Source of the DNA: Bacteroidota bacterium | Lineage (GTDB): Bacteria; Bacteroidota; Ignavibacteria; Kapaibacteriales; Kapaibacteriaceae | DNA: 64,000 bases | Direction: 5' to 3' | NCBI GenBank assembly: GCA_018266735.1 | Contig: JAFDZT010000002.1 | Location: forward strand, 172,439 to 236,438 | Part shown: positions 1 through 64,000 of the stretch, in pieces | Numbering within the stretch: the first letter of the stretch is position 1 | Layout of the letters: the number at the start of each line of letters is the position of its first letter | Translations under genes and position numbers: made by a program | Notes under the pieces: model-generated | Database searches by the model: none | What the model was told of the DNA's origin: nothing | The model's input: only the letters and a program-made list of their open reading frames with translations

Positions 1-36
1 CATTCGAAGTTCGTTCATGCATAGAGACCAGAGATA

Positions 37-873
37 ATGAAAACAACACTGACAATCTTATTCATTTCCATGTCTACAATGGCTTTCGGACAAACTGATA
101 TCATAAGAAAGTATCAAACGGCAGACAGTTTACTTACAGCCAACAATTATTTGGCTGCTTACGCCATTCTTGGAGAAATCGAACCTAAATGTGACGCTAG
201 AGACAGTCTATACAGCAAAATCCTTTGGTGTTACGTTGGTGCTACAACTGAACTAGAAAAGCAAAACAGAATGAATGAGGTGTTTGACAAATCGTTGCAT
301 TACGGACTCGAAGCACTTAAACTTATAGAAAAGGGGAAGCCATACTTTGGTGCTAATTATGCGAGCAGAGAAATCTTGATGACTAAGAATATTGTAGTCT
401 CATACTTTGGATTAGGACAGATAGATAGTGCAACAAGGTACAAAAGCGTTCTCTACAAAGCATACAAAGACAAGCGGCTTCCTAAAGGTCTCGACGAATC
501 TTTCAACTTCACTTTTTTCAAATGGGAGGACAAGAATGTCTGGGGATATGAAAGGTATGAGGAGTTACCAAAAAACAGATTTGGCAGAAGTTTCTCCAAA
601 ATCATCTATTTCGTTTATAGCACAAATCCAGATGGCTCTGATAAAGACCCGCTTTACAGACTTCACGTACTTATGTTTCATAATATCGACCCGTCAAATG
701 GGATCGATTATGTACTATCTAAGCAGCTTGACACTGCGACAAACGAAGTTAGCGGTACGTTCTACGCATATACGTATACAGAGGATATCAACTTCGCTAA
801 ACTTCAGGCAGACATAAGGGAGGTACTGAAAGGGAACTATGAGCCCACGAAGGAATCGACTAACAAGAAATGA
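37..873 (+). CDS. Hypothetical secreted protein of 278 aa with an N-terminal signal peptide (MKTTLTILFISMSTMAFGQ). It lies in a markedly AT-rich segment that is atypical for this genome.
   Basis: Complete ORF in the track. Hydrophobic N-terminus followed by an A-x-G-Q type cleavage context. Codon usage is AT3-rich, unlike the rest of the window. No family recognised. Confidence 0.5.
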   Translation: MKTTLTILFISMSTMAFGQTDIIRKYQTADSLLTANNYLAAYAILGEIEPKCDARDSLYSKILWCYVGATTELEKQNRMNEVFDKSLHYGLEALKLIEKGKPYFGANYASREILMTKNIVVSYFGLGQIDSATRYKSVLYKAYKDKRLPKGLDESFNFTFFKWEDKNVWGYERYEELPKNRFGRSFSKIIYFVYSTNPDGSDKDPLYRLHVLMFHNIDPSNGIDYVLSKQLDTATNEVSGTFYAYTYTEDINFAKLQADIREVLKGNYEPTKESTNKK

Positions 874-893
874 GAAGCAACGCCAACGACAGA

Positions 894-2168
894 TGAACTG
901 GTCCTCTTGATGTAGACACTCTGGATAGTCAGTGTTTTGAACAACTGACCAATTGGAGACGACCATGGCAAGAGAGCGAAGAGTCTTTGATGAAGCATTC
1001 AAGGCGAATGCTCTGCGGCGACTGGATGCCAGAAACACAGCGGCGGCAGTAGCGCAAGAGCTTGATATCGCGGTGGAGATGCTGTACCGCTGAAGAATGA
1101 ACCTGCTGTGAAGAGTTCACTAGGGCATCAGTCGAATGAGGAGTTGCGTGCAGAACTGCGAGCGATGAAGAAGCTTGCGGAGCGCGCAGAGATAGAGGCT
1201 GCCATCCTAGAAAAGCGGATTCGATCTTCGACGCGACACCGACAAAGGAATGACGCATATGTTCATCCATCGACACAAGCGAGAGTGGCCGGTGAGCGTG
1301 ATGTGCGCGGTTCTGGAGGTGCATCCGAGCGGCTACTATGCATGGGTATAGCGCTCGCCGAGCACGAAAAGGATAGGCACCGCACCATCGTATTAGAGAT
1401 GCGCAACCATTACAGTAAGTCGCGACGTGCTAGTGGGAGTAGACGCCTCTGCAAGTCACTGAACGATGCTGGAATACGTGTTGGGCGTCACCTCCTTCGG
1501 CGACTCATGCGAGAATAAGGCATCGTGGCAAAGCGCACACCGAATCAACGTGTGACGACCACCGACAGCAACCATTCGCATCGAACCGCGCCGAACCACT
1601 TGAACCGTGACTTCCAAGCGGCCATGCCGAATCAGAAATGGTGCGCGGATCTCACCTACATACCAACAAGCGCAGGCTTCGTGTACTTGGCTGTCGTACT
1701 TGATCTGTTCTCACGTCGTGTTGTCGGTTGGCACGTCGCGGACACAATGACGCAGGAACTGACGATCACTGCACTCAAACGCGCTATGCGACTGAGGAAG
1801 TATCCCAAGAACGTTCTCGTCCATACAGACCGTGGATCTCAGTATGCCGCAGAAGTGTATCGGGACATTCTCCGCGGCTTTGGCGGCATAGCCAGCATCA
1901 GTCGTAAAGGAGACCCCTGGGACAACGCTCCAATGGAATCGTTCTTTGCCACACTGAAGATCGAAGCATTCGACGAGATCACCTTCAAAGATGTAGATCA
2001 CGTCAGAACGGAAGCACTGCAGTATATTGAGAACGAGTACAATCGTTCACGGCTGCACTCAACAATCGGCTATTCGACGCCCGTTCATTTCGAGCGAGCA
2101 TTCAATTCGAACAAACAATTGACTATCACAAGTGTCTAGACAAACAGGACCATTTCAGAGTTGATCCA
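894..2168 (+). mobile_element. Degenerate IS3-family insertion sequence of about 1.27 kb. It has imperfect terminal inverted repeats (TGAACTGGTCCTCTTGATGTAGACACT ... AGTGTCTAGACAAACAGGACCAT..TTGATCCA) and the TG...CA ends typical of IS3.
   Basis: orfA/orfB architecture with the DDE integrase motifs of IS3 transposases (see pseudogene feature). The ends share the GGTCCT and (T)AGACACT blocks in inverted orientation. The left flank is AGA and the right flank is TGA, so there is no clean 3-bp target-site duplication. Boundaries are uncertain by a few nt. Confidence 0.6.
965..2139 (+). pseudogene. IS3-family transposase (orfA helix-turn-helix, leucine zipper, orfB DDE integrase), disrupted. The HTH segment (965-1093, MARERRVFDEAFKANALRRL...ELDIAVEMLYR*) is in a different frame from the zipper/orfB segment (1108-1518). 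A TAA at 1516-1518 sits where Leu is expected in the conserved RLMRE-L-G motif, immediately before the catalytic part (1525-2139: VVLDLFSRRVVGW, HTDRGSQY, DNAPMESFF).
   Basis: Three ORF-track pieces (1108..1518, 1525..2139, plus the untracked 965..1093) together reconstruct a canonical IS3 OrfAB. Established knowledge of IS3 OrfA (HTH + LZ) and OrfB (DDE) motifs. One frameshift and one nonsense codon are seen directly in the sequence. Confidence 0.7.
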
Positions 2169-2773
2169 TGACATTCCTCTACGCAGCAAGAGCCACCTAT
2201 AACGAAGAGTACTCGTCATGGCAAGGATACATACAGTGGTCCAGATTGACGCACTTGAAAGAACTTGTTTCCCTTGACGGACCTCTCAACGGGGATATCG
2301 TTGAGCCAGACTATGATAGTGCGGATGATTGGAACTACATTCACACGGTCGAGAACGAACACACAGATCTTTATGATAGTCTTCAGACAGGCTTCTACAC
2401 TTCCCTTGACTATGTGCTCAAACGCGTGAGCACCACAGTGGAATTCAATCTCTTGACTGTCGTCATCGAGCCAGGCCAAGAGTGTAGCGTGATCGAACGA
2501 GAGGGATTTGAGTTCATTGGATATGACCTCCTCGACAAGGATTTCAGCATCAGTGCATTAACAAATTGTGGTGGCTTCGACGAGACATTCCTACCTTCAG
2601 ATCAGAACGACAAGGGCCTCATAAACGAGCTCGCGAAAGCGTATGACATCAAACGGCGTCTCTTGGAGAACAACCCCGACGAAACGCATGCGGACACGAA
2701 CGTCATCGCTATCTGGCGGCACAAGACCCTTGGCCGAATCAACGGAGTAGTTTCGTTGCTACCCAATACCTAG
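2168..2773 (+). CDS. Hypothetical protein of 201 aa. Its ATG overlaps the last base of the IS3 right end. GC content is intermediate. No family recognised.
   Basis: ORF in the track. Its start abuts the IS right inverted repeat, so its native 5' end or promoter may have been replaced or truncated by the IS. Confidence 0.4.
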   Translation: MTFLYAARATYNEEYSSWQGYIQWSRLTHLKELVSLDGPLNGDIVEPDYDSADDWNYIHTVENEHTDLYDSLQTGFYTSLDYVLKRVSTTVEFNLLTVVIEPGQECSVIEREGFEFIGYDLLDKDFSISALTNCGGFDETFLPSDQNDKGLINELAKAYDIKRRLLENNPDETHADTNVIAIWRHKTLGRINGVVSLLPNT

Positions 2774-2798
2774 ACGCCACAGACAGCTACTTGTGTTG

Positions 2799-4607
2799 TC
2801 ATTTCGGCGTCGTGACGAGAACACCTCTCGCAAAAACCTCTTCCCATGTTCCGTTCGATGTTCTCCCATTGAGACGCGACAAGACCAGGGCAACGTTGTA
2901 GTCGGGGAACTTGTCGCTTTGCAGATTCACACTGATTGTTGTTGTATCTGACCGGTCACTGATCTGAGCGAGAACCTTGGCGAGATCGAACGTATCAGCT
3001 CGTCCAGTGGGATCTTGCAACCGCCACATTGTACCTTTCGAACGCAGTATCTCGAAGAGCCACGTGCCGTTGTGTTCAAGTCGCAACGTGTCTTCGCTCC
3101 GCGATACCGGCTGATTCCAGTTCAGTGCAAACGGCGTGATCGATGCACCCTTCATGTGTGAAACAGCATGCGCCGTCCTCGAGGTACTGCCGTCACCGAT
3201 CGCAAACGCGCCGGATTCCTCCAGATCGACCTCCGTCCACACACCCATATAGACCTCGATCTTCACGGAGTCACGATCGGGCATCCGGTCTGCATGAATG
3301 GATGCGAGCCATGTGTCCATGCGACTGTTCGATTCATACGTGGTGAGGTAGCGTAGCGTCGACTGCACGATGCGCTTGTCCTGCTCCGAAAGCTGTTGTG
3401 CCTTGGCAATGTCGTACCGCCCATCGTGCACCACACCACCGGCGCGCAACACGTCTTCCGCGCGTTGGGTCTGACTTCGATAGGCAACCTGCAGCATCCC
3501 AATGGGACCGCTCACCGAGACGATGCAGGCAAGGAGCAAGGCAGCAGGGATGATGCGAAGATCGGGGTTGCGAACGATGGCCAGATACAGTGCCAACACG
3601 GTCAGGACCACGGCAAGAGCAAGGCCCAGATACCGTTGTTCCGTGATGCCATAGGTTTGTACGCGCACGATCAAGGCGATCCAGAGCAAGACGCAGAGCG
3701 GTAGCATGAGCCGACCGAACCACGAGGCATAGAAGTGGATCCATGCATGCTCTGCATCGTTGCGCAGCGGATAGAGCAAGAGGAAGGAGAGGGTTCCCAC
3801 AACGGCCAATGTATCGATGAAGTAGGCCACAGACCCGTTGAGCTGCGTGAAGAACAACACCTTGATGCCATAGGCATAGAGGATGCAGAGAAAGACGAGC
3901 ACTAACGGGAGCAGCACGTATTGGACGAAGATCCGGAGTCCGCGCGGGAACGACGGTGTAGTACGCTCAGCATCATCCGACGGAGGAAGGGGAATGCCGC
4001 CGAGGACGAACCATGTGTTGAACAACCCGAGCAGGACAGCCCACAACGCGCCATACCACGATCCGTTCACATCAAGACCGAACAGCTCGTTCAAGGCGAA
4101 GAGGGCAAGATTCAGTCCGCTCCCAAGCACCACCGTGAACAATCCAGCCGTGAGTGTTCGTAAGAACAGTGCCTTGTTCAAATCCCAGAACTCCAGCCGA
4201 TCACGTCGCCACATCGCACTCAATGCAACCAGTAGGTGAACGGCGAGTATGATCACACCACATTGCAGTTCGTCCCACGTTGTGAACGAGAACACCCACA
4301 TGTACCACGTGACCGCTGCTGCAGCCGTAACAACGGTGCCAACCTGAACCGGCCACGTGATCTTTCCGGCTTCACGTGTAAGCGAGAGAGAGAGCGTCGT
4401 ACTCAGAAGGATGATGCAGCCAAGGATGATGCGCGAATACACGCGCAGGGACAACGGATCGGTCGTCGTGTACAGCGGGATCTCGAGAGCAAGCATGACC
4501 GCTGCCATCGAGCCCACAACGGCAATGAGGATCTCAAGGGGGAAACGACGCATCGTCCGCGTCGTGTGCATCTGTAGATCTCGAAACGAGGGAAGTTTCA
4601 TCTTCAT
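2799..4607 (-). CDS. Large polytopic membrane protein of 602 aa. The N-terminal roughly 380 aa form many transmembrane helices, followed by a soluble C-terminal beta-rich domain. Possibly DUF4153-like.
   Basis: Long runs of hydrophobic segments (LEILIAVVGSMAAVMLAL, IILGCIILLSTTLSL, etc.). It lies downstream of ppx on the same strand. The family name comes from memory only. Confidence 0.55.
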   Translation of the reverse strand: MKMKLPSFRDLQMHTTRTMRRFPLEILIAVVGSMAAVMLALEIPLYTTTDPLSLRVYSRIILGCIILLSTTLSLSLTREAGKITWPVQVGTVVTAAAAVTWYMWVFSFTTWDELQCGVIILAVHLLVALSAMWRRDRLEFWDLNKALFLRTLTAGLFTVVLGSGLNLALFALNELFGLDVNGSWYGALWAVLLGLFNTWFVLGGIPLPPSDDAERTTPSFPRGLRIFVQYVLLPLVLVFLCILYAYGIKVLFFTQLNGSVAYFIDTLAVVGTLSFLLLYPLRNDAEHAWIHFYASWFGRLMLPLCVLLWIALIVRVQTYGITEQRYLGLALAVVLTVLALYLAIVRNPDLRIIPAALLLACIVSVSGPIGMLQVAYRSQTQRAEDVLRAGGVVHDGRYDIAKAQQLSEQDKRIVQSTLRYLTTYESNSRMDTWLASIHADRMPDRDSVKIEVYMGVWTEVDLEESGAFAIGDGSTSRTAHAVSHMKGASITPFALNWNQPVSRSEDTLRLEHNGTWLFEILRSKGTMWRLQDPTGRADTFDLAKVLAQISDRSDTTTISVNLQSDKFPDYNVALVLSRLNGRTSNGTWEEVFARGVLVTTPK

Positions 4608-4625
4608 CTCCCGGTGTACTGAATG

Positions 4626-5530
4626 CTATCCGCCGTCGCCCAGTGAAAATAGTACGCCATATCGCACACCGCATGTGCTCACGATCACGGTATCGATCCC
4701 GAAGCATTGCATCATTCTGTCCAGCAACAATGCGCCCGCCGGGAGAATGTCGATGCGCTTCGGGTGAACGGCAGGTAACTGCCGCAACTGCTCACGATCC
4801 ATGCCAACGAGCATGGAGGCGAGGCGGTGGACGGTTTGAGCGGTGAGGAGGTGTCCGTCGATGCGCGCAGCATCGAAAACATCGAGATGCAGGTCGAGCG
4901 TTGCCAAGGCCGTGGGCGTTCCGGCCGCGGCGAAAACGGCGCGACCTGATGCGGCGAAGCGTTGGTCGTACGGACGGAGCGTGTCATCGATGTATGCAAT
5001 GGCCTCGGCCATGACGTCGGACGGTGGGGGACGGTGGGCGAAGTATCGCTCCGTCAAGCGCACGGCACCGATGTTCATGCTGACGGAATCAGCGACCGTC
5101 GATCCATGACCGCAGACGATCTCCGTCGACCCGCCACCGATATCGATGGCCATGCTCGGTTGGTCGCCGCGCACCGTTCCGCGAAACGTCAGCCGTGCCT
5201 CCTCGCCTCCTTCGATGACCTCGATCTCTGTGCCGATGATCTCGCTGAGCGTGGTGCGAACGATGGCGCTGTTGCGCGCATCGCGCATGGCACTGGTGGC
5301 AACGGCGCGCAGACGGTGGACGCCGCATTCGTCGCAGCGACGTCGATACTGTGACAGGATCTCGGATGCACGCACAATGGCATCGTCGGAGATCACACCG
5401 GTTGCGTCGACGCCTTCGCCAAGACGTGCAATGGAATGCACGTCGTCGATCGTACGCCACGATCCATCGGCCATGTGCTCACCGATCACCATGAGGATGG
5501 TGTTGGTGCCGATGTCGATACCGGCGCCGA

Positions 5531-5534
<4 letters not shown>
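4626..5534 (-). CDS. ppx: Ppx/GppA family phosphatase (exopolyphosphatase / guanosine pentaphosphate phosphohydrolase N-terminal domain), 302 aa.
   Basis: N-terminal [19 protein letters not shown]..., a glycine-rich actin-like ATPase fold signature typical of Ppx/GppA. Its start overlaps the mutase stop by 4 nt. Confidence 0.75.
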
Positions 5535-7660
<2,126 letters not shown>

Positions 7661-7682
7661 GCACGAAAATACGGAAGCTTGG

Positions 7683-8849
7683 CTAGCGGTACGGCGTTGC
7701 CTTGAAGCGTTCTGCATCGGCATGGGAGCCGCCATAGTCGCTCCAGCCGAGCACCTTGTCGTACTGTTTGATCGCAAGCTCGCGCTTGCCCTGCAGGTCG
7801 TAGATCTGACCGATCTTCAAATTGGTCTTAATCATGAAACCAGAGGGGTCTTGATCCAGAACGCGACTGGCTTCGTCGGCCTTGTAGAAGTACTTCAGTG
7901 CCATGGGCAGGTCCTGCTTCATCATGAGCGCCATGCCGATATAGTACAGTGCCTCACGTGCAGTATTTGTCACATAACCATACTGCTTTGCAATGCAGCG
8001 GTTCAGGACGTCGCGCCAGAGGATCTCCATGGTGTCGAGCGGACCTGTTACAACCAGTACGCGACCGAAAAACGAATGGAAGTAGGGATTGTTCGGATAC
8101 TTCTTGTTCAACTCCCTGGCAATGACCACGGCCTTTTGATAGTCCTTCTCCCACTCGTAGTACACCTGCAACAGCACCACCTGTGCTTCGACGCGAGCAT
8201 AGCGAGCTTGTCGTGCAGCGGCCTGCAATTGCAGGATGCCAAGCGCTTTGTCGCCGGAGCGGAAGAACGTCATGATCGGACTGAGCACCGGATACTTCTC
8301 GGGCAAGGCAATGGCAAAGTAGTTGTACAGGCCGGTGCCCAGCATGATGTCGTGATTGTTGGGAGCGATGCGCTGACATTCCTCGAGCAGATCCAGCGCA
8401 TCCTTTCCGTCGTTCGCCGCCTTGATCATGCTCTCGCGCGTTGCATAGAACCGTCCGCGAAATCCGAGAGCTCCGCCCTTGAAGAACAGACCCATGAGAT
8501 TCTTCGGATCGGCCTCGAGCGACCGATCGCAGACCTCCAGCACTTTCTCGATCTTCTGCAGGAACCACTCGTCATTCGAATACACATTGCGATTCAGGTT
8601 GATCTTCCACCATTCCACCATGGCATCCATGAAGTAGCCGGCCGGATGTTCGGGATACAACTTCTTCACGTATTCGAAGCAGGCATGGGCACTGTCGAAG
8701 CGCACGTTATAGATGTAGTCGATGCCCTTCTGCATGGCACTGTCGGCATCGTGCTGAAGGATGATCCATTGTGCCGACGAGGGAACGGTCCACCCCATGA
8801 ACATCATGAGGGCAATGAGGGTGGAACGGAGGAGGGGAGCGCGTTTCAT
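7683..8849 (-). CDS. Secreted tetratricopeptide-repeat (TPR) protein of 388 aa with a signal peptide.
   Basis: N-terminal [27 protein letters not shown]. Repeated 34-residue helical motifs with the conserved W/Y-G-A-Y-P TPR pattern. Confidence 0.7.
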
Positions 8850-9739
8850 GATGCTGTTATAGTAAGTGCCTCAAGATGGGACCGACGATACCGTGCTGCC
8901 ACAACATAGGCAGAACCGGGAATGCGACGTGCCACGATGATGGTTGCGCCAACCAGCAAGAACGTCGTGAGCAGTCCTTCTTCTACACCAAAGGAACCGC
9001 TCACCAACCATTGAAGCGATGACGCCGCATGCGAGAGATCGAGGACGACCCATCCACCGCCAAGATCGTTTCCCGACACATCTCCAAAGCAAAGTGCGAC
9101 GAGAAGATTCCACACGATGTGGAAGAAGATGGAAGGCCACAACGATGACGAACGCATGAGCATGGTGCCCATCAACACGCCGGCAAAGAAGACGTTCACC
9201 AAGGCAAGTACCGACACGTCGGGATTGCCCGCATGCGCCGCAGCGAAGAGCAGCGACGTGAGCAACACGGCAGCCGTTCCGCCGAACCGTTCTTCGATAG
9301 CAAGAAAGATGGTTCCACGAAACAGGATCTCTTCACCAACGGCCGCGACGATGATCGTGGCGATGATGCCCACGAGCGGACGTGCAGACGCGGGAGCGGG
9401 AACGAACGTTCCACCGATGGCCAATGCAGCGAGAGCGATCACTGCAAGGGAAGCAAGAGCAACGGCCGTGCCCCACAGCATCTCACGTGCCGTGGTCTCA
9501 CCAACATAGAGTCCGCACGTATACCATACCGACCCTTTCCGCCCTGCCTCCATACCGATCATCAATGCCGTAAGGGCACCATACAACGTGCATTGTGCAA
9601 GCAACGGATCGTGCACGAAGGGAAGGACGGCAGCGCCAACGACGGCTGTTCCTCCAAGGGTGACAAGGATGCGGAACCACCACCGAGCGAGCAGACGTTC
9701 ACGCACCGTGACGCACCGCACGAAATTCACGAACACCAC
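8846..9739 (-). CDS. CPBP family intramembrane glutamic metalloprotease (CAAX protease / Abi-like).
   Basis: The canonical CPBP motifs EEILFRG, FAAAH and HIVWN are embedded in a polytopic membrane protein. 4-nt overlap with the downstream TPR gene. Confidence 0.75.
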   Translation of the reverse strand: MVFVNFVRCVTVRERLLARWWFRILVTLGGTAVVGAAVLPFVHDPLLAQCTLYGALTALMIGMEAGRKGSVWYTCGLYVGETTAREMLWGTAVALASLAVIALAALAIGGTFVPAPASARPLVGIIATIIVAAVGEEILFRGTIFLAIEERFGGTAAVLLTSLLFAAAHAGNPDVSVLALVNVFFAGVLMGTMLMRSSSLWPSIFFHIVWNLLVALCFGDVSGNDLGGGWVVLDLSHAASSLQWLVSGSFGVEEGLLTTFLLVGATIIVARRIPGSAYVVAARYRRSHLEALTITAS

Positions 9740-10166
9740 ACATCATTGCCGTAGCAGCGGCCGCCATCACGGCATCGAATGCAGGAAGACAGGCAAGGGC
9801 CGCAAGGGCGGCGGGGACAAGGGTGCGCATTGGTCGACCGAAGCCCACACGACGCATCCATTCGTGGATGAGGATGCCCATCACCGGAACGGTGGCAAAG
9901 ACAAGGTCAAGACTTCGCGCCGGATCCGTTGTCTCCGTGATGGAGAGAGCGGCAAGACAAAGTCCGAAGCCAACGGCCGCAATGGACACCGTGGTGCCGC
10001 CATAGCGGAGGTCGATGCTCATGGCAACGTACAAGGCCACCACAACAGGGAGAAAGACCACGGCGCGGATGCCGAGCGGAACGAACGGACCGACGACGGC
10101 CACACTGATGATGGCGGCGATCATCACCGGATTTTCGAAACGTCGTGCGCGAGGATAGGACAACAT
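9699..10166 (-). CDS. Small polytopic membrane protein (155 aa, 4-5 predicted transmembrane helices). Start MLSYPRARR at 10166. The track ORF 9699..10664 carries a spurious N-terminal extension.
   Basis: Hydrophobic helices (MIAAIISVAVVGPFVPLGIRAVVFLPVVVALYVAM ...). Its ATG overlaps the stop of the upstream HicB-like gene (TGATG). Confidence 0.5.
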   Translation of the reverse strand: MLSYPRARRFENPVMIAAIISVAVVGPFVPLGIRAVVFLPVVVALYVAMSIDLRYGGTTVSIAAVGFGLCLAALSITETTDPARSLDLVFATVPVMGILIHEWMRRVGFGRPMRTLVPAALAALACLPAFDAVMAAAATAMMCGVREFRAVRHGA

Positions 10167-10363
10167 CAGTTCTGGTTCTGTGCTGAACGTTCCTTGATCT
10201 TGGCGATGTGGTCGAGGACAAAGGCCTTCATGGCATCTTCCACTTCCACGTGCTCCGATCCCTTGATCATGTGGGCCAGTTGCGGACAGTAGGATGCGTA
10301 GTCGCCGTCGCCGCGCTTGCGAATGAGGATCTCGTAGTCTTGTTGATCGATGGATTCGAACAT
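10166..10363 (-). CDS. HicB/UPF0150-like small protein of 65 aa (MFESIDQQDYEILIRKRGDGDYASYCPQLAHMIKGSEHVEVEDAMKAFVLDHIAKIKE...). An orphan antitoxin-like fold with no adjacent HicA.
   Basis: Pattern Y-x-I-x-I-x-K..D(G/S)DY.(V/A)S.P(D/Q)L.(G/A)....G.T.EEA...A.EAL.LHI, characteristic of HicB-family antitoxins, recalled from memory. SD-like AAAGGAAG lies upstream of the ATG. Confidence 0.5.
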   Translation of the reverse strand: MFESIDQQDYEILIRKRGDGDYASYCPQLAHMIKGSEHVEVEDAMKAFVLDHIAKIKERSAQNQN

Positions 10364-10377
10364 GATGCTTCCTTTGG

Positions 10378-11979
10378 TCAACGATACTTGGAAAGTTTTG
10401 ATTGCAGGGTCGTGCGTTCGGGATCGCGGCGCTGTGATTCCTGCCATGCGCGCACAGCTTCGTCGATAAGACCGAGCTGCTCGAACACATCACCCAAGTG
10501 TTCGTAGTGCGTGGCATTGCCACCACCACGAGCGATGCAGCGTTCGAGATAGGTGCGTGCCTTGTCGTACTCGCCAAGCTGATAGAGCACCCATGCATAC
10601 GTGTCGAGGTAGGCAGGATTCGCAGGATACTGTTGCAGGGCTCGCCACGACATGGAACGCGCACGTTGGAGGTCTTTGTTGCGCACCGACAGCGAGTAGG
10701 CGTAGTTGTTGTTCACCAGATGATTGTCGGGATCGAGCAGCAAGGCACGGTCGTAGGCCATGTCCGACGAGTCCATCTGATCCAGTGCATCGTACACCAC
10801 GCCCAACTGGATCCATGCATCGAGATACGTGGAGTCGATCCCGATGGCACGTCGATACAACTGCGATGCCTCTGCATCACGGTCCAGCTGTTGTTTGCAG
10901 AAGCCCATCATGTAGTGGAAGCGCGGATCGTAGGGGAAGAGCACAAGCGAACGCGAGAGAATGTCGTAGGCATCCTGCATCCGATCGAACGACATGTAGG
11001 ACTGCGCCGCACCCAACGGCGCATCGGCAATACCGCGTGCTGCCTTGATCGCCGCCGAGAACAAGGCAAAGGCACGCGACGACTCGTTGATGCGAAGGGC
11101 AAGTGCACCCGCAGCAATGAAGACCCGCCACTGCCGAGCATCACGGAGGGAAGCTTTCTGCAGTACGGCCTGAGCTGCCGTGGACTTCGTCGTCGTCGTG
11201 AGTGAATCTTCAAGAAAGGCCGTGATGGCGGCAAGCCATACTTGCTCGCTCCCACCTGTGACCGATGCTTCGTTCCAGCGCGTGAGGATACTGTCGAGTC
11301 CATCCATGTGCGACGTTGCCACGTAGACGGCCGCAAGCTCGGCAGCAAGGTCTGCATCGTCGGGATCGAGCTTCATCGCGCGCTCCATCGTCCACGTGCG
11401 CTGGTCCGGGCGGCGCGTGCGCGCATACAGGTCCGCCAAGCGCCGATACACCCCTTCGTCGGGCTGCATCGTCACGAGCTGTTCGAACACGGCAATGGCC
11501 TTGTCGGGATCGCGCGGTTCGTACATGCGACCGAGCGTGTAGAGCTGCTGCTTGGTAGGGTGGAGGTCGCGAAGGCGTTCATAGGCCGACATGGCCTCGT
11601 CATACCGTCCTTGCGTCACATAGATCTCGGCCATCAACTCCCACGACTCGGCATGGAGCGTATCGATGCGGACAGCGGCCTGGACGGCCTCGAGGGCAAG
11701 ATCGAACTTGCGAATGGCAGCATAGCTCTGTGCCATGGCACGAAGCGTCGCGGCACTTGAATCATAGCGCAACGCTTGCTGGAATTCCAGGATGGCCTCG
11801 GCATGCCGATTCCCCTGTATCTGCATCGTGCTGCCATTGATGAAGTACTCTGTGGCCTTGCGATGCATCTGTGCACTATCGGCCGTCCCCTGTGCTGACG
11901 TCCACACCACGGCGTACCAGCCCATGCAAATGCAGAGGCCAACACGAACGGATAGGGTGGTGGGGGGCAGGGCCATCAT
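10378..11979 (-). CDS. Secreted TPR-repeat protein of 533 aa.
   Basis: Signal-peptide-like N-terminus followed by many TPR-like helical repeats (AEAILEFQQALRYD, AESWELMAEIYVTQGRYDEAMSAYERL, etc.). Confidence 0.7.
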   Translation of the reverse strand: MMALPPTTLSVRVGLCICMGWYAVVWTSAQGTADSAQMHRKATEYFINGSTMQIQGNRHAEAILEFQQALRYDSSAATLRAMAQSYAAIRKFDLALEAVQAAVRIDTLHAESWELMAEIYVTQGRYDEAMSAYERLRDLHPTKQQLYTLGRMYEPRDPDKAIAVFEQLVTMQPDEGVYRRLADLYARTRRPDQRTWTMERAMKLDPDDADLAAELAAVYVATSHMDGLDSILTRWNEASVTGGSEQVWLAAITAFLEDSLTTTTKSTAAQAVLQKASLRDARQWRVFIAAGALALRINESSRAFALFSAAIKAARGIADAPLGAAQSYMSFDRMQDAYDILSRSLVLFPYDPRFHYMMGFCKQQLDRDAEASQLYRRAIGIDSTYLDAWIQLGVVYDALDQMDSSDMAYDRALLLDPDNHLVNNNYAYSLSVRNKDLQRARSMSWRALQQYPANPAYLDTYAWVLYQLGEYDKARTYLERCIARGGGNATHYEHLGDVFEQLGLIDEAVRAWQESQRRDPERTTLQSKLSKYR

Positions 11980-12025
11980 GATCTGGTAAAGACTCGTAAC
12001 GCCGTGAGAAATTATGTGGCGGAAA

Positions 12026-12056
12026 CGAAAAAAGGCCGCCCAAGGGCGACCTTTTA
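12026..12056 (-). terminator. Rho-independent terminator downstream of rpmB (GGTCGCCCTTGGGCGGCC stem followed by a T-run on the minus strand).
   Basis: GC-rich imperfect hairpin AAAAAGGCCGCCCAAGGGCGACCTTTT read on the plus strand. On the minus strand the stem is followed by TTTTTT. Confidence 0.5.
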
Positions 12057-12072
12057 AGAGATGTTCAGCGGA

Positions 12073-12297
12073 TCACTTCGAATCGAGGCGCTTCTTCATG
12101 GCAGTGTAGCCGATCTTGTCAAGCGTCTTCAGTGCGCTTGCTGTGACCTTCACCGTCACGAACTTACCTTCTTCGGCAACCCATACGCGCTTCTTCTGCA
12201 GGTTTGGCAACCAGCGGCGACGGGTCTTGTTGTTCGCATGCGAAACATTGTTTCCGTACTGGACCGAAGTGCCGGTCAAATCACAACGACGTGCCAT
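12073..12297 (-). CDS. rpmB: 50S ribosomal protein L28.
   Basis: [40 protein letters not shown]...[16 protein letters not shown] matches the L28 pattern, including the C-x-x-T-G-K and N-x-S-H-A motifs. The track ORF 12073..12441 has an N-terminal extension, so the start was taken at M49. Confidence 0.85.
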
Positions 12298-12449
12298 GTC
12301 TTTTGCTCCAAATTCAGATGCGTTTTTCTCAAGAACAAGCAATATACGACTTTGGTTTGGATCACGCAAGTCGTGTGGATTCATTCGGTTGGAGGGGCGG
12401 AACGGCGAAACCCTTAAATTTGCTTCTTGACCCAAATCCAACCGGCCGC

Positions 12450-15272
12450 ATGTCTGTACCCCTGAAGGTCATCGCCATACGCGGTGCCCGCGTGAACAAT
12501 CTCCGGAATGTCGATGTCGACATTCCCCGCAATGCCCTTACGGTGATCACCGGCGTGAGCGGGTCGGGGAAGTCGTCTCTGGCATTCGACACGCTCTATG
12601 CCGAGGGACAACGCCGCTTTGTGGAGTCCCTGAGCGCCTATGCACGGCAGTTCCTGGACCGCATGAACAAGCCGGACGTGGACTCCATTTCCGGCCTTCC
12701 TCCGGCCGTGGCCATCGAACAACAGGCCTTCTCCAAGAACCCTCGCTCCACCGTTGGCACCACCACAGAGATCTACGACTACCTACGTCTGCTGTACGGA
12801 CGTGTGGGCATCGTGATCGACAAGGACACCGGCGAACTGATCCGAAAGGACTCCGCGCAGTCCGTGGTCGACGCCATGATGGCGCTTCCCGAAGGAAGTC
12901 GGTTGTATGTGATGTACGTGCTCCCGAAGGAGCATGCATCCACCAAGGACGTTCGTGAAGGACTTGCCGCGCGCGGATTTTCGCGCATGGTCTTGGGTGA
13001 CAGTACAGAGGTCACCGAGATCGCCTCGATCGATCTGCTGCCGGACAAGGTGGACATCTTCGTCCTGGTCGATCGTGTGATCGTCCGTGCCGATGATGAA
13101 GTGCGGAGTCGATTGACGGATTCGGTCGAGACGGCCTTCGAGGCAGGCAACGGTCGCATGGTGATCCGCGACATCACGACGGGCGTCGACCATTACTTCT
13201 CGTCGCGCTTCGAAAGCGCACGCACGCAAACACAATACATCGAGCCGGAACCACGACTCTTCTCGTTCAACAATCCGTTCGGCGCATGTCCTACATGTCA
13301 GGGATTCGGTCGCAGCGTTGGTATCGACGAACACCTGGTGATCCCCGACAAAAGTCTCTCTCTCCGTCGTGGTGCCTTGGCACCGTTCCGCGGCGATGTC
13401 TTCGGAGCCTACTTGCGCGAACTGCTGCGAGAGGCACCGCATCACGGGCTTCCGGTGGACAAGCCCGTCGGCTCGTTCACGCAAGAGCAAGTCGATCTGT
13501 TGTGGGACGGCATTGGCGACTATATCGGTCTGCATGCCTTCTTCAAGATGCTCGAAGAGAAGTCGTACAAGACACACTATCGCGTGATGTTGAGTCGGTT
13601 CCGTGGCTACACGAAATGTCATGCATGTCATGGTTCGCGATTGCGCACGGCAGCCCGACAGGTCTTCGTTGCAGGATTGAACATTCCGCATGTGGTGAAC
13701 CTCACGTTACGCGAGGCGGCCGATCACTTCGACTCTATCGAACTCACCGAGCATGAGGAGCAGATCGTCGGACAGATCCTGTCGGAACTCCGTCGACGTC
13801 TGCGACTCCTTGTCGACATCGGACTCGACTATCTCACGCTCGATCGGCTCTCGCACACGCTTTCGGGCGGGGAATCGCAACGCATCAACCTTGCCACCTC
13901 GCTTGGCAGCGCCCTCGTTGGAACACTCTATGTGCTCGACGAACCGAGCATCGGACTGCATCCGCGCGATACGTATCGACTGCTCAACATTCTGCAGCGA
14001 CTGCGCAACCTTGGCAACACGGTTGTGCTCGTGGAGCACGATCTCGACGTGATCCGCACCGCCGATCATGTGATCGACATTGGTCCGGCCGCCGGCGAGT
14101 TCGGTGGGGAAGTGGTCTATAGCGGCGCGTTCACGGACATGGTCGAGAACGGCTCGTCGCTCACCGCAGACTACCTCACGCGCAAACGTGTGGTCGATGT
14201 ACGCACCACGTATCGCAAAGGCAACGGCAAACAACTGTCCATCATCCATCCCATGCACCACAACCTGAAAGGTCAGGACGTGCACATTCCGCTTGGATGC
14301 ATGACGGTGGTCACGGGTGTGTCGGGCTCGGGAAAGAGCTCCCTCATTCACGATGTGCTGTACGCCGGATTGAAGCGCGTGCAAGGTGGATACACAGGCG
14401 AAGTGGGATCGTGTGAGCGTATCGAGGGCATTGAGTTCATCAAGACCGTCGAGATGATCGATCAAACACCGATCGGTCGTTCCACGCGCTCCACGCCGGC
14501 CACCTACACTAAGGTCTTCGACCTCATCCGCGATACGTTCGCGCAAACGCAAGCAGCAAAGCAGATGGGCTGGAAGGCCGGCCACTTCTCGTTCAACGTT
14601 GCCGGCGGACGGTGCGATGTATGCGAAGGCGAAGGCACGGTGACCATTGAGATGCAGTTCTTGCCCGACATCGAACTTCCGTGCGAAGTGTGTGGCGGTA
14701 CGCGGTACAAACGCGATGCTTCCATGATCTTGTACAAGAACAAGTCCATCGTCGACGTGCTGGCCATGACCGTTGATGAAGCGGCAACACTTTTTGAATC
14801 GGTCCCGAAGATCGTGCAGAAGCTCAATGTGTTGCAGGCCGTCGGACTCGGCTACATCCGGCTCGGACAGCCATCGTCGCACCTATCGGGTGGCGAAGCG
14901 CAGCGTATCAAGCTTGCCGCACAACTCGATGTGGACTCGGACGGTCCCATCGTCTTCATCTTCGACGAGCCCACCACCGGCTTGCACATTCACGATACGG
15001 CCGCACTCCTCGCGGCCTTCGACCAGCTCGTCAAAAAAGGTCACACGCTCATCGTGATCGAACACAACGTCCACGTCATGGCCGCCGCGGACTGGATCAT
15101 CGATCTCGGTCCGGAGGGTGGGGAAGGTGGCGGGGCCATCATTGCAACGGGCACTCCGAAGACCGTTGCCACGGTTCCTGGCAGTCACACGGGTGTTGCC
15201 TTGCGTGCCTTCTTTGAAGAGCATGGCATTGCCGTTCCGCGTCGACGGGCGGCTTCCGGAAAGAGCGCATGA
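12450..15272 (+). CDS. uvrA: Excinuclease ABC subunit A (UvrA), 940 aa. Start [26 protein letters not shown].
   Basis: Two ABC ATPase modules with Walker [11 protein letters not shown] (x2), LSGGE signatures and zinc-finger cysteines ([14 protein letters not shown]). The track ORF starts upstream at 12204 with an N-terminal extension. Confidence 0.95.
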
Positions 15273-16297
15273 ACGCTCGCACGGTCATTCGCATCCTCAT
15301 CGGCGTTGTCGTCGTTGTCGCCGCACTCTGGTATGTGTTGAGTCTGGCGAATATCGACCAGATGATGGCCATCATGTCGCATGCCGCAGCGTTGCCACTC
15401 CTCGCAAGCATACCGATCATCCTTGCCTCGCATCTGATGCGTGCACGTCGATGGAAGACGTTACTCGCACCACGTCAACCGAACGTGAGCATGTGGACGG
15501 GCTTTTCTTCCATCATGATCGGCTATGCGGCGAACACCATCGTTCCTCGCGTGGGAGAGATCCTGCGTCCGTGGGTGTTCTCGCGTCGTGAACGCATTCC
15601 CATGAGCACGGCAGTGAGCAGTGTGGTGGTCGAGCGTGTGCTCGACGTGTTCACGTTGCTCATCGGCATCGTCCTCGTGGTAGTGGTCGAGCGCGATCAC
15701 GTGACGCAAGCCATTCCGCAATTCAGTCCACAGCTCATCCTTACCACCTTGGTCCTTCCCGTGGTCCTGATCGTTGTGGTGGCATCGAGCATGATCTTCA
15801 CACCGGCCGGACAGTGGGTGATCGACCGTGTGTTGACGCGGATGAATGCCCGTGTTGGAGCATTCGCTTCGCGCATCTATGCCAATGTGCACGAAGGCGT
15901 GGCGGTGATCAAGGCACCATCCTTGTGGCTTCGGCTCGCTGTGGAGTCCGTGGTCATATGGGCCCTCTACATCTTCCCGCTGTGGCTCACCCTTCAGTCG
16001 ATCACGTTCTCCATGCCCATGTCGTTCTCCATCGGTGATGCTGCCGTGCTCCTGGTGATCATCTCCATTGGCGTGACCATTGCACCAACGCCGGGAGCAT
16101 TGGGCATCTATCAAGGCTTTGCACAGTTGGCTCTTGTCCGCATCTATCATGCAACACCCGACGAGGGACTTGCCTTTGGCATTCTCGCCTGGGTTGTGAA
16201 CTATGGTGTGTCGCTCCTTGTTGGAGGCACGTGTTGGATCATTGAAGTACGTCGAGGCCTGTCGTGGCGCGACGTACGAGGCACCGTATCTTTGTAA
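15269..16297 (+). CDS. Flippase-like (lysylphosphatidylglycerol-synthase transmembrane-region family / UPF0104) integral membrane protein, 342 aa.
   Basis: 8-TM profile with the conserved RARRWKTLL and IGYAANTIVPRVGEILRPW segments typical of this family. ATGA overlap with the uvrA stop. Confidence 0.6.
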   Translation: MNARTVIRILIGVVVVVAALWYVLSLANIDQMMAIMSHAAALPLLASIPIILASHLMRARRWKTLLAPRQPNVSMWTGFSSIMIGYAANTIVPRVGEILRPWVFSRRERIPMSTAVSSVVVERVLDVFTLLIGIVLVVVVERDHVTQAIPQFSPQLILTTLVLPVVLIVVVASSMIFTPAGQWVIDRVLTRMNARVGAFASRIYANVHEGVAVIKAPSLWLRLAVESVVIWALYIFPLWLTLQSITFSMPMSFSIGDAAVLLVIISIGVTIAPTPGALGIYQGFAQLALVRIYHATPDEGLAFGILAWVVNYGVSLLVGGTCWIIEVRRGLSWRDVRGTVSL

Positions 16298-16301
16298 TAC
16301 C

Positions 16302-17318
16302 ATGAACACCACGCATCAAACAGACCTTATCGTCATCGGAGCCGGCCCGTGCGGACTCTTCACCATCTTCGAGGCAGGATTGCTCAAGATGCACTGCCAC
16401 CTTGTGGACTACCTCGGCGTGCCCGGCGGTCAGTGTGCCGAGATCTATCCGAAAAAGCCCATCTACGACATTCCGGGATTTCCGAGCGTGCTCGCCGGTG
16501 AGCTGGTCGACAATCTCATGAAGCAAGGCGCACCGTTCCATCCAACGTTCACGCTTGGCGAACGCGCCGAACAACTTGAGCGCCTAGAAGACGGTCGATT
16601 CCGACTCACGACAACACGCGGCACGGTGATCGAAGGCACGAACGTGATCCTGGCCGGAGGCCTTGGATGCTTCGAGCCACGCAAACCCACGATCGCCAAC
16701 CTTGCAGACTTCGAGTACAAGGGCGTGGACTATGTGATCAAGGACCCTGAAGAGTTTCGCGGTAAACGCGTGGTGATCGGTGGTGGGGGAGACTCGGCCT
16801 TGGATTGGACCATCGTCTTGGCCGACATCGCCTCCGAGGTCACGCTCATCCATCGCAGTCAACAATTCCGCGCAGCTCCCGACAGCGTCGAGAAGGCCAA
16901 TGCCCTGGCCGCGGCTGGCAAGATCACGATGATCACCGATGCACAAGTCACAGGGTTGGATGGCGGCACGGCACTCGAGGGCGTCACGATCACGCACAAT
17001 GACGAAAGCACCGAGCGTATCGCCACCGACCACTACATACCGTTGTTCGGTCTGTCGCCAAAGCTCGGTCCCATCGCACAATGGGGATTGAACATCGAGA
17101 AGAACGCTGTTATCGTTGACAACAGCACGTATGAGACCTCTGTGCCCGGCATCTATGCCGTGGGTGATATCTCCGAGTATCCGAACAAACTCAAACTCAT
17201 CCTTTGCGGATTCCACGAAGCGGCCATCGCATGCAATGTGATCTATGCGCGCAGACATCCCGAGAAGAAGCACGTGATCAAGTACACAACGGTCACCGGC
17301 ATCAACGAGCTCGCATGA
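16302..17318 (+). CDS. Ferredoxin--NADP+ reductase of the thioredoxin-reductase-like type (NAD(P)/FAD-dependent oxidoreductase), 338 aa. Start MNTTHQTDLIVIGAGPCGLF.
   Basis: Two Rossmann GxGxxG motifs (VIGAGPCG and VIGGGGDSALDW) with TrxR-like spacing and no CxxC redox-active disulfide, which is characteristic of YumC-type FNR. Confidence 0.8.
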   Translation: MNTTHQTDLIVIGAGPCGLFTIFEAGLLKMHCHLVDYLGVPGGQCAEIYPKKPIYDIPGFPSVLAGELVDNLMKQGAPFHPTFTLGERAEQLERLEDGRFRLTTTRGTVIEGTNVILAGGLGCFEPRKPTIANLADFEYKGVDYVIKDPEEFRGKRVVIGGGGDSALDWTIVLADIASEVTLIHRSQQFRAAPDSVEKANALAAAGKITMITDAQVTGLDGGTALEGVTITHNDESTERIATDHYIPLFGLSPKLGPIAQWGLNIEKNAVIVDNSTYETSVPGIYAVGDISEYPNKLKLILCGFHEAAIACNVIYARRHPEKKHVIKYTTVTGINELA

Positions 17319-18340
17319 TCCGCACATTCGTGCTGTGCTTCGTGTGCATCATCCTGTGTGCATGCGCACCACAGCACGAAGATGTGGTGATGAAAGGGGT
17401 GACCATTGCCGACGATTTTCCGGACTATACGTCCGATGCCTGCGCACGTCTGTGCGACAGTCTTCATCGTGCCGGCGTGACGTGGGTGGCCATCACGCCG
17501 TGCGGCTTTCTCGACTCGACACAGAGCACCGACGTGAAGTGGACGTGGTTCTCCCGTCGCGACTATGCCAGCGCCATTCGGATGATCACCGCAAAGGGCA
17601 TGAAGGTACTCGTCAAGCCGTACCTGTGGTCGAAGGACTTCTGGCACAAGCAGGAGTGGACCGGAGTGATCCGGCATGACGACACTGCGTCGCGTGCAGC
17701 CTTTTTCGCATCGTATCGCACATGGTTGCTCGACATCATGCGTCAGGCAGAAGCCGGTGGTGCCGGTATGGTATGCATCGGACTAGAGCTTCCGCATCTA
17801 TCCACGGATGAACGCGCATGGCGCTCGCTCATCAAGGAGAGCAGGAGCATCTATCACGGCAAACTCACCTATGCGTCGCACGGGATCGACGAGGCATCGA
17901 ACATTCGCTTCTGGGATGCGCTCGATGTGATCGGCGTGAACATCTATCCCTCGCTCAGTAATGCACCGGCGCCAACCGACAAGTCGGTGCGCAATGGATG
18001 GAAGCCCATCCTTGCCGCCTTGCAACACCTTTCTAAAAAGAACGGGCACAAGAAGATCGCGTTCACGGAAGCGGGTTTTCGCAGCGTGGAGCGCGCCATG
18101 TTCAGTCCGTGGGAGTGGCCCGAACACCGGCCTCGTGCCGTCCGATACGAAGAGCAGGTGCAAGCCTATCGTCTGCTTGCCGAGCAAACGTATCATCAGT
18201 CATGGTTCGGTGGGATCTTCTGGTGGAAGGTCTTCACCGACCCTGAGATGGAGAACGAAGGTCCGGATGGATTCTCACCGCAAGGCAAGCCGGCATGGCG
18301 TCAAATGTCGGATGATTTTCACCGACATCATGCGCATTAG
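17315..18340 (+). CDS. Lipoprotein glycoside hydrolase with a TIM-barrel, clan GH-A-like fold (GH113/GH26-like), 341 aa. Start MIRTFVLCFVCIILCAC (lipobox).
   Basis: Lipoprotein signal with Cys. Conserved acid/nucleophile contexts (WSKDFWHKQEW, IAFTEAGF) resemble clan GH-A hydrolases. Family assignment is tentative. ATGA overlap with the FNR stop. Confidence 0.5.
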   Translation: MIRTFVLCFVCIILCACAPQHEDVVMKGVTIADDFPDYTSDACARLCDSLHRAGVTWVAITPCGFLDSTQSTDVKWTWFSRRDYASAIRMITAKGMKVLVKPYLWSKDFWHKQEWTGVIRHDDTASRAAFFASYRTWLLDIMRQAEAGGAGMVCIGLELPHLSTDERAWRSLIKESRSIYHGKLTYASHGIDEASNIRFWDALDVIGVNIYPSLSNAPAPTDKSVRNGWKPILAALQHLSKKNGHKKIAFTEAGFRSVERAMFSPWEWPEHRPRAVRYEEQVQAYRLLAEQTYHQSWFGGIFWWKVFTDPEMENEGPDGFSPQGKPAWRQMSDDFHRHHAH

Positions 18341-18993
18341 AACAAGAAGGTGACCGAGGCCATGAGTGAATTGATGCGCGTGTTCACGGGATCGTCCTTG
18401 AGCACATTCGAGAGCGCATAGTAGAATTTCACGTCGACGCAGAGGAAGCGCAGCATACGCACGTCGACGCCGAGCACCGCTCCATACCCGAAACCGGCAA
18501 GGTTCCCAATGGTCCCCGATGTGTTGTTCATCACCGTCGTCCCCGAGAAGCAGTAGTCACCATAGAGTCCGGCCATCAGACCGGGCTGGATCACGTCCTT
18601 GCTCCCAAGCGCCAACTTCAGGTTCAGCGGCACGCGCACATGCGTGAATCGCGTTTCCGCTGTGGCCGTGCTCTGTCCCAGTAGGGTATACTCATTCGTG
18701 ATCACTTCCTGCAAAAACAGCAACTCCGGCTGGAAGCCCACAGCAAAGGCACTTTCGCCCGAGAACTGATAGACCAAACCGACATTCCAACTGAATCCCC
18801 CCTTCGCTGTGCTTTCATCACCGGCATACATGGCACCTCCAATGCCGCCTTTGAAGCCCATGGTGGAGGTGGCAACGGAGGTTGACGACGATGCCGGGGG
18901 AGGAGGCGGGGGAGCTGTCGTGGTGGTGTCTTGCGCAAACGTTGCCAACGTTGTCGTTGCGAACAGAAGGAGAGCCATCATGCGTCGTTTCAT
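18337..18993 (-). CDS. Outer-membrane beta-barrel (porin-family / OmpA-like barrel) protein of 218 aa, with a signal peptide and a Pro/Ser/Thr-rich linker.
   Basis: MKRRMMALLLFATTTLATFAQ signal, then a PPPPPPASSSTS linker, alternating hydrophobic beta-strands and a C-terminal aromatic residue (…VTFLF). Confidence 0.6.
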   Translation of the reverse strand: MKRRMMALLLFATTTLATFAQDTTTTAPPPPPPASSSTSVATSTMGFKGGIGGAMYAGDESTAKGGFSWNVGLVYQFSGESAFAVGFQPELLFLQEVITNEYTLLGQSTATAETRFTHVRVPLNLKLALGSKDVIQPGLMAGLYGDYCFSGTTVMNNTSGTIGNLAGFGYGAVLGVDVRMLRFLCVDVKFYYALSNVLKDDPVNTRINSLMASVTFLF

Positions 18994-19024
18994 CGCCTGT
19001 GTCCCCGTACAATGAAGATGAAGG

Positions 19025-19654
19025 TCACTTGCCACACGTCGGGCAGCGTTCGGACGAAGTTAGGCGTGACACGCGCAACGAAGCAAGCTTATCCGAAAAT
19101 CCTGAAGCAAGGATCCCTGTTGGAATCGCGAACACGCCGATGCCGAGAAGTGCGAACACTCCTGCAAGCAGCTTGCCGACCGACGTGATCGGATAGATAT
19201 CGCCATAGCCCATGGTGGTGAGCGAGGCGATGCCCCACCACATCGTGGCAGGGATGCTACTGAATGCAGTCGGCTGCGCATCATGCTCCACTTCATACAT
19301 CACGGCGGAGATCATCACCAGCATGAAGAGCATGAAGACAAGGGTCATCACAAGTTCATCACGGCGTTCTCGGATCACCTCGCGGATCATCACGAGGGCC
19401 GCAATGTACCGCACTGCCTTGAGCGCTCGAAGTAGTCGAAAGAGCCGAAGGATGCGAACCATACGCAGATCAGCGACCCGCACCATACCCGGTAAAAAGG
19501 CCAACAAGTCGATGATGGCCATGGGCGTGCGTGCATACCGAAGGCGACCCATGAGAGGAGAGGCAAAGGCCGGGTTCTCCACGCACGTCCACAACCGGAG
19601 CATGTACTCCATGGCAAAAACGAGAAAGCTCACTTCATCCACAATACGTAACAC
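19025..19654 (-). CDS. Voltage-sensor-containing K+ channel (S2-partial, S3, S4, S5, P-loop TTMGYGD, S6). GTG start. Apparently lacks S1.
   Basis: Selectivity filter TMGYGD. S4 arginine ladder RMVRILRLFRLLRALK. Alignment by eye to KvAP places the N-terminus inside S2. The upstream in-frame sequence is closed by a stop inside the neighbouring terminator. Confidence 0.7.
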   Translation of the reverse strand: MLRIVDEVSFLVFAMEYMLRLWTCVENPAFASPLMGRLRYARTPMAIIDLLAFLPGMVRVADLRMVRILRLFRLLRALKAVRYIAALVMIREVIRERRDELVMTLVFMLFMLVMISAVMYEVEHDAQPTAFSSIPATMWWGIASLTTMGYGDIYPITSVGKLLAGVFALLGIGVFAIPTGILASGFSDKLASLRVSRLTSSERCPTCGK

Positions 19655-19695
19655 ACTCCCACGCGCCCCCTTGATCTATGATCGTTCTATGACAT

Positions 19696-19735
19696 CAAAA
19701 AAAAGCCGCACTCGAGATGAACTCGAATGCGGCTG
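19696..19735 (-). terminator. Strong rho-independent terminator for the membrane-protein gene 19761..20318 (stem AGCCGCATTCGAG/CTCGAGTGCGGCT followed by T8 on the minus strand).
   Basis: 13-bp GC-rich stem with a 5-nt loop followed by TTTTTTTT, seen directly in the sequence. Confidence 0.65.
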
Positions 19736-19760
19736 TTCGTTCACATTGAACGCGTTGCGC

Positions 19761-20318
19761 TTAGCGAATGGTCGCCACGGTGCGCTTGCGGACCACGGCC
19801 ATGGAGGCCATGAGCAAGCCCGTGAACAACCACGTGGAGGCGAGCGAGTTCAAGAAGAAATTCGTTCCGTCGTAGAAGGCCAATCCCGCTGCATAGCATG
19901 TGATCAGTCCAGCCAGGTCTTGCGTGTACATCGTCCCGCCGGCCCAGACGGCCGTGTTCGTTCCGAGGAAGAACAGCACCGACGCCACAGTACCACCAAG
20001 GATGGTGGTCTGCCAGGCCTTGGAACCCTTGAACAGCATCCCCAGACCAACGGTTGCTGCCATGCACAGATAGACAACGGGCTGTGTACCGTGGAAGGCA
20101 TAGTCCATGCCGAACAAGGCACCCAAGGCAAGGTCACTCACGACCATGGCCAGCAGTGGTACCAAGAAGGCCGCACGCTTCGTGGTGAACATCGCGCCAC
20201 CGAACAATGCCATCGCCGCCACCGGCGTGAAGTTCGGCCAGTGCGGGATCAGTCGGCTAAGTGCCAGCACGGCGATCAACGCAAGCGCTGAGCTATCGAG
20301 GATCTTGGACTGCTTCAT
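19761..20318 (-). CDS. Small polytopic membrane protein of 185 aa (5-6 transmembrane helices). Possibly a DUF6580 / ECF-type substrate-capture-like protein.
   Basis: Continuous hydrophobic helices (LALIAVLALSRLIPHWPNFTPVAAMALFGG ...). Family from memory only. Confidence 0.45.
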   Translation of the reverse strand: MKQSKILDSSALALIAVLALSRLIPHWPNFTPVAAMALFGGAMFTTKRAAFLVPLLAMVVSDLALGALFGMDYAFHGTQPVVYLCMAATVGLGMLFKGSKAWQTTILGGTVASVLFFLGTNTAVWAGGTMYTQDLAGLITCYAAGLAFYDGTNFFLNSLASTWLFTGLLMASMAVVRKRTVATIR

Positions 20319-20367
20319 GAGGGGGAATTCCGTGACAGTTGTTGGTTTACATAATGTAGATTATACA

Positions 20368-21612
20368 TCAGGCAGAAACACCCAATGCTTCAGTGACTTT
20401 CTCAGCAGCATCCTGTAATGTGGCAGCTACCAAGAAGTTAAGACCCGACTTGATGAGGATCGTCCGGGCTTCTTCGGCATTGGTTCCATCGAGACGTACG
20501 ATCACGGGAACGTTGACGTTGACGACCTTGAGGGCTTCGAGAATTCCGTTGGCAACACGGTCGCAACGGACGATACCGCCAAAGATGTTGATGAGGACGG
20601 CCTCGACGTTCGGGTCGCTCATCATGATGCGGAACGCATTCGCAATGCGCTCGACATTCGCCCCGCCACCCACGTCAAGGAAGTTCGCTGGCTTGCCGCC
20701 GGCCAACTGAATGATATCCATGGTGCCCATGGCCAACCCTGCACCATTCACCATGCAGCCCACATTTCCGTCGAGCTTGATGTAGTTCAGGTTGAACTTG
20801 CCGGCTTCCACCTCTAGCGGATCCTCTTCTTCGATATCACGCAGTTCCAGGTACTCTGGATGACGGTAGATGGCATTGTCGTCGAAATTCACCTTGGCGT
20901 CAAGAGCAATGAAGTCGCCCTTATCGTCGGCCACTAGCGGATTGATCTCGAGCATGCTGCAGTCCATGACCACATAGGCATCGTACAGCTTATGAATGAA
21001 CTTCACGAAGCTCTTGAAAGAGTTGCCACTTAGGCCAAGCGCAAACGCAAGGCGACGTGCTTGGAACCCTTGCAAGCCGGTGACCGGATCGATGTGTTCG
21101 CGGATCAACTTCTCAGGTGTTTCCTCGGCCACTTGTTCGATATCCATACCGCCTTCGGTGGACACCATGATGACGTTCGTCGACGTTTGACGGTCGAGCA
21201 GGATCGAGCAGTAGTATTCGTGGGCGATGTTGCAGCCTTCTTCGATGAGAACGCGGCGGACGATCTTGCCTTCGGGTCCGGTTTGCACCGTGACCAGCTT
21301 GTTATCGATCATTCTCTTTGCGGTCTGATAGGCACGATCGGCAAGGTTGCCGCTGGTGATCACGGAAACGCCACGAAGTTGCTTCCCGTCAACCATGATG
21401 GGCTCGTTCGTCACTGGATCATGCATGGTGCCTTTTCCACGTCCACCTGCATGGATCTGCGACTTCACCACGATGGCCGATACACCTTGTGCCACGAAAT
21501 TGTTAAAGGCAACGACGCCGGCATCGGATGCCGAAAACACCGCCGTGCCTCGCAACACCGGTACACCGAGTGCACGCAGCAGTTCCTTTGCCTGATACTC
21601 ATGAATGTTCAT
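20368..21612 (-). CDS. sucC: Succinate--CoA ligase (ADP-forming) beta subunit.
   Basis: MNIHEYQAKELLRALGVPV..., ATP-grasp motifs, and a CoA-ligase C-terminal domain (GGIVRCD...) typical of SucC. No sucD is adjacent. Confidence 0.9.
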   Translation of the reverse strand: MNIHEYQAKELLRALGVPVLRGTAVFSASDAGVVAFNNFVAQGVSAIVVKSQIHAGGRGKGTMHDPVTNEPIMVDGKQLRGVSVITSGNLADRAYQTAKRMIDNKLVTVQTGPEGKIVRRVLIEEGCNIAHEYYCSILLDRQTSTNVIMVSTEGGMDIEQVAEETPEKLIREHIDPVTGLQGFQARRLAFALGLSGNSFKSFVKFIHKLYDAYVVMDCSMLEINPLVADDKGDFIALDAKVNFDDNAIYRHPEYLELRDIEEEDPLEVEAGKFNLNYIKLDGNVGCMVNGAGLAMGTMDIIQLAGGKPANFLDVGGGANVERIANAFRIMMSDPNVEAVLINIFGGIVRCDRVANGILEALKVVNVNVPVIVRLDGTNAEEARTILIKSGLNFLVAATLQDAAEKVTEALGVSA

Positions 21613-21710
21613 TACTTCCTCTTAGAGTTGGATTTCAGCTATTTTGGCTGTAGAAAGGCAAAACTACCGAATCGCGTCGGGATAGAAAAGACCGACTCCC
21701 CTACCACACC

Positions 21711-22643
21711 ATGCGCTACGCCAAATTCTACCTTCCCCTGCTCCTTGCCGCCCTTGCGTGGCTTACCATTCGACCGTTGCTGGAAGACCGATCCTTGGGC
21801 TCCAAGCACCGTCCCATCCAGTTCTTGTTGACGCCGTCGGTGGACGCACAAAAAGTGTCAACGAATGGTGAAGCGCTCATGCAGTATCTGCACGAGCAAA
21901 CGGGATTGTATTTCCGTTCCAGCGTGCCGTCGAATTTCATCGCCGTCGTAGAGGCATTTGGGGCCGGACAGGCAGACCTGGCCATCATGAACACATTCTC
22001 GTACCTGCTGGCCAATTCCAAGTACAATGCACATGCGTTGATGAAGGTGGTACGGCGGAATGGAGAGCTCAGCTATCGCGGACAGATCATTGCCCATGCA
22101 GAGGCGGGCATCTCGAGCTTGCAGGACCTGCGCGGACGTCGCATGGCCTTTGTCGACCCGTCATCGACAAGTGGCTACATCTATCCCAAGGCCCTGCTGT
22201 CCAAGAACGGCATACAACCTGGCGAAGAGGTGTTCGCCAATAAACACGACAATGTGGTGACGATGATCTATCAACGTCAGGTGGATGCAGGTGCCACCTA
22301 TTACTCACCGCCGGATACGAAGACCGGGGAGATCCTCGATGCACGTGCGCGTGTGCGCCAGCAGTTTCCGGATGTCTTCTCGAAGATCAAGATCATTCAG
22401 CTCACCGACGAGATCCCGAACGATCCCGTGGTCGTGCGGGACGGATTTCCGCCCGCACTGCGTGACAAGATCCTGAATGCCTTGCTGGCATATTCGGCCA
22501 CTCCGGCCGGGAAAGCGTCGCTTAAGGAGATCGCCAGTGTTGAGGGACTCACGCGATCGAGCGATGTTGACTACACGCAGATCCGCGATCTCATCCGCAC
22601 GTATAGCGTGGACGTGGAGCGCGTTCTGTCCAAGAAGAAGTGA
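21711..22643 (+). CDS. PhnD/SsuA-like periplasmic substrate-binding protein (phosphonate/phosphite ABC transporter SBP family). An orphan with no permease or ATPase genes nearby.
   Basis: Signal-peptide-like N-terminus and the PhnD-type motifs FIAVVEAFGAGQADLAIMNTFSYLLA and RGRRMAFVDPSSTSGY. Confidence 0.7.
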   Translation: MRYAKFYLPLLLAALAWLTIRPLLEDRSLGSKHRPIQFLLTPSVDAQKVSTNGEALMQYLHEQTGLYFRSSVPSNFIAVVEAFGAGQADLAIMNTFSYLLANSKYNAHALMKVVRRNGELSYRGQIIAHAEAGISSLQDLRGRRMAFVDPSSTSGYIYPKALLSKNGIQPGEEVFANKHDNVVTMIYQRQVDAGATYYSPPDTKTGEILDARARVRQQFPDVFSKIKIIQLTDEIPNDPVVVRDGFPPALRDKILNALLAYSATPAGKASLKEIASVEGLTRSSDVDYTQIRDLIRTYSVDVERVLSKKK

Positions 22644-22646
22644 TGC

Positions 22647-23054
22647 CTAGCTGACGATCTTCTTTGTGAAGGCGGACACGCCGCGAACGGCGCCTGCAAC
22701 AAGACTCGTGATGTCCTCCAGTGGTCCGCGCATCTTGCCGATTACCATCGACTCGAGGTCCTTCACGTCCTTTGCGATCGATGCGAACGTCTCGATACCA
22801 CCGCTGAGCTGATCGAGCTTCTTGTCGGCATTCTCTACAATGCGTTGCACATCGCTCAACACGATGGCCGTGCGTTCGAGAACGGGTTCCAGTTGCTGTT
22901 GCAATTGGGCCACGTCCGTTTGCATGGACTCGACGCTCACGACCACACGCTCAACGTGGGATCGCGTTCGCAACAAGACCACCGTTGCCGCAATGCACAG
23001 GATCGTCACAGCGCCAAGCGCGATACATCCAAAGATGAGCAGTACGGGATCCAT
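22647..23054 (-). CDS. DUF948-like membrane-anchored coiled-coil protein of 135 aa.
   Basis: Single N-terminal transmembrane helix followed by heptad-rich sequence. Typical partner of YtxH-like proteins. Confidence 0.55.
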   Translation of the reverse strand: MDPVLLIFGCIALGAVTILCIAATVVLLRTRSHVERVVVSVESMQTDVAQLQQQLEPVLERTAIVLSDVQRIVENADKKLDQLSGGIETFASIAKDVKDLESMVIGKMRGPLEDITSLVAGAVRGVSAFTKKIVS

Positions 23055-23056
23055 AC

Positions 23057-23473
23057 TTATGACAACTCCGAACGGAAGGCATCTGCTCCGGCCTTTGCTG
23101 CATCCGATACCTTTTGTGCGCCGTGTTGAACACTGTCCTTCACACTTTGTGCACGCGACTTCGCATCGCGCAGCACCTGCTCGGCGTTCGACATCAGATG
23201 GTCTGCCTGCACACGGGCCGTGTTCACGATACGTTCGGCACGCATGCGACCTTCATTCATGAAATCCTCCGTGGCTTCTTCCACGGCGTTCTCACCTTTT
23301 TGAAAGTAGCCCTGTGCCTTGTTGTAGAGGTCTTCGCCCTTGGTGGCGATGTCGTCGCGTAGTTCGCGTCCGCTCTTCGGTGCCAAGAGCAATGCTGTGA
23401 CGGCACCAACGGCTCCGCCCACAACTGCACCGAGAAGAAAGCCCTTGAAATAGGAGCTGTTGTTCGATTCCAT
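23057..23473 (-). CDS. YtxH-like general-stress-type protein (N-terminal GxxxG-rich helix FLLGAVVGGAVGAVTALLLAPKSG, then a coiled coil). Start MESNNSSYFKG.
   Basis: YtxH signature LGA..G...G....APKSG followed by an Ala/Lys/Glu-rich helical region. Confidence 0.6.
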   Translation of the reverse strand: MESNNSSYFKGFLLGAVVGGAVGAVTALLLAPKSGRELRDDIATKGEDLYNKAQGYFQKGENAVEEATEDFMNEGRMRAERIVNTARVQADHLMSNAEQVLRDAKSRAQSVKDSVQHGAQKVSDAAKAGADAFRSELS

Positions 23474-23493
23474 CGTAGACTCCGGAGACTGTG

Positions 23494-24018
23494 TTACCAT
23501 TGTTCTTCGAGCGTGATCGGTTTGTTCTGTGCGAGAAGGATGGCCTCGGCGAATTCACGGACCGCGCCATTCCCGCCACTTGACGTGCAGATGATGTTCG
23601 CAGTGTTTCGGATGGCCTCGACGGCGTCGGACGGACAAGCAGAGACACCACAGATCTTCATCACATGCAGGTCGTTCACGTCATCACCAATATACGCAAT
23701 GTGCTGGAGCGGTATTGCGAGGTCCGTGGCCAGTAAACGCAATGCCGTGGACTTGTCGTGGACGCCCATGCGAACGTGTTCGATCTTCAACTTCTGAGCC
23801 CGAGCTCGAACGATCGACGTGTCCTCGCTCGTGATGATGGCCGTCAGGATCCCGGCCTTGTGCAGGAGCGTGATCCCCATACCGTCTCTGGTCATGAAGC
23901 GCTTCATCACCTCGCCATCGGGGCCGTAGTACATGGCACCGTCGGTCAATGTCCCGTCTACATCCATCACGAGGAGCCGGATCTCCTTCAAGCCTTCCAT
24001 ACCTTGCTCCCTCATCAT
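23494..24018 (-). CDS. kdsC: 3-deoxy-D-manno-octulosonate 8-phosphate phosphatase (KdsC, HAD superfamily), 174 aa.
   Basis: HAD motif I LLVMDVDGTLTDG, motif with GDDVND, and KdsC-type length. The track ORF 23494..24462 carries a spurious N-terminal extension. Confidence 0.75.
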   Translation of the reverse strand: MMREQGMEGLKEIRLLVMDVDGTLTDGAMYYGPDGEVMKRFMTRDGMGITLLHKAGILTAIITSEDTSIVRARAQKLKIEHVRMGVHDKSTALRLLATDLAIPLQHIAYIGDDVNDLHVMKICGVSACPSDAVEAIRNTANIICTSSGGNGAVREFAEAILLAQNKPITLEEQW

Positions 24019-24081
24019 GCTTCCGTAGTTTTGGTGTCTGCACGAAGTTACATCGTCTCTCACGTACTCCCGCATTCTCTC

Positions 24082-24927
24082 ATGCCAACACGATACATCA
24101 TGGTGTCGCTCGCCGTCCCCGAAGAGCATTTCGATCTCACCATGGGCGTGCTCTCCACGTATCCCATTGTCGGTGTCGAGGAGTCGATGGACCAGCTCAC
24201 CGTCACCTTCGACCAGAATGACTGGGTGGACCATTATCGCGAGAGCATCGTGGCCGAATGTGCCGACGTGGGCGTGTCCGCCAGCGTGCAGGCCGTGAAG
24301 ATCGAAGAGGACAAGAACTGGAACGAAGAGTGGGAACGCGGCATTGAGCCTGTTGTGGTGAACGAACGTATCGTGATCGTTCCCGAATGGCGAGCCGAGG
24401 AATTCGATGCGCCGCTCACACTCGTGATCACGCCGAAGATGTCGTTCGGGACCGGACATCATGCGACCACACGGATGATGTGTCAGTTGCTTGAGCGCTA
24501 TGTACGTCCGGGCGAGGCGTGGATGGACGTGGGCACAGGCACGGGCGTGCTGGCCATCTTAGCACGAAAGCTCGGTGCATCCTCGGTCTATGCCTTCGAC
24601 AACAACGAATGGTCGGTCTTAAACGCCCGCGAGAACATCGACCGCAACAACGTTGCCGATGGCGTGGTGCTGGAGCAGATCGATCTGCATCAGAAGGAAC
24701 TTCCGCAGGTGGACGGGATCGCAGCCAATCTCTACCGTCACCTCGTCATCCCCTATTCCGGTGCCTTCGTCAAGGCGACCACGCCGGGTGGCGTGATCAT
24801 CATCAGTGGGATCCTCAAGTACGATGCCGACGACATCGTGGGTGCCTTCACCGAGCACGGCTGCACGGAGATCGAACGTCTCAACGAGACGGAATGGTGC
24901 GCGATCGCCTTTCGAACGCCGGTATGA
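24082..24927 (+). CDS. prmA: Ribosomal protein L11 methyltransferase (PrmA). The start is MPTRYIM at 24082 or MVSLAVPEE at 24100.
   Basis: N-terminal EVPEE... pattern, SAM-binding motif DVGTGTGVLAILARKLGA, and PrmA length. Confidence 0.8.
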   Translation: MPTRYIMVSLAVPEEHFDLTMGVLSTYPIVGVEESMDQLTVTFDQNDWVDHYRESIVAECADVGVSASVQAVKIEEDKNWNEEWERGIEPVVVNERIVIVPEWRAEEFDAPLTLVITPKMSFGTGHHATTRMMCQLLERYVRPGEAWMDVGTGTGVLAILARKLGASSVYAFDNNEWSVLNARENIDRNNVADGVVLEQIDLHQKELPQVDGIAANLYRHLVIPYSGAFVKATTPGGVIIISGILKYDADDIVGAFTEHGCTEIERLNETEWCAIAFRTPV

Positions 24928-25121
24928 CAGACCCTGCACCAAAGCGCAACCACCGACCGGTGCTCACCCTGCTGACGATCCTGTTCTGCGCAGCCTTCTT
25001 CATTGCCATCATGCGTGGCGGTATGTGCGAGCGGTACGATCGGAAGATGGACCGGATGAATGCCATGCGCCAGTACATCGATTCCATGCGAACCGAGGAA
25101 CAGCTCAAGAAGCTCAAGTAA
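24924..25121 (+). CDS. Candidate small membrane protein of 65 aa (MTDPAPKRNHRPVLTLLTILFCAAFFIAIMRGG..., one transmembrane helix plus a basic amphipathic tail), translationally coupled to prmA (ATGA).
   Basis: An in-frame ATG overlaps the prmA stop. Hydrophobic helix. This is the terminal part of track ORF 24519..25121. Confidence 0.4.
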   Translation: MTDPAPKRNHRPVLTLLTILFCAAFFIAIMRGGMCERYDRKMDRMNAMRQYIDSMRTEEQLKKLK

Positions 25122-25134
25122 GGAGAATGGCAGT

Positions 25135-25539
25135 TCAGTTGTTCCAGAACTGCTGACCGAAGTAGAACAGATCCCGTCCGTTCCGTCCGCGATGCAGGTA
25201 GCTCACCTCGTGCTGAGCCCGCTTCTCGAGAAACTCGCGTGCATCGTCCTCGTGCACTTCTGCATAGCGGGCAACATCGCTCACGCGCACCTTCCCCCCT
25301 TGCACGTCGATCAAATGCGACGTCACCATTTCCAATCTACGGCGTTCGCGTCGTTCCTCCGACATGCTCGAAAGAAGGAGCCAGACCCCGCAGGCAAGGT
25401 GAAGGGAGGCAAGGGCAAAGCAGATCACGATCTCGGACGACGTGGACGTTGCTCGCATCCAACCGATCACACCGAACGTCAGGTAGACCAGACTGAAGAT
25501 CGCCACCATGGCGCCAAGAAAGTATTTGATCCGATACAT
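25135..25539 (-). CDS. Hypothetical two-TM membrane protein of 134 aa with a C-terminal soluble domain.
   Basis: Two clear hydrophobic helices followed by a charged domain. It overlaps only the non-coding N-terminal extension of the mfd track ORF. Confidence 0.45.
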   Translation of the reverse strand: MYRIKYFLGAMVAIFSLVYLTFGVIGWMRATSTSSEIVICFALASLHLACGVWLLLSSMSEERRERRRLEMVTSHLIDVQGGKVRVSDVARYAEVHEDDAREFLEKRAQHEVSYLHRGRNGRDLFYFGQQFWNN

Positions 25540-25614
25540 CGCTACAAACCTACGGGAAATTCAAACGTCGTATTTTGCGTGTCCGTGCACGCAGTACGTC
25601 CAGACTATCTCAAG

Positions 25615-28600
25615 GTGCTCGAACCGCTTCAACGATCCGCCGACGTCCTTCGAACGGCGGATCTGCTCACGCGCGCCCAGTCGCCGGTACGTGTAAAGAC
25701 ACTTGTCGGCTCATCTCGTTCCATCTTCACGGGAACGATCTGGCAAATGGGCGCCGTGCCCTTCGTGGTGATCGTGGCCGACGATGCGGCATGTGATCTG
25801 TGGACGCATGACCTGCGCGCCCTCGTGGGCGAAGATCGTATCAGTGTGTTGCGCATGCCTCCCAAGCAAAGCGTCCTCTCGGCCGGCGGCATCGTCCACC
25901 ATGGTCATGTTGACGCCCTCGCACGATTGAACGAAGCCAGCGATCGCATCCTGATCGCCACGGCACAGACGCTGACACTTTCATTGCCCTCGAAAATGTC
26001 GTTGCATGATGCGACCATCGTGCTTCGCAAAGGAGATGAGCGTCCGTTCGAGGAGTTCGTGACGTCGCTCTTGTTGAATGGCTTCGAGCGGACCGACTAC
26101 GTGTCACGTCCGGGCGATCTTGCTGTGCGCGGTGGCATCATCGACGTCTTCCCCAACGGGTGGGACAATCCCATCCGCATCGAGTTCTGGGGCAACACCA
26201 TCGAATCGCTTCGCGAGTTCGAGCCCATGTCGCAACGCTCGATGCGCGAACATCCCGAGCTCACGTTCCTTGCGCGCGTCTATCATAACGATGATGATTC
26301 CGTGACGTCGTCGATCATGGAACACCTGCCAACCGACGCCGTCCTCGTCTTCGATGAACCCGATGCCGTCCTTGCCGCCCTTCATGCCATCACGGAAGAG
26401 GACGATCCTGCGTCTCGGTTCACAGCTTGGAAGCAATTGCATGTGAATGCGTTGGGCGATGAGGATGTGTCCGTGCTGACAGCACCACAACCAACGTTCT
26501 CCGCCTCGATCGAAGCCGCGATCCGATTCTGTTCGCAGCAATATGAGAAGGGCATGACGGTGGCCCTTGGTGCCGACGGTGCCACGCATACCAAGCGTAT
26601 TCGCGACCTCTTCGAGAACATGGCCGAGCAAACGGAAGAGGAGGACGAAGCACGAGCGCTCTCGTATCATCGCGCTGTCGACAGAATGTGGTGGATCAGT
26701 CATTCACTCAGCGAGGGATTCCTCTGGGCATCGGAACGCCTGGTGGTGTTGGCCGAGCATCAGATCTTCAACCGTCAACGCGCACAAGCACGTCAACGTC
26801 GGTCCGAGCGTGGCATCACGATCCGAGAACTGCAACAACTGCATCGTGGTGACCATGTGGTGCACGCCGATAAAGGCGTTGGACAATTCGATGGTCTGCA
26901 CACCATCTCCATCGGCGGTTCGCAACAAGAATGCGTCAAGCTTCTGTTTGCCGGCGGCGATGCCTTGTACGTGCACATGAACTATGTGCATAAGCTGAGC
27001 AAGTTCGCGGCCGAAGAAGGTTCAGAGCCAAAGTTGAGCAAGCTCGGCTCCGCCGAATGGGAACGCAAGAAGGCAAAGGCCAAGAAGCATCTCAAGGACA
27101 TTGCACGCGACCTTATCAAGCTCTACGCGAAGCGTAAATCACAACCCGGTTTTGCCTTCCCTGCCGACACGGTGTGGCAGAAAGAGTTCGAGGCTTCCTT
27201 CCAGTACGAGGACACGCCCGATCAGGCGCGGTCGACGGCCGAAGTGAAGACCGACATGGAACAGGCGACGCCCATGGATCGACTGGTCTGCGGTGATGTG
27301 GGCTTTGGGAAAACGGAGATCGCCGTACGAGCGGCGTTCAAGGCCGCCCAAGCCGGGAAGCAAGTTGCCGTGCTCGTGCCGACCACGATCCTTGCACAAC
27401 AGCACTTCGTGACCTTCCATGATCGACTGCAGCGCTATCCCGTTCGCATCGAGGTGCTGTCGCGATTCCGCTCCAAGGCCGAACAAAAGGTGATCATCGA
27501 GAAACTTGCCACGGGCGACGTCGACATTGTGATCGGCACGCACAGGCTGCTCAGCAAGGACGTGCAGTTCAAGCAACTCGGACTCCTTGTGATCGACGAA
27601 GAACAACGTTTCGGTGTGGCGGCAAAGGAGAAGCTCCGCGCCATCCGAGCAAGTATCGACACGCTCACGCTCACGGCAACGCCGATCCCGCGAACGCTCA
27701 ACTTCTCGCTCATGGGCGCTCGAGATTTGAGTGTGATCGAGACGCCACCACGCAACCGACTGCCCATTCGTACCGAGATCCTGCAGTGGGACGACGATGT
27801 GCTGCGAGAGGCGCTCATGCTCGAACTGGAACGCGGCGGCCAGGCCTTTGTCGTGACCGATCGCATTGGAGACATGGAGAAGCTCTTGATGCGCATCAAG
27901 ATGCTCGTGCCATCGCTTCGTATTGCCATCGCCCACGGACAGATGGAGACCGAACAGCTCGAGAACGTGATGGAGGGATTCCTCGAGCGCACGTTCGATG
28001 TGCTGATCGCCACGAAGATCATCGAGTCGGGCCTCGACATCCCGAACGCCAACACGATGATCGTCATCAATGCCGACAACTTCGGTCTGGCCGAGCTCTA
28101 TCAGCTGCGAGGTCGCGTCGGTCGCTCCAACATTCAAGCCTACTGCTATCTCGTCATCCCGCCACCACACACGCTCACACGTGTTGCCCTCCGTCGCCTG
28201 CAGGCCCTCGAAGAGTTCACCGACCTCGGAAGTGGCTTCCAGCTTGCCATGCGCGATCTCGAGATCCGCGGCGCTGGGAACCTTTTGGGTGGCGAGCAGA
28301 GCGGCTTCATCGTGGAGATGGGATTCGAATTGTATCAGAAGATCCTCGAAGAGGCTGTCACAGAACTCCGTCATGAAGAGTTCGCACAACTCTTCGCCGG
28401 GACCAAGCATGCCCGTCCGTCGTTCATCAACGAAGATCTCGCCATCGAACTCGACAGCGACGCACTGCTTCCAAAGTCCTACATCCCCACCGATACGGAT
28501 CGGTATGAGTTCTATCGCAAGCTCTACAATGCACACACGGAAGACGAGATCACAGCGGTGTTCGCAGAGATGCGCGATCGCTTTGGCGAGCTCCCTCCGG

Positions 28601-28914
28601 AGGCCGACGCACTCTTGTATGCTGTACGTCTGCGGATCGCGGCCCTTCCCTTGGGTCTCGTGCGCGTGAATCTCAAGGACACGAAGCTGCTCATGGAATT
28701 CCCGTCCGAGACGGACAAGGTCTACTACGAACAAGCCTTCCCGGCCCTTCTGCCCGTGATCACTTCGATGAAGAACGCTCGCTTCATTCAAAAGGAGAAA
28801 CGCCTCTTCGTCGAAGTACAGCTGGCTCGTGCATCGGAGGCACTGACCGTCTTGCAAGAGTTCGTGCGTGTGCTGAACGACCATACGATCGCCGCAGAGG
28901 AGAGTGCATCATGA
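25615..28914 (+). CDS. mfd: Transcription-repair coupling factor (Mfd), about 1099 aa. Probable GTG start (VLEPLQRSADVLRTADLL...).
   Basis: UvrB-homology N-terminus (LVGSSRSIFTGTIW, FPNGWDNPIRIEFWGNTIESLREFEP). Superfamily-2 helicase motifs GDVGFGKTEIAVRAAF, DEEQRFGV, TATPIPRT. TRG motif region and C-terminal domain. There is no in-frame ATG after the convergent gene at 25539. Confidence 0.9.
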   Translation: MLEPLQRSADVLRTADLLTRAQSPVRVKTLVGSSRSIFTGTIWQMGAVPFVVIVADDAACDLWTHDLRALVGEDRISVLRMPPKQSVLSAGGIVHHGHVDALARLNEASDRILIATAQTLTLSLPSKMSLHDATIVLRKGDERPFEEFVTSLLLNGFERTDYVSRPGDLAVRGGIIDVFPNGWDNPIRIEFWGNTIESLREFEPMSQRSMREHPELTFLARVYHNDDDSVTSSIMEHLPTDAVLVFDEPDAVLAALHAITEEDDPASRFTAWKQLHVNALGDEDVSVLTAPQPTFSASIEAAIRFCSQQYEKGMTVALGADGATHTKRIRDLFENMAEQTEEEDEARALSYHRAVDRMWWISHSLSEGFLWASERLVVLAEHQIFNRQRAQARQRRSERGITIRELQQLHRGDHVVHADKGVGQFDGLHTISIGGSQQECVKLLFAGGDALYVHMNYVHKLSKFAAEEGSEPKLSKLGSAEWERKKAKAKKHLKDIARDLIKLYAKRKSQPGFAFPADTVWQKEFEASFQYEDTPDQARSTAEVKTDMEQATPMDRLVCGDVGFGKTEIAVRAAFKAAQAGKQVAVLVPTTILAQQHFVTFHDRLQRYPVRIEVLSRFRSKAEQKVIIEKLATGDVDIVIGTHRLLSKDVQFKQLGLLVIDEEQRFGVAAKEKLRAIRASIDTLTLTATPIPRTLNFSLMGARDLSVIETPPRNRLPIRTEILQWDDDVLREALMLELERGGQAFVVTDRIGDMEKLLMRIKMLVPSLRIAIAHGQMETEQLENVMEGFLERTFDVLIATKIIESGLDIPNANTMIVINADNFGLAELYQLRGRVGRSNIQAYCYLVIPPPHTLTRVALRRLQALEEFTDLGSGFQLAMRDLEIRGAGNLLGGEQSGFIVEMGFELYQKILEEAVTELRHEEFAQLFAGTKHARPSFINEDLAIELDSDALLPKSYIPTDTDRYEFYRKLYNAHTEDEITAVFAEMRDRFGELPPEADALLYAVRLRIAALPLGLVRVNLKDTKLLMEFPSETDKVYYEQAFPALLPVITSMKNARFIQKEKRLFVEVQLARASEALTVLQEFVRVLNDHTIAAEESAS

Positions 28915-29561
28915 GTCTCATTCTCGCCATCGAGACCACGGGCTCCACATGCGGTGTGGCCATCTCCAATGGAACGACGCTACTTGGTGAGTTCTCGTTG
29001 TTCGCACCGCACTTGCACGATGCCATGCTTGCATCGAATGTACAGCATCTGCTCGATGCCGTGGATTCCACACTGGACGATGTCTCCGTATGCGCCCTCT
29101 CTTCCGGACCCGGCTCCTTCACCGGTCTTCGCATCGGCATGGCCTTCGCAAAGGGACTGTGTTTTGATGGACGGATACGGTTCGTTGCCGTGCCAACGCT
29201 CGAGGCCTGTGCGAGCGCAGCCCAAGAGGTGGCCAAGGCGGCAGGGAGCAAGGAGATCCTGTCCGTAGTGGCCTCGCATCGTGATCTCCACTACGTGCAG
29301 TGCTTCGACCTGGATGTGCGACCATTGCACGACGTCGAGCTTGTCACCACAGACATCGTTGCCGCACGCATTTCGGAACGCACCATGCTCAGCGGTCCCG
29401 GTGCTCCTGCCTTTTCCCCTGCCGCCATCTCCGGCCTTACACGACTCAGTCCGCGCTTCGTGATGCGTGCCGCCATGGTACGCATCAATGCGGGGAGATT
29501 CGACGACGTGCTCACGGCCATTCCCGACTACGAACAAGAATTCATTCCACGCGGATATTGA
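28911..29561 (+). CDS. tsaB: tRNA threonylcarbamoyladenosine biosynthesis protein TsaB (YeaZ).
   Basis: MSLILAIETTGSTCGVAI..., the Kae1/YgjD-like inactive paralogue pattern, and about 215 aa. ATGA overlap with the mfd stop. Confidence 0.85.
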   Translation: MSLILAIETTGSTCGVAISNGTTLLGEFSLFAPHLHDAMLASNVQHLLDAVDSTLDDVSVCALSSGPGSFTGLRIGMAFAKGLCFDGRIRFVAVPTLEACASAAQEVAKAAGSKEILSVVASHRDLHYVQCFDLDVRPLHDVELVTTDIVAARISERTMLSGPGAPAFSPAAISGLTRLSPRFVMRAAMVRINAGRFDDVLTAIPDYEQEFIPRGY

Positions 29562-29582
29562 CCACTACACCACCGAACAACA

Positions 29583-30875
29583 ATGATCGAACGATACACG
29601 CGACCCGAAATGGGAGCCATCTGGAGCGACGAGAACCGATTTGGTATTTGGCTGGAGATCGAGATCCTCGCCTGTGAAGCACAGGCGAACCTTGGTGTCA
29701 TCCCCGTCGAAGCTGTGCGCGAGATCCGCGAGAAGGCACGCTTCGATGTGAAACGCATTCTCGAGATCGAGGAAGTGACGAAGCACGATGTGATCGCTTT
29801 CACGACGAATGTTGCCGAATACGTCGGGCCCGCATCACGCTTCATCCATATGGGCATGACGTCGAGCGACGTGCTCGACACCTGCTTAGCCGTCCAACTC
29901 AAGCAGGCGGGCGAGCTGCTCATGAAGAATCTCATTGCCCTGCGCGACGTCCTCGCAAAAAGAGCTCAAGAGTTCAAGTACACCATTTGCATCGGTCGTA
30001 CGCATGGCATTCATGCAGAGCCTGTGACGTTCGGACTGAAGCTTGCGCTGTGGTATGAAGAGTGCAAGCGGAACATCGATCGACTGCAACATGCCATCGA
30101 CGGGATCGCCTTCGGCATGATCTCTGGTGCTGTGGGAACGTTCGAACATCTTTCTCCCGATGTGGAAGAGTATGTGTGCGAGAAGCTCGGTCTGAAGCCT
30201 GCACCGGTGAGCACACAAGTGATGCAGCGCGATCGACATGCGGAGTATCTGACCACGTTGGCCGTCATTGGCTCGTCACTCGAGAAGATCGCCATCGAGA
30301 TCCGTCACCTGCAGCGGACAGAAGTTCGCGAAGCGGAAGAGTACTTCTCGCCCGGACAGAAGGGATCCTCTGCGATGCCGCACAAACGCAATCCTATTAT
30401 CAGCGAGCGCCTTTGCGGTCTTGCGCGCTTGTTGCGCGGTAATGCCATGACGGCCATTGAGAACAATGCCCTGTGGCATGAGCGCGATATCTCGCATTCC
30501 AGTGTTGAGCGTGTGATCTGTCCGGACTCCACCATCACCTTGCATTACATGCTCTACTTGGCCGTTGGTATGATGGAGAAGCTCCTCGTCTATCCAGAGA
30601 ACATGAAGAAGAACTTCGAGATCACGCATGGTCTGCCATTCTCGCAAACGGTGATGCTCGAACTCGTACGTAAGGGAATGACGCGCGAAGATGCCTATGC
30701 ACTCGTGCAACGGAATGCCATGAAGACGTGGGAGACGAAGACACCGCTCCGCACGATGCTTGCGACCGATGCCGACGTGACCGCACGACTTTCGGACGAT
30801 GAACTTGATGCCTTGTTCGATGGAAGTAGAATGGGCAAGAATGTCGACGTCATTTTCAAACGCTGCGGACTATGA
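29583..30875 (+). CDS. purB: Adenylosuccinate lyase.
   Basis: [20 protein letters not shown]..., the fumarate-lyase signature [11 protein letters not shown], and 430 aa. Confidence 0.95.
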
Positions 30876-32431
30876 ACACCAGAACAACGCTTCTCGGTCT
30901 CGTGATCATCGCCGCACTGTTCTCCTATGCGGCAACCACGCAAGGCCTACCATCACGGAGCGACAATGTGCAACGTGGTGGTTTGGACAGCGCGGAGTTA
31001 TCGCCAAAGCAACTGGCGACGCAGTACTGTCAGACGTGTCATGTTCTTCCCGATCCATCGGTTCTCGACAAGTCCACCTGGATCCAGAACGTCTTCCCTA
31101 CGATGCGCACGGCAATGGGGTTGGACACGCTCACCGCCGAGGCCCTTGCAGCGCTCGATCCAAGTGTGCGACACATCTACAACCGTCCACCTCTCATGTC
31201 GGAGGATACGTGGTTCAAGATCGCCAACTACTACATCGAGAACGCACCTGCCACACTCCCGAATGCTCCTCGCCCTCCCATCGGTCCTGAAACGCCACAA
31301 TTCGAGGCAAAGCCGGCACCCTGGCGAGCTCTGACCCCCCTCTTCACACACGTACGACTCGACCCGGCCCTTCAAGCGATCATCCTTGGTGATGCGAGTC
31401 AGAACCGCCTTGTGGTATGCGATGCGAACGGTGAACGAAAGGCGCTGCTGCCGATGCAAGGACCACCTTCCAGTGTGGTGATCGACGGTGGACAATGGTA
31501 TGCCACCGACATGGCCAATCTCCTTCCGCATGATTCGGCGGCCGGAGGGTTGTATCGATTTACGTGGAACAAGGACTCGACAGCGAAGACGGAGCGACTG
31601 CTTGACTCCTTGCGCCGTCCCGTGCATTTGAACCAGTACGACCTGAACGGAGATGGAAAGAAGGATCTTCTCATCAGCGAATACGGGAATCTTCTTGGTC
31701 GGCTCGGTTACTATGAACTCCTTCCAAAAGGAAAGCACAAGTACACGCTCTTGCTCGAGCAGCCCGGTACGATCCGTACGGTGGTCGCAGACCTGAATAA
31801 GGACGGTCGACCGGACGTGATCGCCCTCACGGCGCAGGCGCGTGAGGGACTCGTTGGCTTCATCAACAAGGGAAAGGGCCGGTTCGAGAAACGTGAGTTG
31901 ATCACGGTGCATCCGGCGTTCGGTTCATCGTTCTTCAACATTCTCGACTATAACAACGACGGACATATGGACATCGTTCTCACGAACGGTGACAATGGCG
32001 ATTACTCAAGCCCACCCTACAAGCCCTATCACGGCGTGCACATCTTCCTTGGTGATGGCAACATGCACTTCCAGGAATCGGTGTTCCTGCCGGTGAACGG
32101 ATGCTATGGTGCTGTGGTGAACGACTTCGATCTCGATGGTGATCTTGACGTTGTGTCGTTGGCCTACTTTGCCAACTTCTCGTTAACACCGGAAGAAGCA
32201 TTGATGTATTGGGAGCATCGTGCAGACGGAACCTTCATGCCCAGTAGAATGGCGAAGTTCAATGCCGGACGGTGGCTCGTCTTCGATGCAGCGGACTTCG
32301 ATCACGATGGCGACATGGATGTGATCGTGGCCAACACGGCCTACGGTCCGGGCAATGTACCGGGCGCCATGCAAGACGCCTGGGTGATCGCCGGTGTGCC
32401 CTTCGTCTACTATCGTAACACGGCACGATGA
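30872..32431 (+). CDS. Secreted FG-GAP/VCBS-repeat beta-propeller protein of 519 aa with an N-terminal c-type-cytochrome-like CxxCH motif (CQTCH).
   Basis: Signal peptide [30 protein letters not shown] at about residue 52 with downstream Met candidates (PTMRTAM). Repeated D-x-N/D-x-D-G-x-x-D calcium-binding FG-GAP loops ([45 protein letters not shown]). ATGA overlap with purB. Confidence 0.65.
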
Positions 32432-34609
32432 TCATGGGAGGTTGAACCATGGAACAACCATGTCGTGATCGTCGATCGTGAGCACCACCCATCCATAGAA
32501 CGTCGAGGCATCGCAGAAGAGATCGGAGATGTGTAGTTCACACGGCGTGTTCGTCATGATGCACTGCGGATACTGTCGGCCTCCGACATCAAATGCACGT
32601 ACCGTCACTTGTCGGGACGACGTTCCATCCAGAACAAGACTTCTCCCCCGTCGTTGCATCAGTGTTCCGGCGGACGGGTCGAACAAGCGTGGCCCGGCCT
32701 CCATGCAAACATCGAGTGAGCAGATCCCGAACCTGCCAAGGCGAGGGATCACACGAGCATCGTCGACGGTGAACGAGTCGATCGTGATCATGCTTCGTTC
32801 GTCATCACCCAAGGTGACCATCATTGGAATGCGAAGCACCGTGTCAGTCAATCCTGCGTACGTCGGCATCTGCATCCACATCCATCGCCATGCGCGCGAT
32901 AGCTGCGAACCGGTCGATGCGTCGCGCTGCGGGACCAAGACCGACGCTCGGGTCATCAATCGAAATCGAATGGTCGCCGGATAGCGGATGCTGTCGCGTG
33001 TGGACACATGGATGACCACATCGACGCTGTCGCCCGGACGTCCACGCACATCGTCGATGCGAAACCCCACATCACTGGTGGGCTCTGCACACGATGTGGT
33101 ATCCACTCGCATCGTATCCCGAAACACGCAACCGTCGTTGGTCATGATGGCACAGATCACCTGATTGCGCTTCTTCGTTGGCGTCACCTCGATCTCGGGT
33201 GCATTCAACGGTTGGAGTGCATCGTTCACCCACCAGTCATACTGTGCACCGCCCATTGCACGCACAAGGGCTTTTGACCTTCCGCAAACGGTTGTGTCGG
33301 GGGTGACGATGCGCGGGACGACAAAGGTCGACGTCGACATTGGCAGATCCGACATTTGCAACCGGACCCCATCCGTTCCAGAGCTCGCACCATGACGTAC
33401 ATCGCTCGAACACGTGACATCTCGAGCCATTCCGGCAGATCCGCCAAGGACCGATGCGGCAACGGGGATCGACGTGATCACACGTCCACCTCCCCCTCCA
33501 CCACCCGGAGCATAACAACCGTTCGTTCCGTTGTTCTCGCCGCCATCTCCACCATCGACAACACATTGCGCTGTGCCCACGATCGTTGATGCGAAGAAAG
33601 CGATCGAACCGCCGGCTCCACCGCCACCGGCTCCATCCTCCAGTGCGTTGCGGGCCGTTGCGCCGCGAGCGTCAAGTACGACACCGCTGTCGACGATCAC
33701 AACCGAGGCGATGACGACGATGATGCCACCACCGGCCGCACCTGCCGATCCTTTGAAGTCGTTCTGATGTCCTCCCCCTCCGCCACCTCCAAGGAAGAGT
33801 CGATGTGGGTCGTTCGTTGCCAAAGCATACCCACCACGTCCACGCACGTCGGTGGGGAACAAGGTCGACGGCTGTGTCCCGCCCATGCCGCCTTCTCCAC
33901 CGTTCCCGCCTCCTCCACCTCCTCCGTTCCGTGCATTGCCTCCACCACCGCCGCTCGACCATGGTGAGCGCCCAGCTCCAAGTGCTCGCACTGCCGCCGC
34001 ACTTCCCTCTCCCTTGCGTCCACCGAGACCTGCGTCATCGCGAGTTGCCCAACTCGTCTCGGCCGTGTCCAGCGTGTTGAGACTCACGGCACCGCCGCGA
34101 TATCCCATCCCGCCTGCGTCCAATGATGCGTGGAGACGCAGGGTGTCGGTACATTCGATGGCGATCACGCCACCGGAGGTTCCATTCCATGCTTGTGCCG
34201 TCACAAGGCCGGTCACGTCCGCCGACGTTGATCGCGCCACCTTGATCAGTTGCACGCCGTCTGTTGTGGAGTATCGATGGATCGGGCGATGCGTCAATCG
34301 GACCGTGCCGCCCATTACCGTATCGACGGTACACAACTCCCAAAGACCTGCGTTGGCAACATCGTTGATCGCTCCCGTGCGATCTGTGCGTGACGTGTCG
34401 ACATGCACCCCTTTCATTTGCAACAGCATGATACGATCGCCCTTCTTCAACCAAGCCACGGGCGTGATGCGCACAGTGTTGCGGCAGGTATCGAACGAGC
34501 TCACGGCCGCATACTGATTGATGCGACCACGGAGGTCGGTGGCCTGCGCATCGGCAATGCCGGCAAGCATGATGAAGCCGAGCAAAAGGATGGTCGATGT
34601 TGTTCTCAT
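32432..34609 (-). CDS. Secreted glycine-rich repeat protein of about 725 aa (operon gene 4). Start MRTTSTILLLGFIMLAGIADAQA.
   Basis: Signal peptide. Long G-runs (GGGGGNARNGGGGGGGNGGEGG, GGGGGGGHQNDFKGSAGAAGGG, GGGGGGGR) interspersed with beta-strand-like segments. The C-terminal 60 aa were considered as a T9SS CTD but are not convincing. Confidence 0.5.
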   Translation of the reverse strand: MRTTSTILLLGFIMLAGIADAQATDLRGRINQYAAVSSFDTCRNTVRITPVAWLKKGDRIMLLQMKGVHVDTSRTDRTGAINDVANAGLWELCTVDTVMGGTVRLTHRPIHRYSTTDGVQLIKVARSTSADVTGLVTAQAWNGTSGGVIAIECTDTLRLHASLDAGGMGYRGGAVSLNTLDTAETSWATRDDAGLGGRKGEGSAAAVRALGAGRSPWSSGGGGGNARNGGGGGGGNGGEGGMGGTQPSTLFPTDVRGRGGYALATNDPHRLFLGGGGGGGHQNDFKGSAGAAGGGIIVVIASVVIVDSGVVLDARGATARNALEDGAGGGGAGGSIAFFASTIVGTAQCVVDGGDGGENNGTNGCYAPGGGGGGGRVITSIPVAASVLGGSAGMARDVTCSSDVRHGASSGTDGVRLQMSDLPMSTSTFVVPRIVTPDTTVCGRSKALVRAMGGAQYDWWVNDALQPLNAPEIEVTPTKKRNQVICAIMTNDGCVFRDTMRVDTTSCAEPTSDVGFRIDDVRGRPGDSVDVVIHVSTRDSIRYPATIRFRLMTRASVLVPQRDASTGSQLSRAWRWMWMQMPTYAGLTDTVLRIPMMVTLGDDERSMITIDSFTVDDARVIPRLGRFGICSLDVCMEAGPRLFDPSAGTLMQRRGRSLVLDGTSSRQVTVRAFDVGGRQYPQCIMTNTPCELHISDLFCDASTFYGWVVLTIDDHDMVVPWFNLP

Positions 34610-36009
34610 AGTTGCTGTGCCACAATGATCCATCGTTGCCACGATGCATCGTACCAAAGAAGAAAAGTTCCATCATTCACAGTGGTCACATCGTCACCGG
34701 TCATCGACGTGATCCGATTGATGGCCTGTGATCCGATACCCTCGTGCACGAGCGTGAGGGGAGCACCGCGATTCACGATGAGGAGCACCTTTCCGTCTTC
34801 CCCGCCACTGAATCCCGTGATCACCGACCCCGGTGCGGTGCTCCATACTCTGATCACGCTGTAGGTACCGATATCCACGTTGTGATGCATACCGGCAACG
34901 AGATCGGGAAGAGTGCTCCCACGCATCGAGAAATTGCGTGTCGACATTCCTCCCGACGTGCGTGCATGATGCATGTACGTCGTGGACGTATTGGAAACTC
35001 CAAGAGCATTCATCATGGTGGTCGACAGTCCGGGCGGACGTTCATCGTCGCTGCATCCAAGGACCACCGAAGCACCTCCACTCACGACCAGCCCGAAGCT
35101 GTTGGGAAGCGATGGTGCGACGAGATGCGCAGCGATCGCTCCGTAGTTGCCGGTAGCCGACGTTGTCACTTCACCATGCAAGGCTTCGACCAATCCCGCT
35201 TGCGCTGTGGCCGTCGCCTCCGCGATGGCCTTCACGGCCATGCTCTGTGTTTGCGATCCGCCGTTGCCACCACGCGTCACGGTGCCAAGCACTCCAACGA
35301 TATCGTCGGAAGCGGCGGCGCTGTTCGACGCAGCATGCCCTCGCACACCAACACGGGCTCGAAGCGGCGGGTCGGCATAGGCCGATGATTGCGAGCTACC
35401 GACCAGAGCGGCGCCCAACATGTTGGTCCGAAAGAATCCACCAACATTGTCGCTTCCCGACGTGGTCACATCGATCCCGCGGGACGGCGGAACGGTCCCG
35501 CCAATATCAAGCGCTGTAGCGGTTCCTGCTGACAGTGCGTTGTATCGGATCCCCGTTCCGCCCGTGATGTCGATCCCGGTTCCTAGCGTCGGACGCTGAG
35601 CGTCGGGAGGACCGCCCAAGCGTAGGCCGGTACCGGAGCCGTTCGACGCCGACTGGATGACAATTCCCGCGTTCTCTGTGCCACTCATTCCAATGTTCTT
35701 CACCACGATGCCATTGGATGCCTGTGTGCCGATCATGTCGACCACCAGTCCGTTGCCATTCCCCGCATCGATCGAGGCAATGCGCATGCGCTCGTTGAGT
35801 GCAGCTCCTACGCCACTCCCAACCCCAAGTCGGAGTGGCAACTGCACATCACCGGCCGTACTCAACTGCATGGCCACTACTTGCGGATCTGCACCGACAA
35901 GGAACTGCATCGGTTGCCGCGACCGCAGTGCGCGGGCTCCGAACGACTGTCCACTTGTCTGCACCACGCAACACACGATGGCGATATGTGCGACACACCA
36001 CTTCATCAC
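34606..36009 (-). CDS. Secreted Gly/Thr/Ala-rich repeat protein of 467 aa (operon gene 3), fibre or adhesin-like.
   Basis: Signal peptide MKWCVAHIAIVCCVVQTSGQS. Repeated G-x-G-I motifs (NGLVVDMIGT, NGIVVKNIGMSG, NAGIVIQSASNGSGTG, GTGIDITGGTGIRY, ALDIGGT). C-terminal W-containing tail (…LLWYDASWQRWIIV). Confidence 0.5.
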   Translation of the reverse strand: MMKWCVAHIAIVCCVVQTSGQSFGARALRSRQPMQFLVGADPQVVAMQLSTAGDVQLPLRLGVGSGVGAALNERMRIASIDAGNGNGLVVDMIGTQASNGIVVKNIGMSGTENAGIVIQSASNGSGTGLRLGGPPDAQRPTLGTGIDITGGTGIRYNALSAGTATALDIGGTVPPSRGIDVTTSGSDNVGGFFRTNMLGAALVGSSQSSAYADPPLRARVGVRGHAASNSAAASDDIVGVLGTVTRGGNGGSQTQSMAVKAIAEATATAQAGLVEALHGEVTTSATGNYGAIAAHLVAPSLPNSFGLVVSGGASVVLGCSDDERPPGLSTTMMNALGVSNTSTTYMHHARTSGGMSTRNFSMRGSTLPDLVAGMHHNVDIGTYSVIRVWSTAPGSVITGFSGGEDGKVLLIVNRGAPLTLVHEGIGSQAINRITSMTGDDVTTVNDGTFLLWYDASWQRWIIVAQQL

Positions 36010-36908
36010 ATGCCCATGACGATCCAGAGCAAGCGCTCTGTTGGTCCCAACGTCGTTGATGTCTCGACCGTGATCGTGTTGGCTGTTTCATCGATAGCGG
36101 TGACGCTGGCACTGATCGTTGTGCCGGGCGCATTCATCACCGTCACGAGCACCACATCGCCAAGCTTGACATCATACGGTGTGGTGTTGATCACATGAAT
36201 GTGCTCACCGGTCACCGGTGTATAGCGCCCCTTCCCAATGGCATTCGTTGGCGACGTCCACGACATCACGCCGCCGGTGGTGGCCGTCATCACTTGTCCG
36301 TCGGCCGATGGAGGTGTTGCCGGCAAGGTATAGGTGATGTCTGCAGCTTGTGCTTGTGCCTTGAAGGACGTCGTGTTCGATCCGTCCGCCGTCGGCTCCT
36401 GGAACTTCAATAGCGATGCGCTACCGTAATTCGACAGCAGCACATCTCCCTGCACATCAAGGCTGGCCTTCGGTGTTGCCGTTCCAATACCCACGTATCC
36501 CTGCGTGGGTCCGGCCGTGCCCACAATGCGCAAACGCTCACCTGCATTCGCCGCAAGCACAAGGTCCTGCGAATTGCTCGTACCGATGTACTGCTGACCC
36601 ACGCCCGTTCCACCCGTGGTGATCGATGAACCCGAGAGTGACCAGTACGGCATGCTCGTCCAGCCAAGCGTTGCCGTGGTACCGCTCACGCTGGAAACCG
36701 TGAGAGCTTCTCCCTGTGCACCGATGGTGGCAGGAAGCTCCATCTTGTAGCCCGTGACACCGGTGGTCGGAAGTGTCAGCGACACCGTGGCCGGCTGTCC
36801 GTTGCGCAAGTTCAAGGTGCCCGTCGTGGTGGACTGAGCTTTCGACAGAACGACAGCACTTGCCGTCAAGATCAACACTGTCCATGTTGTTCGCATGATC
36901 CTCTTCAT
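36006..36908 (-). CDS. Secreted tail-fibre-like repeat protein of 300 aa (operon gene 2).
   Basis: Signal peptide MKRIMRTTWTVLILTASAVVLSKAQS. The motif block WSLSGSSITTGGTGVGQQYIGTSNSQDLVLAANAGERLRIVGTAGPTQGYVGIGTATPKASLDVQGDV ... ITYTLPATPPSADGQVMTATTGGVMSW matches, from memory, the recurrent '…N.GIGT..P...L.V.G … LP…G..GQVL.T.G.G.LSW' repeat of Bacteroidota/phage tail-fibre-domain proteins. Its C-terminal PTERLLW motif is shared with gene 1. Confidence 0.5.
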   Translation of the reverse strand: MKRIMRTTWTVLILTASAVVLSKAQSTTTGTLNLRNGQPATVSLTLPTTGVTGYKMELPATIGAQGEALTVSSVSGTTATLGWTSMPYWSLSGSSITTGGTGVGQQYIGTSNSQDLVLAANAGERLRIVGTAGPTQGYVGIGTATPKASLDVQGDVLLSNYGSASLLKFQEPTADGSNTTSFKAQAQAADITYTLPATPPSADGQVMTATTGGVMSWTSPTNAIGKGRYTPVTGEHIHVINTTPYDVKLGDVVLVTVMNAPGTTISASVTAIDETANTITVETSTTLGPTERLLWIVMGM

Positions 36909-36952
36909 AGGATCTCCTCCATGTAAACCGTGAAAGAATGAAAGTGAGTCTC

Positions 36953-37708
36953 CTACTCTGATAGCAGGAACCAATGGATTCGTTCTGTGGGAAGTAGGAT
37001 GGCTGCCGTTGTGATCGTGAACGTGCCTGCCATCTCGTCGATCTTCGAAACGCAACACCCGATGCTCTCACCGCTTTGCGAGATCACCACTGCCGTGATG
37101 CGCGAGCGAAGCGTTAACGGCGCCGGTGCTGCTACTGTAAAGGTGCTCGAACGACCGTCAGGTGTGACAACACCATTGATCAAGGGTCGTGAAGGCGGCG
37201 TGGCCGAAATGGTGAGTGTGTTGCCGTTCTTCGTGATGCGTGTGTTCTCATCACCTACCAAGCGAACATTTCCTGCCACCTCGTTCACGCTCGTGACCAC
37301 ACCCGACACTTCTCGGTCAAGAGCTGTGGCCGTTGCAGCATGCTCGGCATTGAGTGCATACGGCACGCTCGTGAGTGCAGTGCGTGGGAACATCTCTTCG
37401 TCATCGTCGACGAGGATGCCCAGGTAGACCGTTCCCTCGGCCAACAGCTCCATGGGAAGTCCGTGCTGTTCACCAAGACTGAGTGCTACCACGCCATCAA
37501 TGAAGTCGGCATCGTACGATTCCTCAAAGCGCACCTCCGTAGCAGCGACCCCGTCGTACCACCGCACTGTCACGCGATGTGACCCTTGCAACGGCGCACC
37601 ATTGCGCGTTGCCATCGCCTGATAGCTGATCGTGTGTGGGAGTTGTGCCACGGCCCCGCTCGATGCCATGAGCATCAGTAGTCCAACCATGGTCTGCTTC
37701 ATCATCAT
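36953..37708 (-). CDS. Secreted tail-fibre-like protein of about 251 aa (operon gene 1). Start MMMKQTMVGLLMLMASSGAVAQ.
   Basis: Signal peptide. The N-terminal mature sequence LPHTISYQAMATRNGAPLQGSHRVTVRWYDG resembles, from memory, the 'IP..I.YQG.L.D.NG.P..G.......YD' N-terminus common to Bacteroidota fibre-like proteins. The C-terminal motif CCVSKIDEMAGTFTITTAAILLPTERIHWF parallels that of gene 2. Confidence 0.5.
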   Translation of the reverse strand: MMMKQTMVGLLMLMASSGAVAQLPHTISYQAMATRNGAPLQGSHRVTVRWYDGVAATEVRFEESYDADFIDGVVALSLGEQHGLPMELLAEGTVYLGILVDDDEEMFPRTALTSVPYALNAEHAATATALDREVSGVVTSVNEVAGNVRLVGDENTRITKNGNTLTISATPPSRPLINGVVTPDGRSSTFTVAAPAPLTLRSRITAVVISQSGESIGCCVSKIDEMAGTFTITTAAILLPTERIHWFLLSE

Positions 37709-37795
37709 CGTCCGCCTCCTGCATGCGTGTACCCCCCTACGGGACCCGCATCCATCCGAACGTGACACTCTGCACTAGATATTTCTCATCGCACT

Positions 37796-37890
37796 CACCA
37801 CTTGTCACTCGTCACTTGTCACTTGTCACTTCTTTTGTACTTCTCATTTACTTCTCTCTTACTTCTCTTTTACTTCTCTTTTACTTCTCC
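37796..37890. repeat. Short tandem repeat tract. (TCACTYG)4-5, i.e. GTGACAA heptamers on the minus strand, is followed by four copies of about 11 nt TTACTTCTCT(T)(T), i.e. AGAGAAGTAAA on the minus strand. The tract is AT-rich.
   Basis: Seen directly: cacttgtcactcgtcacttgtcacttgtcact + tacttctcatttacttctctcttacttctcttttacttctcttttacttctcc. It encodes the C-terminal …REVKEK tail of ORF 37859..38185 and lies about 90-180 nt upstream of the secreted-fibre operon start at 37708. Confidence 0.8.
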
Positions 37891-38185
37891 ACCATAGTAT
37901 CAAACTCCACACCGCACAGATCACCAATCCACCTGTTTCCCGTTCCACCTCGCCATCCCACCACCGTCCTGTTGTTTGTGTATACGACACGATGGCCCAG
38001 CTCAAGAATGCAATGGCCGTGATGAGCGTGCTCGTTGCCGGGACCGGTCGACGGAACGCATGGAGATACGACAACAGCGCCACCAAACCATAGGCGGGTA
38101 TCCAGATGTACGGATCGGGATCGTTGTACTGGAGCGTAGCGAAGGCAACGAAGATGGTGGCCATCGCAAAGGAGACGTAGCGCAT
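37859..38185 (-). CDS. Hypothetical small membrane protein of 108 aa (3-4 transmembrane helices). Its 3' end runs into the tandem-repeat tract.
   Basis: Hydrophobic helices (FAMATIFVAFATLQY, YGLVALLSYLHAF, LITAIAFLSWAIVSY, GLVICAVWSLILWW). Divergent from the aldo/keto reductase gene. Confidence 0.4.
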   Translation of the reverse strand: MRYVSFAMATIFVAFATLQYNDPDPYIWIPAYGLVALLSYLHAFRRPVPATSTLITAIAFLSWAIVSYTQTTGRWWDGEVERETGGLVICAVWSLILWWRSKREVKEK

Positions 38186-38203
38186 GTGTTCGCCAAGTGT
38201 ATG

Positions 38204-38227
38204 GTAGATTCGCCGAGGCGAATCTAC
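38204..38227. promoter_or_regulatory. Near-perfect 24-bp palindrome GTAGATTCGCC-GA-GGCGAATCTAC, 14 nt upstream of the aldo/keto reductase ATG. It lies in the divergent intergenic region and is a candidate operator or 5'-UTR hairpin.
   Basis: 11-bp inverted arms with a 2-nt centre, seen directly in the sequence. Confidence 0.4.
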
Positions 38228-38240
38228 TCACGAGGTACAG

Positions 38241-39263
38241 ATGCGATATCAACTTTTTGGACGAAGTGGCCTTCGTGTTTCGGAATTGGCACTCGGAACC
38301 ATGACCTTTGGAACGGAATGGGGCTACGGGGCCGATCTCGAAACGTCGCGTGCGATCTTCGATCGGTTCGCCGAGGCCGGCGGCACCTTCATCGATACGG
38401 CCAATCGCTACACGGAAGGCACGAGCGAGATCTATGTGGGCGATTGCATTGCCTCGGATCGGGACCATTTCGTGGTGGCAACGAAGTATTCGTTGCAAAC
38501 GCGGTTGGGCGACCTGAACGCGGCAGGCAATCACAAGAAGAACATGGTGCGCAGTGTCGAGGCATCGTTACGTCGGTTGAAGACGGACTACATTGATGTG
38601 TACTGGTTGCATGCATGGGACTTCACCACACCGGAAGAGGAAGTGATGCGTGCCCTTGATGATCTTGTGCGCAGTGGCAAGATCCTGCACATCGGTGTGA
38701 GCGACACGCCGGCCTGGATCGTTGCGAAGAGCAATACGTTGGCTGACCTACGCGGATGGTCGCAGTACGTTGGGTTGCAAATCGAATACTCTCTCGTGCG
38801 ACGTGATGCGGAACGCGAACTTCTGCCGATGGCCGCTGCCTATGGCATGGCGGTGGCGCCGTGGTCTCCGCTTGGTGCGGGCGTCTTGAGCGGCAAGTAT
38901 CTCACGTCGACGTCGGTGGCCGGCGCGCGACTGAAACCCGAGTCGCTTCGTCTCAGCGGATCCAACCTTGCCATTGCCACTGAAGTGGCCGCTATTGCAT
39001 CCGAAATCGGTTGCACATCTCCGCAGGTCGCTCTCGCTTGGATCCGTCAAAAGCAACCCGGCGCCATTCCGATCCTTGGAGTTCGTTCCGTTGCACAACT
39101 GGAAGACAACCTCCAATGCCTTGATGTGGTGCTCTCTGCAACGCAGATGGAGCGATTGAACTCCGTTTCGGCCATTGTACTCGGCTTCCCGCACGACATG
39201 CTGGCGGCAGAGAACATTCAGAACATGCTATTTTCATCCATGTCCGCCGAATTGCGTCGATAA
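38241..39263 (+). CDS. Aldo/keto reductase family oxidoreductase of 340 aa.
   Basis: MRYQLFGRSGLRVSELALGTMTFG..., the AKR catalytic tetrad context (D..Y..K..H), and LHIGVSD. Confidence 0.85.
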   Translation: MRYQLFGRSGLRVSELALGTMTFGTEWGYGADLETSRAIFDRFAEAGGTFIDTANRYTEGTSEIYVGDCIASDRDHFVVATKYSLQTRLGDLNAAGNHKKNMVRSVEASLRRLKTDYIDVYWLHAWDFTTPEEEVMRALDDLVRSGKILHIGVSDTPAWIVAKSNTLADLRGWSQYVGLQIEYSLVRRDAERELLPMAAAYGMAVAPWSPLGAGVLSGKYLTSTSVAGARLKPESLRLSGSNLAIATEVAAIASEIGCTSPQVALAWIRQKQPGAIPILGVRSVAQLEDNLQCLDVVLSATQMERLNSVSAIVLGFPHDMLAAENIQNMLFSSMSAELRR

Positions 39264-39286
39264 CATTCTGTTCGCTTTAGAGCCAC

Positions 39287-40735
39287 ATGCATCGATTCCG
39301 TACTGCTGTTCTTGCCTGTACCCTCGTCCTTTCCACCCTGTCACTTCAGGCGCAGATCAATGAAGATTCGCTCCGCGCACAGGTGAACCGGATCGTCACG
39401 CCCTACGTCAACAAGCACAACGCCGGTGTTGTGGTAGGAGTGGTGCACGAAGAGAACGTTGGTGTGCCGAAGCGATCCTACTACACGTACGGAAAGACGC
39501 GGCATGCGGCGGATGCACCACGTCCGGACACACTGTCGCTCTACCATATCGGATCCGTGACAAAGACCTTTACGGCCCTTGTCCTTGCGAAGCTGATCCA
39601 GCCCGGTCAGTCCCTGCACCTCGAAGACACGTTGAATGGCCTCGTGCCCAACGGTGTACAAGCACATGGATCTTCCGTTGGTTCGATCTGGATCCCGATC
39701 CGACTCATCGATCTTGCCACACATACATCAAGCTTCCCCGAGAACTATCCGCAAGGTGCCCGCGATTCTCTCACCTACGAAGAGATGTATACGAAGGTGA
39801 ACAACTTCGATCTTCCGCGCGCACCAGGAACGTGTTACGAGTATTCGAACCTTGGTGTGTCCATGCTCGGTGTTGCACTCACCCACCACTTGGAGACCAA
39901 CGTCGCCACGATGCTCACGAACCAAGTGTGCGATGTGATCGGCATGCCCGACACCCGCATCGATCTGAATGAGGAACAACTCTCCCGTCGCGTGATCCCC
40001 TACGTTGGCAATGATTCCGTGAGTTTCCACAAGCCAACGTGGCCTGCGTTCTATGCGGCCGGTGGGTTGTATTCATCGATCGCCGACATGACGAAGTACC
40101 TCGAGTTCATGATGGGCTTCCGCCCGGAGATCATGCCCGGCGCGCTTGATTCCGTACGCATCATGCGTCGTCAGAACAACGATAAGTGCTTGCAACCGGC
40201 ATCGATCGACAGTGTCGGACTCGTATGGCAACAAGGCTCACTGCATGCCGCCGAAGATCCGTCGTTCCGCACCACATGGAAAGATGGTGCCGTTGTTGGT
40301 TCGGTGAGCTTCATTGCCTTTGCCTCACACCCTCAGACCGGGAAACGCACCGGCGTGGTGATCATGGCGAATGATACGGCAAGCCTTCAGCCGTTGGCGA
40401 ACGAGATCCTTCGATATCTCAATGGCTTTGCGGTGACGACATCGGTTGCAGGGAATGCCGACGCGACATCGAACGATGCACTCGCCTGTACGGCCTATCC
40501 GAATCCGATCTCGAATACGGCAACGCTCGTCGTGAATGTCGGCACTCCCAAGGTCGTTCGTCTTCGCATCTTCGATGAGCATGGCTCGCTTGTCGCAACG
40601 CTGCACGATGGTGCACTTGACGCGGGCTCGCATCGCTTCACGTGGGATGCTCGCACACATGCAAGTGGCGCGTATACGTGCACGATGGAGTCGGGTGCAG
40701 ATCGAACAACCGTCCCCCTGCGCGTGCTCCGATAA
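39287..40735 (+). CDS. Secreted serine hydrolase (class C beta-lactamase / PBP-like fold) with a C-terminal T9SS type-A sorting domain.
   Basis: Signal peptide. The S-x-x-K motif GSVTKTF, a YxN-like motif and a KTG-like motif. The C-terminal about 80 aa (CTAYPNPISNTATLVVNVGTPKVVRLRIFDEHGSLVATLHDGALDAGSHRFTWDA...YTCTMESGADRTTVPLRVLR) has the Por_Secre_tail pattern. Confidence 0.75.
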   Translation: MHRFRTAVLACTLVLSTLSLQAQINEDSLRAQVNRIVTPYVNKHNAGVVVGVVHEENVGVPKRSYYTYGKTRHAADAPRPDTLSLYHIGSVTKTFTALVLAKLIQPGQSLHLEDTLNGLVPNGVQAHGSSVGSIWIPIRLIDLATHTSSFPENYPQGARDSLTYEEMYTKVNNFDLPRAPGTCYEYSNLGVSMLGVALTHHLETNVATMLTNQVCDVIGMPDTRIDLNEEQLSRRVIPYVGNDSVSFHKPTWPAFYAAGGLYSSIADMTKYLEFMMGFRPEIMPGALDSVRIMRRQNNDKCLQPASIDSVGLVWQQGSLHAAEDPSFRTTWKDGAVVGSVSFIAFASHPQTGKRTGVVIMANDTASLQPLANEILRYLNGFAVTTSVAGNADATSNDALACTAYPNPISNTATLVVNVGTPKVVRLRIFDEHGSLVATLHDGALDAGSHRFTWDARTHASGAYTCTMESGADRTTVPLRVLR

Positions 40736-40745
40736 CAACACTGTC

Positions 40746-41024
40746 TCAGATCAACGCCATTACCAGAAAAACGAGTCCCATACTTCCAACGATCCGATGA
40801 CGGAGAAGGCGCGAGGGACAGAATGGCATGGCGGCAAGGCAGCACAACGTTCCTGCCAAGTACCACGATGGTGTTGTGACCGTGGCCAGGAGCGATGTTG
40901 CGCACGTAGTGAAGAAGGCCACGTGATGGAGTCGACCGAATCGACGAGATGTGGTCGCGGCAAGGATGCCAAGCGACATCGTCGCCGCATAGATGACCGT
41001 GGCGATCGGTACGAACACCGTCAT
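40746..41024 (-). CDS. Candidate small membrane protein of 92 aa (3 transmembrane helices), 4-nt overlap with the upstream gene.
   Basis: Hydrophobic segments. ATGA coupling to 41021..41641. No family recognised. Confidence 0.35.
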   Translation of the reverse strand: MTVFVPIATVIYAATMSLGILAATTSRRFGRLHHVAFFTTCATSLLATVTTPSWYLAGTLCCLAAMPFCPSRLLRHRIVGSMGLVFLVMALI

Positions 41025-41641
41025 CGTTTCACAGGATCGGAGGTGGCAACGATGTCAACATCACGATGTGTTGCGATCACGCCGGAGCGGAGGGCAAAGG
41101 TTGGAATGAACATCTGCAGCTTGGCCTGATTTGCCACGAGGACAGAGTCACTCACTGTTGGCAGTGCAACGGTGTCGAGGAAGGAGCGCAGTTGACGTCG
41201 ATGCGCTGCGTCGACCTTCATCTCCGACCACTCTTCGTTCCCGATGCCGGCACGCAGTGCGCACAGTGTGATCGTACGGATCCAGGTATACTCGCTTGCC
41301 GATCGTACATGTCGATTGAATAACGTGGCGATGTGCTCTGCTGTTGGTCCATACCGTTGATCCACAGAGTCGAGTGCACGCAGCACATCCAGTTCGAACT
41401 GGATCTGCGCCATGGTCAACACAGAATCGCGGGGCGGTTCATACACCTTCCGATTGATGATCTGCGTGGTGATCGTTGTATCAGCAAGAGCGGATGCGCC
41501 TTCGAGCGACATCTGCGCCTCTTGCATACAGGCACGGAACTGCAGGAACAAGTAGGCTCCTGCAATGAACGTCATCGCAACAAAGATCCGGCGTCCGTAC
41601 TGCTTCGGCGCGTTAGGATGCTGACTCATGAACCGTTGCAC
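41021..41641 (-). CDS. Hypothetical membrane-anchored protein of about 200 aa located just downstream of ftsY. Start uncertain.
   Basis: N-terminal hydrophobic helix IFVAMTFIAGAYLFLQF. Same strand, and the start overlaps the ftsY 3' end. Confidence 0.45.
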   Translation of the reverse strand: MQRFMSQHPNAPKQYGRRIFVAMTFIAGAYLFLQFRACMQEAQMSLEGASALADTTITTQIINRKVYEPPRDSVLTMAQIQFELDVLRALDSVDQRYGPTAEHIATLFNRHVRSASEYTWIRTITLCALRAGIGNEEWSEMKVDAAHRRQLRSFLDTVALPTVSDSVLVANQAKLQMFIPTFALRSGVIATHRDVDIVATSDPVKR

Positions 41642-42593
41642 GTTCCTCGAAGAGTGCCTCTACGAACGTGGATGGTGAGAACACTTGCAGATCGTCGATC
41701 TTCTCGCCAACTCCGATGTAGCGTACCGGCATGCTCAGCGCATCGGCAATGGCAAGCACTGCGCCGCCCTTCGCCGTACCATCGAGCTTTGTCAGGATCA
41801 GTCCGGTGATCGGTGCCACCTTCGTGAACTCTCGTGCTTGTTGCAGAGCGTTCTGACCCGTGGTCGCATCGAGGACCAAGAAGATGTCGTTCGGTACATC
41901 GGCCTTGATCTTCTTCATCACGCGACCGATCTTTTCCAGCTCTTGCATCAGTCCTTGCTTGTTATGCAGACGTCCGGCTGTGTCGATGATCACCACATCC
42001 ACGCCTCTGCTAACGGCGGCCTTCAACGTATCGTAGGCCACAGCGGCGGGATCTGCTCCCTGTTGCTGCTGAATGATGTCGACGCCTGCTCGCGATGCCC
42101 ACACTTCCAATTGTTCATTGGCTGCGGCGCGGAAGGTGTCGGCTGCGCCGATCAGCACCTTTTTCCCTGCCGCCTTATAGTTATGCGCCAACTTTCCGAT
42201 AGTGGTGGTCTTGCCAACGCCGTTCACGCCGATTACCATGATCACGTGCGGCTTGTTCGCCGCATCGATCCCGAAGGTGGCATCGTTCGCTGCCGACGGA
42301 GATGTGGCGAGCAAGGCCTGGATCTCTTGCTTGAGGATCTCCGTGATCACGGATGCGTCTTCGAGCTTCTCATCGCGTACCCGCACCTTGAGCCGCTCGA
42401 TGAGCTTTTCCGACGTCGACACGCCAACATCGCTTGTGATCAGGATCTCTTCGATCTCGGCCAGCAATGCGGCGTCGATCTTTCGTCCGGCAAACAGCAC
42501 GGCGCGCAGCTTGCTCACGAACGTGTCGCGCGTTTTCGTCAATCCCTCCGACAATCGGTCGAAGGTTTTCTTGATCTTATCGAACAATCCCAT
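41613..42593 (-). CDS. ftsY: Signal recognition particle receptor FtsY.
   Basis: NG domain with GVNGVGKTTTIGKLA (G1), DTAGR (G3), TKLDGTAKGG (G4) and N-terminal MGLFDKIKK. Confidence 0.9.
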   Translation of the reverse strand: MGLFDKIKKTFDRLSEGLTKTRDTFVSKLRAVLFAGRKIDAALLAEIEEILITSDVGVSTSEKLIERLKVRVRDEKLEDASVITEILKQEIQALLATSPSAANDATFGIDAANKPHVIMVIGVNGVGKTTTIGKLAHNYKAAGKKVLIGAADTFRAAANEQLEVWASRAGVDIIQQQQGADPAAVAYDTLKAAVSRGVDVVIIDTAGRLHNKQGLMQELEKIGRVMKKIKADVPNDIFLVLDATTGQNALQQAREFTKVAPITGLILTKLDGTAKGGAVLAIADALSMPVRYIGVGEKIDDLQVFSPSTFVEALFEERATVHESAS

Positions 42594-43107
42594 AGAGTCT
42601 CTTTCCGTAAGACCACAAAGATACGACCATCAGCATGCTGCTGAGGACGATCAGCCAGAAGACGGCCGGTCCGGTGGTGACCATGGCCACGACGCCTGTG
42701 AGGGCAATGGCGGAAACGGCGAACTTTCCGGACCACAGCGACGGGAGGATCTCGGTTTGATACCGTCGGGCCCAGATCCCTCCGAGCACGATGATCACAT
42801 CGCGCGCCACCACGCAGGCCACGAACCACAGCGGAAGTCGGTCCTGCCACAGAAGCACGACGACCACGGCTCCGACGAGGATCTTATCGGCCATGGGATC
42901 CAGCACCTTGCCCCATTCGCTTACAGTATTGGTCTTGCGCGCGATCCAACCATCCAGCCAATCCGTGCCGGATGCAGCAAAGCAGAGCATCATGGCCACG
43001 ATGGGCTGGTCGTGCAGTAGAAACCACACCACGGGAACCGTGAGGACAGCACGCACAAGACTGACGATGTTCGATGCCGTCCAGAATCGATGATTGAGTG
43101 GTGTCAT
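42577..43107 (-). CDS. pgsA: CDP-diacylglycerol--glycerol-3-phosphate 3-phosphatidyltransferase (CDP-alcohol phosphatidyltransferase family), 176 aa. Start MTPLNHRFWTASNIVSL.
   Basis: CDP-OH transferase motif D-G-x-x-A-R-(x8)-G-x-x-x-D-x-x-x-D (DWLDGWIARKTNTVSEWGKVLDPMADK). The track ORF carries a spurious N-terminal extension to 43389. Confidence 0.75.
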   Translation of the reverse strand: MTPLNHRFWTASNIVSLVRAVLTVPVVWFLLHDQPIVAMMLCFAASGTDWLDGWIARKTNTVSEWGKVLDPMADKILVGAVVVVLLWQDRLPLWFVACVVARDVIIVLGGIWARRYQTEILPSLWSGKFAVSAIALTGVVAMVTTGPAVFWLIVLSSMLMVVSLWSYGKRLYGIVR

Positions 43108-44483
43108 GCGTTGCGGTTGGTAAAGAGAAGAAGGGCGACAGCGGTGGCACTGACGCCAAGTCCGCCCCAGAGCGGGAGCGATGCGTCCCACTGCGATGCG
43201 ACCGACAGCACGTGCATGAGGACCATGATGCTCACAGAAATGCCGAGTGGGACAAGCATGAGCGGAACGATGGCCGTGCGCACGCGTGGTGCGTATCGAG
43301 TATACGAAAGGATCATGGGAAGCAGCAAGGGCGGCAAGGCCAGCGAGGCCGTATTGAACAAGAGATCGACCACGGATGGAACAAGCCATGCGGCCAGACA
43401 GCTGAGCACGGTCGACACAAGAAGGCCATGACGGATGGAATGAACGGATGGTGTTCGCCGCATGGGATCGATGATGGACCGACCAATGATCGTAGCACTG
43501 ACAAGTGCATATCCGTCAAGCGTTGACATCACGGCGGCGATGACGCCGGCAGCAAAGAGTCCCTTCCAGGCAACGGGTAACACGGTCGCGGACAAGGCGA
43601 TGTACGTGTCGACGGCGCTTCCAACCGGCGTGTAGGCAACGGCATAGAGTCCGGTACTGATCGTCAGCAGGTCGAAGATCATCCACCCTGCCACGCTCAT
43701 GAGCATTCCCTTTCGTGCGATGGACGGTGTGGCCGCGGCCGCTGACCGGAGGTGGAAGTTCGGATCGATGAACGTTTGCAACGCTACCACCCACCATCCA
43801 AGAATGAACATCCACGACGCATTGCCGGGAATGGTCCGATGCGAAGGCGGGATCACGGTGAGCATCGTGTCTACACTGCCGAACATCTTCATCGCGAACA
43901 CCAACAGCACAATGAACCCCGCATACATGAGCACGGTCTGCACCACGTTTGCATACACGTCGCTGCGCAGTCCGCCCTTATACACATAGGCCATCGATAC
44001 AACGGCGCTCACAATGAGCGACGGGAGGAAGTCCCATCCGCTGATGCTTTGCACGAACGAGGCGATCATGAGCATGTAGGCGGCCGGCACGGTGATGGCG
44101 AGCATCACCACCGAGGCGATCGACGATGCCTTGCCGCCATACACTCCCTTGAATTGTTCCGGGATGGAGATGGATCGTGATCGGCGGATGGTACCGCTCA
44201 GCGTAAGGGCATAGATGATGGCGGCGATGTAGTATGGCACGCCAAAGCACAAGATGGTGGCGACGCCATAGCGTTGCACGAACTCACCAACGCCAAGGAT
44301 GGCACCGTACCACGTTGCGATGAGGGTACAGATGAAGAGCGGCAAGGTGAGTGTTCTGCCGGCGAGCACGTAGTCCGTCTCGCTGCGCACGGCACGTCGT
44401 GCACCCCACCAGCCGGCTCCGGCCACGAGCAGGAGCGAGACCAAGATCACGGCAACATCCCAAGCATGAAGGTGGAGTTGCAC
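43104..44483 (-). CDS. Sodium:solute symporter (SSS) family transporter of 459 aa.
   Basis: 13-TM profile. SSS-family N-terminal context (DYVLAGRTLTLPLFICTLIATWYGAILGVGEF). Confidence 0.75.
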   Translation of the reverse strand: MQLHLHAWDVAVILVSLLLVAGAGWWGARRAVRSETDYVLAGRTLTLPLFICTLIATWYGAILGVGEFVQRYGVATILCFGVPYYIAAIIYALTLSGTIRRSRSISIPEQFKGVYGGKASSIASVVMLAITVPAAYMLMIASFVQSISGWDFLPSLIVSAVVSMAYVYKGGLRSDVYANVVQTVLMYAGFIVLLVFAMKMFGSVDTMLTVIPPSHRTIPGNASWMFILGWWVVALQTFIDPNFHLRSAAAATPSIARKGMLMSVAGWMIFDLLTISTGLYAVAYTPVGSAVDTYIALSATVLPVAWKGLFAAGVIAAVMSTLDGYALVSATIIGRSIIDPMRRTPSVHSIRHGLLVSTVLSCLAAWLVPSVVDLLFNTASLALPPLLLPMILSYTRYAPRVRTAIVPLMLVPLGISVSIMVLMHVLSVASQWDASLPLWGGLGVSATAVALLLFTNRNA

Positions 44484-44484
44484 G

Positions 44485-45096
44485 TTAGATCTTTCGCAAG
44501 AACGACGGTCGATGAAGGGCGCAGGGCCCGTGCTCGCGGATCATGGCTCGGTGCCGGAGCGTTCCATAGCCTTTGTGCTGTTCGAAACCATACACCGGGA
44601 ACGTGCGCGCAAGGTCGTGCATCAATCGGTCCCGATGGACCTTTGCAAGGATCGATGCGGCGGCAATGCTCACGCTCAGGCCATCGCCGGATACGATCGT
44701 GGTATGTGGCAGACGATGAGGGCGGAATCGATTCCCGTCGATGAAAAGGTGGAAGGGCTCCATGGCAAGCCCGTCGATGGCCCCATGCATTGCATCGAAC
44801 GTGGCCTGCAGGATGTTCACGGCCTCGATGCGCTCCACGTCGACGATGCAGACGTGCCAAGCCAAGGCCTGACGTTCGATCTCGGGCGCGAGGCGTTCGC
44901 GCGTCGTGGCAGATAGGACCTTTGAATCGGCAAGGCCTGGCGGAATGGCGGCGGGATCGAGGATCACCGCTGCTGCGACCACAGGCCCGGCGAGAGCACC
45001 ACGACCGGCCTCGTCGACACCGGCAACGACGCGGCTCTCCGTCCAGTACGGTCGTTCGTATCGATCTGAAGGAAGGGGGGTGGCCACAAGGGCCAA
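44485..45096 (-). CDS. rnhB: Ribonuclease HII.
   Basis: AGVDEAGRGALAGPVVAAAVIL (DEAGRG active-site motif) and RNase HII length. Confidence 0.9.
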   Translation of the reverse strand: MALVATPLPSDRYERPYWTESRVVAGVDEAGRGALAGPVVAAAVILDPAAIPPGLADSKVLSATTRERLAPEIERQALAWHVCIVDVERIEAVNILQATFDAMHGAIDGLAMEPFHLFIDGNRFRPHRLPHTTIVSGDGLSVSIAAASILAKVHRDRLMHDLARTFPVYGFEQHKGYGTLRHRAMIREHGPCALHRPSFLRKI

Positions 45097-45098
45097 AC

Positions 45099-45827
45099 TT
45101 ACGACCGTTCCGTGATGAGCTTCAAGAATTCATTCCGCAAGGCCTGATTCGTGGCCAATTCGCCACGCATCACACTCGTGACCATCTCTGCCTGTTCGTT
45201 GGCCTCGACACCTCGCGCGATCATGCAGTAGTGCTTGCTCTTGATCACCACGCCCACAGCCAGAGGATCCAGCAGTTCCGTCAAATAGTCGGCGATCTGC
45301 TCCCCGAGTTCTTCCTGGATCTGTCCGCGACGTGAGAACCATTCCACCACTCTCGTGAGCTTCGAAAGGCCGATGACCTTGTCGTTGGGAACATAGCCAA
45401 TGGCACAGTCGCCACTGATGGCCTGCCAATGGTGCGAGCACACGCTCATCACCTTGATCCCCTTGCTGATCACCAACTCGTCCACCTCTTTGCGGTTCGG
45501 GAACACCGTGATGCGTGGGGCTTCAGAGAAGCGTCCGTCGAAGAGCTCGTTCACCCACATCTTCGCAAGGCGGAACGGTGTGTCGGTCGAATTGGGATCG
45601 TTCCGATCGATGCGAAGGATGTCGAAGATCTCCGAGAACTTCTTCTCCAGTTGCTCAACCATACGTTCCCGTTCTTCGGTCGGGATCTGGCGATTGCCGT
45701 TCGCGTCGAAAAGCTCATGTCCTTCGGCATTCGTTTTCGGATACAGGAGTCCCTGACGGAGAAGATTGTGTCGAAGCTCTTCATCATCGAGATCCAGTAA
45801 CATTGGTTTACTGCGATCTGATCTCAT
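45099..45827 (-). CDS. folE: GTP cyclohydrolase I (FolE type I). The start may be the internal M9.
   Basis: Conserved IVSKGIKVMSVCSHHWQAISGDCAIGYVPND... and the zinc-binding Cys/His context. Confidence 0.9.
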   Translation of the reverse strand: MRSDRSKPMLLDLDDEELRHNLLRQGLLYPKTNAEGHELFDANGNRQIPTEERERMVEQLEKKFSEIFDILRIDRNDPNSTDTPFRLAKMWVNELFDGRFSEAPRITVFPNRKEVDELVISKGIKVMSVCSHHWQAISGDCAIGYVPNDKVIGLSKLTRVVEWFSRRGQIQEELGEQIADYLTELLDPLAVGVVIKSKHYCMIARGVEANEQAEMVTSVMRGELATNQALRNEFLKLITERS

Positions 45828-46288
45828 ACCACTACCCTTTCGTGATGTTCGGCCACCGCTGCATAGCGCGGGATCGAAACGGGTTCGCCATAATATTCAC
45901 AGAAGTTCTGATCCGACTCGAACAACTTGATCGCATGGAGTTTCCCGCTCGGCAATCGGTGTTCAAGCTGTTGCCAGAAGAGAACGGCAAGATTCTCGAC
46001 CGTCGGGATCACGCCACGCAGGAAGTCGACGTCGAAATTGAGGTGCTTGTGGTCCACTTTGTCGATCACCACCTCGTCCAACAGGTCACGTAGCTTTCTC
46101 AGGTCGATCACATACCCCGTGGCCGGGTCGGGAAGACCCTTCACCGTTACTTCGAGCACGTAGTTATGTCCGTGCCCGAAATAATTGTTGCATTTGTCGA
46201 ACGTCGCCTCGTTCTGCTCGTTCGAGAACGTGGGATTGAACAGGCGGTGAGAAGCAGAGAAATGTGCTTTTCGCGTGACATAGACCAT
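45824..46288 (-). CDS. queD: 6-carboxy-5,6,7,8-tetrahydropterin synthase / 6-pyruvoyl-tetrahydropterin synthase family (QueD/PTPS).
   Basis: AHFSASHRL...GHGHNY motif context (CxxxHGH) typical of PTPS/QueD. ATGA overlap with folE. Confidence 0.75.
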   Translation of the reverse strand: MVYVTRKAHFSASHRLFNPTFSNEQNEATFDKCNNYFGHGHNYVLEVTVKGLPDPATGYVIDLRKLRDLLDEVVIDKVDHKHLNFDVDFLRGVIPTVENLAVLFWQQLEHRLPSGKLHAIKLFESDQNFCEYYGEPVSIPRYAAVAEHHERVVV

Positions 46289-46411
46289 GAGAGCTTCTCC
46301 GGTTGAAAGTCGAGACAATCGTCAGAACCTGTGGTCAAACACCAAAGGTTCCCCATGACGAAGCTACGGGAACAAAGTTTTTCATGCACCACATCAAATT
46401 AGGAGCGAATT

Positions 46412-47149
46412 TTGCAGGTAATGAGAATGTTCTGGCCGTTTGTACTTGCCCTGTGCGTGACCACCCTCTCTGCACGCTCGGTGGATTCCCTTCTGCAGGA
46501 CCTTGGAAAGGGCATGGAGTCCATCCACTGCGAGGGCACGGTTAGTGCCATGGGTGAACAGAACATTCAGGGTGTTCCATTCTCTGCCGTTATCGCCAAC
46601 CGCGACTCCTTCAATATCACGATGAACGGTCCGTTCGGCATCACGGCGGCAAAGCTCTATGCAACGCGCGACTCGTTCGTGTTCGTGAACTATCTCATGC
46701 AGCAGGTGTTCGACGGAAGGAACGATGCTCCGACCGTTGCCACGGCAATGCCATTCGGGATCACGATCACCGACCTGTTCGCCCTCTTCAAAGGTCAAGT
46801 ACCCGGTGATGTGTCGCGCTTCAGTGTGCACAGCGTTCGCAACGACAGTACCGTACTCTATGTGAGCAAGCACGATGGGCTGACGGAATTCGTGCTCGTC
46901 GATACCGTGCGCACGACACTACGGCAGTATCAGAGCAAGGATGAGCATGGTGTGCTCAAGGTGAATGTCACGTATGCGGACTTCCATATGGTCGATGATC
47001 ATCCCTTCTCATATGCTGTTGACGTGGCCGTTGACGACAAACGGCAGACGATGGCCTTCCGTATGACATCGGCCCATGTGAATCATCCGATCACCGAGCC
47101 GCTCGCTATCGGCATCCCCTCCTCCTTCAAACGGACCTCGTTCCGGTGA
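46412..47149 (+). CDS. DUF4292-like (LolB/LptE-like fold) periplasmic or outer-membrane lipoprotein-sorting-type protein of 245 aa.
   Basis: Signal peptide. Position immediately upstream of, and overlapping, the LptD-like gene. Family from memory. Confidence 0.5.
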   Translation: MQVMRMFWPFVLALCVTTLSARSVDSLLQDLGKGMESIHCEGTVSAMGEQNIQGVPFSAVIANRDSFNITMNGPFGITAAKLYATRDSFVFVNYLMQQVFDGRNDAPTVATAMPFGITITDLFALFKGQVPGDVSRFSVHSVRNDSTVLYVSKHDGLTEFVLVDTVRTTLRQYQSKDEHGVLKVNVTYADFHMVDDHPFSYAVDVAVDDKRQTMAFRMTSAHVNHPITEPLAIGIPSSFKRTSFR

Positions 47150-49671
47150 GATGCGCACTGTTGGTCGCGATCATGGCATACGTCCTGTTGGGGACGGTCG
47201 CCGCGCATGCACAACAGGTTGATACCGTCCGCACCGGCGGGTCTGATACCGTGATCGTGTTCACGGCCCGCGACTCCGTCCACTTTGACGTCACCAAACG
47301 CTCCATGCGCCTACGCGGAAAGGCAGACGTCGTCAATCGAACCCAAACGTTGAAGGCAGAGGTCATCGAGATCCTCTTCGACGAGTCGTTGCTGAAAGCA
47401 AACGGTGTGACCGATTCGAACGGCGTCACCACCGGTACGCCGATCTTCAAGGACAACGGCGAAGAGTATGCCGGTGAATCCATCCTGTTCAACCTGAACA
47501 CGCGCAAAGGCAAGGTGACCATGGGTGAGACCGCCATTCAGGGCGGGTTCTATTACGGCTCGGCCATCAAGCGCGTTGATGAGAACACCGTCTACGTCGA
47601 GAACGGCTGCTTCACCACATGTTCTGCCCCGCATCCGCACTTCTATTTTTCATCGCCCCAGATGAAGGCCGTCTTGAACGACAAGGTCTACCTCGACCCG
47701 ATCGTGTTCTACGTCGAGGACATCCCGGTGTTCGCCCTTCCCATCGGGATGTACTTCAGCACGCAGCGCGGACGTCAGAGCGGATTCGTACTACCTGTTC
47801 CGGTGCTCAGCAGTAGTCGCGGACTTACGTTGCAGAAGATCGGCTACTACTGGGCCGTCAGCGATTACTTCGACACCGAGTTCCTCGCAGACCTGAGCTC
47901 GAAGGGGGGCATCGTTCTGTACAACAACAGTCGATACTCCATACGGGACGTGATGGACGGACATTTCGAACTCAAGGGCGGTATGACGCGAGACGATCCC
48001 GATGCCGGGTTTACGCGAGACTATCAGGTGCAGTGGACGCACAATCAATCGTTGCGACCGAAAGAGTTCTTCGTTGCATCGCTGAATTTCCAGTCTACCT
48101 CGTTCTATCAGAACACCTCGATCAACGTGAGCGATCGCCTCCGTCAGAATGCGCGCACGAACGTCTCGTATCAGCGCACATTCTGGAACGGACATACGTT
48201 CAACGCCGGGTACAATCGCGATCAGAATCTCTCCACCAACTCCATCACGCAAAGTCCGGTGGTCTCCTATGCCATCCCGAACTTCGCTCCCCTTCGCGGC
48301 CTGATCGATCCGACGCATTGGCTCAGCGACCTCGCGGTGAGTTTTCGCGCGAACGGCCGCTATACGACGAGTTCCACCCGTGCCACGGTGAACGACACCT
48401 TTCAGTTCTCCGAAAATGGTGGTGTTGAGTTACGACCATCGATCACGGTAACGCCGAGGCTCGGCTTCGTTACGCTGCAGCCAACCGTTTCGTATTCCGA
48501 GAACTGGTACTTCCAGCGCTACACACAGTCGGTGAACGCAGCGGACAGTACCATCGTCACGCAACGCGAGAAAGGCTTCTTCCGCGAATACACCTATTCC
48601 GTTGGTGTGAGTGCAAGTACGTTCCTGTATGCAACGGGTCATCCCCGACTCTTCGGGATCGAGGCCTTCCGTCACACCCTGCAACCCTCGATCGGCCTAA
48701 CCTTCGTTCCGGATCAGTCTGGCACGAGCGACGGATTCTACGGTCGGTACATCTCGCCGATCACCAACAAGGAAGTGATCTACAGCTACTACGCCAACAA
48801 TGCCCTCTCATCCATCGCCTCGTCACGACGTCAGCTCAATCTCTCGATGAATCTCTTGAACCGATTCGAAGTGAAGGGGGCAGGCACAGACTCCACACCG
48901 GCGAAGCGCCTCGAAGTGCTCACGTTCTCTGCCAGTGGATCCTACAACATGGTCGCAGACTCCATGCGCATGAGCGACATCTTTCTCAATGTTCGAACTC
49001 CGGTGCTAGACATCGTTGCCTTTTCGTCGAACTTTTCCTTCAGTATCTACGATCAGGCCCAAGTGGCAAATGCGGCAACGGGCAAGACCGAATGGCGAGA
49101 TATTGGTCAGACCCTGCTGTCGAACGGCCAAGGACTTGCACGACTGAAGACCGTGAGTTTTCAATTGGGTACGCGATTCTCTTCATCAGGCGTCTCGTTC
49201 GGTCAACGCACGACAGCCACGGACACGACGAAGAAAGACTCCGCACACAACGACCTTGGTGCGCGCTTTGAACGTCGACTCAACTACGTCGAACAAGAAC
49301 TCGACATCTATGCGGATCGGACGCCCGGCTATTCGCCCGTGATCATTCCATGGGATGCCGATGTGAATCTCAGTTACAACCTTTCTCGCGTCAATCCCGA
49401 CTACACGTTGCAATCCCTCTTGATCTCGATGAGCGCCAATATCAGCCTTACTCAAACGTTGAGGCTGTCCGGCCGTGCCTCGATCGACCTAATCACGGGA
49501 ACCGTGAACACACCGGTGATCGACATCTCCAAAAAACTGGATTGTTGGAATCTCTCCCTCAACTGGGTGCCCACGGGTGCGAATCGCGGTTTCTTCCTTC
49601 GGTTCGCCGCCGACGGCGACATGTTGCGAGACCTCCAGATCACAAAACAGAATGTTCCGATCTATCGATGA
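47146..49671 (+). CDS. lptD: LptD-like (OstA family) outer-membrane LPS-assembly protein of 841 aa.
   Basis: Signal peptide. N-terminal OstA-like beta-jellyroll (VIVFTARDSVHFDVTKRSMRLRGKADVVNRTQTLKAEVIEILFDE), then a long beta-barrel-like region rich in alternating aromatic residues. Terminal …NVPIYR. Confidence 0.6.
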   Translation: MRCALLVAIMAYVLLGTVAAHAQQVDTVRTGGSDTVIVFTARDSVHFDVTKRSMRLRGKADVVNRTQTLKAEVIEILFDESLLKANGVTDSNGVTTGTPIFKDNGEEYAGESILFNLNTRKGKVTMGETAIQGGFYYGSAIKRVDENTVYVENGCFTTCSAPHPHFYFSSPQMKAVLNDKVYLDPIVFYVEDIPVFALPIGMYFSTQRGRQSGFVLPVPVLSSSRGLTLQKIGYYWAVSDYFDTEFLADLSSKGGIVLYNNSRYSIRDVMDGHFELKGGMTRDDPDAGFTRDYQVQWTHNQSLRPKEFFVASLNFQSTSFYQNTSINVSDRLRQNARTNVSYQRTFWNGHTFNAGYNRDQNLSTNSITQSPVVSYAIPNFAPLRGLIDPTHWLSDLAVSFRANGRYTTSSTRATVNDTFQFSENGGVELRPSITVTPRLGFVTLQPTVSYSENWYFQRYTQSVNAADSTIVTQREKGFFREYTYSVGVSASTFLYATGHPRLFGIEAFRHTLQPSIGLTFVPDQSGTSDGFYGRYISPITNKEVIYSYYANNALSSIASSRRQLNLSMNLLNRFEVKGAGTDSTPAKRLEVLTFSASGSYNMVADSMRMSDIFLNVRTPVLDIVAFSSNFSFSIYDQAQVANAATGKTEWRDIGQTLLSNGQGLARLKTVSFQLGTRFSSSGVSFGQRTTATDTTKKDSAHNDLGARFERRLNYVEQELDIYADRTPGYSPVIIPWDADVNLSYNLSRVNPDYTLQSLLISMSANISLTQTLRLSGRASIDLITGTVNTPVIDISKKLDCWNLSLNWVPTGANRGFFLRFAADGDMLRDLQITKQNVPIYR

Positions 49672-49710
49672 CCGGGACTCTCCATCACCCTTTATCGTAG
49701 ATTTGCCCCT

Positions 49711-51546
<1,836 letters not shown>

Positions 51547-51551
51547 GCGAC

Positions 51552-52544
51552 ATGGACCCTGCCGCTGCGAGTTCGTTGGCCACTGCCATCAGGTCGGGAG
51601 ACCGCCGCGCACTTGCGCGGGGACTTTCAATTGTGGAGAGCAGCACGGCGGCAGATCGCACCCTGGCCCATGCATTGTTGGCCGAGCTTCAGTCACCAAC
51701 TCCGACCACGACACGACGCATCGGCATCACGGGCTCTCCCGGCGTTGGAAAGAGCACGTTCATCGAAACGTTCGGTTTGCAACAGATCGCTGCCGGACAT
51801 CGTGTGGCCGTGCTCGCCGTCGACCCAACAAGTAAGCGCTCTGGCGGTAGCATCTTGGGCGACAAAGTGCGCATGCAGCACCTTTCCGTGCACGACAATG
51901 CCTTCGTCCGTCCATCCCCCTCCCGTCTCGCCCTTGGCGGGGCCACGGCCACCACACGCGAATCCATCCTGCTCTGTGAAGCAGCGGGATACGATACCAT
52001 CATTGTCGAGACCGTGGGTGTCGGTCAGAGTGAGATCGATGTAGCGGACATGGTGGACATGTTCCTTCTGCTGGTCCTCCCCACTGCCGGCGACGACGTG
52101 CAAGCGATCAAGCGTGGTGTGATGGAAGTGGCCGATGCCGTCATCGTCACCAAGGCAGACATCGATACCGAAGCCACGAGTCGCGCCACAGCGCAATACA
52201 CATCGGCACTGCGGCTAATGCTGCCATCGCAAGCACAATGGCGGACCACGGTCTGTGCCGTAAGTGCCGTTCAAGATCGAGGCATGGACGATGTGGCCGA
52301 GATCGTCGATCGATTCTTCCATCCGTCGCGCTCCACCACCTGCGAACAACGTCGCACAGCACAGCGTGTCACGTGGTTCGATCACGCATTGCGCGACCGA
52401 CTCGTGGACCTCGTGATCGCCGACCCATCGTCGCGCGAGCGCATTGCCAATGCGCGTGCTCGTGTAGAACATGAGCAGGTCATTCCCTCTGTTGCCATTG
52501 ATGCCATTTTTTCAACTGTTCTGTTCACCATCAACCACACATGA
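51552..52544 (+). CDS. meaB: Methylmalonyl-CoA-mutase-associated GTPase MeaB (ArgK).
   Basis: P-loop GSPGVGKST, DPTS..GGSILGDK, and VETVGVGQSE motifs of the G3E family. Confidence 0.85.
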   Translation: MDPAAASSLATAIRSGDRRALARGLSIVESSTAADRTLAHALLAELQSPTPTTTRRIGITGSPGVGKSTFIETFGLQQIAAGHRVAVLAVDPTSKRSGGSILGDKVRMQHLSVHDNAFVRPSPSRLALGGATATTRESILLCEAAGYDTIIVETVGVGQSEIDVADMVDMFLLLVLPTAGDDVQAIKRGVMEVADAVIVTKADIDTEATSRATAQYTSALRLMLPSQAQWRTTVCAVSAVQDRGMDDVAEIVDRFFHPSRSTTCEQRRTAQRVTWFDHALRDRLVDLVIADPSSRERIANARARVEHEQVIPSVAIDAIFSTVLFTINHT

Positions 52545-53752
52545 GAGATCAACTCGATCGGATGCAAGCCGCCGTGCGCGCTTCTGGACTTGACGCTTGG
52601 GTCCTTTTTGATTTTCGCGGTAGCAACACGCTTGCGTGGAGTATGCTCAGACTCGCCCCCGATGCGCATTGCACGCGTCGGTGGATGATCGTCATCCCTG
52701 CAAAAGGGCGCACGGTCAAGATCGTGCACACCATGGAACAACTACCGCTTGAACACGTGCGCACCGATAGCACCATCGTCTACGCCACGCATCGTTCATG
52801 GGATGAGGCCGTGCGATCGGCACTTGCCGGATTCAATACGGTCGCCATCGAATACTCTCCCATGGGTGAACTACCCGTGATCTCCAAGGTGGATGGCGGC
52901 ACGGTGGAATGGTTGAAGTCGTTCGTTCCATCCGTGGTCTCGTCGGCAGACCTGCTGCAAGAGTTCACATCCGTGCTCAACGAAGATCAGATCGCCGGGA
53001 ACGCCATCACCGCTGCATTGCTCCGTCGTGCCGTCATGAATGCATTCCGGTTGATAAGGGCAAAACTGCAGAACGGTGACGTGATCACGGAGTACGACGT
53101 ACAACAACACCTACTACGTGATTTCGAGATCCACAACCTCGTCTGCGATCATGCACCCATCGTGGCCATCGGACCAAATGCCGCCAGTCCGCATTATGCC
53201 CCCACCTTCGTTCAATCGTCGCGCATCGAACGGAACATGGTCGTCCTCATCGACGCATGGGTGCGGTCGTCGGCTCCGGGTAGCATCTATGCCGACATCA
53301 CGTGGGTAGGCTATACGGGCGACACGATCCCGGAAGAGACCGAGCGGTTGTTCGGCGTGATCGTTGCCGGTCGAGACGCAGCTGTTCGCCTTGTTCGCGA
53401 GCGCTTCGCATCGGGTCAGCCGCTCTTCGGGTACGAGGTGGACCGTGCATGTCGTAGCGTGATCGAATCACACGGCAACGGTCCGCTCTTCATCCACCGC
53501 ACCGGACATAACATCACCGACGAGGTACATGGTCCGGGCACGAACATGGACGATTTCGAAACGCACGACACGCGACGCATCCTTCCCGGCTCATCGTTCT
53601 CCATTGAGCCGGGCGTGTACATCCCGGATACGTTGGGTCTTCGAACGGAGATCGACGTGGTGATCGGCCTCGATGGCAGCGTTGCGATCCCGAGCGAGCC
53701 CATCCAGACCTCCATCCTTCCCTTGCTCGCAGAGGAAGATCCGACCCTATGA
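52541..53752 (+). CDS. M24 family metallopeptidase (Xaa-Pro aminopeptidase / creatinase-like), 403 aa.
   Basis: Pita-bread fold ligands in HRTGHNI, SIEPGVY and EIDVVI contexts. ATGA overlap with meaB. Confidence 0.75.
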   Translation: MRDQLDRMQAAVRASGLDAWVLFDFRGSNTLAWSMLRLAPDAHCTRRWMIVIPAKGRTVKIVHTMEQLPLEHVRTDSTIVYATHRSWDEAVRSALAGFNTVAIEYSPMGELPVISKVDGGTVEWLKSFVPSVVSSADLLQEFTSVLNEDQIAGNAITAALLRRAVMNAFRLIRAKLQNGDVITEYDVQQHLLRDFEIHNLVCDHAPIVAIGPNAASPHYAPTFVQSSRIERNMVVLIDAWVRSSAPGSIYADITWVGYTGDTIPEETERLFGVIVAGRDAAVRLVRERFASGQPLFGYEVDRACRSVIESHGNGPLFIHRTGHNITDEVHGPGTNMDDFETHDTRRILPGSSFSIEPGVYIPDTLGLRTEIDVVIGLDGSVAIPSEPIQTSILPLLAEEDPTL

Positions 53753-55545
53753 TCCGATGGATCACCATCATTGCTTGTCTGCTCATCTGCATTGGCGTAC
53801 CAATGCGGGCGCAACAGGAAGTGCTGAGTGAGTCCTACAAGCTCGCACAGACCTATGAGCGCACAGGCGATATGCGCAATGCGAGTCGACTCTACCAAGA
53901 GCTCTATGCCAAGCGGCCCAACGAGCAACGCTACTTCGAAGGCGTGGTGCGAACACTCATGGCACTGCAACAGTACACGTCGTTGCTGCCCCTCATCGAA
54001 CAGCGCATGTCGACGCAGCCAACGTTCGATCTGTCCGTACTCGAAGCACAGGTGGCATGGCGAGCGGGCGATCAAGCCCATGCCGATCGCGCATGGGAGG
54101 CGGCCGCACGTATCGGTGCTGCGGACGAAGAGAACACGTATGCCGTGATCGCCGAGTCGCAGGCGGGGCTCCTGCTCTTCCAGCGCGCCATCGCTTCCTA
54201 TCAAAAAGCACGTGCGGCATCGGGCGTCGCAACGGCGTACTGCGTGCCGCTCAGCAGTTTGTATGCGGCCGTTGGTGACTATCGCAACGGGATCCGTGAG
54301 ACCATGTCGGTCTACGAAGAATCCGACAATCAGGGTGTCGTCCAGGGTCGACTCTCCACCTTCATGCTGAACGATACAGCCAAGGCCTACGTGGGCACCG
54401 TTCTTGAGAGCGCAGACGATACGCCACCCATGTTCCGACTTCGGGCCTGGTACTATCGAGAGACAAAGCAATGGGACAAGGCCGTCGTGCAAACGATGAA
54501 ACTTGATGAGGCACTGCGCACGAACGGACAAGAATTGCTCCTCTTTGCCGATGCGATGCGTCGCGAGGGGAATCTGGAAGTAGCGCAGAAAGCCTATACC
54601 ACGATCATCAACACACGGTCGTTCGAGCGTTTCAAGCTCTCCGGTCTGTATGGCTATGCCCGTGTGATGGAGCAAACGCTGCGAACGCAGCCACAGCTGA
54701 ACGATCAGCAGGCCAAGGCCATCGTTGAACAATATCGGTCCATCATCACCTCGTATCCTCAGCATCCCTTGGCGGCCGAGGCCTTGTATCACATGGCATT
54801 GGTCACCGATGAATACTTGCACGACGTGGATGGTGCACGCGAGATGTTGATGCGGCTCACCAATCAATACCGTGGAACCACATCGGCTGCTGATGGTGCC
54901 CTCTACCTTGCCACCCTCTATCTCGTGCTCGACCGGACGGACCTTGCCGCCTCGACCCTTGCTTCGGTTGCCACCTTTACGCAGTCGAACCTGTCCGATC
55001 AGCGCGATCTGGCCTTGGTTCGCCTTGGTGACATTCGCTTCTACGAGGGGGCCTTGGATTCTGCCCTTGTCTACTACCGGCGAGCAGCCGAGCGACCCGG
55101 AAGTGCTGCCACAAACGATGCGCTTGAGCGCATGCTCATCATCGAGTTGGCGGACCGAGACACGTCGGCCGTACGGATCTTTGCGAGAGCCGAGTTTCGT
55201 GCCCTGCAGCGAGCCCATCGCGAGGCGGCCACCCTGTTCGCACAGGCGGCTGACAGTACCCGCGATGCCGATCTGCGAGACCGTTGTCGATATCAGGCCG
55301 CCGAACAATTCCTCCTCTCTGGAGGGGCCGGCGAGGCCATGAAACAACTTTCCACGATCCTCGACCGCGTTCCGGATAGTATTTTTGGGGATAAGGCTCT
55401 GTTCATGTCGGCCACCCTGCAAGAAAAGGTTGGCGACCGGACCGGGGCCATTCAGACACTCTCGATCTTGTTAGCGCAGTATCCTCGCTCGATCCTGATC
55501 CCTGAAACTCGCGATCGCATCCGCCGTTTACGTGGCGATGCGTGA
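53749..55545 (+). CDS. Secreted TPR-repeat protein of 598 aa.
   Basis: Signal peptide MIRWITIIACLLICIGVPMRAQQ followed by multiple TPR-like repeats. Confidence 0.7.
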   Translation: MIRWITIIACLLICIGVPMRAQQEVLSESYKLAQTYERTGDMRNASRLYQELYAKRPNEQRYFEGVVRTLMALQQYTSLLPLIEQRMSTQPTFDLSVLEAQVAWRAGDQAHADRAWEAAARIGAADEENTYAVIAESQAGLLLFQRAIASYQKARAASGVATAYCVPLSSLYAAVGDYRNGIRETMSVYEESDNQGVVQGRLSTFMLNDTAKAYVGTVLESADDTPPMFRLRAWYYRETKQWDKAVVQTMKLDEALRTNGQELLLFADAMRREGNLEVAQKAYTTIINTRSFERFKLSGLYGYARVMEQTLRTQPQLNDQQAKAIVEQYRSIITSYPQHPLAAEALYHMALVTDEYLHDVDGAREMLMRLTNQYRGTTSAADGALYLATLYLVLDRTDLAASTLASVATFTQSNLSDQRDLALVRLGDIRFYEGALDSALVYYRRAAERPGSAATNDALERMLIIELADRDTSAVRIFARAEFRALQRAHREAATLFAQAADSTRDADLRDRCRYQAAEQFLLSGGAGEAMKQLSTILDRVPDSIFGDKALFMSATLQEKVGDRTGAIQTLSILLAQYPRSILIPETRDRIRRLRGDA

Positions 55546-55587
55546 GCATAGCACTGCATTCGATCACCGTTTTGTACCGGAGAATAC

Positions 55588-57300
55588 ATGGGCTCCATGC
55601 CAACCTCATTCGCAGATATTCCGTATACCCGCCTCGACCTTGACGCACTGAGCACATCGTATCAATCGATCCTTGCCGCCTTCGATTCCGATCCCTCCGC
55701 CACAGGTCATCTTGCCGCGATCGAGCGTTGGAACACCTTGCGCACCGAGATCTCGACCACGCAGGGGCTTGCGGAAGTACACTACACGCAGAATGTGGCC
55801 GACCCTACCAACAAGGCAGAAAAGGACTTTTACGACAAGTGCAGTCCAACGTTGGCGGAGTGGAACAAGGCCGTTTCCGAGAAGGTGTTGGCGTCGCCGC
55901 ACCGCAGCGCGCTCGACCAACGCTTTGGTGAGCTGTTCTTCCGTCAGCTTGAGCAGCATGAACGCACGTTCTCGCCGGAGATCAAGGATCTGCTGATCGA
56001 GGAATCCGAACTCTGCAACAAGTACAATGAGATCACGGCGTCGGCCAAGATCGACGTCAATGGGACCACCTACAACCTCTCGTCCATCGGTTCGCTGATG
56101 ATCTCGCTCGACCGTGATGTACGCCGTGCGGCAACGCACGGCATTTACGGATTCCTGGAGCAGAATCGGGCAGACATCGATGCCATCTACGATCGTCTCG
56201 TGAAGTTGCGGACGGAGAAGGCGAAGGCCCTTGGATTTCCGTCCTACATCGAGTATCGCTACGTGGAGTTTGGTCGACTCGACTACAACGCCGCCGATGT
56301 CGAGACGTTCCGTTCACAAGTGATCGAACACGTGGTTCCGCTCGTCCAGAAGTTCCGAGCAGCACAGGCACGGCGCATCGGCGTGGATGCCATCTCGCTC
56401 TACGACGAGAAGCTGCAATTCTCCGACGGCAACCCCATCGCGCACGGAGATCACGACTTCATCGTGGCGCAGGCCACGAAGATGTATGCCGAACTCTCCC
56501 CGGAGACCAATGAGTTCTTCCAGCTCATGCTCGAGAAGGACCTTATGGACCTCAAGACGCGCGACAACAAGGCCACCGGCGGGTATTGCACGTCGTTCCC
56601 CAGCTATGGTCTCCCCTTCATCTTCGCGAACTTCAACCAGACCACGCACGACGTGGAAGTGCTCACGCACGAAGCGGGACATGCCTTCCAGGCCTATCGC
56701 AGTCGGGGCTACGATGTACCCGAGTACCGTTGGCCAACAGCCGAGGCCTGTGAAGTGCACTCCATGGGTATGGAGTTCCTGACTTGGCCCTGGATGAAGT
56801 ACTTCTTTGAAGAGCAGACCGATAAGTTCCGCTTCTACCATCTGCAAGGGGCCCTTCTCTTCCTTCCCTACGGTTGTGCCGTCGACCATTTCCAGCACTG
56901 GGTGTATGCCAATCCCAACGCCACTCCCGCCGAGCGGAATGCGTTCTGGAAGTCACTGGAAGAGACCTATATGCCCTGGCGCACCAGCGCCGATATCCCG
57001 TATGCTGCGCTGGGAACGGCATGGCAGATGCAGCGCCACATCTTCGAATCACCCTTCTACTACATCGACTACGCACTGGCCCAAACCTGTGCGCTCCAGT
57101 TCTGGAAGCGCTCGCAAGAGGATCGTGACCTCGCTTTTGCCGACTACCTCCGCATCTGCGATATCGGTGGCAGCAAGACCTTTTTAGGGATCGTGGAGGC
57201 AGGGAATCTGCGTTCCCCCTTCAAACCGGGCACATTGGCCGATATCGTGGAGACAGCGAATAGCTGGCTCACATCGAATTTCGCCCAGTTCATGGTTTGA
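55588..57300 (+). CDS. pepF: Oligoendopeptidase F (M3B family).
   Basis: Zinc motif HEAGHAF…E and PepF-like length and architecture. Confidence 0.85.
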   Translation: MGSMPTSFADIPYTRLDLDALSTSYQSILAAFDSDPSATGHLAAIERWNTLRTEISTTQGLAEVHYTQNVADPTNKAEKDFYDKCSPTLAEWNKAVSEKVLASPHRSALDQRFGELFFRQLEQHERTFSPEIKDLLIEESELCNKYNEITASAKIDVNGTTYNLSSIGSLMISLDRDVRRAATHGIYGFLEQNRADIDAIYDRLVKLRTEKAKALGFPSYIEYRYVEFGRLDYNAADVETFRSQVIEHVVPLVQKFRAAQARRIGVDAISLYDEKLQFSDGNPIAHGDHDFIVAQATKMYAELSPETNEFFQLMLEKDLMDLKTRDNKATGGYCTSFPSYGLPFIFANFNQTTHDVEVLTHEAGHAFQAYRSRGYDVPEYRWPTAEACEVHSMGMEFLTWPWMKYFFEEQTDKFRFYHLQGALLFLPYGCAVDHFQHWVYANPNATPAERNAFWKSLEETYMPWRTSADIPYAALGTAWQMQRHIFESPFYYIDYALAQTCALQFWKRSQEDRDLAFADYLRICDIGGSKTFLGIVEAGNLRSPFKPGTLADIVETANSWLTSNFAQFMV

Positions 57301-57409
57301 TAACAGCTCTTCGCGTGCATAATTCTTCGTTGGGCAAAGGTCGTCCATTCCGTACCTTTGTTGCTGATTCGCCATGAACCCCTTGTCCTATTAACGAGTT
57401 ACGAGACCT

Positions 57410-60400
57410 ATGACTCGAGCTTCCGTACGCAGTGTCGCCGTGGCACTTCTGATGACCGTCAGTGCCATTCTGGTATCTGCACAATCCAGCCCGACACCAT
57501 TCAACCTGAGTGGCGGGACGTATTCGTTCACACAGTGGGATGCAACGAATGCAGCAGGCACCTACCCTGCGAACATGACGTTCCATACCTACACGAAGTC
57601 CACGAGCACACCCGATGTGACCATGGCAGATGCTCCAACGGGCACGTGGAGTTGTGTGTACAACAGCACCAGTGGCCCGCGTATAGCCGGTAAAGGTGCA
57701 GCAGGGTTCAGCTTCATCACGTCCGGTGGAACGCCAACTTGTACGGGAATGTGGGTGGGTGCTGCCGTGTTGGCGCTCAATACGCAGAACCGTGCGAATG
57801 TGACCGTGAACTGGACCGCTGGTACGGTAGCGACATTGGGTCGTACCTATTCGCTGCGGTTCCAATATCGAATCGGTACAGGCGGGACGTGGACAGACGT
57901 TCTTCAGAACGGTCTCCCAACGGAGTACTTGGTCGGTGCCATCGGTACCACGCAGTCCTTCTCGACGCTGCTTCCAATTGCGGCGGAGAACCAGCCAGTG
58001 GTCGAAGTTCGCTGGGTGTACAACTACATCAGCGGTTCGGGCAGTCGTCCTGAAATGAGCTTGGACGAGATCTCTGCTACATCGACGTCTTCGATCGGCA
58101 CACCAACGAAGTTCTCCATCACGGCCATCAGCCCATCGTCGCCTTCGACGAGCTCTCCGTTCAGCGTGACCGTGCGCTCCACGGACGCTCTTGGCAATCC
58201 GATGTTCGTGGCAACGGCCACAAGCTTCACGCTTTCGCGCGTCACAGGTACCGGCACATTGAGCGGAGTGCTCACCGGTACGATCCCTGCAGGAGCAAGC
58301 TCGGTCACCCTGACGAATGTGAACTACAACGTTGCAGAAGCAGGCGTGGTGATCCGTGCTACCCGCACGGCAGGAGATGCACTGGCCTTTGGCGACAGCA
58401 ATCCCTTCACGATCCAGCAGGGTGCAAGCCAACTACGTCCAACGAACTTCCAGAACGTCGGATGGGCAAATTCACCCTTCCCGGCCTTCACGGTCGATGC
58501 CATCCGTCCTGACGGTACGATCGATGCTACCTACTCCGGACCGATCACGTTCACGAAGGTCAGCGGTCCAGGGAATGTGACACTCACCAGCAGCGTTGTT
58601 CCCTTCCAGGGCACGTCGACGTTCGACGATGTGAGCGTGGACCTTCCCGGTACGTATGTGTTCCAGGTGTCGGGACCGAACGTTGCCTCGAACACCTTGG
58701 CCACGGTCACGGTATGGGCAACACCAACGCTTACGACGACCATCGTTCCACAGTATGTCCACGGACGTGATGGTGCAGGTTCCTCTGCGAATCTTCCCAA
58801 CTTCGCTCTTGTGACCTTCTCGAATCTCCAGCCGAACACGCTGTATCGATTCAACACAGGATTGGCAACAGATCAGATCCTCACATCAACGGGCGGTGGT
58901 TTCAACATCCACTACACCAACGACGCGAACACGTACAGCTACAACACGTCGAAGTCCACGTCCACCGATGGTGCGTACTCCACGTTCACCACGGCTCCCG
59001 GTCAAACAACAAAGACATTGTGGATCAACCTGACCACGTCGACGAACGTGGCCTTCCAGGAACTGCAGACCGTTTACTGGCGCATCTCGCTCACCGACAA
59101 CATCGGTCGCTTGGTCACACGCTATCAGCTCGCGCAAACATCCACCACGTTGCAGCTCGGACCTGAGACAACGCGTGGCACGGGTATCGCCGACATTCAA
59201 AGTCAGCTCACCCCAAAGAACATCGTCTGCTTGTACGATGTTGAAACACCGACGGTCTCGACACGCCCGATCAGCACGGCCATCGTTCAAGATGATGGCA
59301 CCACCCTTACGGGCGCCTATTCGTGGTACGCTGCACTTGATGGTTCACCAACGTCGTGGGCAACCTTCATCCCCAACACATTGCCGAACGGCGTTCGCCG
59401 GATCGAAGAGCGTGATTGGAGAACGGGCGCCATCGTCTACTTCCGTACCTCCACGAATGGTGTATGGAATGGTGTGAACACAGTTGGAGCAACAGGCGGT
59501 TCAACGTCGCCGATCTACCTTCAAACCCCTCGCATCACGATCGCAACTCCTGTTCTGAACGACACGCTTTGCGGTCTGAACTCGCAGCGCATCAACTTCA
59601 CGGCACGCGGCACCAACAACGTGCTCATCGAGTTCTCGTCGAACAACGGAGTGAACTGGATCCAAGTGGCAACGGTTCCTGCAGCCAGCGGATCGTTCAA
59701 CTGGACCGTTCTCCCTATCGACTACTCCAACAACTGCCTTATCCGCATCACGGGCGTTGAGCGCACGGACATCTCGGCAACATCCGGTCGGTTCACGATC
59801 GCGACCAAGCCAGCCGTTGTACAGCAACCCGTTTCATCGAATCTCTGCCTTGGCCAGGACTATGTGCTCGTCACGCTCACCAGCGGTTCGGTACGCCGGA
59901 TGCAGTGGATGAAGGACGGTCGTGATATTTCAGGTGCGAACTCACCCATCCTTTCGATCAAGAACGCCGGTTGGGATGCATCTGGTTCCTACACCTGCCG
60001 TATCGAAACGTATGGCACGTGTGGCACGATCTTCTCTAACGAAGCAACCATCCGTGTTGCACGTCCGATCCAAGTGGTCGATCAACCACGGGTCGTCAAC
60101 GTAACGATCGGTCAGCGTGCAGAGATCGCCATCACGGTCGAGAACCCGAACGATGCCACCTTCCAATGGCGTCGCGGAACGAATCCGATCTCTGACAACG
60201 GCAACATCACCGGAACGAACAGCAGCACCCTCACGATCAATAACGTGACGGCTGCAGATGTTGCGGCTGACTACAACTGTGTTGTTGTTGGCGTCTGCGG
60301 TACGGTCACCACGAAGGACATTCGCCTGCTGACGATCGGTGTCTACGCAGACATCCCACAATCAACGGTCAACGCCTGTATCGGACAGAATGCTGTCATC

Positions 60401-61435
60401 CAAGGTCAGGTCTACAGCAATCCGGCCGGTGTCCCACTCGATGTGCAGTGGACGTTGAACGGCAGTGTGATCATGGACGGTGACAAGTACGAAGGCACCA
60501 ACACGGGCGTTCTGAAGATCAAGAACATGCTCCCTGCCGATCAAGGCACGTACATTCTGATGGCAAGCTTTGCCGGCGATGAGTCATCGATGAGCCACGA
60601 CACGGTCGTTGTCTCGCTTGCTAGCGCTCCAACGATCAGCGCACAACCTGCGGCAACAAGCGTCTGCCCAGGTACGACCCTGACGATGAATGTTTCGGCG
60701 GTTGGAGCCGGCACGATCACCTATCAGTGGTATGCGAACAACACAGCGATCGCCGGTCAAACGTCGGCCACATTGTCGATCCCAGATTTCACGGAAGCAC
60801 GCCAGGGCATCTACTATTGCGTTGTGAGCACAGCTTGCGGCACGGCACAGTCGAACCCGGCTTCGGTAACAGCAAAGGCCCGCACGGCATTCACGCAACA
60901 ACCAGCCGCTACGCTGGAAGTGAAGACGAACGAAACACTCACGCTGACGGTACTCGGCGCCGGCGAGGGAACGGTCCAGTATCAATGGTTCAAGGATGGT
61001 ACCGCTCTCAACGGTGAAGTTGCGCCGGTCTACACCAAGGCCAATGCCACGGCATCGGATGCCGGCAAGTACTGGGTACGCCTTCGCGCTGAGTGCGGAG
61101 ATCAGATCTCCGACACCTCGACGGTCACAGTGGCTCCTGTCGTGAGCAGTGTGAACGAAGATGTGATGGCCGGCGGTGCGATCGTTGAACGCGTCGTTCC
61201 AAATCCAGCCTTCTCGTCCGCTTCGTTCAATGTGAATGTGCCGGCTCCTAGCCGCGTCTCCATTGTTTTGACGAACACGGCCGGCATGGTGGTCGAAACA
61301 TTGGCAAATGGTGTGGTCCTCGAGGGTGCCGTTCACTTCGACATCGATGCTTCGACACTTGCCACCGGTACGTATTTGCTCGTGACGTCGATCGGTACAG
61401 ATCGACATGTACAGCAGCTCGTCATCATCAAGTAA
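57410..61435 (+). CDS. Giant secreted cell-surface protein of 1341 aa with multiple Ig-like (I-set-like) domains and a C-terminal T9SS type-A sorting domain.
   Basis: Signal peptide MTRASVRSVAVALLMTVSAILVSAQS. Repeated about 90-aa modules ending in Y-x-C (…GSYTCRIE, …DYNCVVVG, …GIYYCVVST, …GKYWVRLRAECGDQ). The terminal about 80 aa (NPAFSSASFNVNVPAPSRVSIVLTNTAGMVVETL...GTYLLVTSIGTDRHVQQLVIIK) fits Por_Secre_tail. Confidence 0.75.
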   Translation: MTRASVRSVAVALLMTVSAILVSAQSSPTPFNLSGGTYSFTQWDATNAAGTYPANMTFHTYTKSTSTPDVTMADAPTGTWSCVYNSTSGPRIAGKGAAGFSFITSGGTPTCTGMWVGAAVLALNTQNRANVTVNWTAGTVATLGRTYSLRFQYRIGTGGTWTDVLQNGLPTEYLVGAIGTTQSFSTLLPIAAENQPVVEVRWVYNYISGSGSRPEMSLDEISATSTSSIGTPTKFSITAISPSSPSTSSPFSVTVRSTDALGNPMFVATATSFTLSRVTGTGTLSGVLTGTIPAGASSVTLTNVNYNVAEAGVVIRATRTAGDALAFGDSNPFTIQQGASQLRPTNFQNVGWANSPFPAFTVDAIRPDGTIDATYSGPITFTKVSGPGNVTLTSSVVPFQGTSTFDDVSVDLPGTYVFQVSGPNVASNTLATVTVWATPTLTTTIVPQYVHGRDGAGSSANLPNFALVTFSNLQPNTLYRFNTGLATDQILTSTGGGFNIHYTNDANTYSYNTSKSTSTDGAYSTFTTAPGQTTKTLWINLTTSTNVAFQELQTVYWRISLTDNIGRLVTRYQLAQTSTTLQLGPETTRGTGIADIQSQLTPKNIVCLYDVETPTVSTRPISTAIVQDDGTTLTGAYSWYAALDGSPTSWATFIPNTLPNGVRRIEERDWRTGAIVYFRTSTNGVWNGVNTVGATGGSTSPIYLQTPRITIATPVLNDTLCGLNSQRINFTARGTNNVLIEFSSNNGVNWIQVATVPAASGSFNWTVLPIDYSNNCLIRITGVERTDISATSGRFTIATKPAVVQQPVSSNLCLGQDYVLVTLTSGSVRRMQWMKDGRDISGANSPILSIKNAGWDASGSYTCRIETYGTCGTIFSNEATIRVARPIQVVDQPRVVNVTIGQRAEIAITVENPNDATFQWRRGTNPISDNGNITGTNSSTLTINNVTAADVAADYNCVVVGVCGTVTTKDIRLLTIGVYADIPQSTVNACIGQNAVIQGQVYSNPAGVPLDVQWTLNGSVIMDGDKYEGTNTGVLKIKNMLPADQGTYILMASFAGDESSMSHDTVVVSLASAPTISAQPAATSVCPGTTLTMNVSAVGAGTITYQWYANNTAIAGQTSATLSIPDFTEARQGIYYCVVSTACGTAQSNPASVTAKARTAFTQQPAATLEVKTNETLTLTVLGAGEGTVQYQWFKDGTALNGEVAPVYTKANATASDAGKYWVRLRAECGDQISDTSTVTVAPVVSSVNEDVMAGGAIVERVVPNPAFSSASFNVNVPAPSRVSIVLTNTAGMVVETLANGVVLEGAVHFDIDASTLATGTYLLVTSIGTDRHVQQLVIIK

Positions 61436-61452
61436 ATTGCACGATCCGTGCC

Positions 61453-61490
61453 AAGGGGAGTATGCCACGGGCATGCTCCCCTTTTTTATA
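61453..61490 (+). terminator. Rho-independent terminator after the giant surface-protein gene (GGGGAGTATGCC-ACG-GGCATGCTCCCC followed by TTTTTT).
   Basis: 12-bp stem with one mismatch followed by a T-run, seen directly in the sequence. Confidence 0.55.
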
Positions 61491-61513
61491 GATCGCCGGA
61501 ACACTGCTCACTG

Positions 61514-64000
61514 GAGTCTGCATGATGCATCGGATCCTCTCCCTCGCCGCCTTCATTGCTCTTTCCTGCACGACGTACACTGTTGCACAGGATATCGTCG
61601 TGAGTGAGTACAAGAACGAACCTGATCCCATCGTGTACAACGAGTGGACAGAGATCGTTGTGGTGAAGGACAATATGAACATCGTGGGCTACATCGTGCA
61701 CGACAACAATAGTGCGCAGGACACGAGGCAGGGTGGCGTTCGTTTCAAGGACCTTCCGGTCTTTCGAAATGTTCGCGAGGGTACGATCATCGTGATCAAT
61801 CACCGAGAAATGCCAACCGGTGTACCAACGGATGTAGATCCCAGCGACGGCTACATGGAGATAGCAGCGCGGAATCAAACCTATTTCGACCCCGTCCTGT
61901 TCAGTGGCGGTACGTGGGAGCTTAGCGCTTTGAACATTGCACAAGATGGAGATTACATCGAAGTGCTCCGACCGGACTCCGTCCATGTGCATGGTCTCGG
62001 TCATCGGTTCATCCCAGGATCGTCCTATGATGCAAGTGCACGTCCAAAGGTCAACCACAAGGTCAGCACCCTGAACAACAACAATTCTGCGTCTGTTGTT
62101 GGGAGAAGCATCGCTGCGTATGATGCGGGTGTCGGGACTGACTCGACAAGTATGAATCTGGACGCTGGCGGGGCTTCCTCGCGTGTGACGAAAGGTCTTC
62201 CGAACAAGATCGAGCCGGCCAAAGAGGCTGGAGGCATGGTGAATCGCAATCACTTATTGTGGCGCGAGTGGCGCGAGCCGGAATGGAGCGGACCGCCTGC
62301 TGTGACGATCGTTTCGCAGACAGCAACAAAGCATGTGATCTCGTGGACGCCGCTTGTCGATACGTATCCGCAAGACAGTCTCACGGGAGTGATGATCCTG
62401 CGTGACACGACAGACTTTGCCGGGTTCACGAACAGCAACATTCTCGACGGAACGATCTATACGGTGGGACAACGCATTGGAGCGAACGGACCGTTTGTGA
62501 TCGCCGTACAACCGAATGCAGCGGGAAATCAGTACGCGGATTCATCGAACATTGTGTGTGGCGGACAGTACACGTATCGCGTCGTCCCGTATCGCTACAA
62601 ACACGATGTCCGACTTGGAACGGTCACAACGGAGATGGCGCGCGGCAGACAATACAACGAAGGGCAAGTGGCCAGCAGTGCGCGCATCACGAAGAGTCAG
62701 CCGTCGAAGCCCGTGATCAGTGCGTCGACGCTACAGATCTGTCCGGGTGATACCGTGGTGCTTTCCACCACGGCCGTTGCGGAATCGTATGAGTGGACGT
62801 TGAACGGTCAGCCCATGCCGCCAACACCAACGCCTACTCGCATTGTTGTAAGCGAGGCGGGATCATACAAGCTCACGATCAAGGCAAGCGGCGGATGCAC
62901 AGCAGAGTCCGACGTGGTGACGATCACCTACTTGCCGGCATCCGTCATCAACGTCACACCATCCACGCCTCAAAAGATCTGCGCCGGTGGATCGGTGGTG
63001 ATCACGGCCGATCGTGATGCACCTGCATTCCAGTGGCTTCGCGACGGAGTGACGATCGCAGGGGCCAGCGGGAAGAGCTATACGGTCACGCAAGCGGGGA
63101 GTTATCAAGTGCGCACGGCGTCGGCCACCGGATGTCCGGCCGTTTCACCACTTGTTCGCGTGTCGCTCTACGACGTTCGCGTCAGTGCTACTCCGTCTTC
63201 GTTGGACTTCGGCGCATTGGATGAATGCGAGACAAGTAAGACGTTGTCGTTTGACCTGACGAACAATGGCAGCGAAACGGTGATCATGTCGTCTGCCTCT
63301 TTCCCTGACGGATACGCACTCTCCGACCCGCCTCCCGGTTTCACGCTCGTTCCCGGACAGCGTCAAATCGTACGGATCCGATTCACTCCCACAAAGGCAG
63401 GTGGATCGACCGGCAATGCCGTGTTCACCATTCAGCCTTGCGATCAGAAAGTGTTGGTACGCGTGACGGGCACCAAGACCAAGTCGTCCATTGCCGTCGA
63501 TCGTGCAGGCATCGACTTTGGCACGTACGTGGCCTGCGGTGCCGTTTCGACATTGCGAGTGGACTCCACGTTCACCATCACGAACAGCGGCTCGGTGGAC
63601 GTCACGGTGAAGGCACCGGCACTTACTCCGCCCTTTTATCTGCTCACACAGGACTTCCCTGTGGTGCTCACGCCCAATACGAGCAAGTCGATCACCGTGC
63701 AATACCGTCCACTCGGCGCCTTCTCGAACAGCGCTGTGATCCAAGAGATCGCCTTCCCCTTCTCGTCCTCAACATGCACCGACACGTTGCGCTCGGGACT
63801 CGTGGCAGCAACGTTCCAACCGGCTGTTGCACTCGCATCAGACACGTTGCAGCTCCCGCAATTGCTCAGTTGTAAGAACACGTTCGACACGACCATCACC
63901 GTTCAGAACACCGGGAACGTGAATGTCGTCGTCCGCTCCGCCGACGCCAACGTTGTCTTCGCAGGTGGACCTGTGGCCGTCGACGCAGGAACGTCGCAGG
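61514..64000 (+). CDS. Second large secreted surface protein, 3'-truncated by the window end (more than 828 aa). It has a signal peptide, a possible lamin-tail-like N-terminal domain, Ig-like modules and choice-of-anchor-D (ASH-like) domains.
   Basis: An open frame from ATGATGCAT (MMHRILSLAAFIALSCTTYTVAQD…) runs to the window end with no stop. It is absent from the ORF track because it has no in-window stop. Domains like DFGALDECETSKTLSFDLTNNGSETVIMSSASF and IDFGTYVACGAVSTLRVDSTFTITNSGSVDVTV match the choice-of-anchor-D pattern. The start coordinate is uncertain by 1-3 nt. Confidence 0.65.

Follow-up and report, generated by a model that had tools for sequence, protein, structure and literature searches.

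A probable, divergent c-type cytochrome domain joined to a seven-bladed FG-GAP propeller in a predicted exported redox protein encoded next to purB

In the window, by which we mean the whole stretch of 64,000 nucleotides analysed here, purB is directly followed on the same strand by an intact open reading frame of 519 aa, read from the window sequence, which overlaps it by four nucleotides.

29583..30875, + strand: purB, the gene upstream of the target, for adenylosuccinate lyase; its exact protein record is MBS1560410.1, 'adenylosuccinate lyase'
30872..32431, + strand: target gene, cytochrome c / FG-GAP propeller protein; public record MBS1560411.1, 'VCBS repeat-containing protein'
30872..30875, + strand: ATGA start/stop overlap of purB and the target gene, a candidate for translational coupling (ctATGAac, with the target ATG on the purB TGA)

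The identity of purB agrees with the presence of Lyase_1 and ADSL_C in the syntenic gene of related loci. An earlier sequence-only reading had pointed out the overlap of the target ATG with the purB stop and had suggested co-expression with this housekeeping gene, and comparison of related loci bears out the first and supports the second, with an overlap or a gap of no more than 2 nt in 20 of 20 Ignavibacteria/Kapabacteria loci where purB precedes the gene, down to ~40% protein identity. In the window lineage, a Kapabacteria/Ignavibacteria-like MAG, the target is the last gene of a conserved mfd-tsaB-purB operon-like block and is probably translationally coupled to purB. Such tight linkage could also mean that the target takes part in, or helps to regulate, purine or nucleotide metabolism, a proposal that we regard as highly improbable. 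The whole prmA-mfd-tsaB-purB block is syntenic across the Ignavibacteria/Kapabacteria clade, so that the linkage may simply be inherited gene order, the target is exported whereas PurB is cytoplasmic, and family members in Bacteroidota and Verrucomicrobia never adjoin purB, lying instead in SusC/SusD/ASPIC loci. As linkage to purB occurs in a single clade only, we reject a role in purine metabolism. Since the genes of the Bacteroidota members follow those for SusC/SusD and a large ASPIC/UnbV protein, the purB link is lineage-specific, and we take the overlap as an expression arrangement that supports co-expression and not as a functional link to purine synthesis. A promoter and terminator scan around the target gave no more sites than shuffled sequence, the host promoter type probably lying outside the coverage of the scan, and tRNA and Rfam scans of the window returned no matches.

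The N-terminal part of the target has the following features.

30872..30931, + strand: Sec-type signal peptide, residues 1 to ~20, cleavage near SYA/A, by direct reading of the translation
30995..31246, + strand: divergent class-I-like cytochrome c domain, residues ~42-125, with an N-helix, the CxxCH, a Trp70/Met78 helix, a variable insert and a C-terminal helix WxxIxxYY
31028..31042, + strand: CQTCH haem-c attachment motif (residues 53-57; C53, C56, H57), invariant in alignment A1
31103..31105, + strand: Met78, a candidate distal haem ligand 21 residues after His57

Direct reading of the N-terminus agrees with the earlier assignment of a probable signal peptide, and AlphaFold2 predicts a helix at residues 3-21 followed by a low-confidence linker at 24-34. 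The residues after the likely cleavage are ATTQG and the target has no lipobox Cys; its homologues bear signal peptides or lipoprotein signals, those of Bacteroidota having a lipoprotein Cys instead, ~31 residues before the CxxCH. Haem c attachment requires export to the periplasm, and with its signal sequence read directly the target has the export expected of a c-type cytochrome.

The sequence-only reading had described a single CQTCH about 25 residues past the cleavage site; the motif is indeed single and the actual distance is ~32 residues. At the window's amino-acid composition a CxxCH would be expected 0.0028 times per 519-aa protein and 0.11 times across the whole window proteome. The decisive evidence that the CxxCH is not fortuitous is its conservation among relatives: it is retained in 265 of 267 family proteins, including relatives down to ~33% identity, and in 119 of 120 full-length homologues, the sole exception being N-terminally truncated. 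Loss of the motif in orthologues, which the earlier reading had named as grounds for abandoning the idea, is thus not what we find. Further positions are kept at fixed spacing, with a Trp at His+13 (Trp70) in all 265 family proteins that have the motif and a Met at His+21 in 262 of these 265, Leu taking its place in two relatives; the earlier reading had mentioned Met candidates downstream of the motif. The AlphaFold2 model puts Met78 within a predicted helix, an atypical setting for the distal Met of a class I cytochrome, and the distal ligand might instead be H387 of the propeller.

In order to place this domain we drew on curated family models, profile searches and structural comparison. 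The earlier proposal of a Pfam/HHpred check gave a divided result. Cytochrome family models of Pfam and NCBIfam did not match either the whole protein or residues 1-165 at E values up to 10, the only cytochrome trace among curated models being TorC (E 0.065). Profile-to-profile comparison did find the fold: a PDB-wide profile search returned almost only cytochromes c (6cuk at E 0.016, c-550, c4 and c-555), and hhalign against Rhodothermus marinus cytochrome c gave 92% over 80 columns with both terminal helices covered. The fold-search scores for the domain are weak, yet they agree with the profile-to-PDB and hhalign results on cytochrome c, and because the three agree we do not take the missing Pfam/NCBIfam match as a refutation. 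We take the domain to have the cytochrome c fold, in which N- and C-terminal helices pack around the haem. The CxxCH could otherwise serve without haem, as a structural disulfide, a redox-active CxxC or a metal site in a small helical cap that resembles a cytochrome only superficially. We consider this improbable, as the His of the motif is as invariant as both Cys (the sole change being one H-to-R member in the family of 267), the Met and Trp keep their spacing, the protein is exported, a prerequisite for attaching haem c, and the match extends beyond the motif to the N- and C-terminal helices of class I cytochromes, the reversed hhalign control reaching 5%.

The best profile and fold matches are class I mono-haem cytochromes (Rhodothermus marinus 3CP5/6CUK, c5/c-555 and the N-domain of DHC, 2FWT). 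The target shares with them an N-terminal helix of the form G-x-x-L-A-x-x-Y-C-x-x-C-H, an amphipathic C-terminal helix that includes an aromatic residue, conserved Pro and Met residues, the Pro following closely on the His, and export. It differs from them in that its Met stands only 21 residues past the His and in a predicted helix, and its family has a variable insert of 20-35 residues ahead of the final helix as well as the propeller fusion.

The remainder of the protein is a beta-propeller with five canonical calcium-type loops.

31283..32419, + strand: seven-bladed FG-GAP (integrin-alpha/CRTAC1-type) beta-propeller, residues ~138-516
31640..31666, + strand: Ca-binding-type loop 1, DLNGDGKKD (257-265); D257, D261 and D265 at least 95% conserved
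31790..31816, + strand: Ca-binding-type loop 2, DLNKDGRPD (307-315); D315 invariant
31946..31972, + strand: Ca-binding-type loop 3, DYNNDGHMD (359-367)
32021..32035, + strand: family-specific patch K384-P-Y386-H387-G388 in a long loop after strand 367-372; H387 and G388 invariant
32123..32149, + strand: Ca-binding-type loop 4, DFDLDGDLD (418-426); D426 invariant
32294..32320, + strand: Ca-binding-type loop 5, DFDHDGDMD (475-483); D475 invariant

Pfam places FG-GAP_3 (4.7e-29, 101.2 bits against a cut-off of 26.9) and FG-GAP (9.3e-14, 51.4 bits against a cut-off of 22.1) on the target. Five or more loops of the type D-x-N/D-x-D-G-x-x-D had been claimed, and there are exactly five, set in a propeller of seven blades with Ca-binding hairpin loops. 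The best Foldseek matches of the propeller are CRTAC1 (murine 9ETN) and integrin alpha, with ITFG2 also near. As in the CRTAC1/ASPIC-UnbV and integrin-alpha propellers there are seven blades, D-x-D/N-x-D-G-x-x-D Ca-type hairpin loops and matches to FG-GAP_3/FG-GAP; unlike CRTAC1/ASPIC-UnbV the target has no UnbV_ASPIC domain (PF07593) in the Pfam scan and consists of a single ~380-residue propeller carrying a haem domain and a K-x-Y-H-G patch. This patch, with conservation of 97% or more at K384 and Y386, is not shared by the ASPIC/UnbV paralogue, and from FG-GAP topology it is expected on the top face of the propeller. The polar residues invariant in the family are R249, Q322, E325, D374, K384, Y386, H387, R467 and W468. 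The full AlphaFold2 model has a pLDDT of 93.8 and a pTM of 0.89, with a well-ordered linker. The conservation of the motif and the profile and fold searches, together with this propeller, support the earlier reading of a haem-c motif fused to an FG-GAP/VCBS propeller.

Other proteins join a cytochrome to a propeller or to a further domain. Those of NirS/NirN cytochrome cd1, the quinohaemoprotein alcohol dehydrogenases and hydrazine synthase alpha are 8-bladed propellers of d1-haem or PQQ type or 6-bladed ones; in comparison with all of these periplasmic enzymes there is no sequence homology between the propellers and a second cofactor is not indicated in the target, in which the Pfam scan detected none of their cofactor-binding motifs and no PQQ or cytochrome d1 families. 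X183-type c-cytochrome domains, found on carbohydrate-active proteins, offer an analogy for a possible role as electron donor to oxidative enzymes. Those of Teredinibacter turnerae (TERTU_2913, 8Q1V) show only very weak structural similarity to the target and have different partner domains. We read the target as a redox protein of the cell envelope with one predicted haem, from a widespread and uncharacterised family that adds a variant to the known cytochrome-plus-propeller proteins.

The reading that we favour, and hold to be moderately probable, is that the target is a c-type cytochrome with a single haem, exported and set into an FG-GAP propeller of seven blades that calcium stabilises, acting as an envelope redox protein that passes single electrons. 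After Sec export a cytochrome c maturation system would attach haem covalently to Cys53 and Cys56; no cytochrome c maturation genes were identified among the window ORFs scanned. His57 would be the proximal ligand, to judge by the invariant motif, and Met78, with its fixed spacing of 21 residues, the probable distal one, and the haem would then be six-coordinate, of the His/Met type that serves electron transfer. Its domain is predicted to be seated rigidly on the propeller (pTM 0.89), and from FG-GAP topology the invariant polar residues would occupy the loops between strands 2-3 and 4-1, on the face where propellers of this kind usually bind their ligands, so that single electrons may pass between the haem and a ligand or partner held there. 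It is the haem motif, the seating of the haem domain and the invariant polar residues on this face that lead us to a cell-envelope redox protein.

In order to see what such a partner might be we looked at the distribution and neighbourhoods of the family. It is found in more than 540 species-level genomes from three groups (Ignavibacteria/Kapabacteria, Bacteroidota and Verrucomicrobiota), which answers the earlier call for the taxonomic distribution of the fusion, and its public labels are only "VCBS/FG-GAP repeat protein" or "hypothetical". The N-domain profile collects ~1400 clusters at 50% identity, of which nearly all of the best 150 have one cytochrome-propeller architecture; among these 150 the N-domain was never seen as a clear stand-alone protein, and the combination does look as unusual as it had first been judged. 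Literature searches that covered FG-GAP, VCBS, ASPIC, CXXCH, SusD and haloperoxidase brought up no paper describing the architecture. A tangential report describes a CRTAC1-family gene between hydrazine-synthase-like genes (PMC12758564).

Bacterial ASPIC/UnbV proteins are the commonest neighbours of the family. The order SusC-SusD-(ASPIC/UnbV)-target recurs in ~25 Bacteroidota loci, and multiple ASPIC-like genes neighbour the target homologue in Verrucomicrobia; a paralogue neighbour of 1192 aa, at locus L045, matches UnbV_ASPIC (PF07593) at 2.7e-23, and none of 24 long ASPIC-like neighbours has a haem domain. The partner of the family in Bacteroidota and Verrucomicrobia would be the SusC/SusD transporter, the large ASPIC/UnbV FG-GAP proteins or both. 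No SusC/SusD genes lie near the window gene, and the PUL-type lipoprotein form is found in the Bacteroidota homologues and not in the target. Redox-type neighbours also recur, namely a CxHC thioredoxin-fold protein (7 loci) and a PAP2/VCPO-like protein (9 loci). MauG/MbnH-like di-haem enzymes were considered as conserved partners and set aside as a weak lead, occurring at ~4 independent loci, with L005 and L032 being one contig.

FG-GAP propellers have so far been known mainly as binding modules, and those structurally closest to the target (CRTAC1, integrin alpha and ITFG2) are of this kind. The target might accordingly be a haem-carrying binding or scaffold protein whose propeller only docks a partner, with the haem as an electron relay or a redox or gas sensor and the invariant residues docking the haem domain, an alternative that we rate as possible and clearly less probable than the favoured reading. 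It gains from the conserved adjacency to large ASPIC/UnbV paralogues, from a predicted His/Met-type ligation, which would speak for electron transfer at the haem and not for catalysis there, and from the invariant Arg, Lys, Tyr, His and Trp, which are of the type that binds haem propionates; these basic and aromatic residues might do no more than dock the haem domain or its propionates, and form no substrate site. It is weakened by the Kapabacteria/Ignavibacteria members, including that of the window, which have no ASPIC or SusCD neighbour, and by our search of the window for a second FG-GAP/ASPIC gene, which found none. The many polar residues kept over three phyla are moreover a high number for a mere docking surface, and a propeller of FG-GAP-like type can act as an enzyme, aldos-2-ulose dehydratase being an example. 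Tentatively, and with the same low expectation, the family may go beyond electron transfer and form a new class of haem-c-dependent envelope enzymes in which the FG-GAP propeller provides a catalytic or substrate-holding face, in Bacteroidota carrying out a redox step in SusC/SusD uptake together with ASPIC/UnbV and the peroxide/thiol neighbours. In the window's own lineage the gene context indicates no substrate.

With a conserved haem-c domain recognised, what was an anonymous repeat protein becomes a predicted envelope redox protein that can be put to the test. In Bacteroidota of soil and freshwater it is a lipoprotein encoded directly after SusC/SusD, alongside the enigmatic ASPIC/UnbV proteins, and this SusC/SusD-linked family may point to redox chemistry in nutrient-uptake loci. 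The domain also represents a divergent cytochrome c sequence family missed by current profile libraries, which matters for cytochrome counts in genomes. Cultured carriers of the family include Segetibacter koreensis DSM 18137 and Persicitalea jodogahamensis KCTC 12866.

The 519-aa putative haem-c/FG-GAP propeller protein (the target) and its surroundings are laid out in the window as listed below.

Features of the target gene and its surroundings
30872..32431, plus strand: target ORF, intact, 519 aa
29583..30875, plus strand: purB, syntenic counterparts of which carry Lyase_1 and ADSL_C; an identical protein is on public record as MBS1560410.1 (adenylosuccinate lyase)
30872, plus strand: ATGA overlap in the sequence, target ATG (30872) with purB TGA
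N-terminus, plus strand: predicted Sec signal peptide of the target, read from the translation, likely cleavage before ATTQG
31028-31042, plus strand: CQTCH in the translation, residues 53-57
Residues 257-265, 307-315, 359-367, 418-426 and 475-483, plus strand: five D-x-N/D-x-D-G-x-x-D loops in the target translation
32432-34657 (741-aa gene) and on to 37768, minus strand: convergent block of genes for secreted proteins

The sequence-only reading had described a signal-peptide protein with a CQTCH motif, five or more Ca-type loops and a start overlapping the purB stop, and all of these features were recovered, the loops numbering five and being accompanied by Pfam matches to FG-GAP_3 (4.7e-29) and FG-GAP (9.3e-14), beyond which Pfam gave no other significant match. 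The target belongs to the FG-GAP/VCBS superfamily; membership of CRTAC1/ASPIC-UnbV was rejected, the UnbV_ASPIC domain being absent. Its public record (MBS1560411.1, on a MAG contig of 825 kb under the name Bacteroidetes bacterium) reads "VCBS repeat-containing protein", and relatives are named likewise or "hypothetical". Given the window's own amino-acid composition, 0.0028 CxxCH motifs are expected by chance per protein of this size, and the motif by itself is suggestive, short of proof.

A homologue search over 5.8 billion proteins returned 309 matches, the best 120 of which are full-length (~500 aa, 32-94% identity) and carry a single CxxCH at the equivalent position in 119 cases, the lone exception being N-terminally truncated. 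C53, C56, H57, P62 and W70 are invariant in the alignment, and conservation reaches 96% or more at P60, L65, P76, M78 and G83. Across the family the motif is present in 265/267 sequences, one exception being truncated and the other having an H-to-R change, which contradicts the non-conservation in orthologues that had been named beforehand as grounds for dismissing the haem site. All 265 CxxCH-bearing sequences have Trp at His+13 and 262 have Met at His+21, the remainder being two Leu and one small deletion. A Cys-Cys-His triad with a Met at fixed spacing is the pattern predicted by a haem-c site with His/Met ligation. In two Verrucomicrobia-type relatives, P0069 and P0118, Leu replaces the candidate ligand Met78 and most of a variable insert is missing too; their distal ligand may be different or their haem five-coordinate.

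The cytochrome domain that the earlier reading had proposed seeking with Pfam was not found: Pfam and NCBIfam reported none of their cytochrome families, whether for the whole target or, at E up to 10, for residues 1-165. A2, a profile built on the N-domain (residues ~42-125), nevertheless matched almost exclusively cytochromes c when compared with all PDB sequences, namely Rhodothermus marinus cytochrome c 6cuk (E 0.016), c-550, c4, c-555 and 3cp5, with the 6cuk alignment covering the N-helix, CxxCH and C-terminal helix. Using hhalign, A2 aligned with the R. marinus cytochrome c sequence at 92% probability over 80 columns, compared with 5% over 8 columns for the reversed sequence as a control. 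These independent lines, weaker than matches to curated models, agree on a probable cytochrome c, and use of the CxxCH as a non-haem CxxC or metal site appears improbable. The haem domain is class-I-like, yet outside the current curated models; its oddities include a short His-to-Met spacing, the Met lying inside a predicted helix (67-81), and a variable insert of 20-35 residues before the last helix. Met78 is a candidate distal ligand, and H387 of the propeller a possible alternative. Against 1.84 billion representatives A2 matched 1400 proteins at E <= 1e-3, of which 910 reach E <= 1e-10. Of the 150 highest-ranking N-domain matches, just one clearly departs from the fusion architecture: P0139 (1185 aa), with its cytochrome-like domain at residues 133-242 and no Pfam family detected.

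The full-length target model is confident (pLDDT 93.8, pTM 0.89), linker 125-137 included, which implies that the haem domain would be fixedly packed on the propeller. Besides the Ca-loop aspartates, R249, Q322, E325, D374, H387 and W468 are invariant in the family and N375, K384, Y386 and R467 nearly so, and by the strand order of the model these conserved residues map to the 2-3 and 4-1 loops. Such loops face away from the Ca hairpins in FG-GAP propellers and form the usual ligand face, and by analogy with integrin topology the conserved residues would lie on the predicted ligand face. The K-x-Y-H-G patch is absent from the neighbouring ASPIC/UnbV paralogue, a large FG-GAP protein. The face may bind a substrate, dock a partner or be no more than the contact with the haem domain.

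The most economical reading, and the one we think probable, is an exported mono-haem cytochrome c that would be held permanently on a Ca-stabilised FG-GAP propeller and be redox-active in the cell envelope, whether as an enzyme or as a binding protein; haem binding by itself is very probable. A haem-bearing scaffold or relay with no propeller chemistry is possible but rather unlikely. The cytochrome-plus-propeller architecture is shared with cd1 nitrite reductase/NirN, quinohaemoprotein dehydrogenases and hydrazine synthase alpha, but the target propeller is of FG-GAP type by sequence and fold and Pfam detected no second-cofactor motifs, so the target does not belong to those families. A CRTAC1-family FG-GAP gene lies between homologues of hydrazine synthase subunits (PMC12758564), an arrangement that may be a further hint of such propellers keeping company with c-haem enzymes. 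The observation is genuine, and the fusion originally proposed is essentially right. The literature searched held no published description of it, and the family is widespread and uncharacterised, a variation on a known design rather than a categorically new system; its significance would rise if the propeller face were catalytic or a redox step in SusC/SusD-type uptake were demonstrated.

Genomic context was compared across 85 loci via ORF clustering. The order prmA-mfd-tsaB-purB-target is kept in ~22 Ignavibacteria/Kapabacteria loci including the window, and in 20/20 loci with purB upstream a start candidate overlaps or abuts the purB stop, with a signal peptide directly after: 12 loci have ATGA or GTGA at -4 and 3 have TAATG at -1; 4 more overlap at -19, and the last has a gap of +2. 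The coupling is a trait conserved in the clade even at ~40% protein identity, and it supports probable co-translation in this lineage, in keeping with the co-expression first proposed from the overlap. The overlap is no argument for a purine role, since the linkage vanishes outside the clade and PurB and the target are in different compartments; a purine-linked function is highly improbable. The longest mfd (TRCF) ORF in the window (25060-28914, plus strand) encodes 1284 aa, and that of locus L001 1337-1343 aa, compared with ~1107 aa in most relatives; the window's Ser/Arg-rich N-terminal extension may go untranslated, and the true start may lie downstream. In some Ignavibacteria a MauG/MbnH-like di-haem enzyme (340 aa, two CxxCH) is encoded between tsaB and purB, on the opposite strand and upstream of the purB-target pair:

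L003, 4527-5549, minus strand: MauG/MbnH-like gene
L007, 7503-8525, minus strand: MauG/MbnH-like gene
L012, 7543-8547, minus strand: MauG/MbnH-like gene

These inserts show that such lineages make c-type haem proteins; MauG/MbnH-like neighbours occur in only ~4 independent loci of the 85.

Bacteroidota carriers include Chitinophagaceae, Puia, Segetibacter koreensis and Persicitalea, among others, with arrays of SusC-SusD-(ASPIC/UnbV, ~1190 aa)-target, some duplicated and some without the ASPIC gene. The next gene 3' often encodes a PAP2/VCPO-like protein (in 9 loci), a thioredoxin-fold protein with CxHC (in 7) or an EamA fragment. Most Bacteroidota members have a lipoprotein Cys ~31 residues ahead of CxxCH. 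In Verrucomicrobia the target homologue lies amid several ASPIC-like proteins of 1200-1370 aa, and CxxCH was found in 0/24 long ASPIC-like paralogues. The cultured S. koreensis DSM 18137 has two family copies in one locus (L045, 1082-19869), ordered SusC-SusD-ASPIC/UnbV-target-PAP2/VCPO-like and then SusC-SusD-target, both with CxxCH and lipoprotein Cys, and offers a convenient experimental system. On one Saprospiraceae contig (L005/L032, 8613-12494) and in L041, PhoX and a 652-aa protein are encoded after the target; the latter combines a MauG/MbnH-like di-haem module at its C-terminus with an N-terminal region of faint EfeO similarity.

Downstream of the target, the convergent block encodes four secreted proteins (741, 467, 350 and 271 aa) kept throughout Ignavibacteria/Kapabacteria and without Pfam matches. 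The target (plus strand) and 741-aa gene (minus strand) stops abut at 32429-32434 in the palindrome TGATCA with zero intergenic bases, leaving no room for a terminator, and a 0-1 nt stop-stop abutment is likewise seen in L001 and L003. The 741-aa protein has Gly-rich runs, e.g. GGGGGNARNGGGGGGGNGG, and resembles the AgmC N-terminal domain of adventurous gliding (NCBIfam E 3e-58; its 197.7 bits fall short of the 275-bit cut-off). No FG-GAP gene besides the target was found among the window ORFs. Elsewhere in the window, the 1341-aa product of 57410-61435 (plus strand) contains several immunoglobulin domains of eukaryote type (Ig_3 2.7e-36, I-set 7e-28). A beta-lactamase-family member encoded at 39287-40735 (plus strand) also has an FlgD-Ig-like domain, and its weak match to Por_Secre_tail, the C-terminal sorting domain of type IX secretion (22.4 bits, short of the Pfam cut-off of 27 bits), hints at a possible T9SS in this organism.

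Follow-up and report, generated by a model that had tools for sequence, protein, structure and literature searches.

Does a short tandem repeat lying between a small membrane protein gene and an operon for putative secreted proteins, in an uncultured lineage of Kapabacteria, act as a switch for that operon, or is it a spacer that happens to vary? Work on repeats that tune surface genes has centred on host-adapted pathogens, and uncultured bacteria from the environment have received hardly any of it. The locus that raises the question lies in a window of 64,000 nucleotides (the whole stretch of DNA analysed here), for which a sequence-only reading had proposed a contingency locus: a hypermutable tract giving phase-variable promoter spacing or C-terminal length and thereby controlling a surface-fibre operon. 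Our best reading is that the array (Table 1) is a slippage-prone spacer, which might tune the operon and is not built as an on/off switch; what stands of the contingency-locus proposal is a hypermutable tract upstream of an operon, and what does not stand are its claims on tail length, promoter spacing and operon control.

Table 1. Features of the array and its surroundings, in window coordinates.
Feature	Coordinates	Strand	Basis
Whole compound array, GASAAGT-family units	37793..37889	-	TRF, repeat finding, unit parsing, composition
11-mer sub-array, five units GAGAAGT+AAAA/AAGA/AAAT/ACAA and partial AAGAAGT	37828..37889	-	TRF
Heptamer sub-array, in order GACAAGT, GACAAGT, GACGAGT, GACAAGT, degenerate GGTGAGT	37793..37827	-	TRF, unit parsing
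TMEM220-family small membrane protein gene, 108 aa	37859..38185	-	Pfam PF15071 (E = 7e-17), translation, orthologue alignment
Conserved TnnnTAGTG block (TCTAGTGCA in the window), just 3' of the array	37771..37779	-	Orthologue alignments
Conserved 5' leader structure	37704..37767	-	RNAalifold and pair counts, 6 and 11 orthologues
First operon gene, 251-aa signal-peptide protein (the "first fibre gene" of the sequence-only reading)	36953..37708	-	Translation
Three further operon genes, 300, 467 and ~741 aa	32432..36908	-	Translations, N-terminal signal-like sequences

Read on the minus strand, the 97 bp of the compound array begin with the 11-mers GAGAAGTAAAA, GAGAAGTAAAA, GAGAAGTAAGA, GAGAAGTAAAT and GAGAAGTACAA and a partial unit, which run directly and with no gap into the heptamers; the latter are GTGACAA units in the register of the sequence-only reading. 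The 11-mer is the heptamer GAGAAGT followed by AAAA, and the two sub-arrays are therefore one unit family. Tandem Repeats Finder (TRF) reports 5.6 copies of period 11 at 37828-37889 (88% matches, score 96) and 4.7 copies of period 7 at 37799-37831 (92% matches, score 59), and a second repeat search returned the identical 11-nt register for the 11-mers. An earlier count of four 11-mers was thus too low, there being five and a partial one, while the accompanying figure of four to five heptamers agrees with the TRF copy number and with the five parsed units. The units had also been described as perfect or near-perfect; near-perfect is accurate, and perfect applies to two or three units of each kind, with a perfect periodicity of 31 bp for period 11 and 21 bp for period 7.

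The array has a GC content of 37% against 57% for the window, which places it in the lowest 0.4% of 97-bp stretches and bears out its description as an AT-rich tract in a GC-rich genome. It is 81% purine on the minus strand, within one base of the most strand-skewed 97-bp stretch of the window (82.5% purine, at 37794). It lies 85-181 nt upstream of the ATG at 37708, and the distance of about 90-180 nt given previously is correct for the TRF start at 37799. No other array in the 64 kb has a TRF score above 41, and in 60 windows simulated with the dinucleotide transitions of this one (Markov-1) arrays of at least four copies never scored above 36. Searches with dimers and with units found nothing beyond chance elsewhere in the 64 kb; the array is a single locus within this stretch, not one unit distributed over many intergenic loci. 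It fits the class of long simple-sequence repeats with units of 5-11 nt, of which heptamers are the commonest kind in prokaryotes and for which polymerase slippage is invoked (Mrazek 2007, as cited in PMC4679880).

Variation of the array could be followed in 14 related loci from uncultured Kapabacteria, found on the contigs of operon homologues and cluster members; one (L095) stops short of the array, leaving 13 that are informative. All lineages recovered have an array of one unit family at one site, and unit type and copy number differ. The nearest named genome, Candidatus Kapaibacterium sp. MAG_AAO_H10.30 (L006; 89% nucleotide identity to the window over 6.3 kb), has 7.6 copies of the 11-mer, 74 bp of them perfect, and 4.6 of the heptamer, and in L088 (96% amino acid identity) the contig starts within 11-mers which are followed by two heptamers alone. 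The 11-mers are absent in L001 (88% nucleotide identity; 9.6 heptamers), in L089 (95% amino acid identity; 4.7 heptamers) and in L090 (78% amino acid identity; three GTGACGA and three degenerate units). The contig of L002 (83% nucleotide identity) begins within heptamers; L003 (76% nucleotide identity) has about 36 units of GTGAGAA, GTGACGA, GTGGGTAAA and GTCAA over 257 bp, and L004 (74% nucleotide identity) has AATCAAG and AATAGAG units instead.

The closest comparison is provided by the P0015 population (L091-L098), whose members encode an identical first operon protein. The flanks of L091-L097 have 99.0-99.9% identity over 2.2-3.5 kb, but the ends of their arrays are not all the same: L092, with at least 21 heptamers, is the same as L094, L093 has another unit order and number, and L091 has kept three units next to a different upstream flank. 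Strains are thus polymorphic in the way expected of a contingency locus, both in the array ends of L091-L097 and in the five heptamers of the window against two in L088. Copy number varies between and within species, and the proposal that it is hypermutable is upheld by the differences in unit type and number among related lineages and within this nearly identical population. Perfect periodicity extends over 74 bp in L006 and 61 bp in L093, against 31 and 21 bp in the window; the L006 array, with a perfect 11-nt period between flanks that are 11% diverged from the window, has been recently homogenised. Six contigs (L002, L088, L092, L093, L094, L097) end in or at the array, which fits a repeat that short-read assembly cannot resolve. 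The locus therefore amounts to a natural allele series, with one site and one unit family in about ten lineages and from 3 to more than 36 units, which includes strains with 99%-identical flanks as well as lineages in which the array is uncoupled from the operon. It can serve as a test case for whether such an array persists by selection or by mutational drive, and for whether array length is relevant for a neighbouring promoter; should the array have no effect, it would still be of use for typing strains of the clade, as a hypervariable spacer of an ordinary kind.

As the sequence-only reading had noted, the tract encodes the C-terminal tail of the small membrane protein: the last nine codons of the TMEM220 gene (RSKREVKEK) and its TAA stop (37861-37859) lie in 11-mer units 1-3, so that the ORF ends ...WWRSKREVKEK* with the stop in the third 11-mer. 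Phase-variable length of this tail is contradicted, however, by the structure of the units themselves. Every unit is purine-rich with one T and contains a stop triplet; because there is a stop in each unit, and because 7 and 11 are coprime with 3, the ORF closes within three units at any copy number. Wherever the end of TMEM220 is on the contig (the window, L006, L001, L089, L090, L003 and L004, with nucleotide identities to the window from 89% down to 74%), the ORF stops no more than three units into the array, and the tail RSKREVKEK* is the same with 5.6 11-mers in the window and 7.6 in L006. It is altered only where the unit type is replaced, as in L001 with the tail KRVTSDK. In every lineage the array sits directly after the last TMEM220 membrane helix, and a genome scan found no array at the TMEM220 3' end in any of 79 distant Bacteroidota TMEM220 loci; the array is therefore specific to the Kapabacteria clade. 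An aldo/keto reductase gene is divergent from TMEM220, with its start 55 bp away, and an exact-protein look-up of these two window proteins returned nothing on record.

The strand asymmetry extends through the whole series. Array alleles are 68-85% purine with stops in all three sense frames, and of nine alleles analysed, six have an antisense strand free of stops and the others one with few. We do not count as a gene the plus-strand ORF (37723-38022) that crosses the array in antisense: it is open only for want of stops in the pyrimidine strand, and its conservation is impossible given the turnover of the array. Clustering of GTSAC methylation sites in the GTGAC units was likewise rejected: the site is absent from the 11-mers, the GTGAGAA units and the L004 units.

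On its other side the tract does lie upstream of an operon, as had been claimed, with four signal-peptide genes following it, and the translations support the view that these encode secreted proteins. The four proteins had no significant match in Pfam, NCBIfam, PHROGs or PDB other than an AgmC_N-like glycine-rich domain in the last gene (NF047640, E = 3e-58, below the cutoff of the model). The first protein, for which these databases gave no match at all, is 100% identical to MBS1560415.1, encoded in a "Bacteroidetes bacterium" MAG, and has only 9 homologues among 5.8 billion proteins; its AlphaFold (AF2) model (pLDDT 43) was too poor for a fold search. Gene order of the operon is kept in L002, L003, L004 and L089-L094. 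Upstream repeats are absent from the distant homologues of the first gene (L086, L087), and a metagenome scan with the first protein recovered one contig alone, which was already among our loci. A beta-lactamase-family neighbour has a match to a T9SS sorting domain, which fits Bacteroidota.

Between the array and the operon, reading 3' on the minus strand, there follow a conserved block, a hairpin, AGGAGG and the ATG at 37708. The block has the form TnnnTAGTG followed by TGTCACGTTC, kept in all lineages, and is a candidate -10-like or leader-proximal element. Downstream of it, TGTCACGTTCG (37767-37757) pairs with CGGACGATGAT (37714-37704, which includes the ATG at 37708-37706), so that around the inner hairpin (37751-37723) its partner is the start-codon region CGGACGAUGA; the helix may also be written TGTCACGTTCG/CGGACGATGA, and the Shine-Dalgarno sequence AGGAGG (37720-37715) lies in an internal loop. 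In alignments of 6 and of 11 orthologues, 90.9% of cells are paired against at most 50% when the partners are slid, and three pairs have compensatory changes. The covarying leader is thereby predicted to sequester the start codon of the first operon gene. It is conserved and covaries independently of the array, and is in this sense autonomous.

Pairing and covariation make it most likely that the block bearing TGTCACGTTCG is transcribed leader. If transcription begins in this region at all, a proximal start site would then be expected 3' of the array and 5' of 37767; we infer this position from leader conservation. The array is wholly 5' of the block and the leader and is therefore upstream DNA, with no part in a spacer between promoter elements. 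The idea of phase-variable promoter spacing fails on this point, as slippage in the array cannot alter a -35/-10 spacer. Classical phase variation through simple-sequence repeats works by slippage in a promoter spacer or inside a reading frame; the TA repeats that separate hifA from hifB and tetranucleotide tracts in coding sequences are examples. The present tract resembles these in being prone to slippage and in lying next to and partly inside genes; unlike them, it is not placed between promoter elements, and its copy number cannot change the outcome in any frame.

Scans of the window spacer found no sigma-70-type promoter or terminator, and the sigma-70 scan found none in the spacers of L006 and L003. 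L001 has one weak match, GTGACA-16-GATAGT, in which GTGACA comes from the last heptamer; the equivalent hexamers of the window are the degenerate GTGGTG and TCTAGT. The Bacteroidota -7 element TAnnTTTG is absent from the spacer, although it has 13 matches in all, at least 4 of them 6-57 nt upstream of long ORFs, and seems from this placement to be used as a promoter element in the source genome. An Rfam search of 37600-38000 gave matches at chance level alone (E > 1). A sigma-54 reading of TGTCACG was discarded, as the GG/GC dinucleotides are missing.

The claim that the tract controls the fibre operon can be examined through its linkage. Four lineages have independent insertions between array and operon leader. 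L003 has 190 nt there, L004 a gene for a GNAT acetyltransferase, L089 an ORF of 163 aa and the P0015 population a degraded ISL3 element; in each case the operon is intact and the array is still at the TMEM220 stop. The 190-nt spacer of L003 shows no similarity to the GNAT gene of L004 and is not a remnant of it. Only about 10-25 nt lie between the end of the array and the inserted start codon in L004 and in L089. Since adjacency was lost four times with the operon intact, it is dispensable; what always accompanies the array is the 3' end of TMEM220, and control of the operon as originally proposed is not borne out.

With respect to physical properties, the 11-mer array has a predicted curvature of 52 degrees per 31 bp (window mean 12.7, sd 6.9), exceeded at one other place in the window, and the L006 array reaches 63.5 degrees per 31 bp, the most curved spot there, while heptamer-only arrays are unremarkable at 24-29 degrees; all of these are rough estimates from a wedge model. 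The A-tracts of the 11-mers are phased at 11 bp, with A4 tracts in the window and L006, and phased tracts are absent in L001, L089, L090, L003 and L004. On these predictions, curvature would belong to the window-type allele and is not conserved across the locus. Bent DNA with phased A-tracts is found upstream of promoters such as that of plc in Clostridium perfringens. The array is similar in having A4 tracts every 11 bp and a predicted curvature that ranks second in the window and top in L006; it is dissimilar in that its tracts are further upstream (about -65 to -120 from the presumed start) and are absent in many orthologous alleles.

Given these observations, the explanation we favour, with about an even chance of being right, is a long-lived variable-number repeat that is driven by slippage and has no sequence-specific role, any effect on the operon being incidental and graded. 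Replication slippage and unequal exchange among GASAAGT-family units, with or without the 4-nt A-rich insert, would make and remodel an array that fills the sole unconstrained gap between the last TMEM220 helix and the next transcription unit. The array would supply TMEM220 with a stop and a short basic tail independently of copy number, because purine-rich units with one T put stops in all three sense frames. For the operon it would be AT-rich DNA of variable length upstream of an autonomous conserved leader, with a part (the 11-mers) that is predicted to be intrinsically curved and an influence that would be graded and incidental rather than ON/OFF. Both slippage as the generating process and the absence of a selected regulatory role are what we infer here.

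Several observations count against a neutral spacer. The array abuts the conserved upstream block of the operon in most close relatives; the last unit of L001 provides the sigma-70-like match; the 11-mer part is predicted to be more curved than all but one stretch of the window, and bent DNA placed 5' of a promoter is known to activate it. The hmw locus, the closest experimental analogue, shows that upstream heptamers can tune an adhesin gene, and a graded effect on expression as in the Haemophilus genes is possible by analogy. The retention of the array in about ten lineages with 74-99% identity is more than simple neutral decay predicts, and selection could account for it.

These same observations lead to a possible if tentative alternative, a contingency or rheostat locus in which slippage would change length, unit type and curvature and so tune the secreted AgmC-like operon stepwise. 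The model for this is H. influenzae, where hmw1A and hmw2A have purine-rich (TGAAAGA)n tracts of about 9-38 units 69-106 bp upstream, with 8- or 9-mers in other strains (PMC2651432), and where the relationship between repeat number and expression is inverse and stepwise (PMC2424069). The geometry is strikingly alike, in that purine-rich 7-bp units lie about 70-180 bp upstream of the start of an operon for secreted or surface proteins (about 90-180 nt from the start codon in the window), copy number varies between strains, here within a population with 99% identity, and different unit lengths occur at one locus in different strains. Persistence of the array in all lineages suggests that something maintains it, the phased A-tracts are predicted to curve the DNA strongly, and the last heptamer can give a -35-like GTGACA. 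The likeness ends, however, at several points. The hmw tracts comprise 9-38 identical units, whereas the window has two or three of each kind and its relatives up to about eight, which seems few for a contingency tract with a high rate of change. An hmw-type array would be linked to the regulated gene across strains; this one is anchored to the stop codon of the upstream gene and, in the four lineages that lost adjacency to the leader, was kept with TMEM220. Neither curvature nor unit sequence is conserved, and scans of the window spacer identified no promoter. The link between repeats and expression was measured for hmw; the operon beside the present array is only putatively a surface or fibre operon, its products having signal peptides and the one AgmC_N-like domain. 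Finally, hmw belongs to a host-adapted pathogen and the present array to an uncultured environmental Kapabacteria lineage; for such free-living soil and freshwater lineages there is no known selective regime for phase variation.

A more ambitious version, which we consider doubtful, would have the array as a selected module for evolvability, kept over a very long time in free-living uncultured Kapabacteria of soil and freshwater. Its length and curvature would serve as a heritable rheostat for a secreted AgmC-like operon for gliding or adhesion, or would insulate that operon from TMEM220 read-through. If this were true, new genes would also land preferentially at the site that the array marks, in view of the four independent insertions next to it.

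Two further readings, as an RNA platform and as a binding site for a regulator, are made less likely by the drift of the unit sequence. In the first, which is improbable, the array would act within the 3' UTR or intercistronic part of the TMEM220 transcript as an unstructured purine-rich platform for a protein that binds single-stranded RNA (S1, Csp or similar), and its stops in three frames would keep translation of the following gene independent. Consistent with it, there is no terminator-like site before the gene that follows TMEM220, the array as RNA is predicted to be almost free of base pairs, with predicted structure confined to the leader, and the strand asymmetry is kept in all alleles. 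Cyanobacterial STRR heptamers are comparable intergenic arrays. Heptamer arrays of TAACTGA occur in Beggiatoaceae, Cyanobacteria and Bacteroidetes directly upstream of start codons, and have been proposed to act as an RNA platform or three-frame stop, with a role in gene rearrangement also suggested; mixed heptamer arrays in some intergenic regions of Bacteroidetes break assemblies and differ between close relatives (PMC4679880). Our array is like the TAACTGA repeats in being composed of intergenic heptamers that are sporadic, sometimes of mixed units, different between close relatives and apt to break assemblies, and in L004 and L089 its position just before the start of an inserted gene is like theirs. 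Both the TAACTGA and the STRR repeats, however, comprise tens to hundreds of loci per genome with one unit, whereas the array is a single locus in 64 kb which is retained orthologously while its unit drifts. The stop triplets, moreover, follow automatically from purine-rich units with one T, the drift argues against a specific binding protein, and in the clade of the window it is the structured leader, and not the array, that precedes the start codon.

The second, that the direct repeats at 11-bp spacing are transcription-factor sites such as OmpR/PhoB-type boxes or iterons, is highly improbable. An 11-bp period does put identical GAGAAGT cores on one helical face, and the heptamer contains GTGACA, whose reverse complement TGTCAC is invariant in the leader block; this TGTCAC is better explained by its pairing with the start-codon region, and heptamers, being 7 bp apart, fall on different faces of the helix. 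As operators the repeats would be expected to be kept, and both their sequence and their period differ between orthologues, the 11-mers being absent in L001, L089, L090, L003 and L004. The motif is found elsewhere in the 64 kb no more often than by chance, and no regulator gene is adjacent.

An origin of the array in misassembly or as a chance run of low complexity can be set aside with near certainty: several short-read contigs do break at it, but its 97 bp are shorter than typical paired reads, its TRF scores are far above those of simulated sequence, and independent assemblies from NCBI, JGI, ENA and Logan all have an array at this site.

A conserved leader precedes the first gene of the operon; in it TGTCACGTTCG pairs with CGGACGATGAT, the latter containing the ATG (37708), and this pairing encloses an inner GC-rich hairpin (37751-37723), with the Shine-Dalgarno sequence AGGAGG held in an internal loop. 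Comparison of 11 orthologues revealed compensatory changes at three of the leader pairs, and a search of Rfam returned no match for the leader. The leader looks like a translation-control element, in which the start codon would be sequestered by the pairing.

In relatives, four separate insertion events have placed other DNA in the short interval that divides the array from the operon leader: 190 nt in L003, a GNAT gene in L004, an ORF of 163 aa in L089 and a degraded ISL3 element in L091-L095 of the P0015 population. In L091, a HigB-like toxin gene sits on the opposite side of a remnant array of three units. The array flanks behave as an insertion hot spot.

The Bacteroidota-type -7 promoter element, TAnnTTTG, shows no overall enrichment in the window (13 matches vs 8.3 expected). 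At least four matches are located 6-57 nt upstream of the start codons of long ORFs, which suggests that Bacteroidota-type housekeeping promoters are in use in this lineage, but not by the operon studied here. Predicted DNA curvature reaches its window maximum at a site where T/A tracts recur at a spacing of ~10-12 bp, with a TAAATTTG element (12415) and an ATG (12451) following some 100 nt downstream.

The 55-bp gap separating the divergent start codons of TMEM220 and an aldo/keto reductase contains a perfect palindrome with 11-nt arms, GTAGATTCGCC-GA-GGCGAATCTAC, which is retained, with variants, in the related Kapabacteria loci L001, L006, L090 and L003, and is probably an operator for a regulator. 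At the far end of the operon, the N-terminal 350 residues of the last, glycine-rich protein match the model of the AgmC (adventurous gliding motility) N-terminal domain with E = 3e-58, a match that falls below the curated cutoff. It hints at a link of the operon with gliding or adhesion rather than with a phage-like fibre.

Coordinates of the features described in the window and at related loci
Feature	Locus	Position	Strand	Remark
TAnnTTTG matches listed	window	21659, 42616, 49698, 57353		
Curvature maximum	window	~12300-12330		
Last operon gene	window	32432-34657	minus	AgmC N-terminal domain model match
5' leader	window	37704-37767	minus	first operon gene
Palindrome	window	38204-38227		
Insertion	L003	3751-3930		
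Insertion	L004	3519-3932		
Insertion	L089	916-1407		
ISL3 remnant	L091-L095			~1.1 kb
HigB-like toxin gene	L091	1-300		
Distant arrays	L022	4916-5005		
Distant arrays	L024	1077-1143, 1579-1623		
Distant arrays	L027	4469-4559		
Distant arrays	L031	2814-2948		
Distant arrays	L039	1766-1886, 1913-1984		
Distant arrays	L041	2905-2980		

Other strong short tandem arrays are present at distant Bacteroidota loci obtained through TMEM220. Some are pairs of heptamer or octamer arrays in inverted orientation, such as GAATGAT x 9.6 with ATTCATC x 6.4. Others, a 17-mer array of 7.9 copies and a 9-mer array of 8.4 copies, lie directly upstream of TMEM220.
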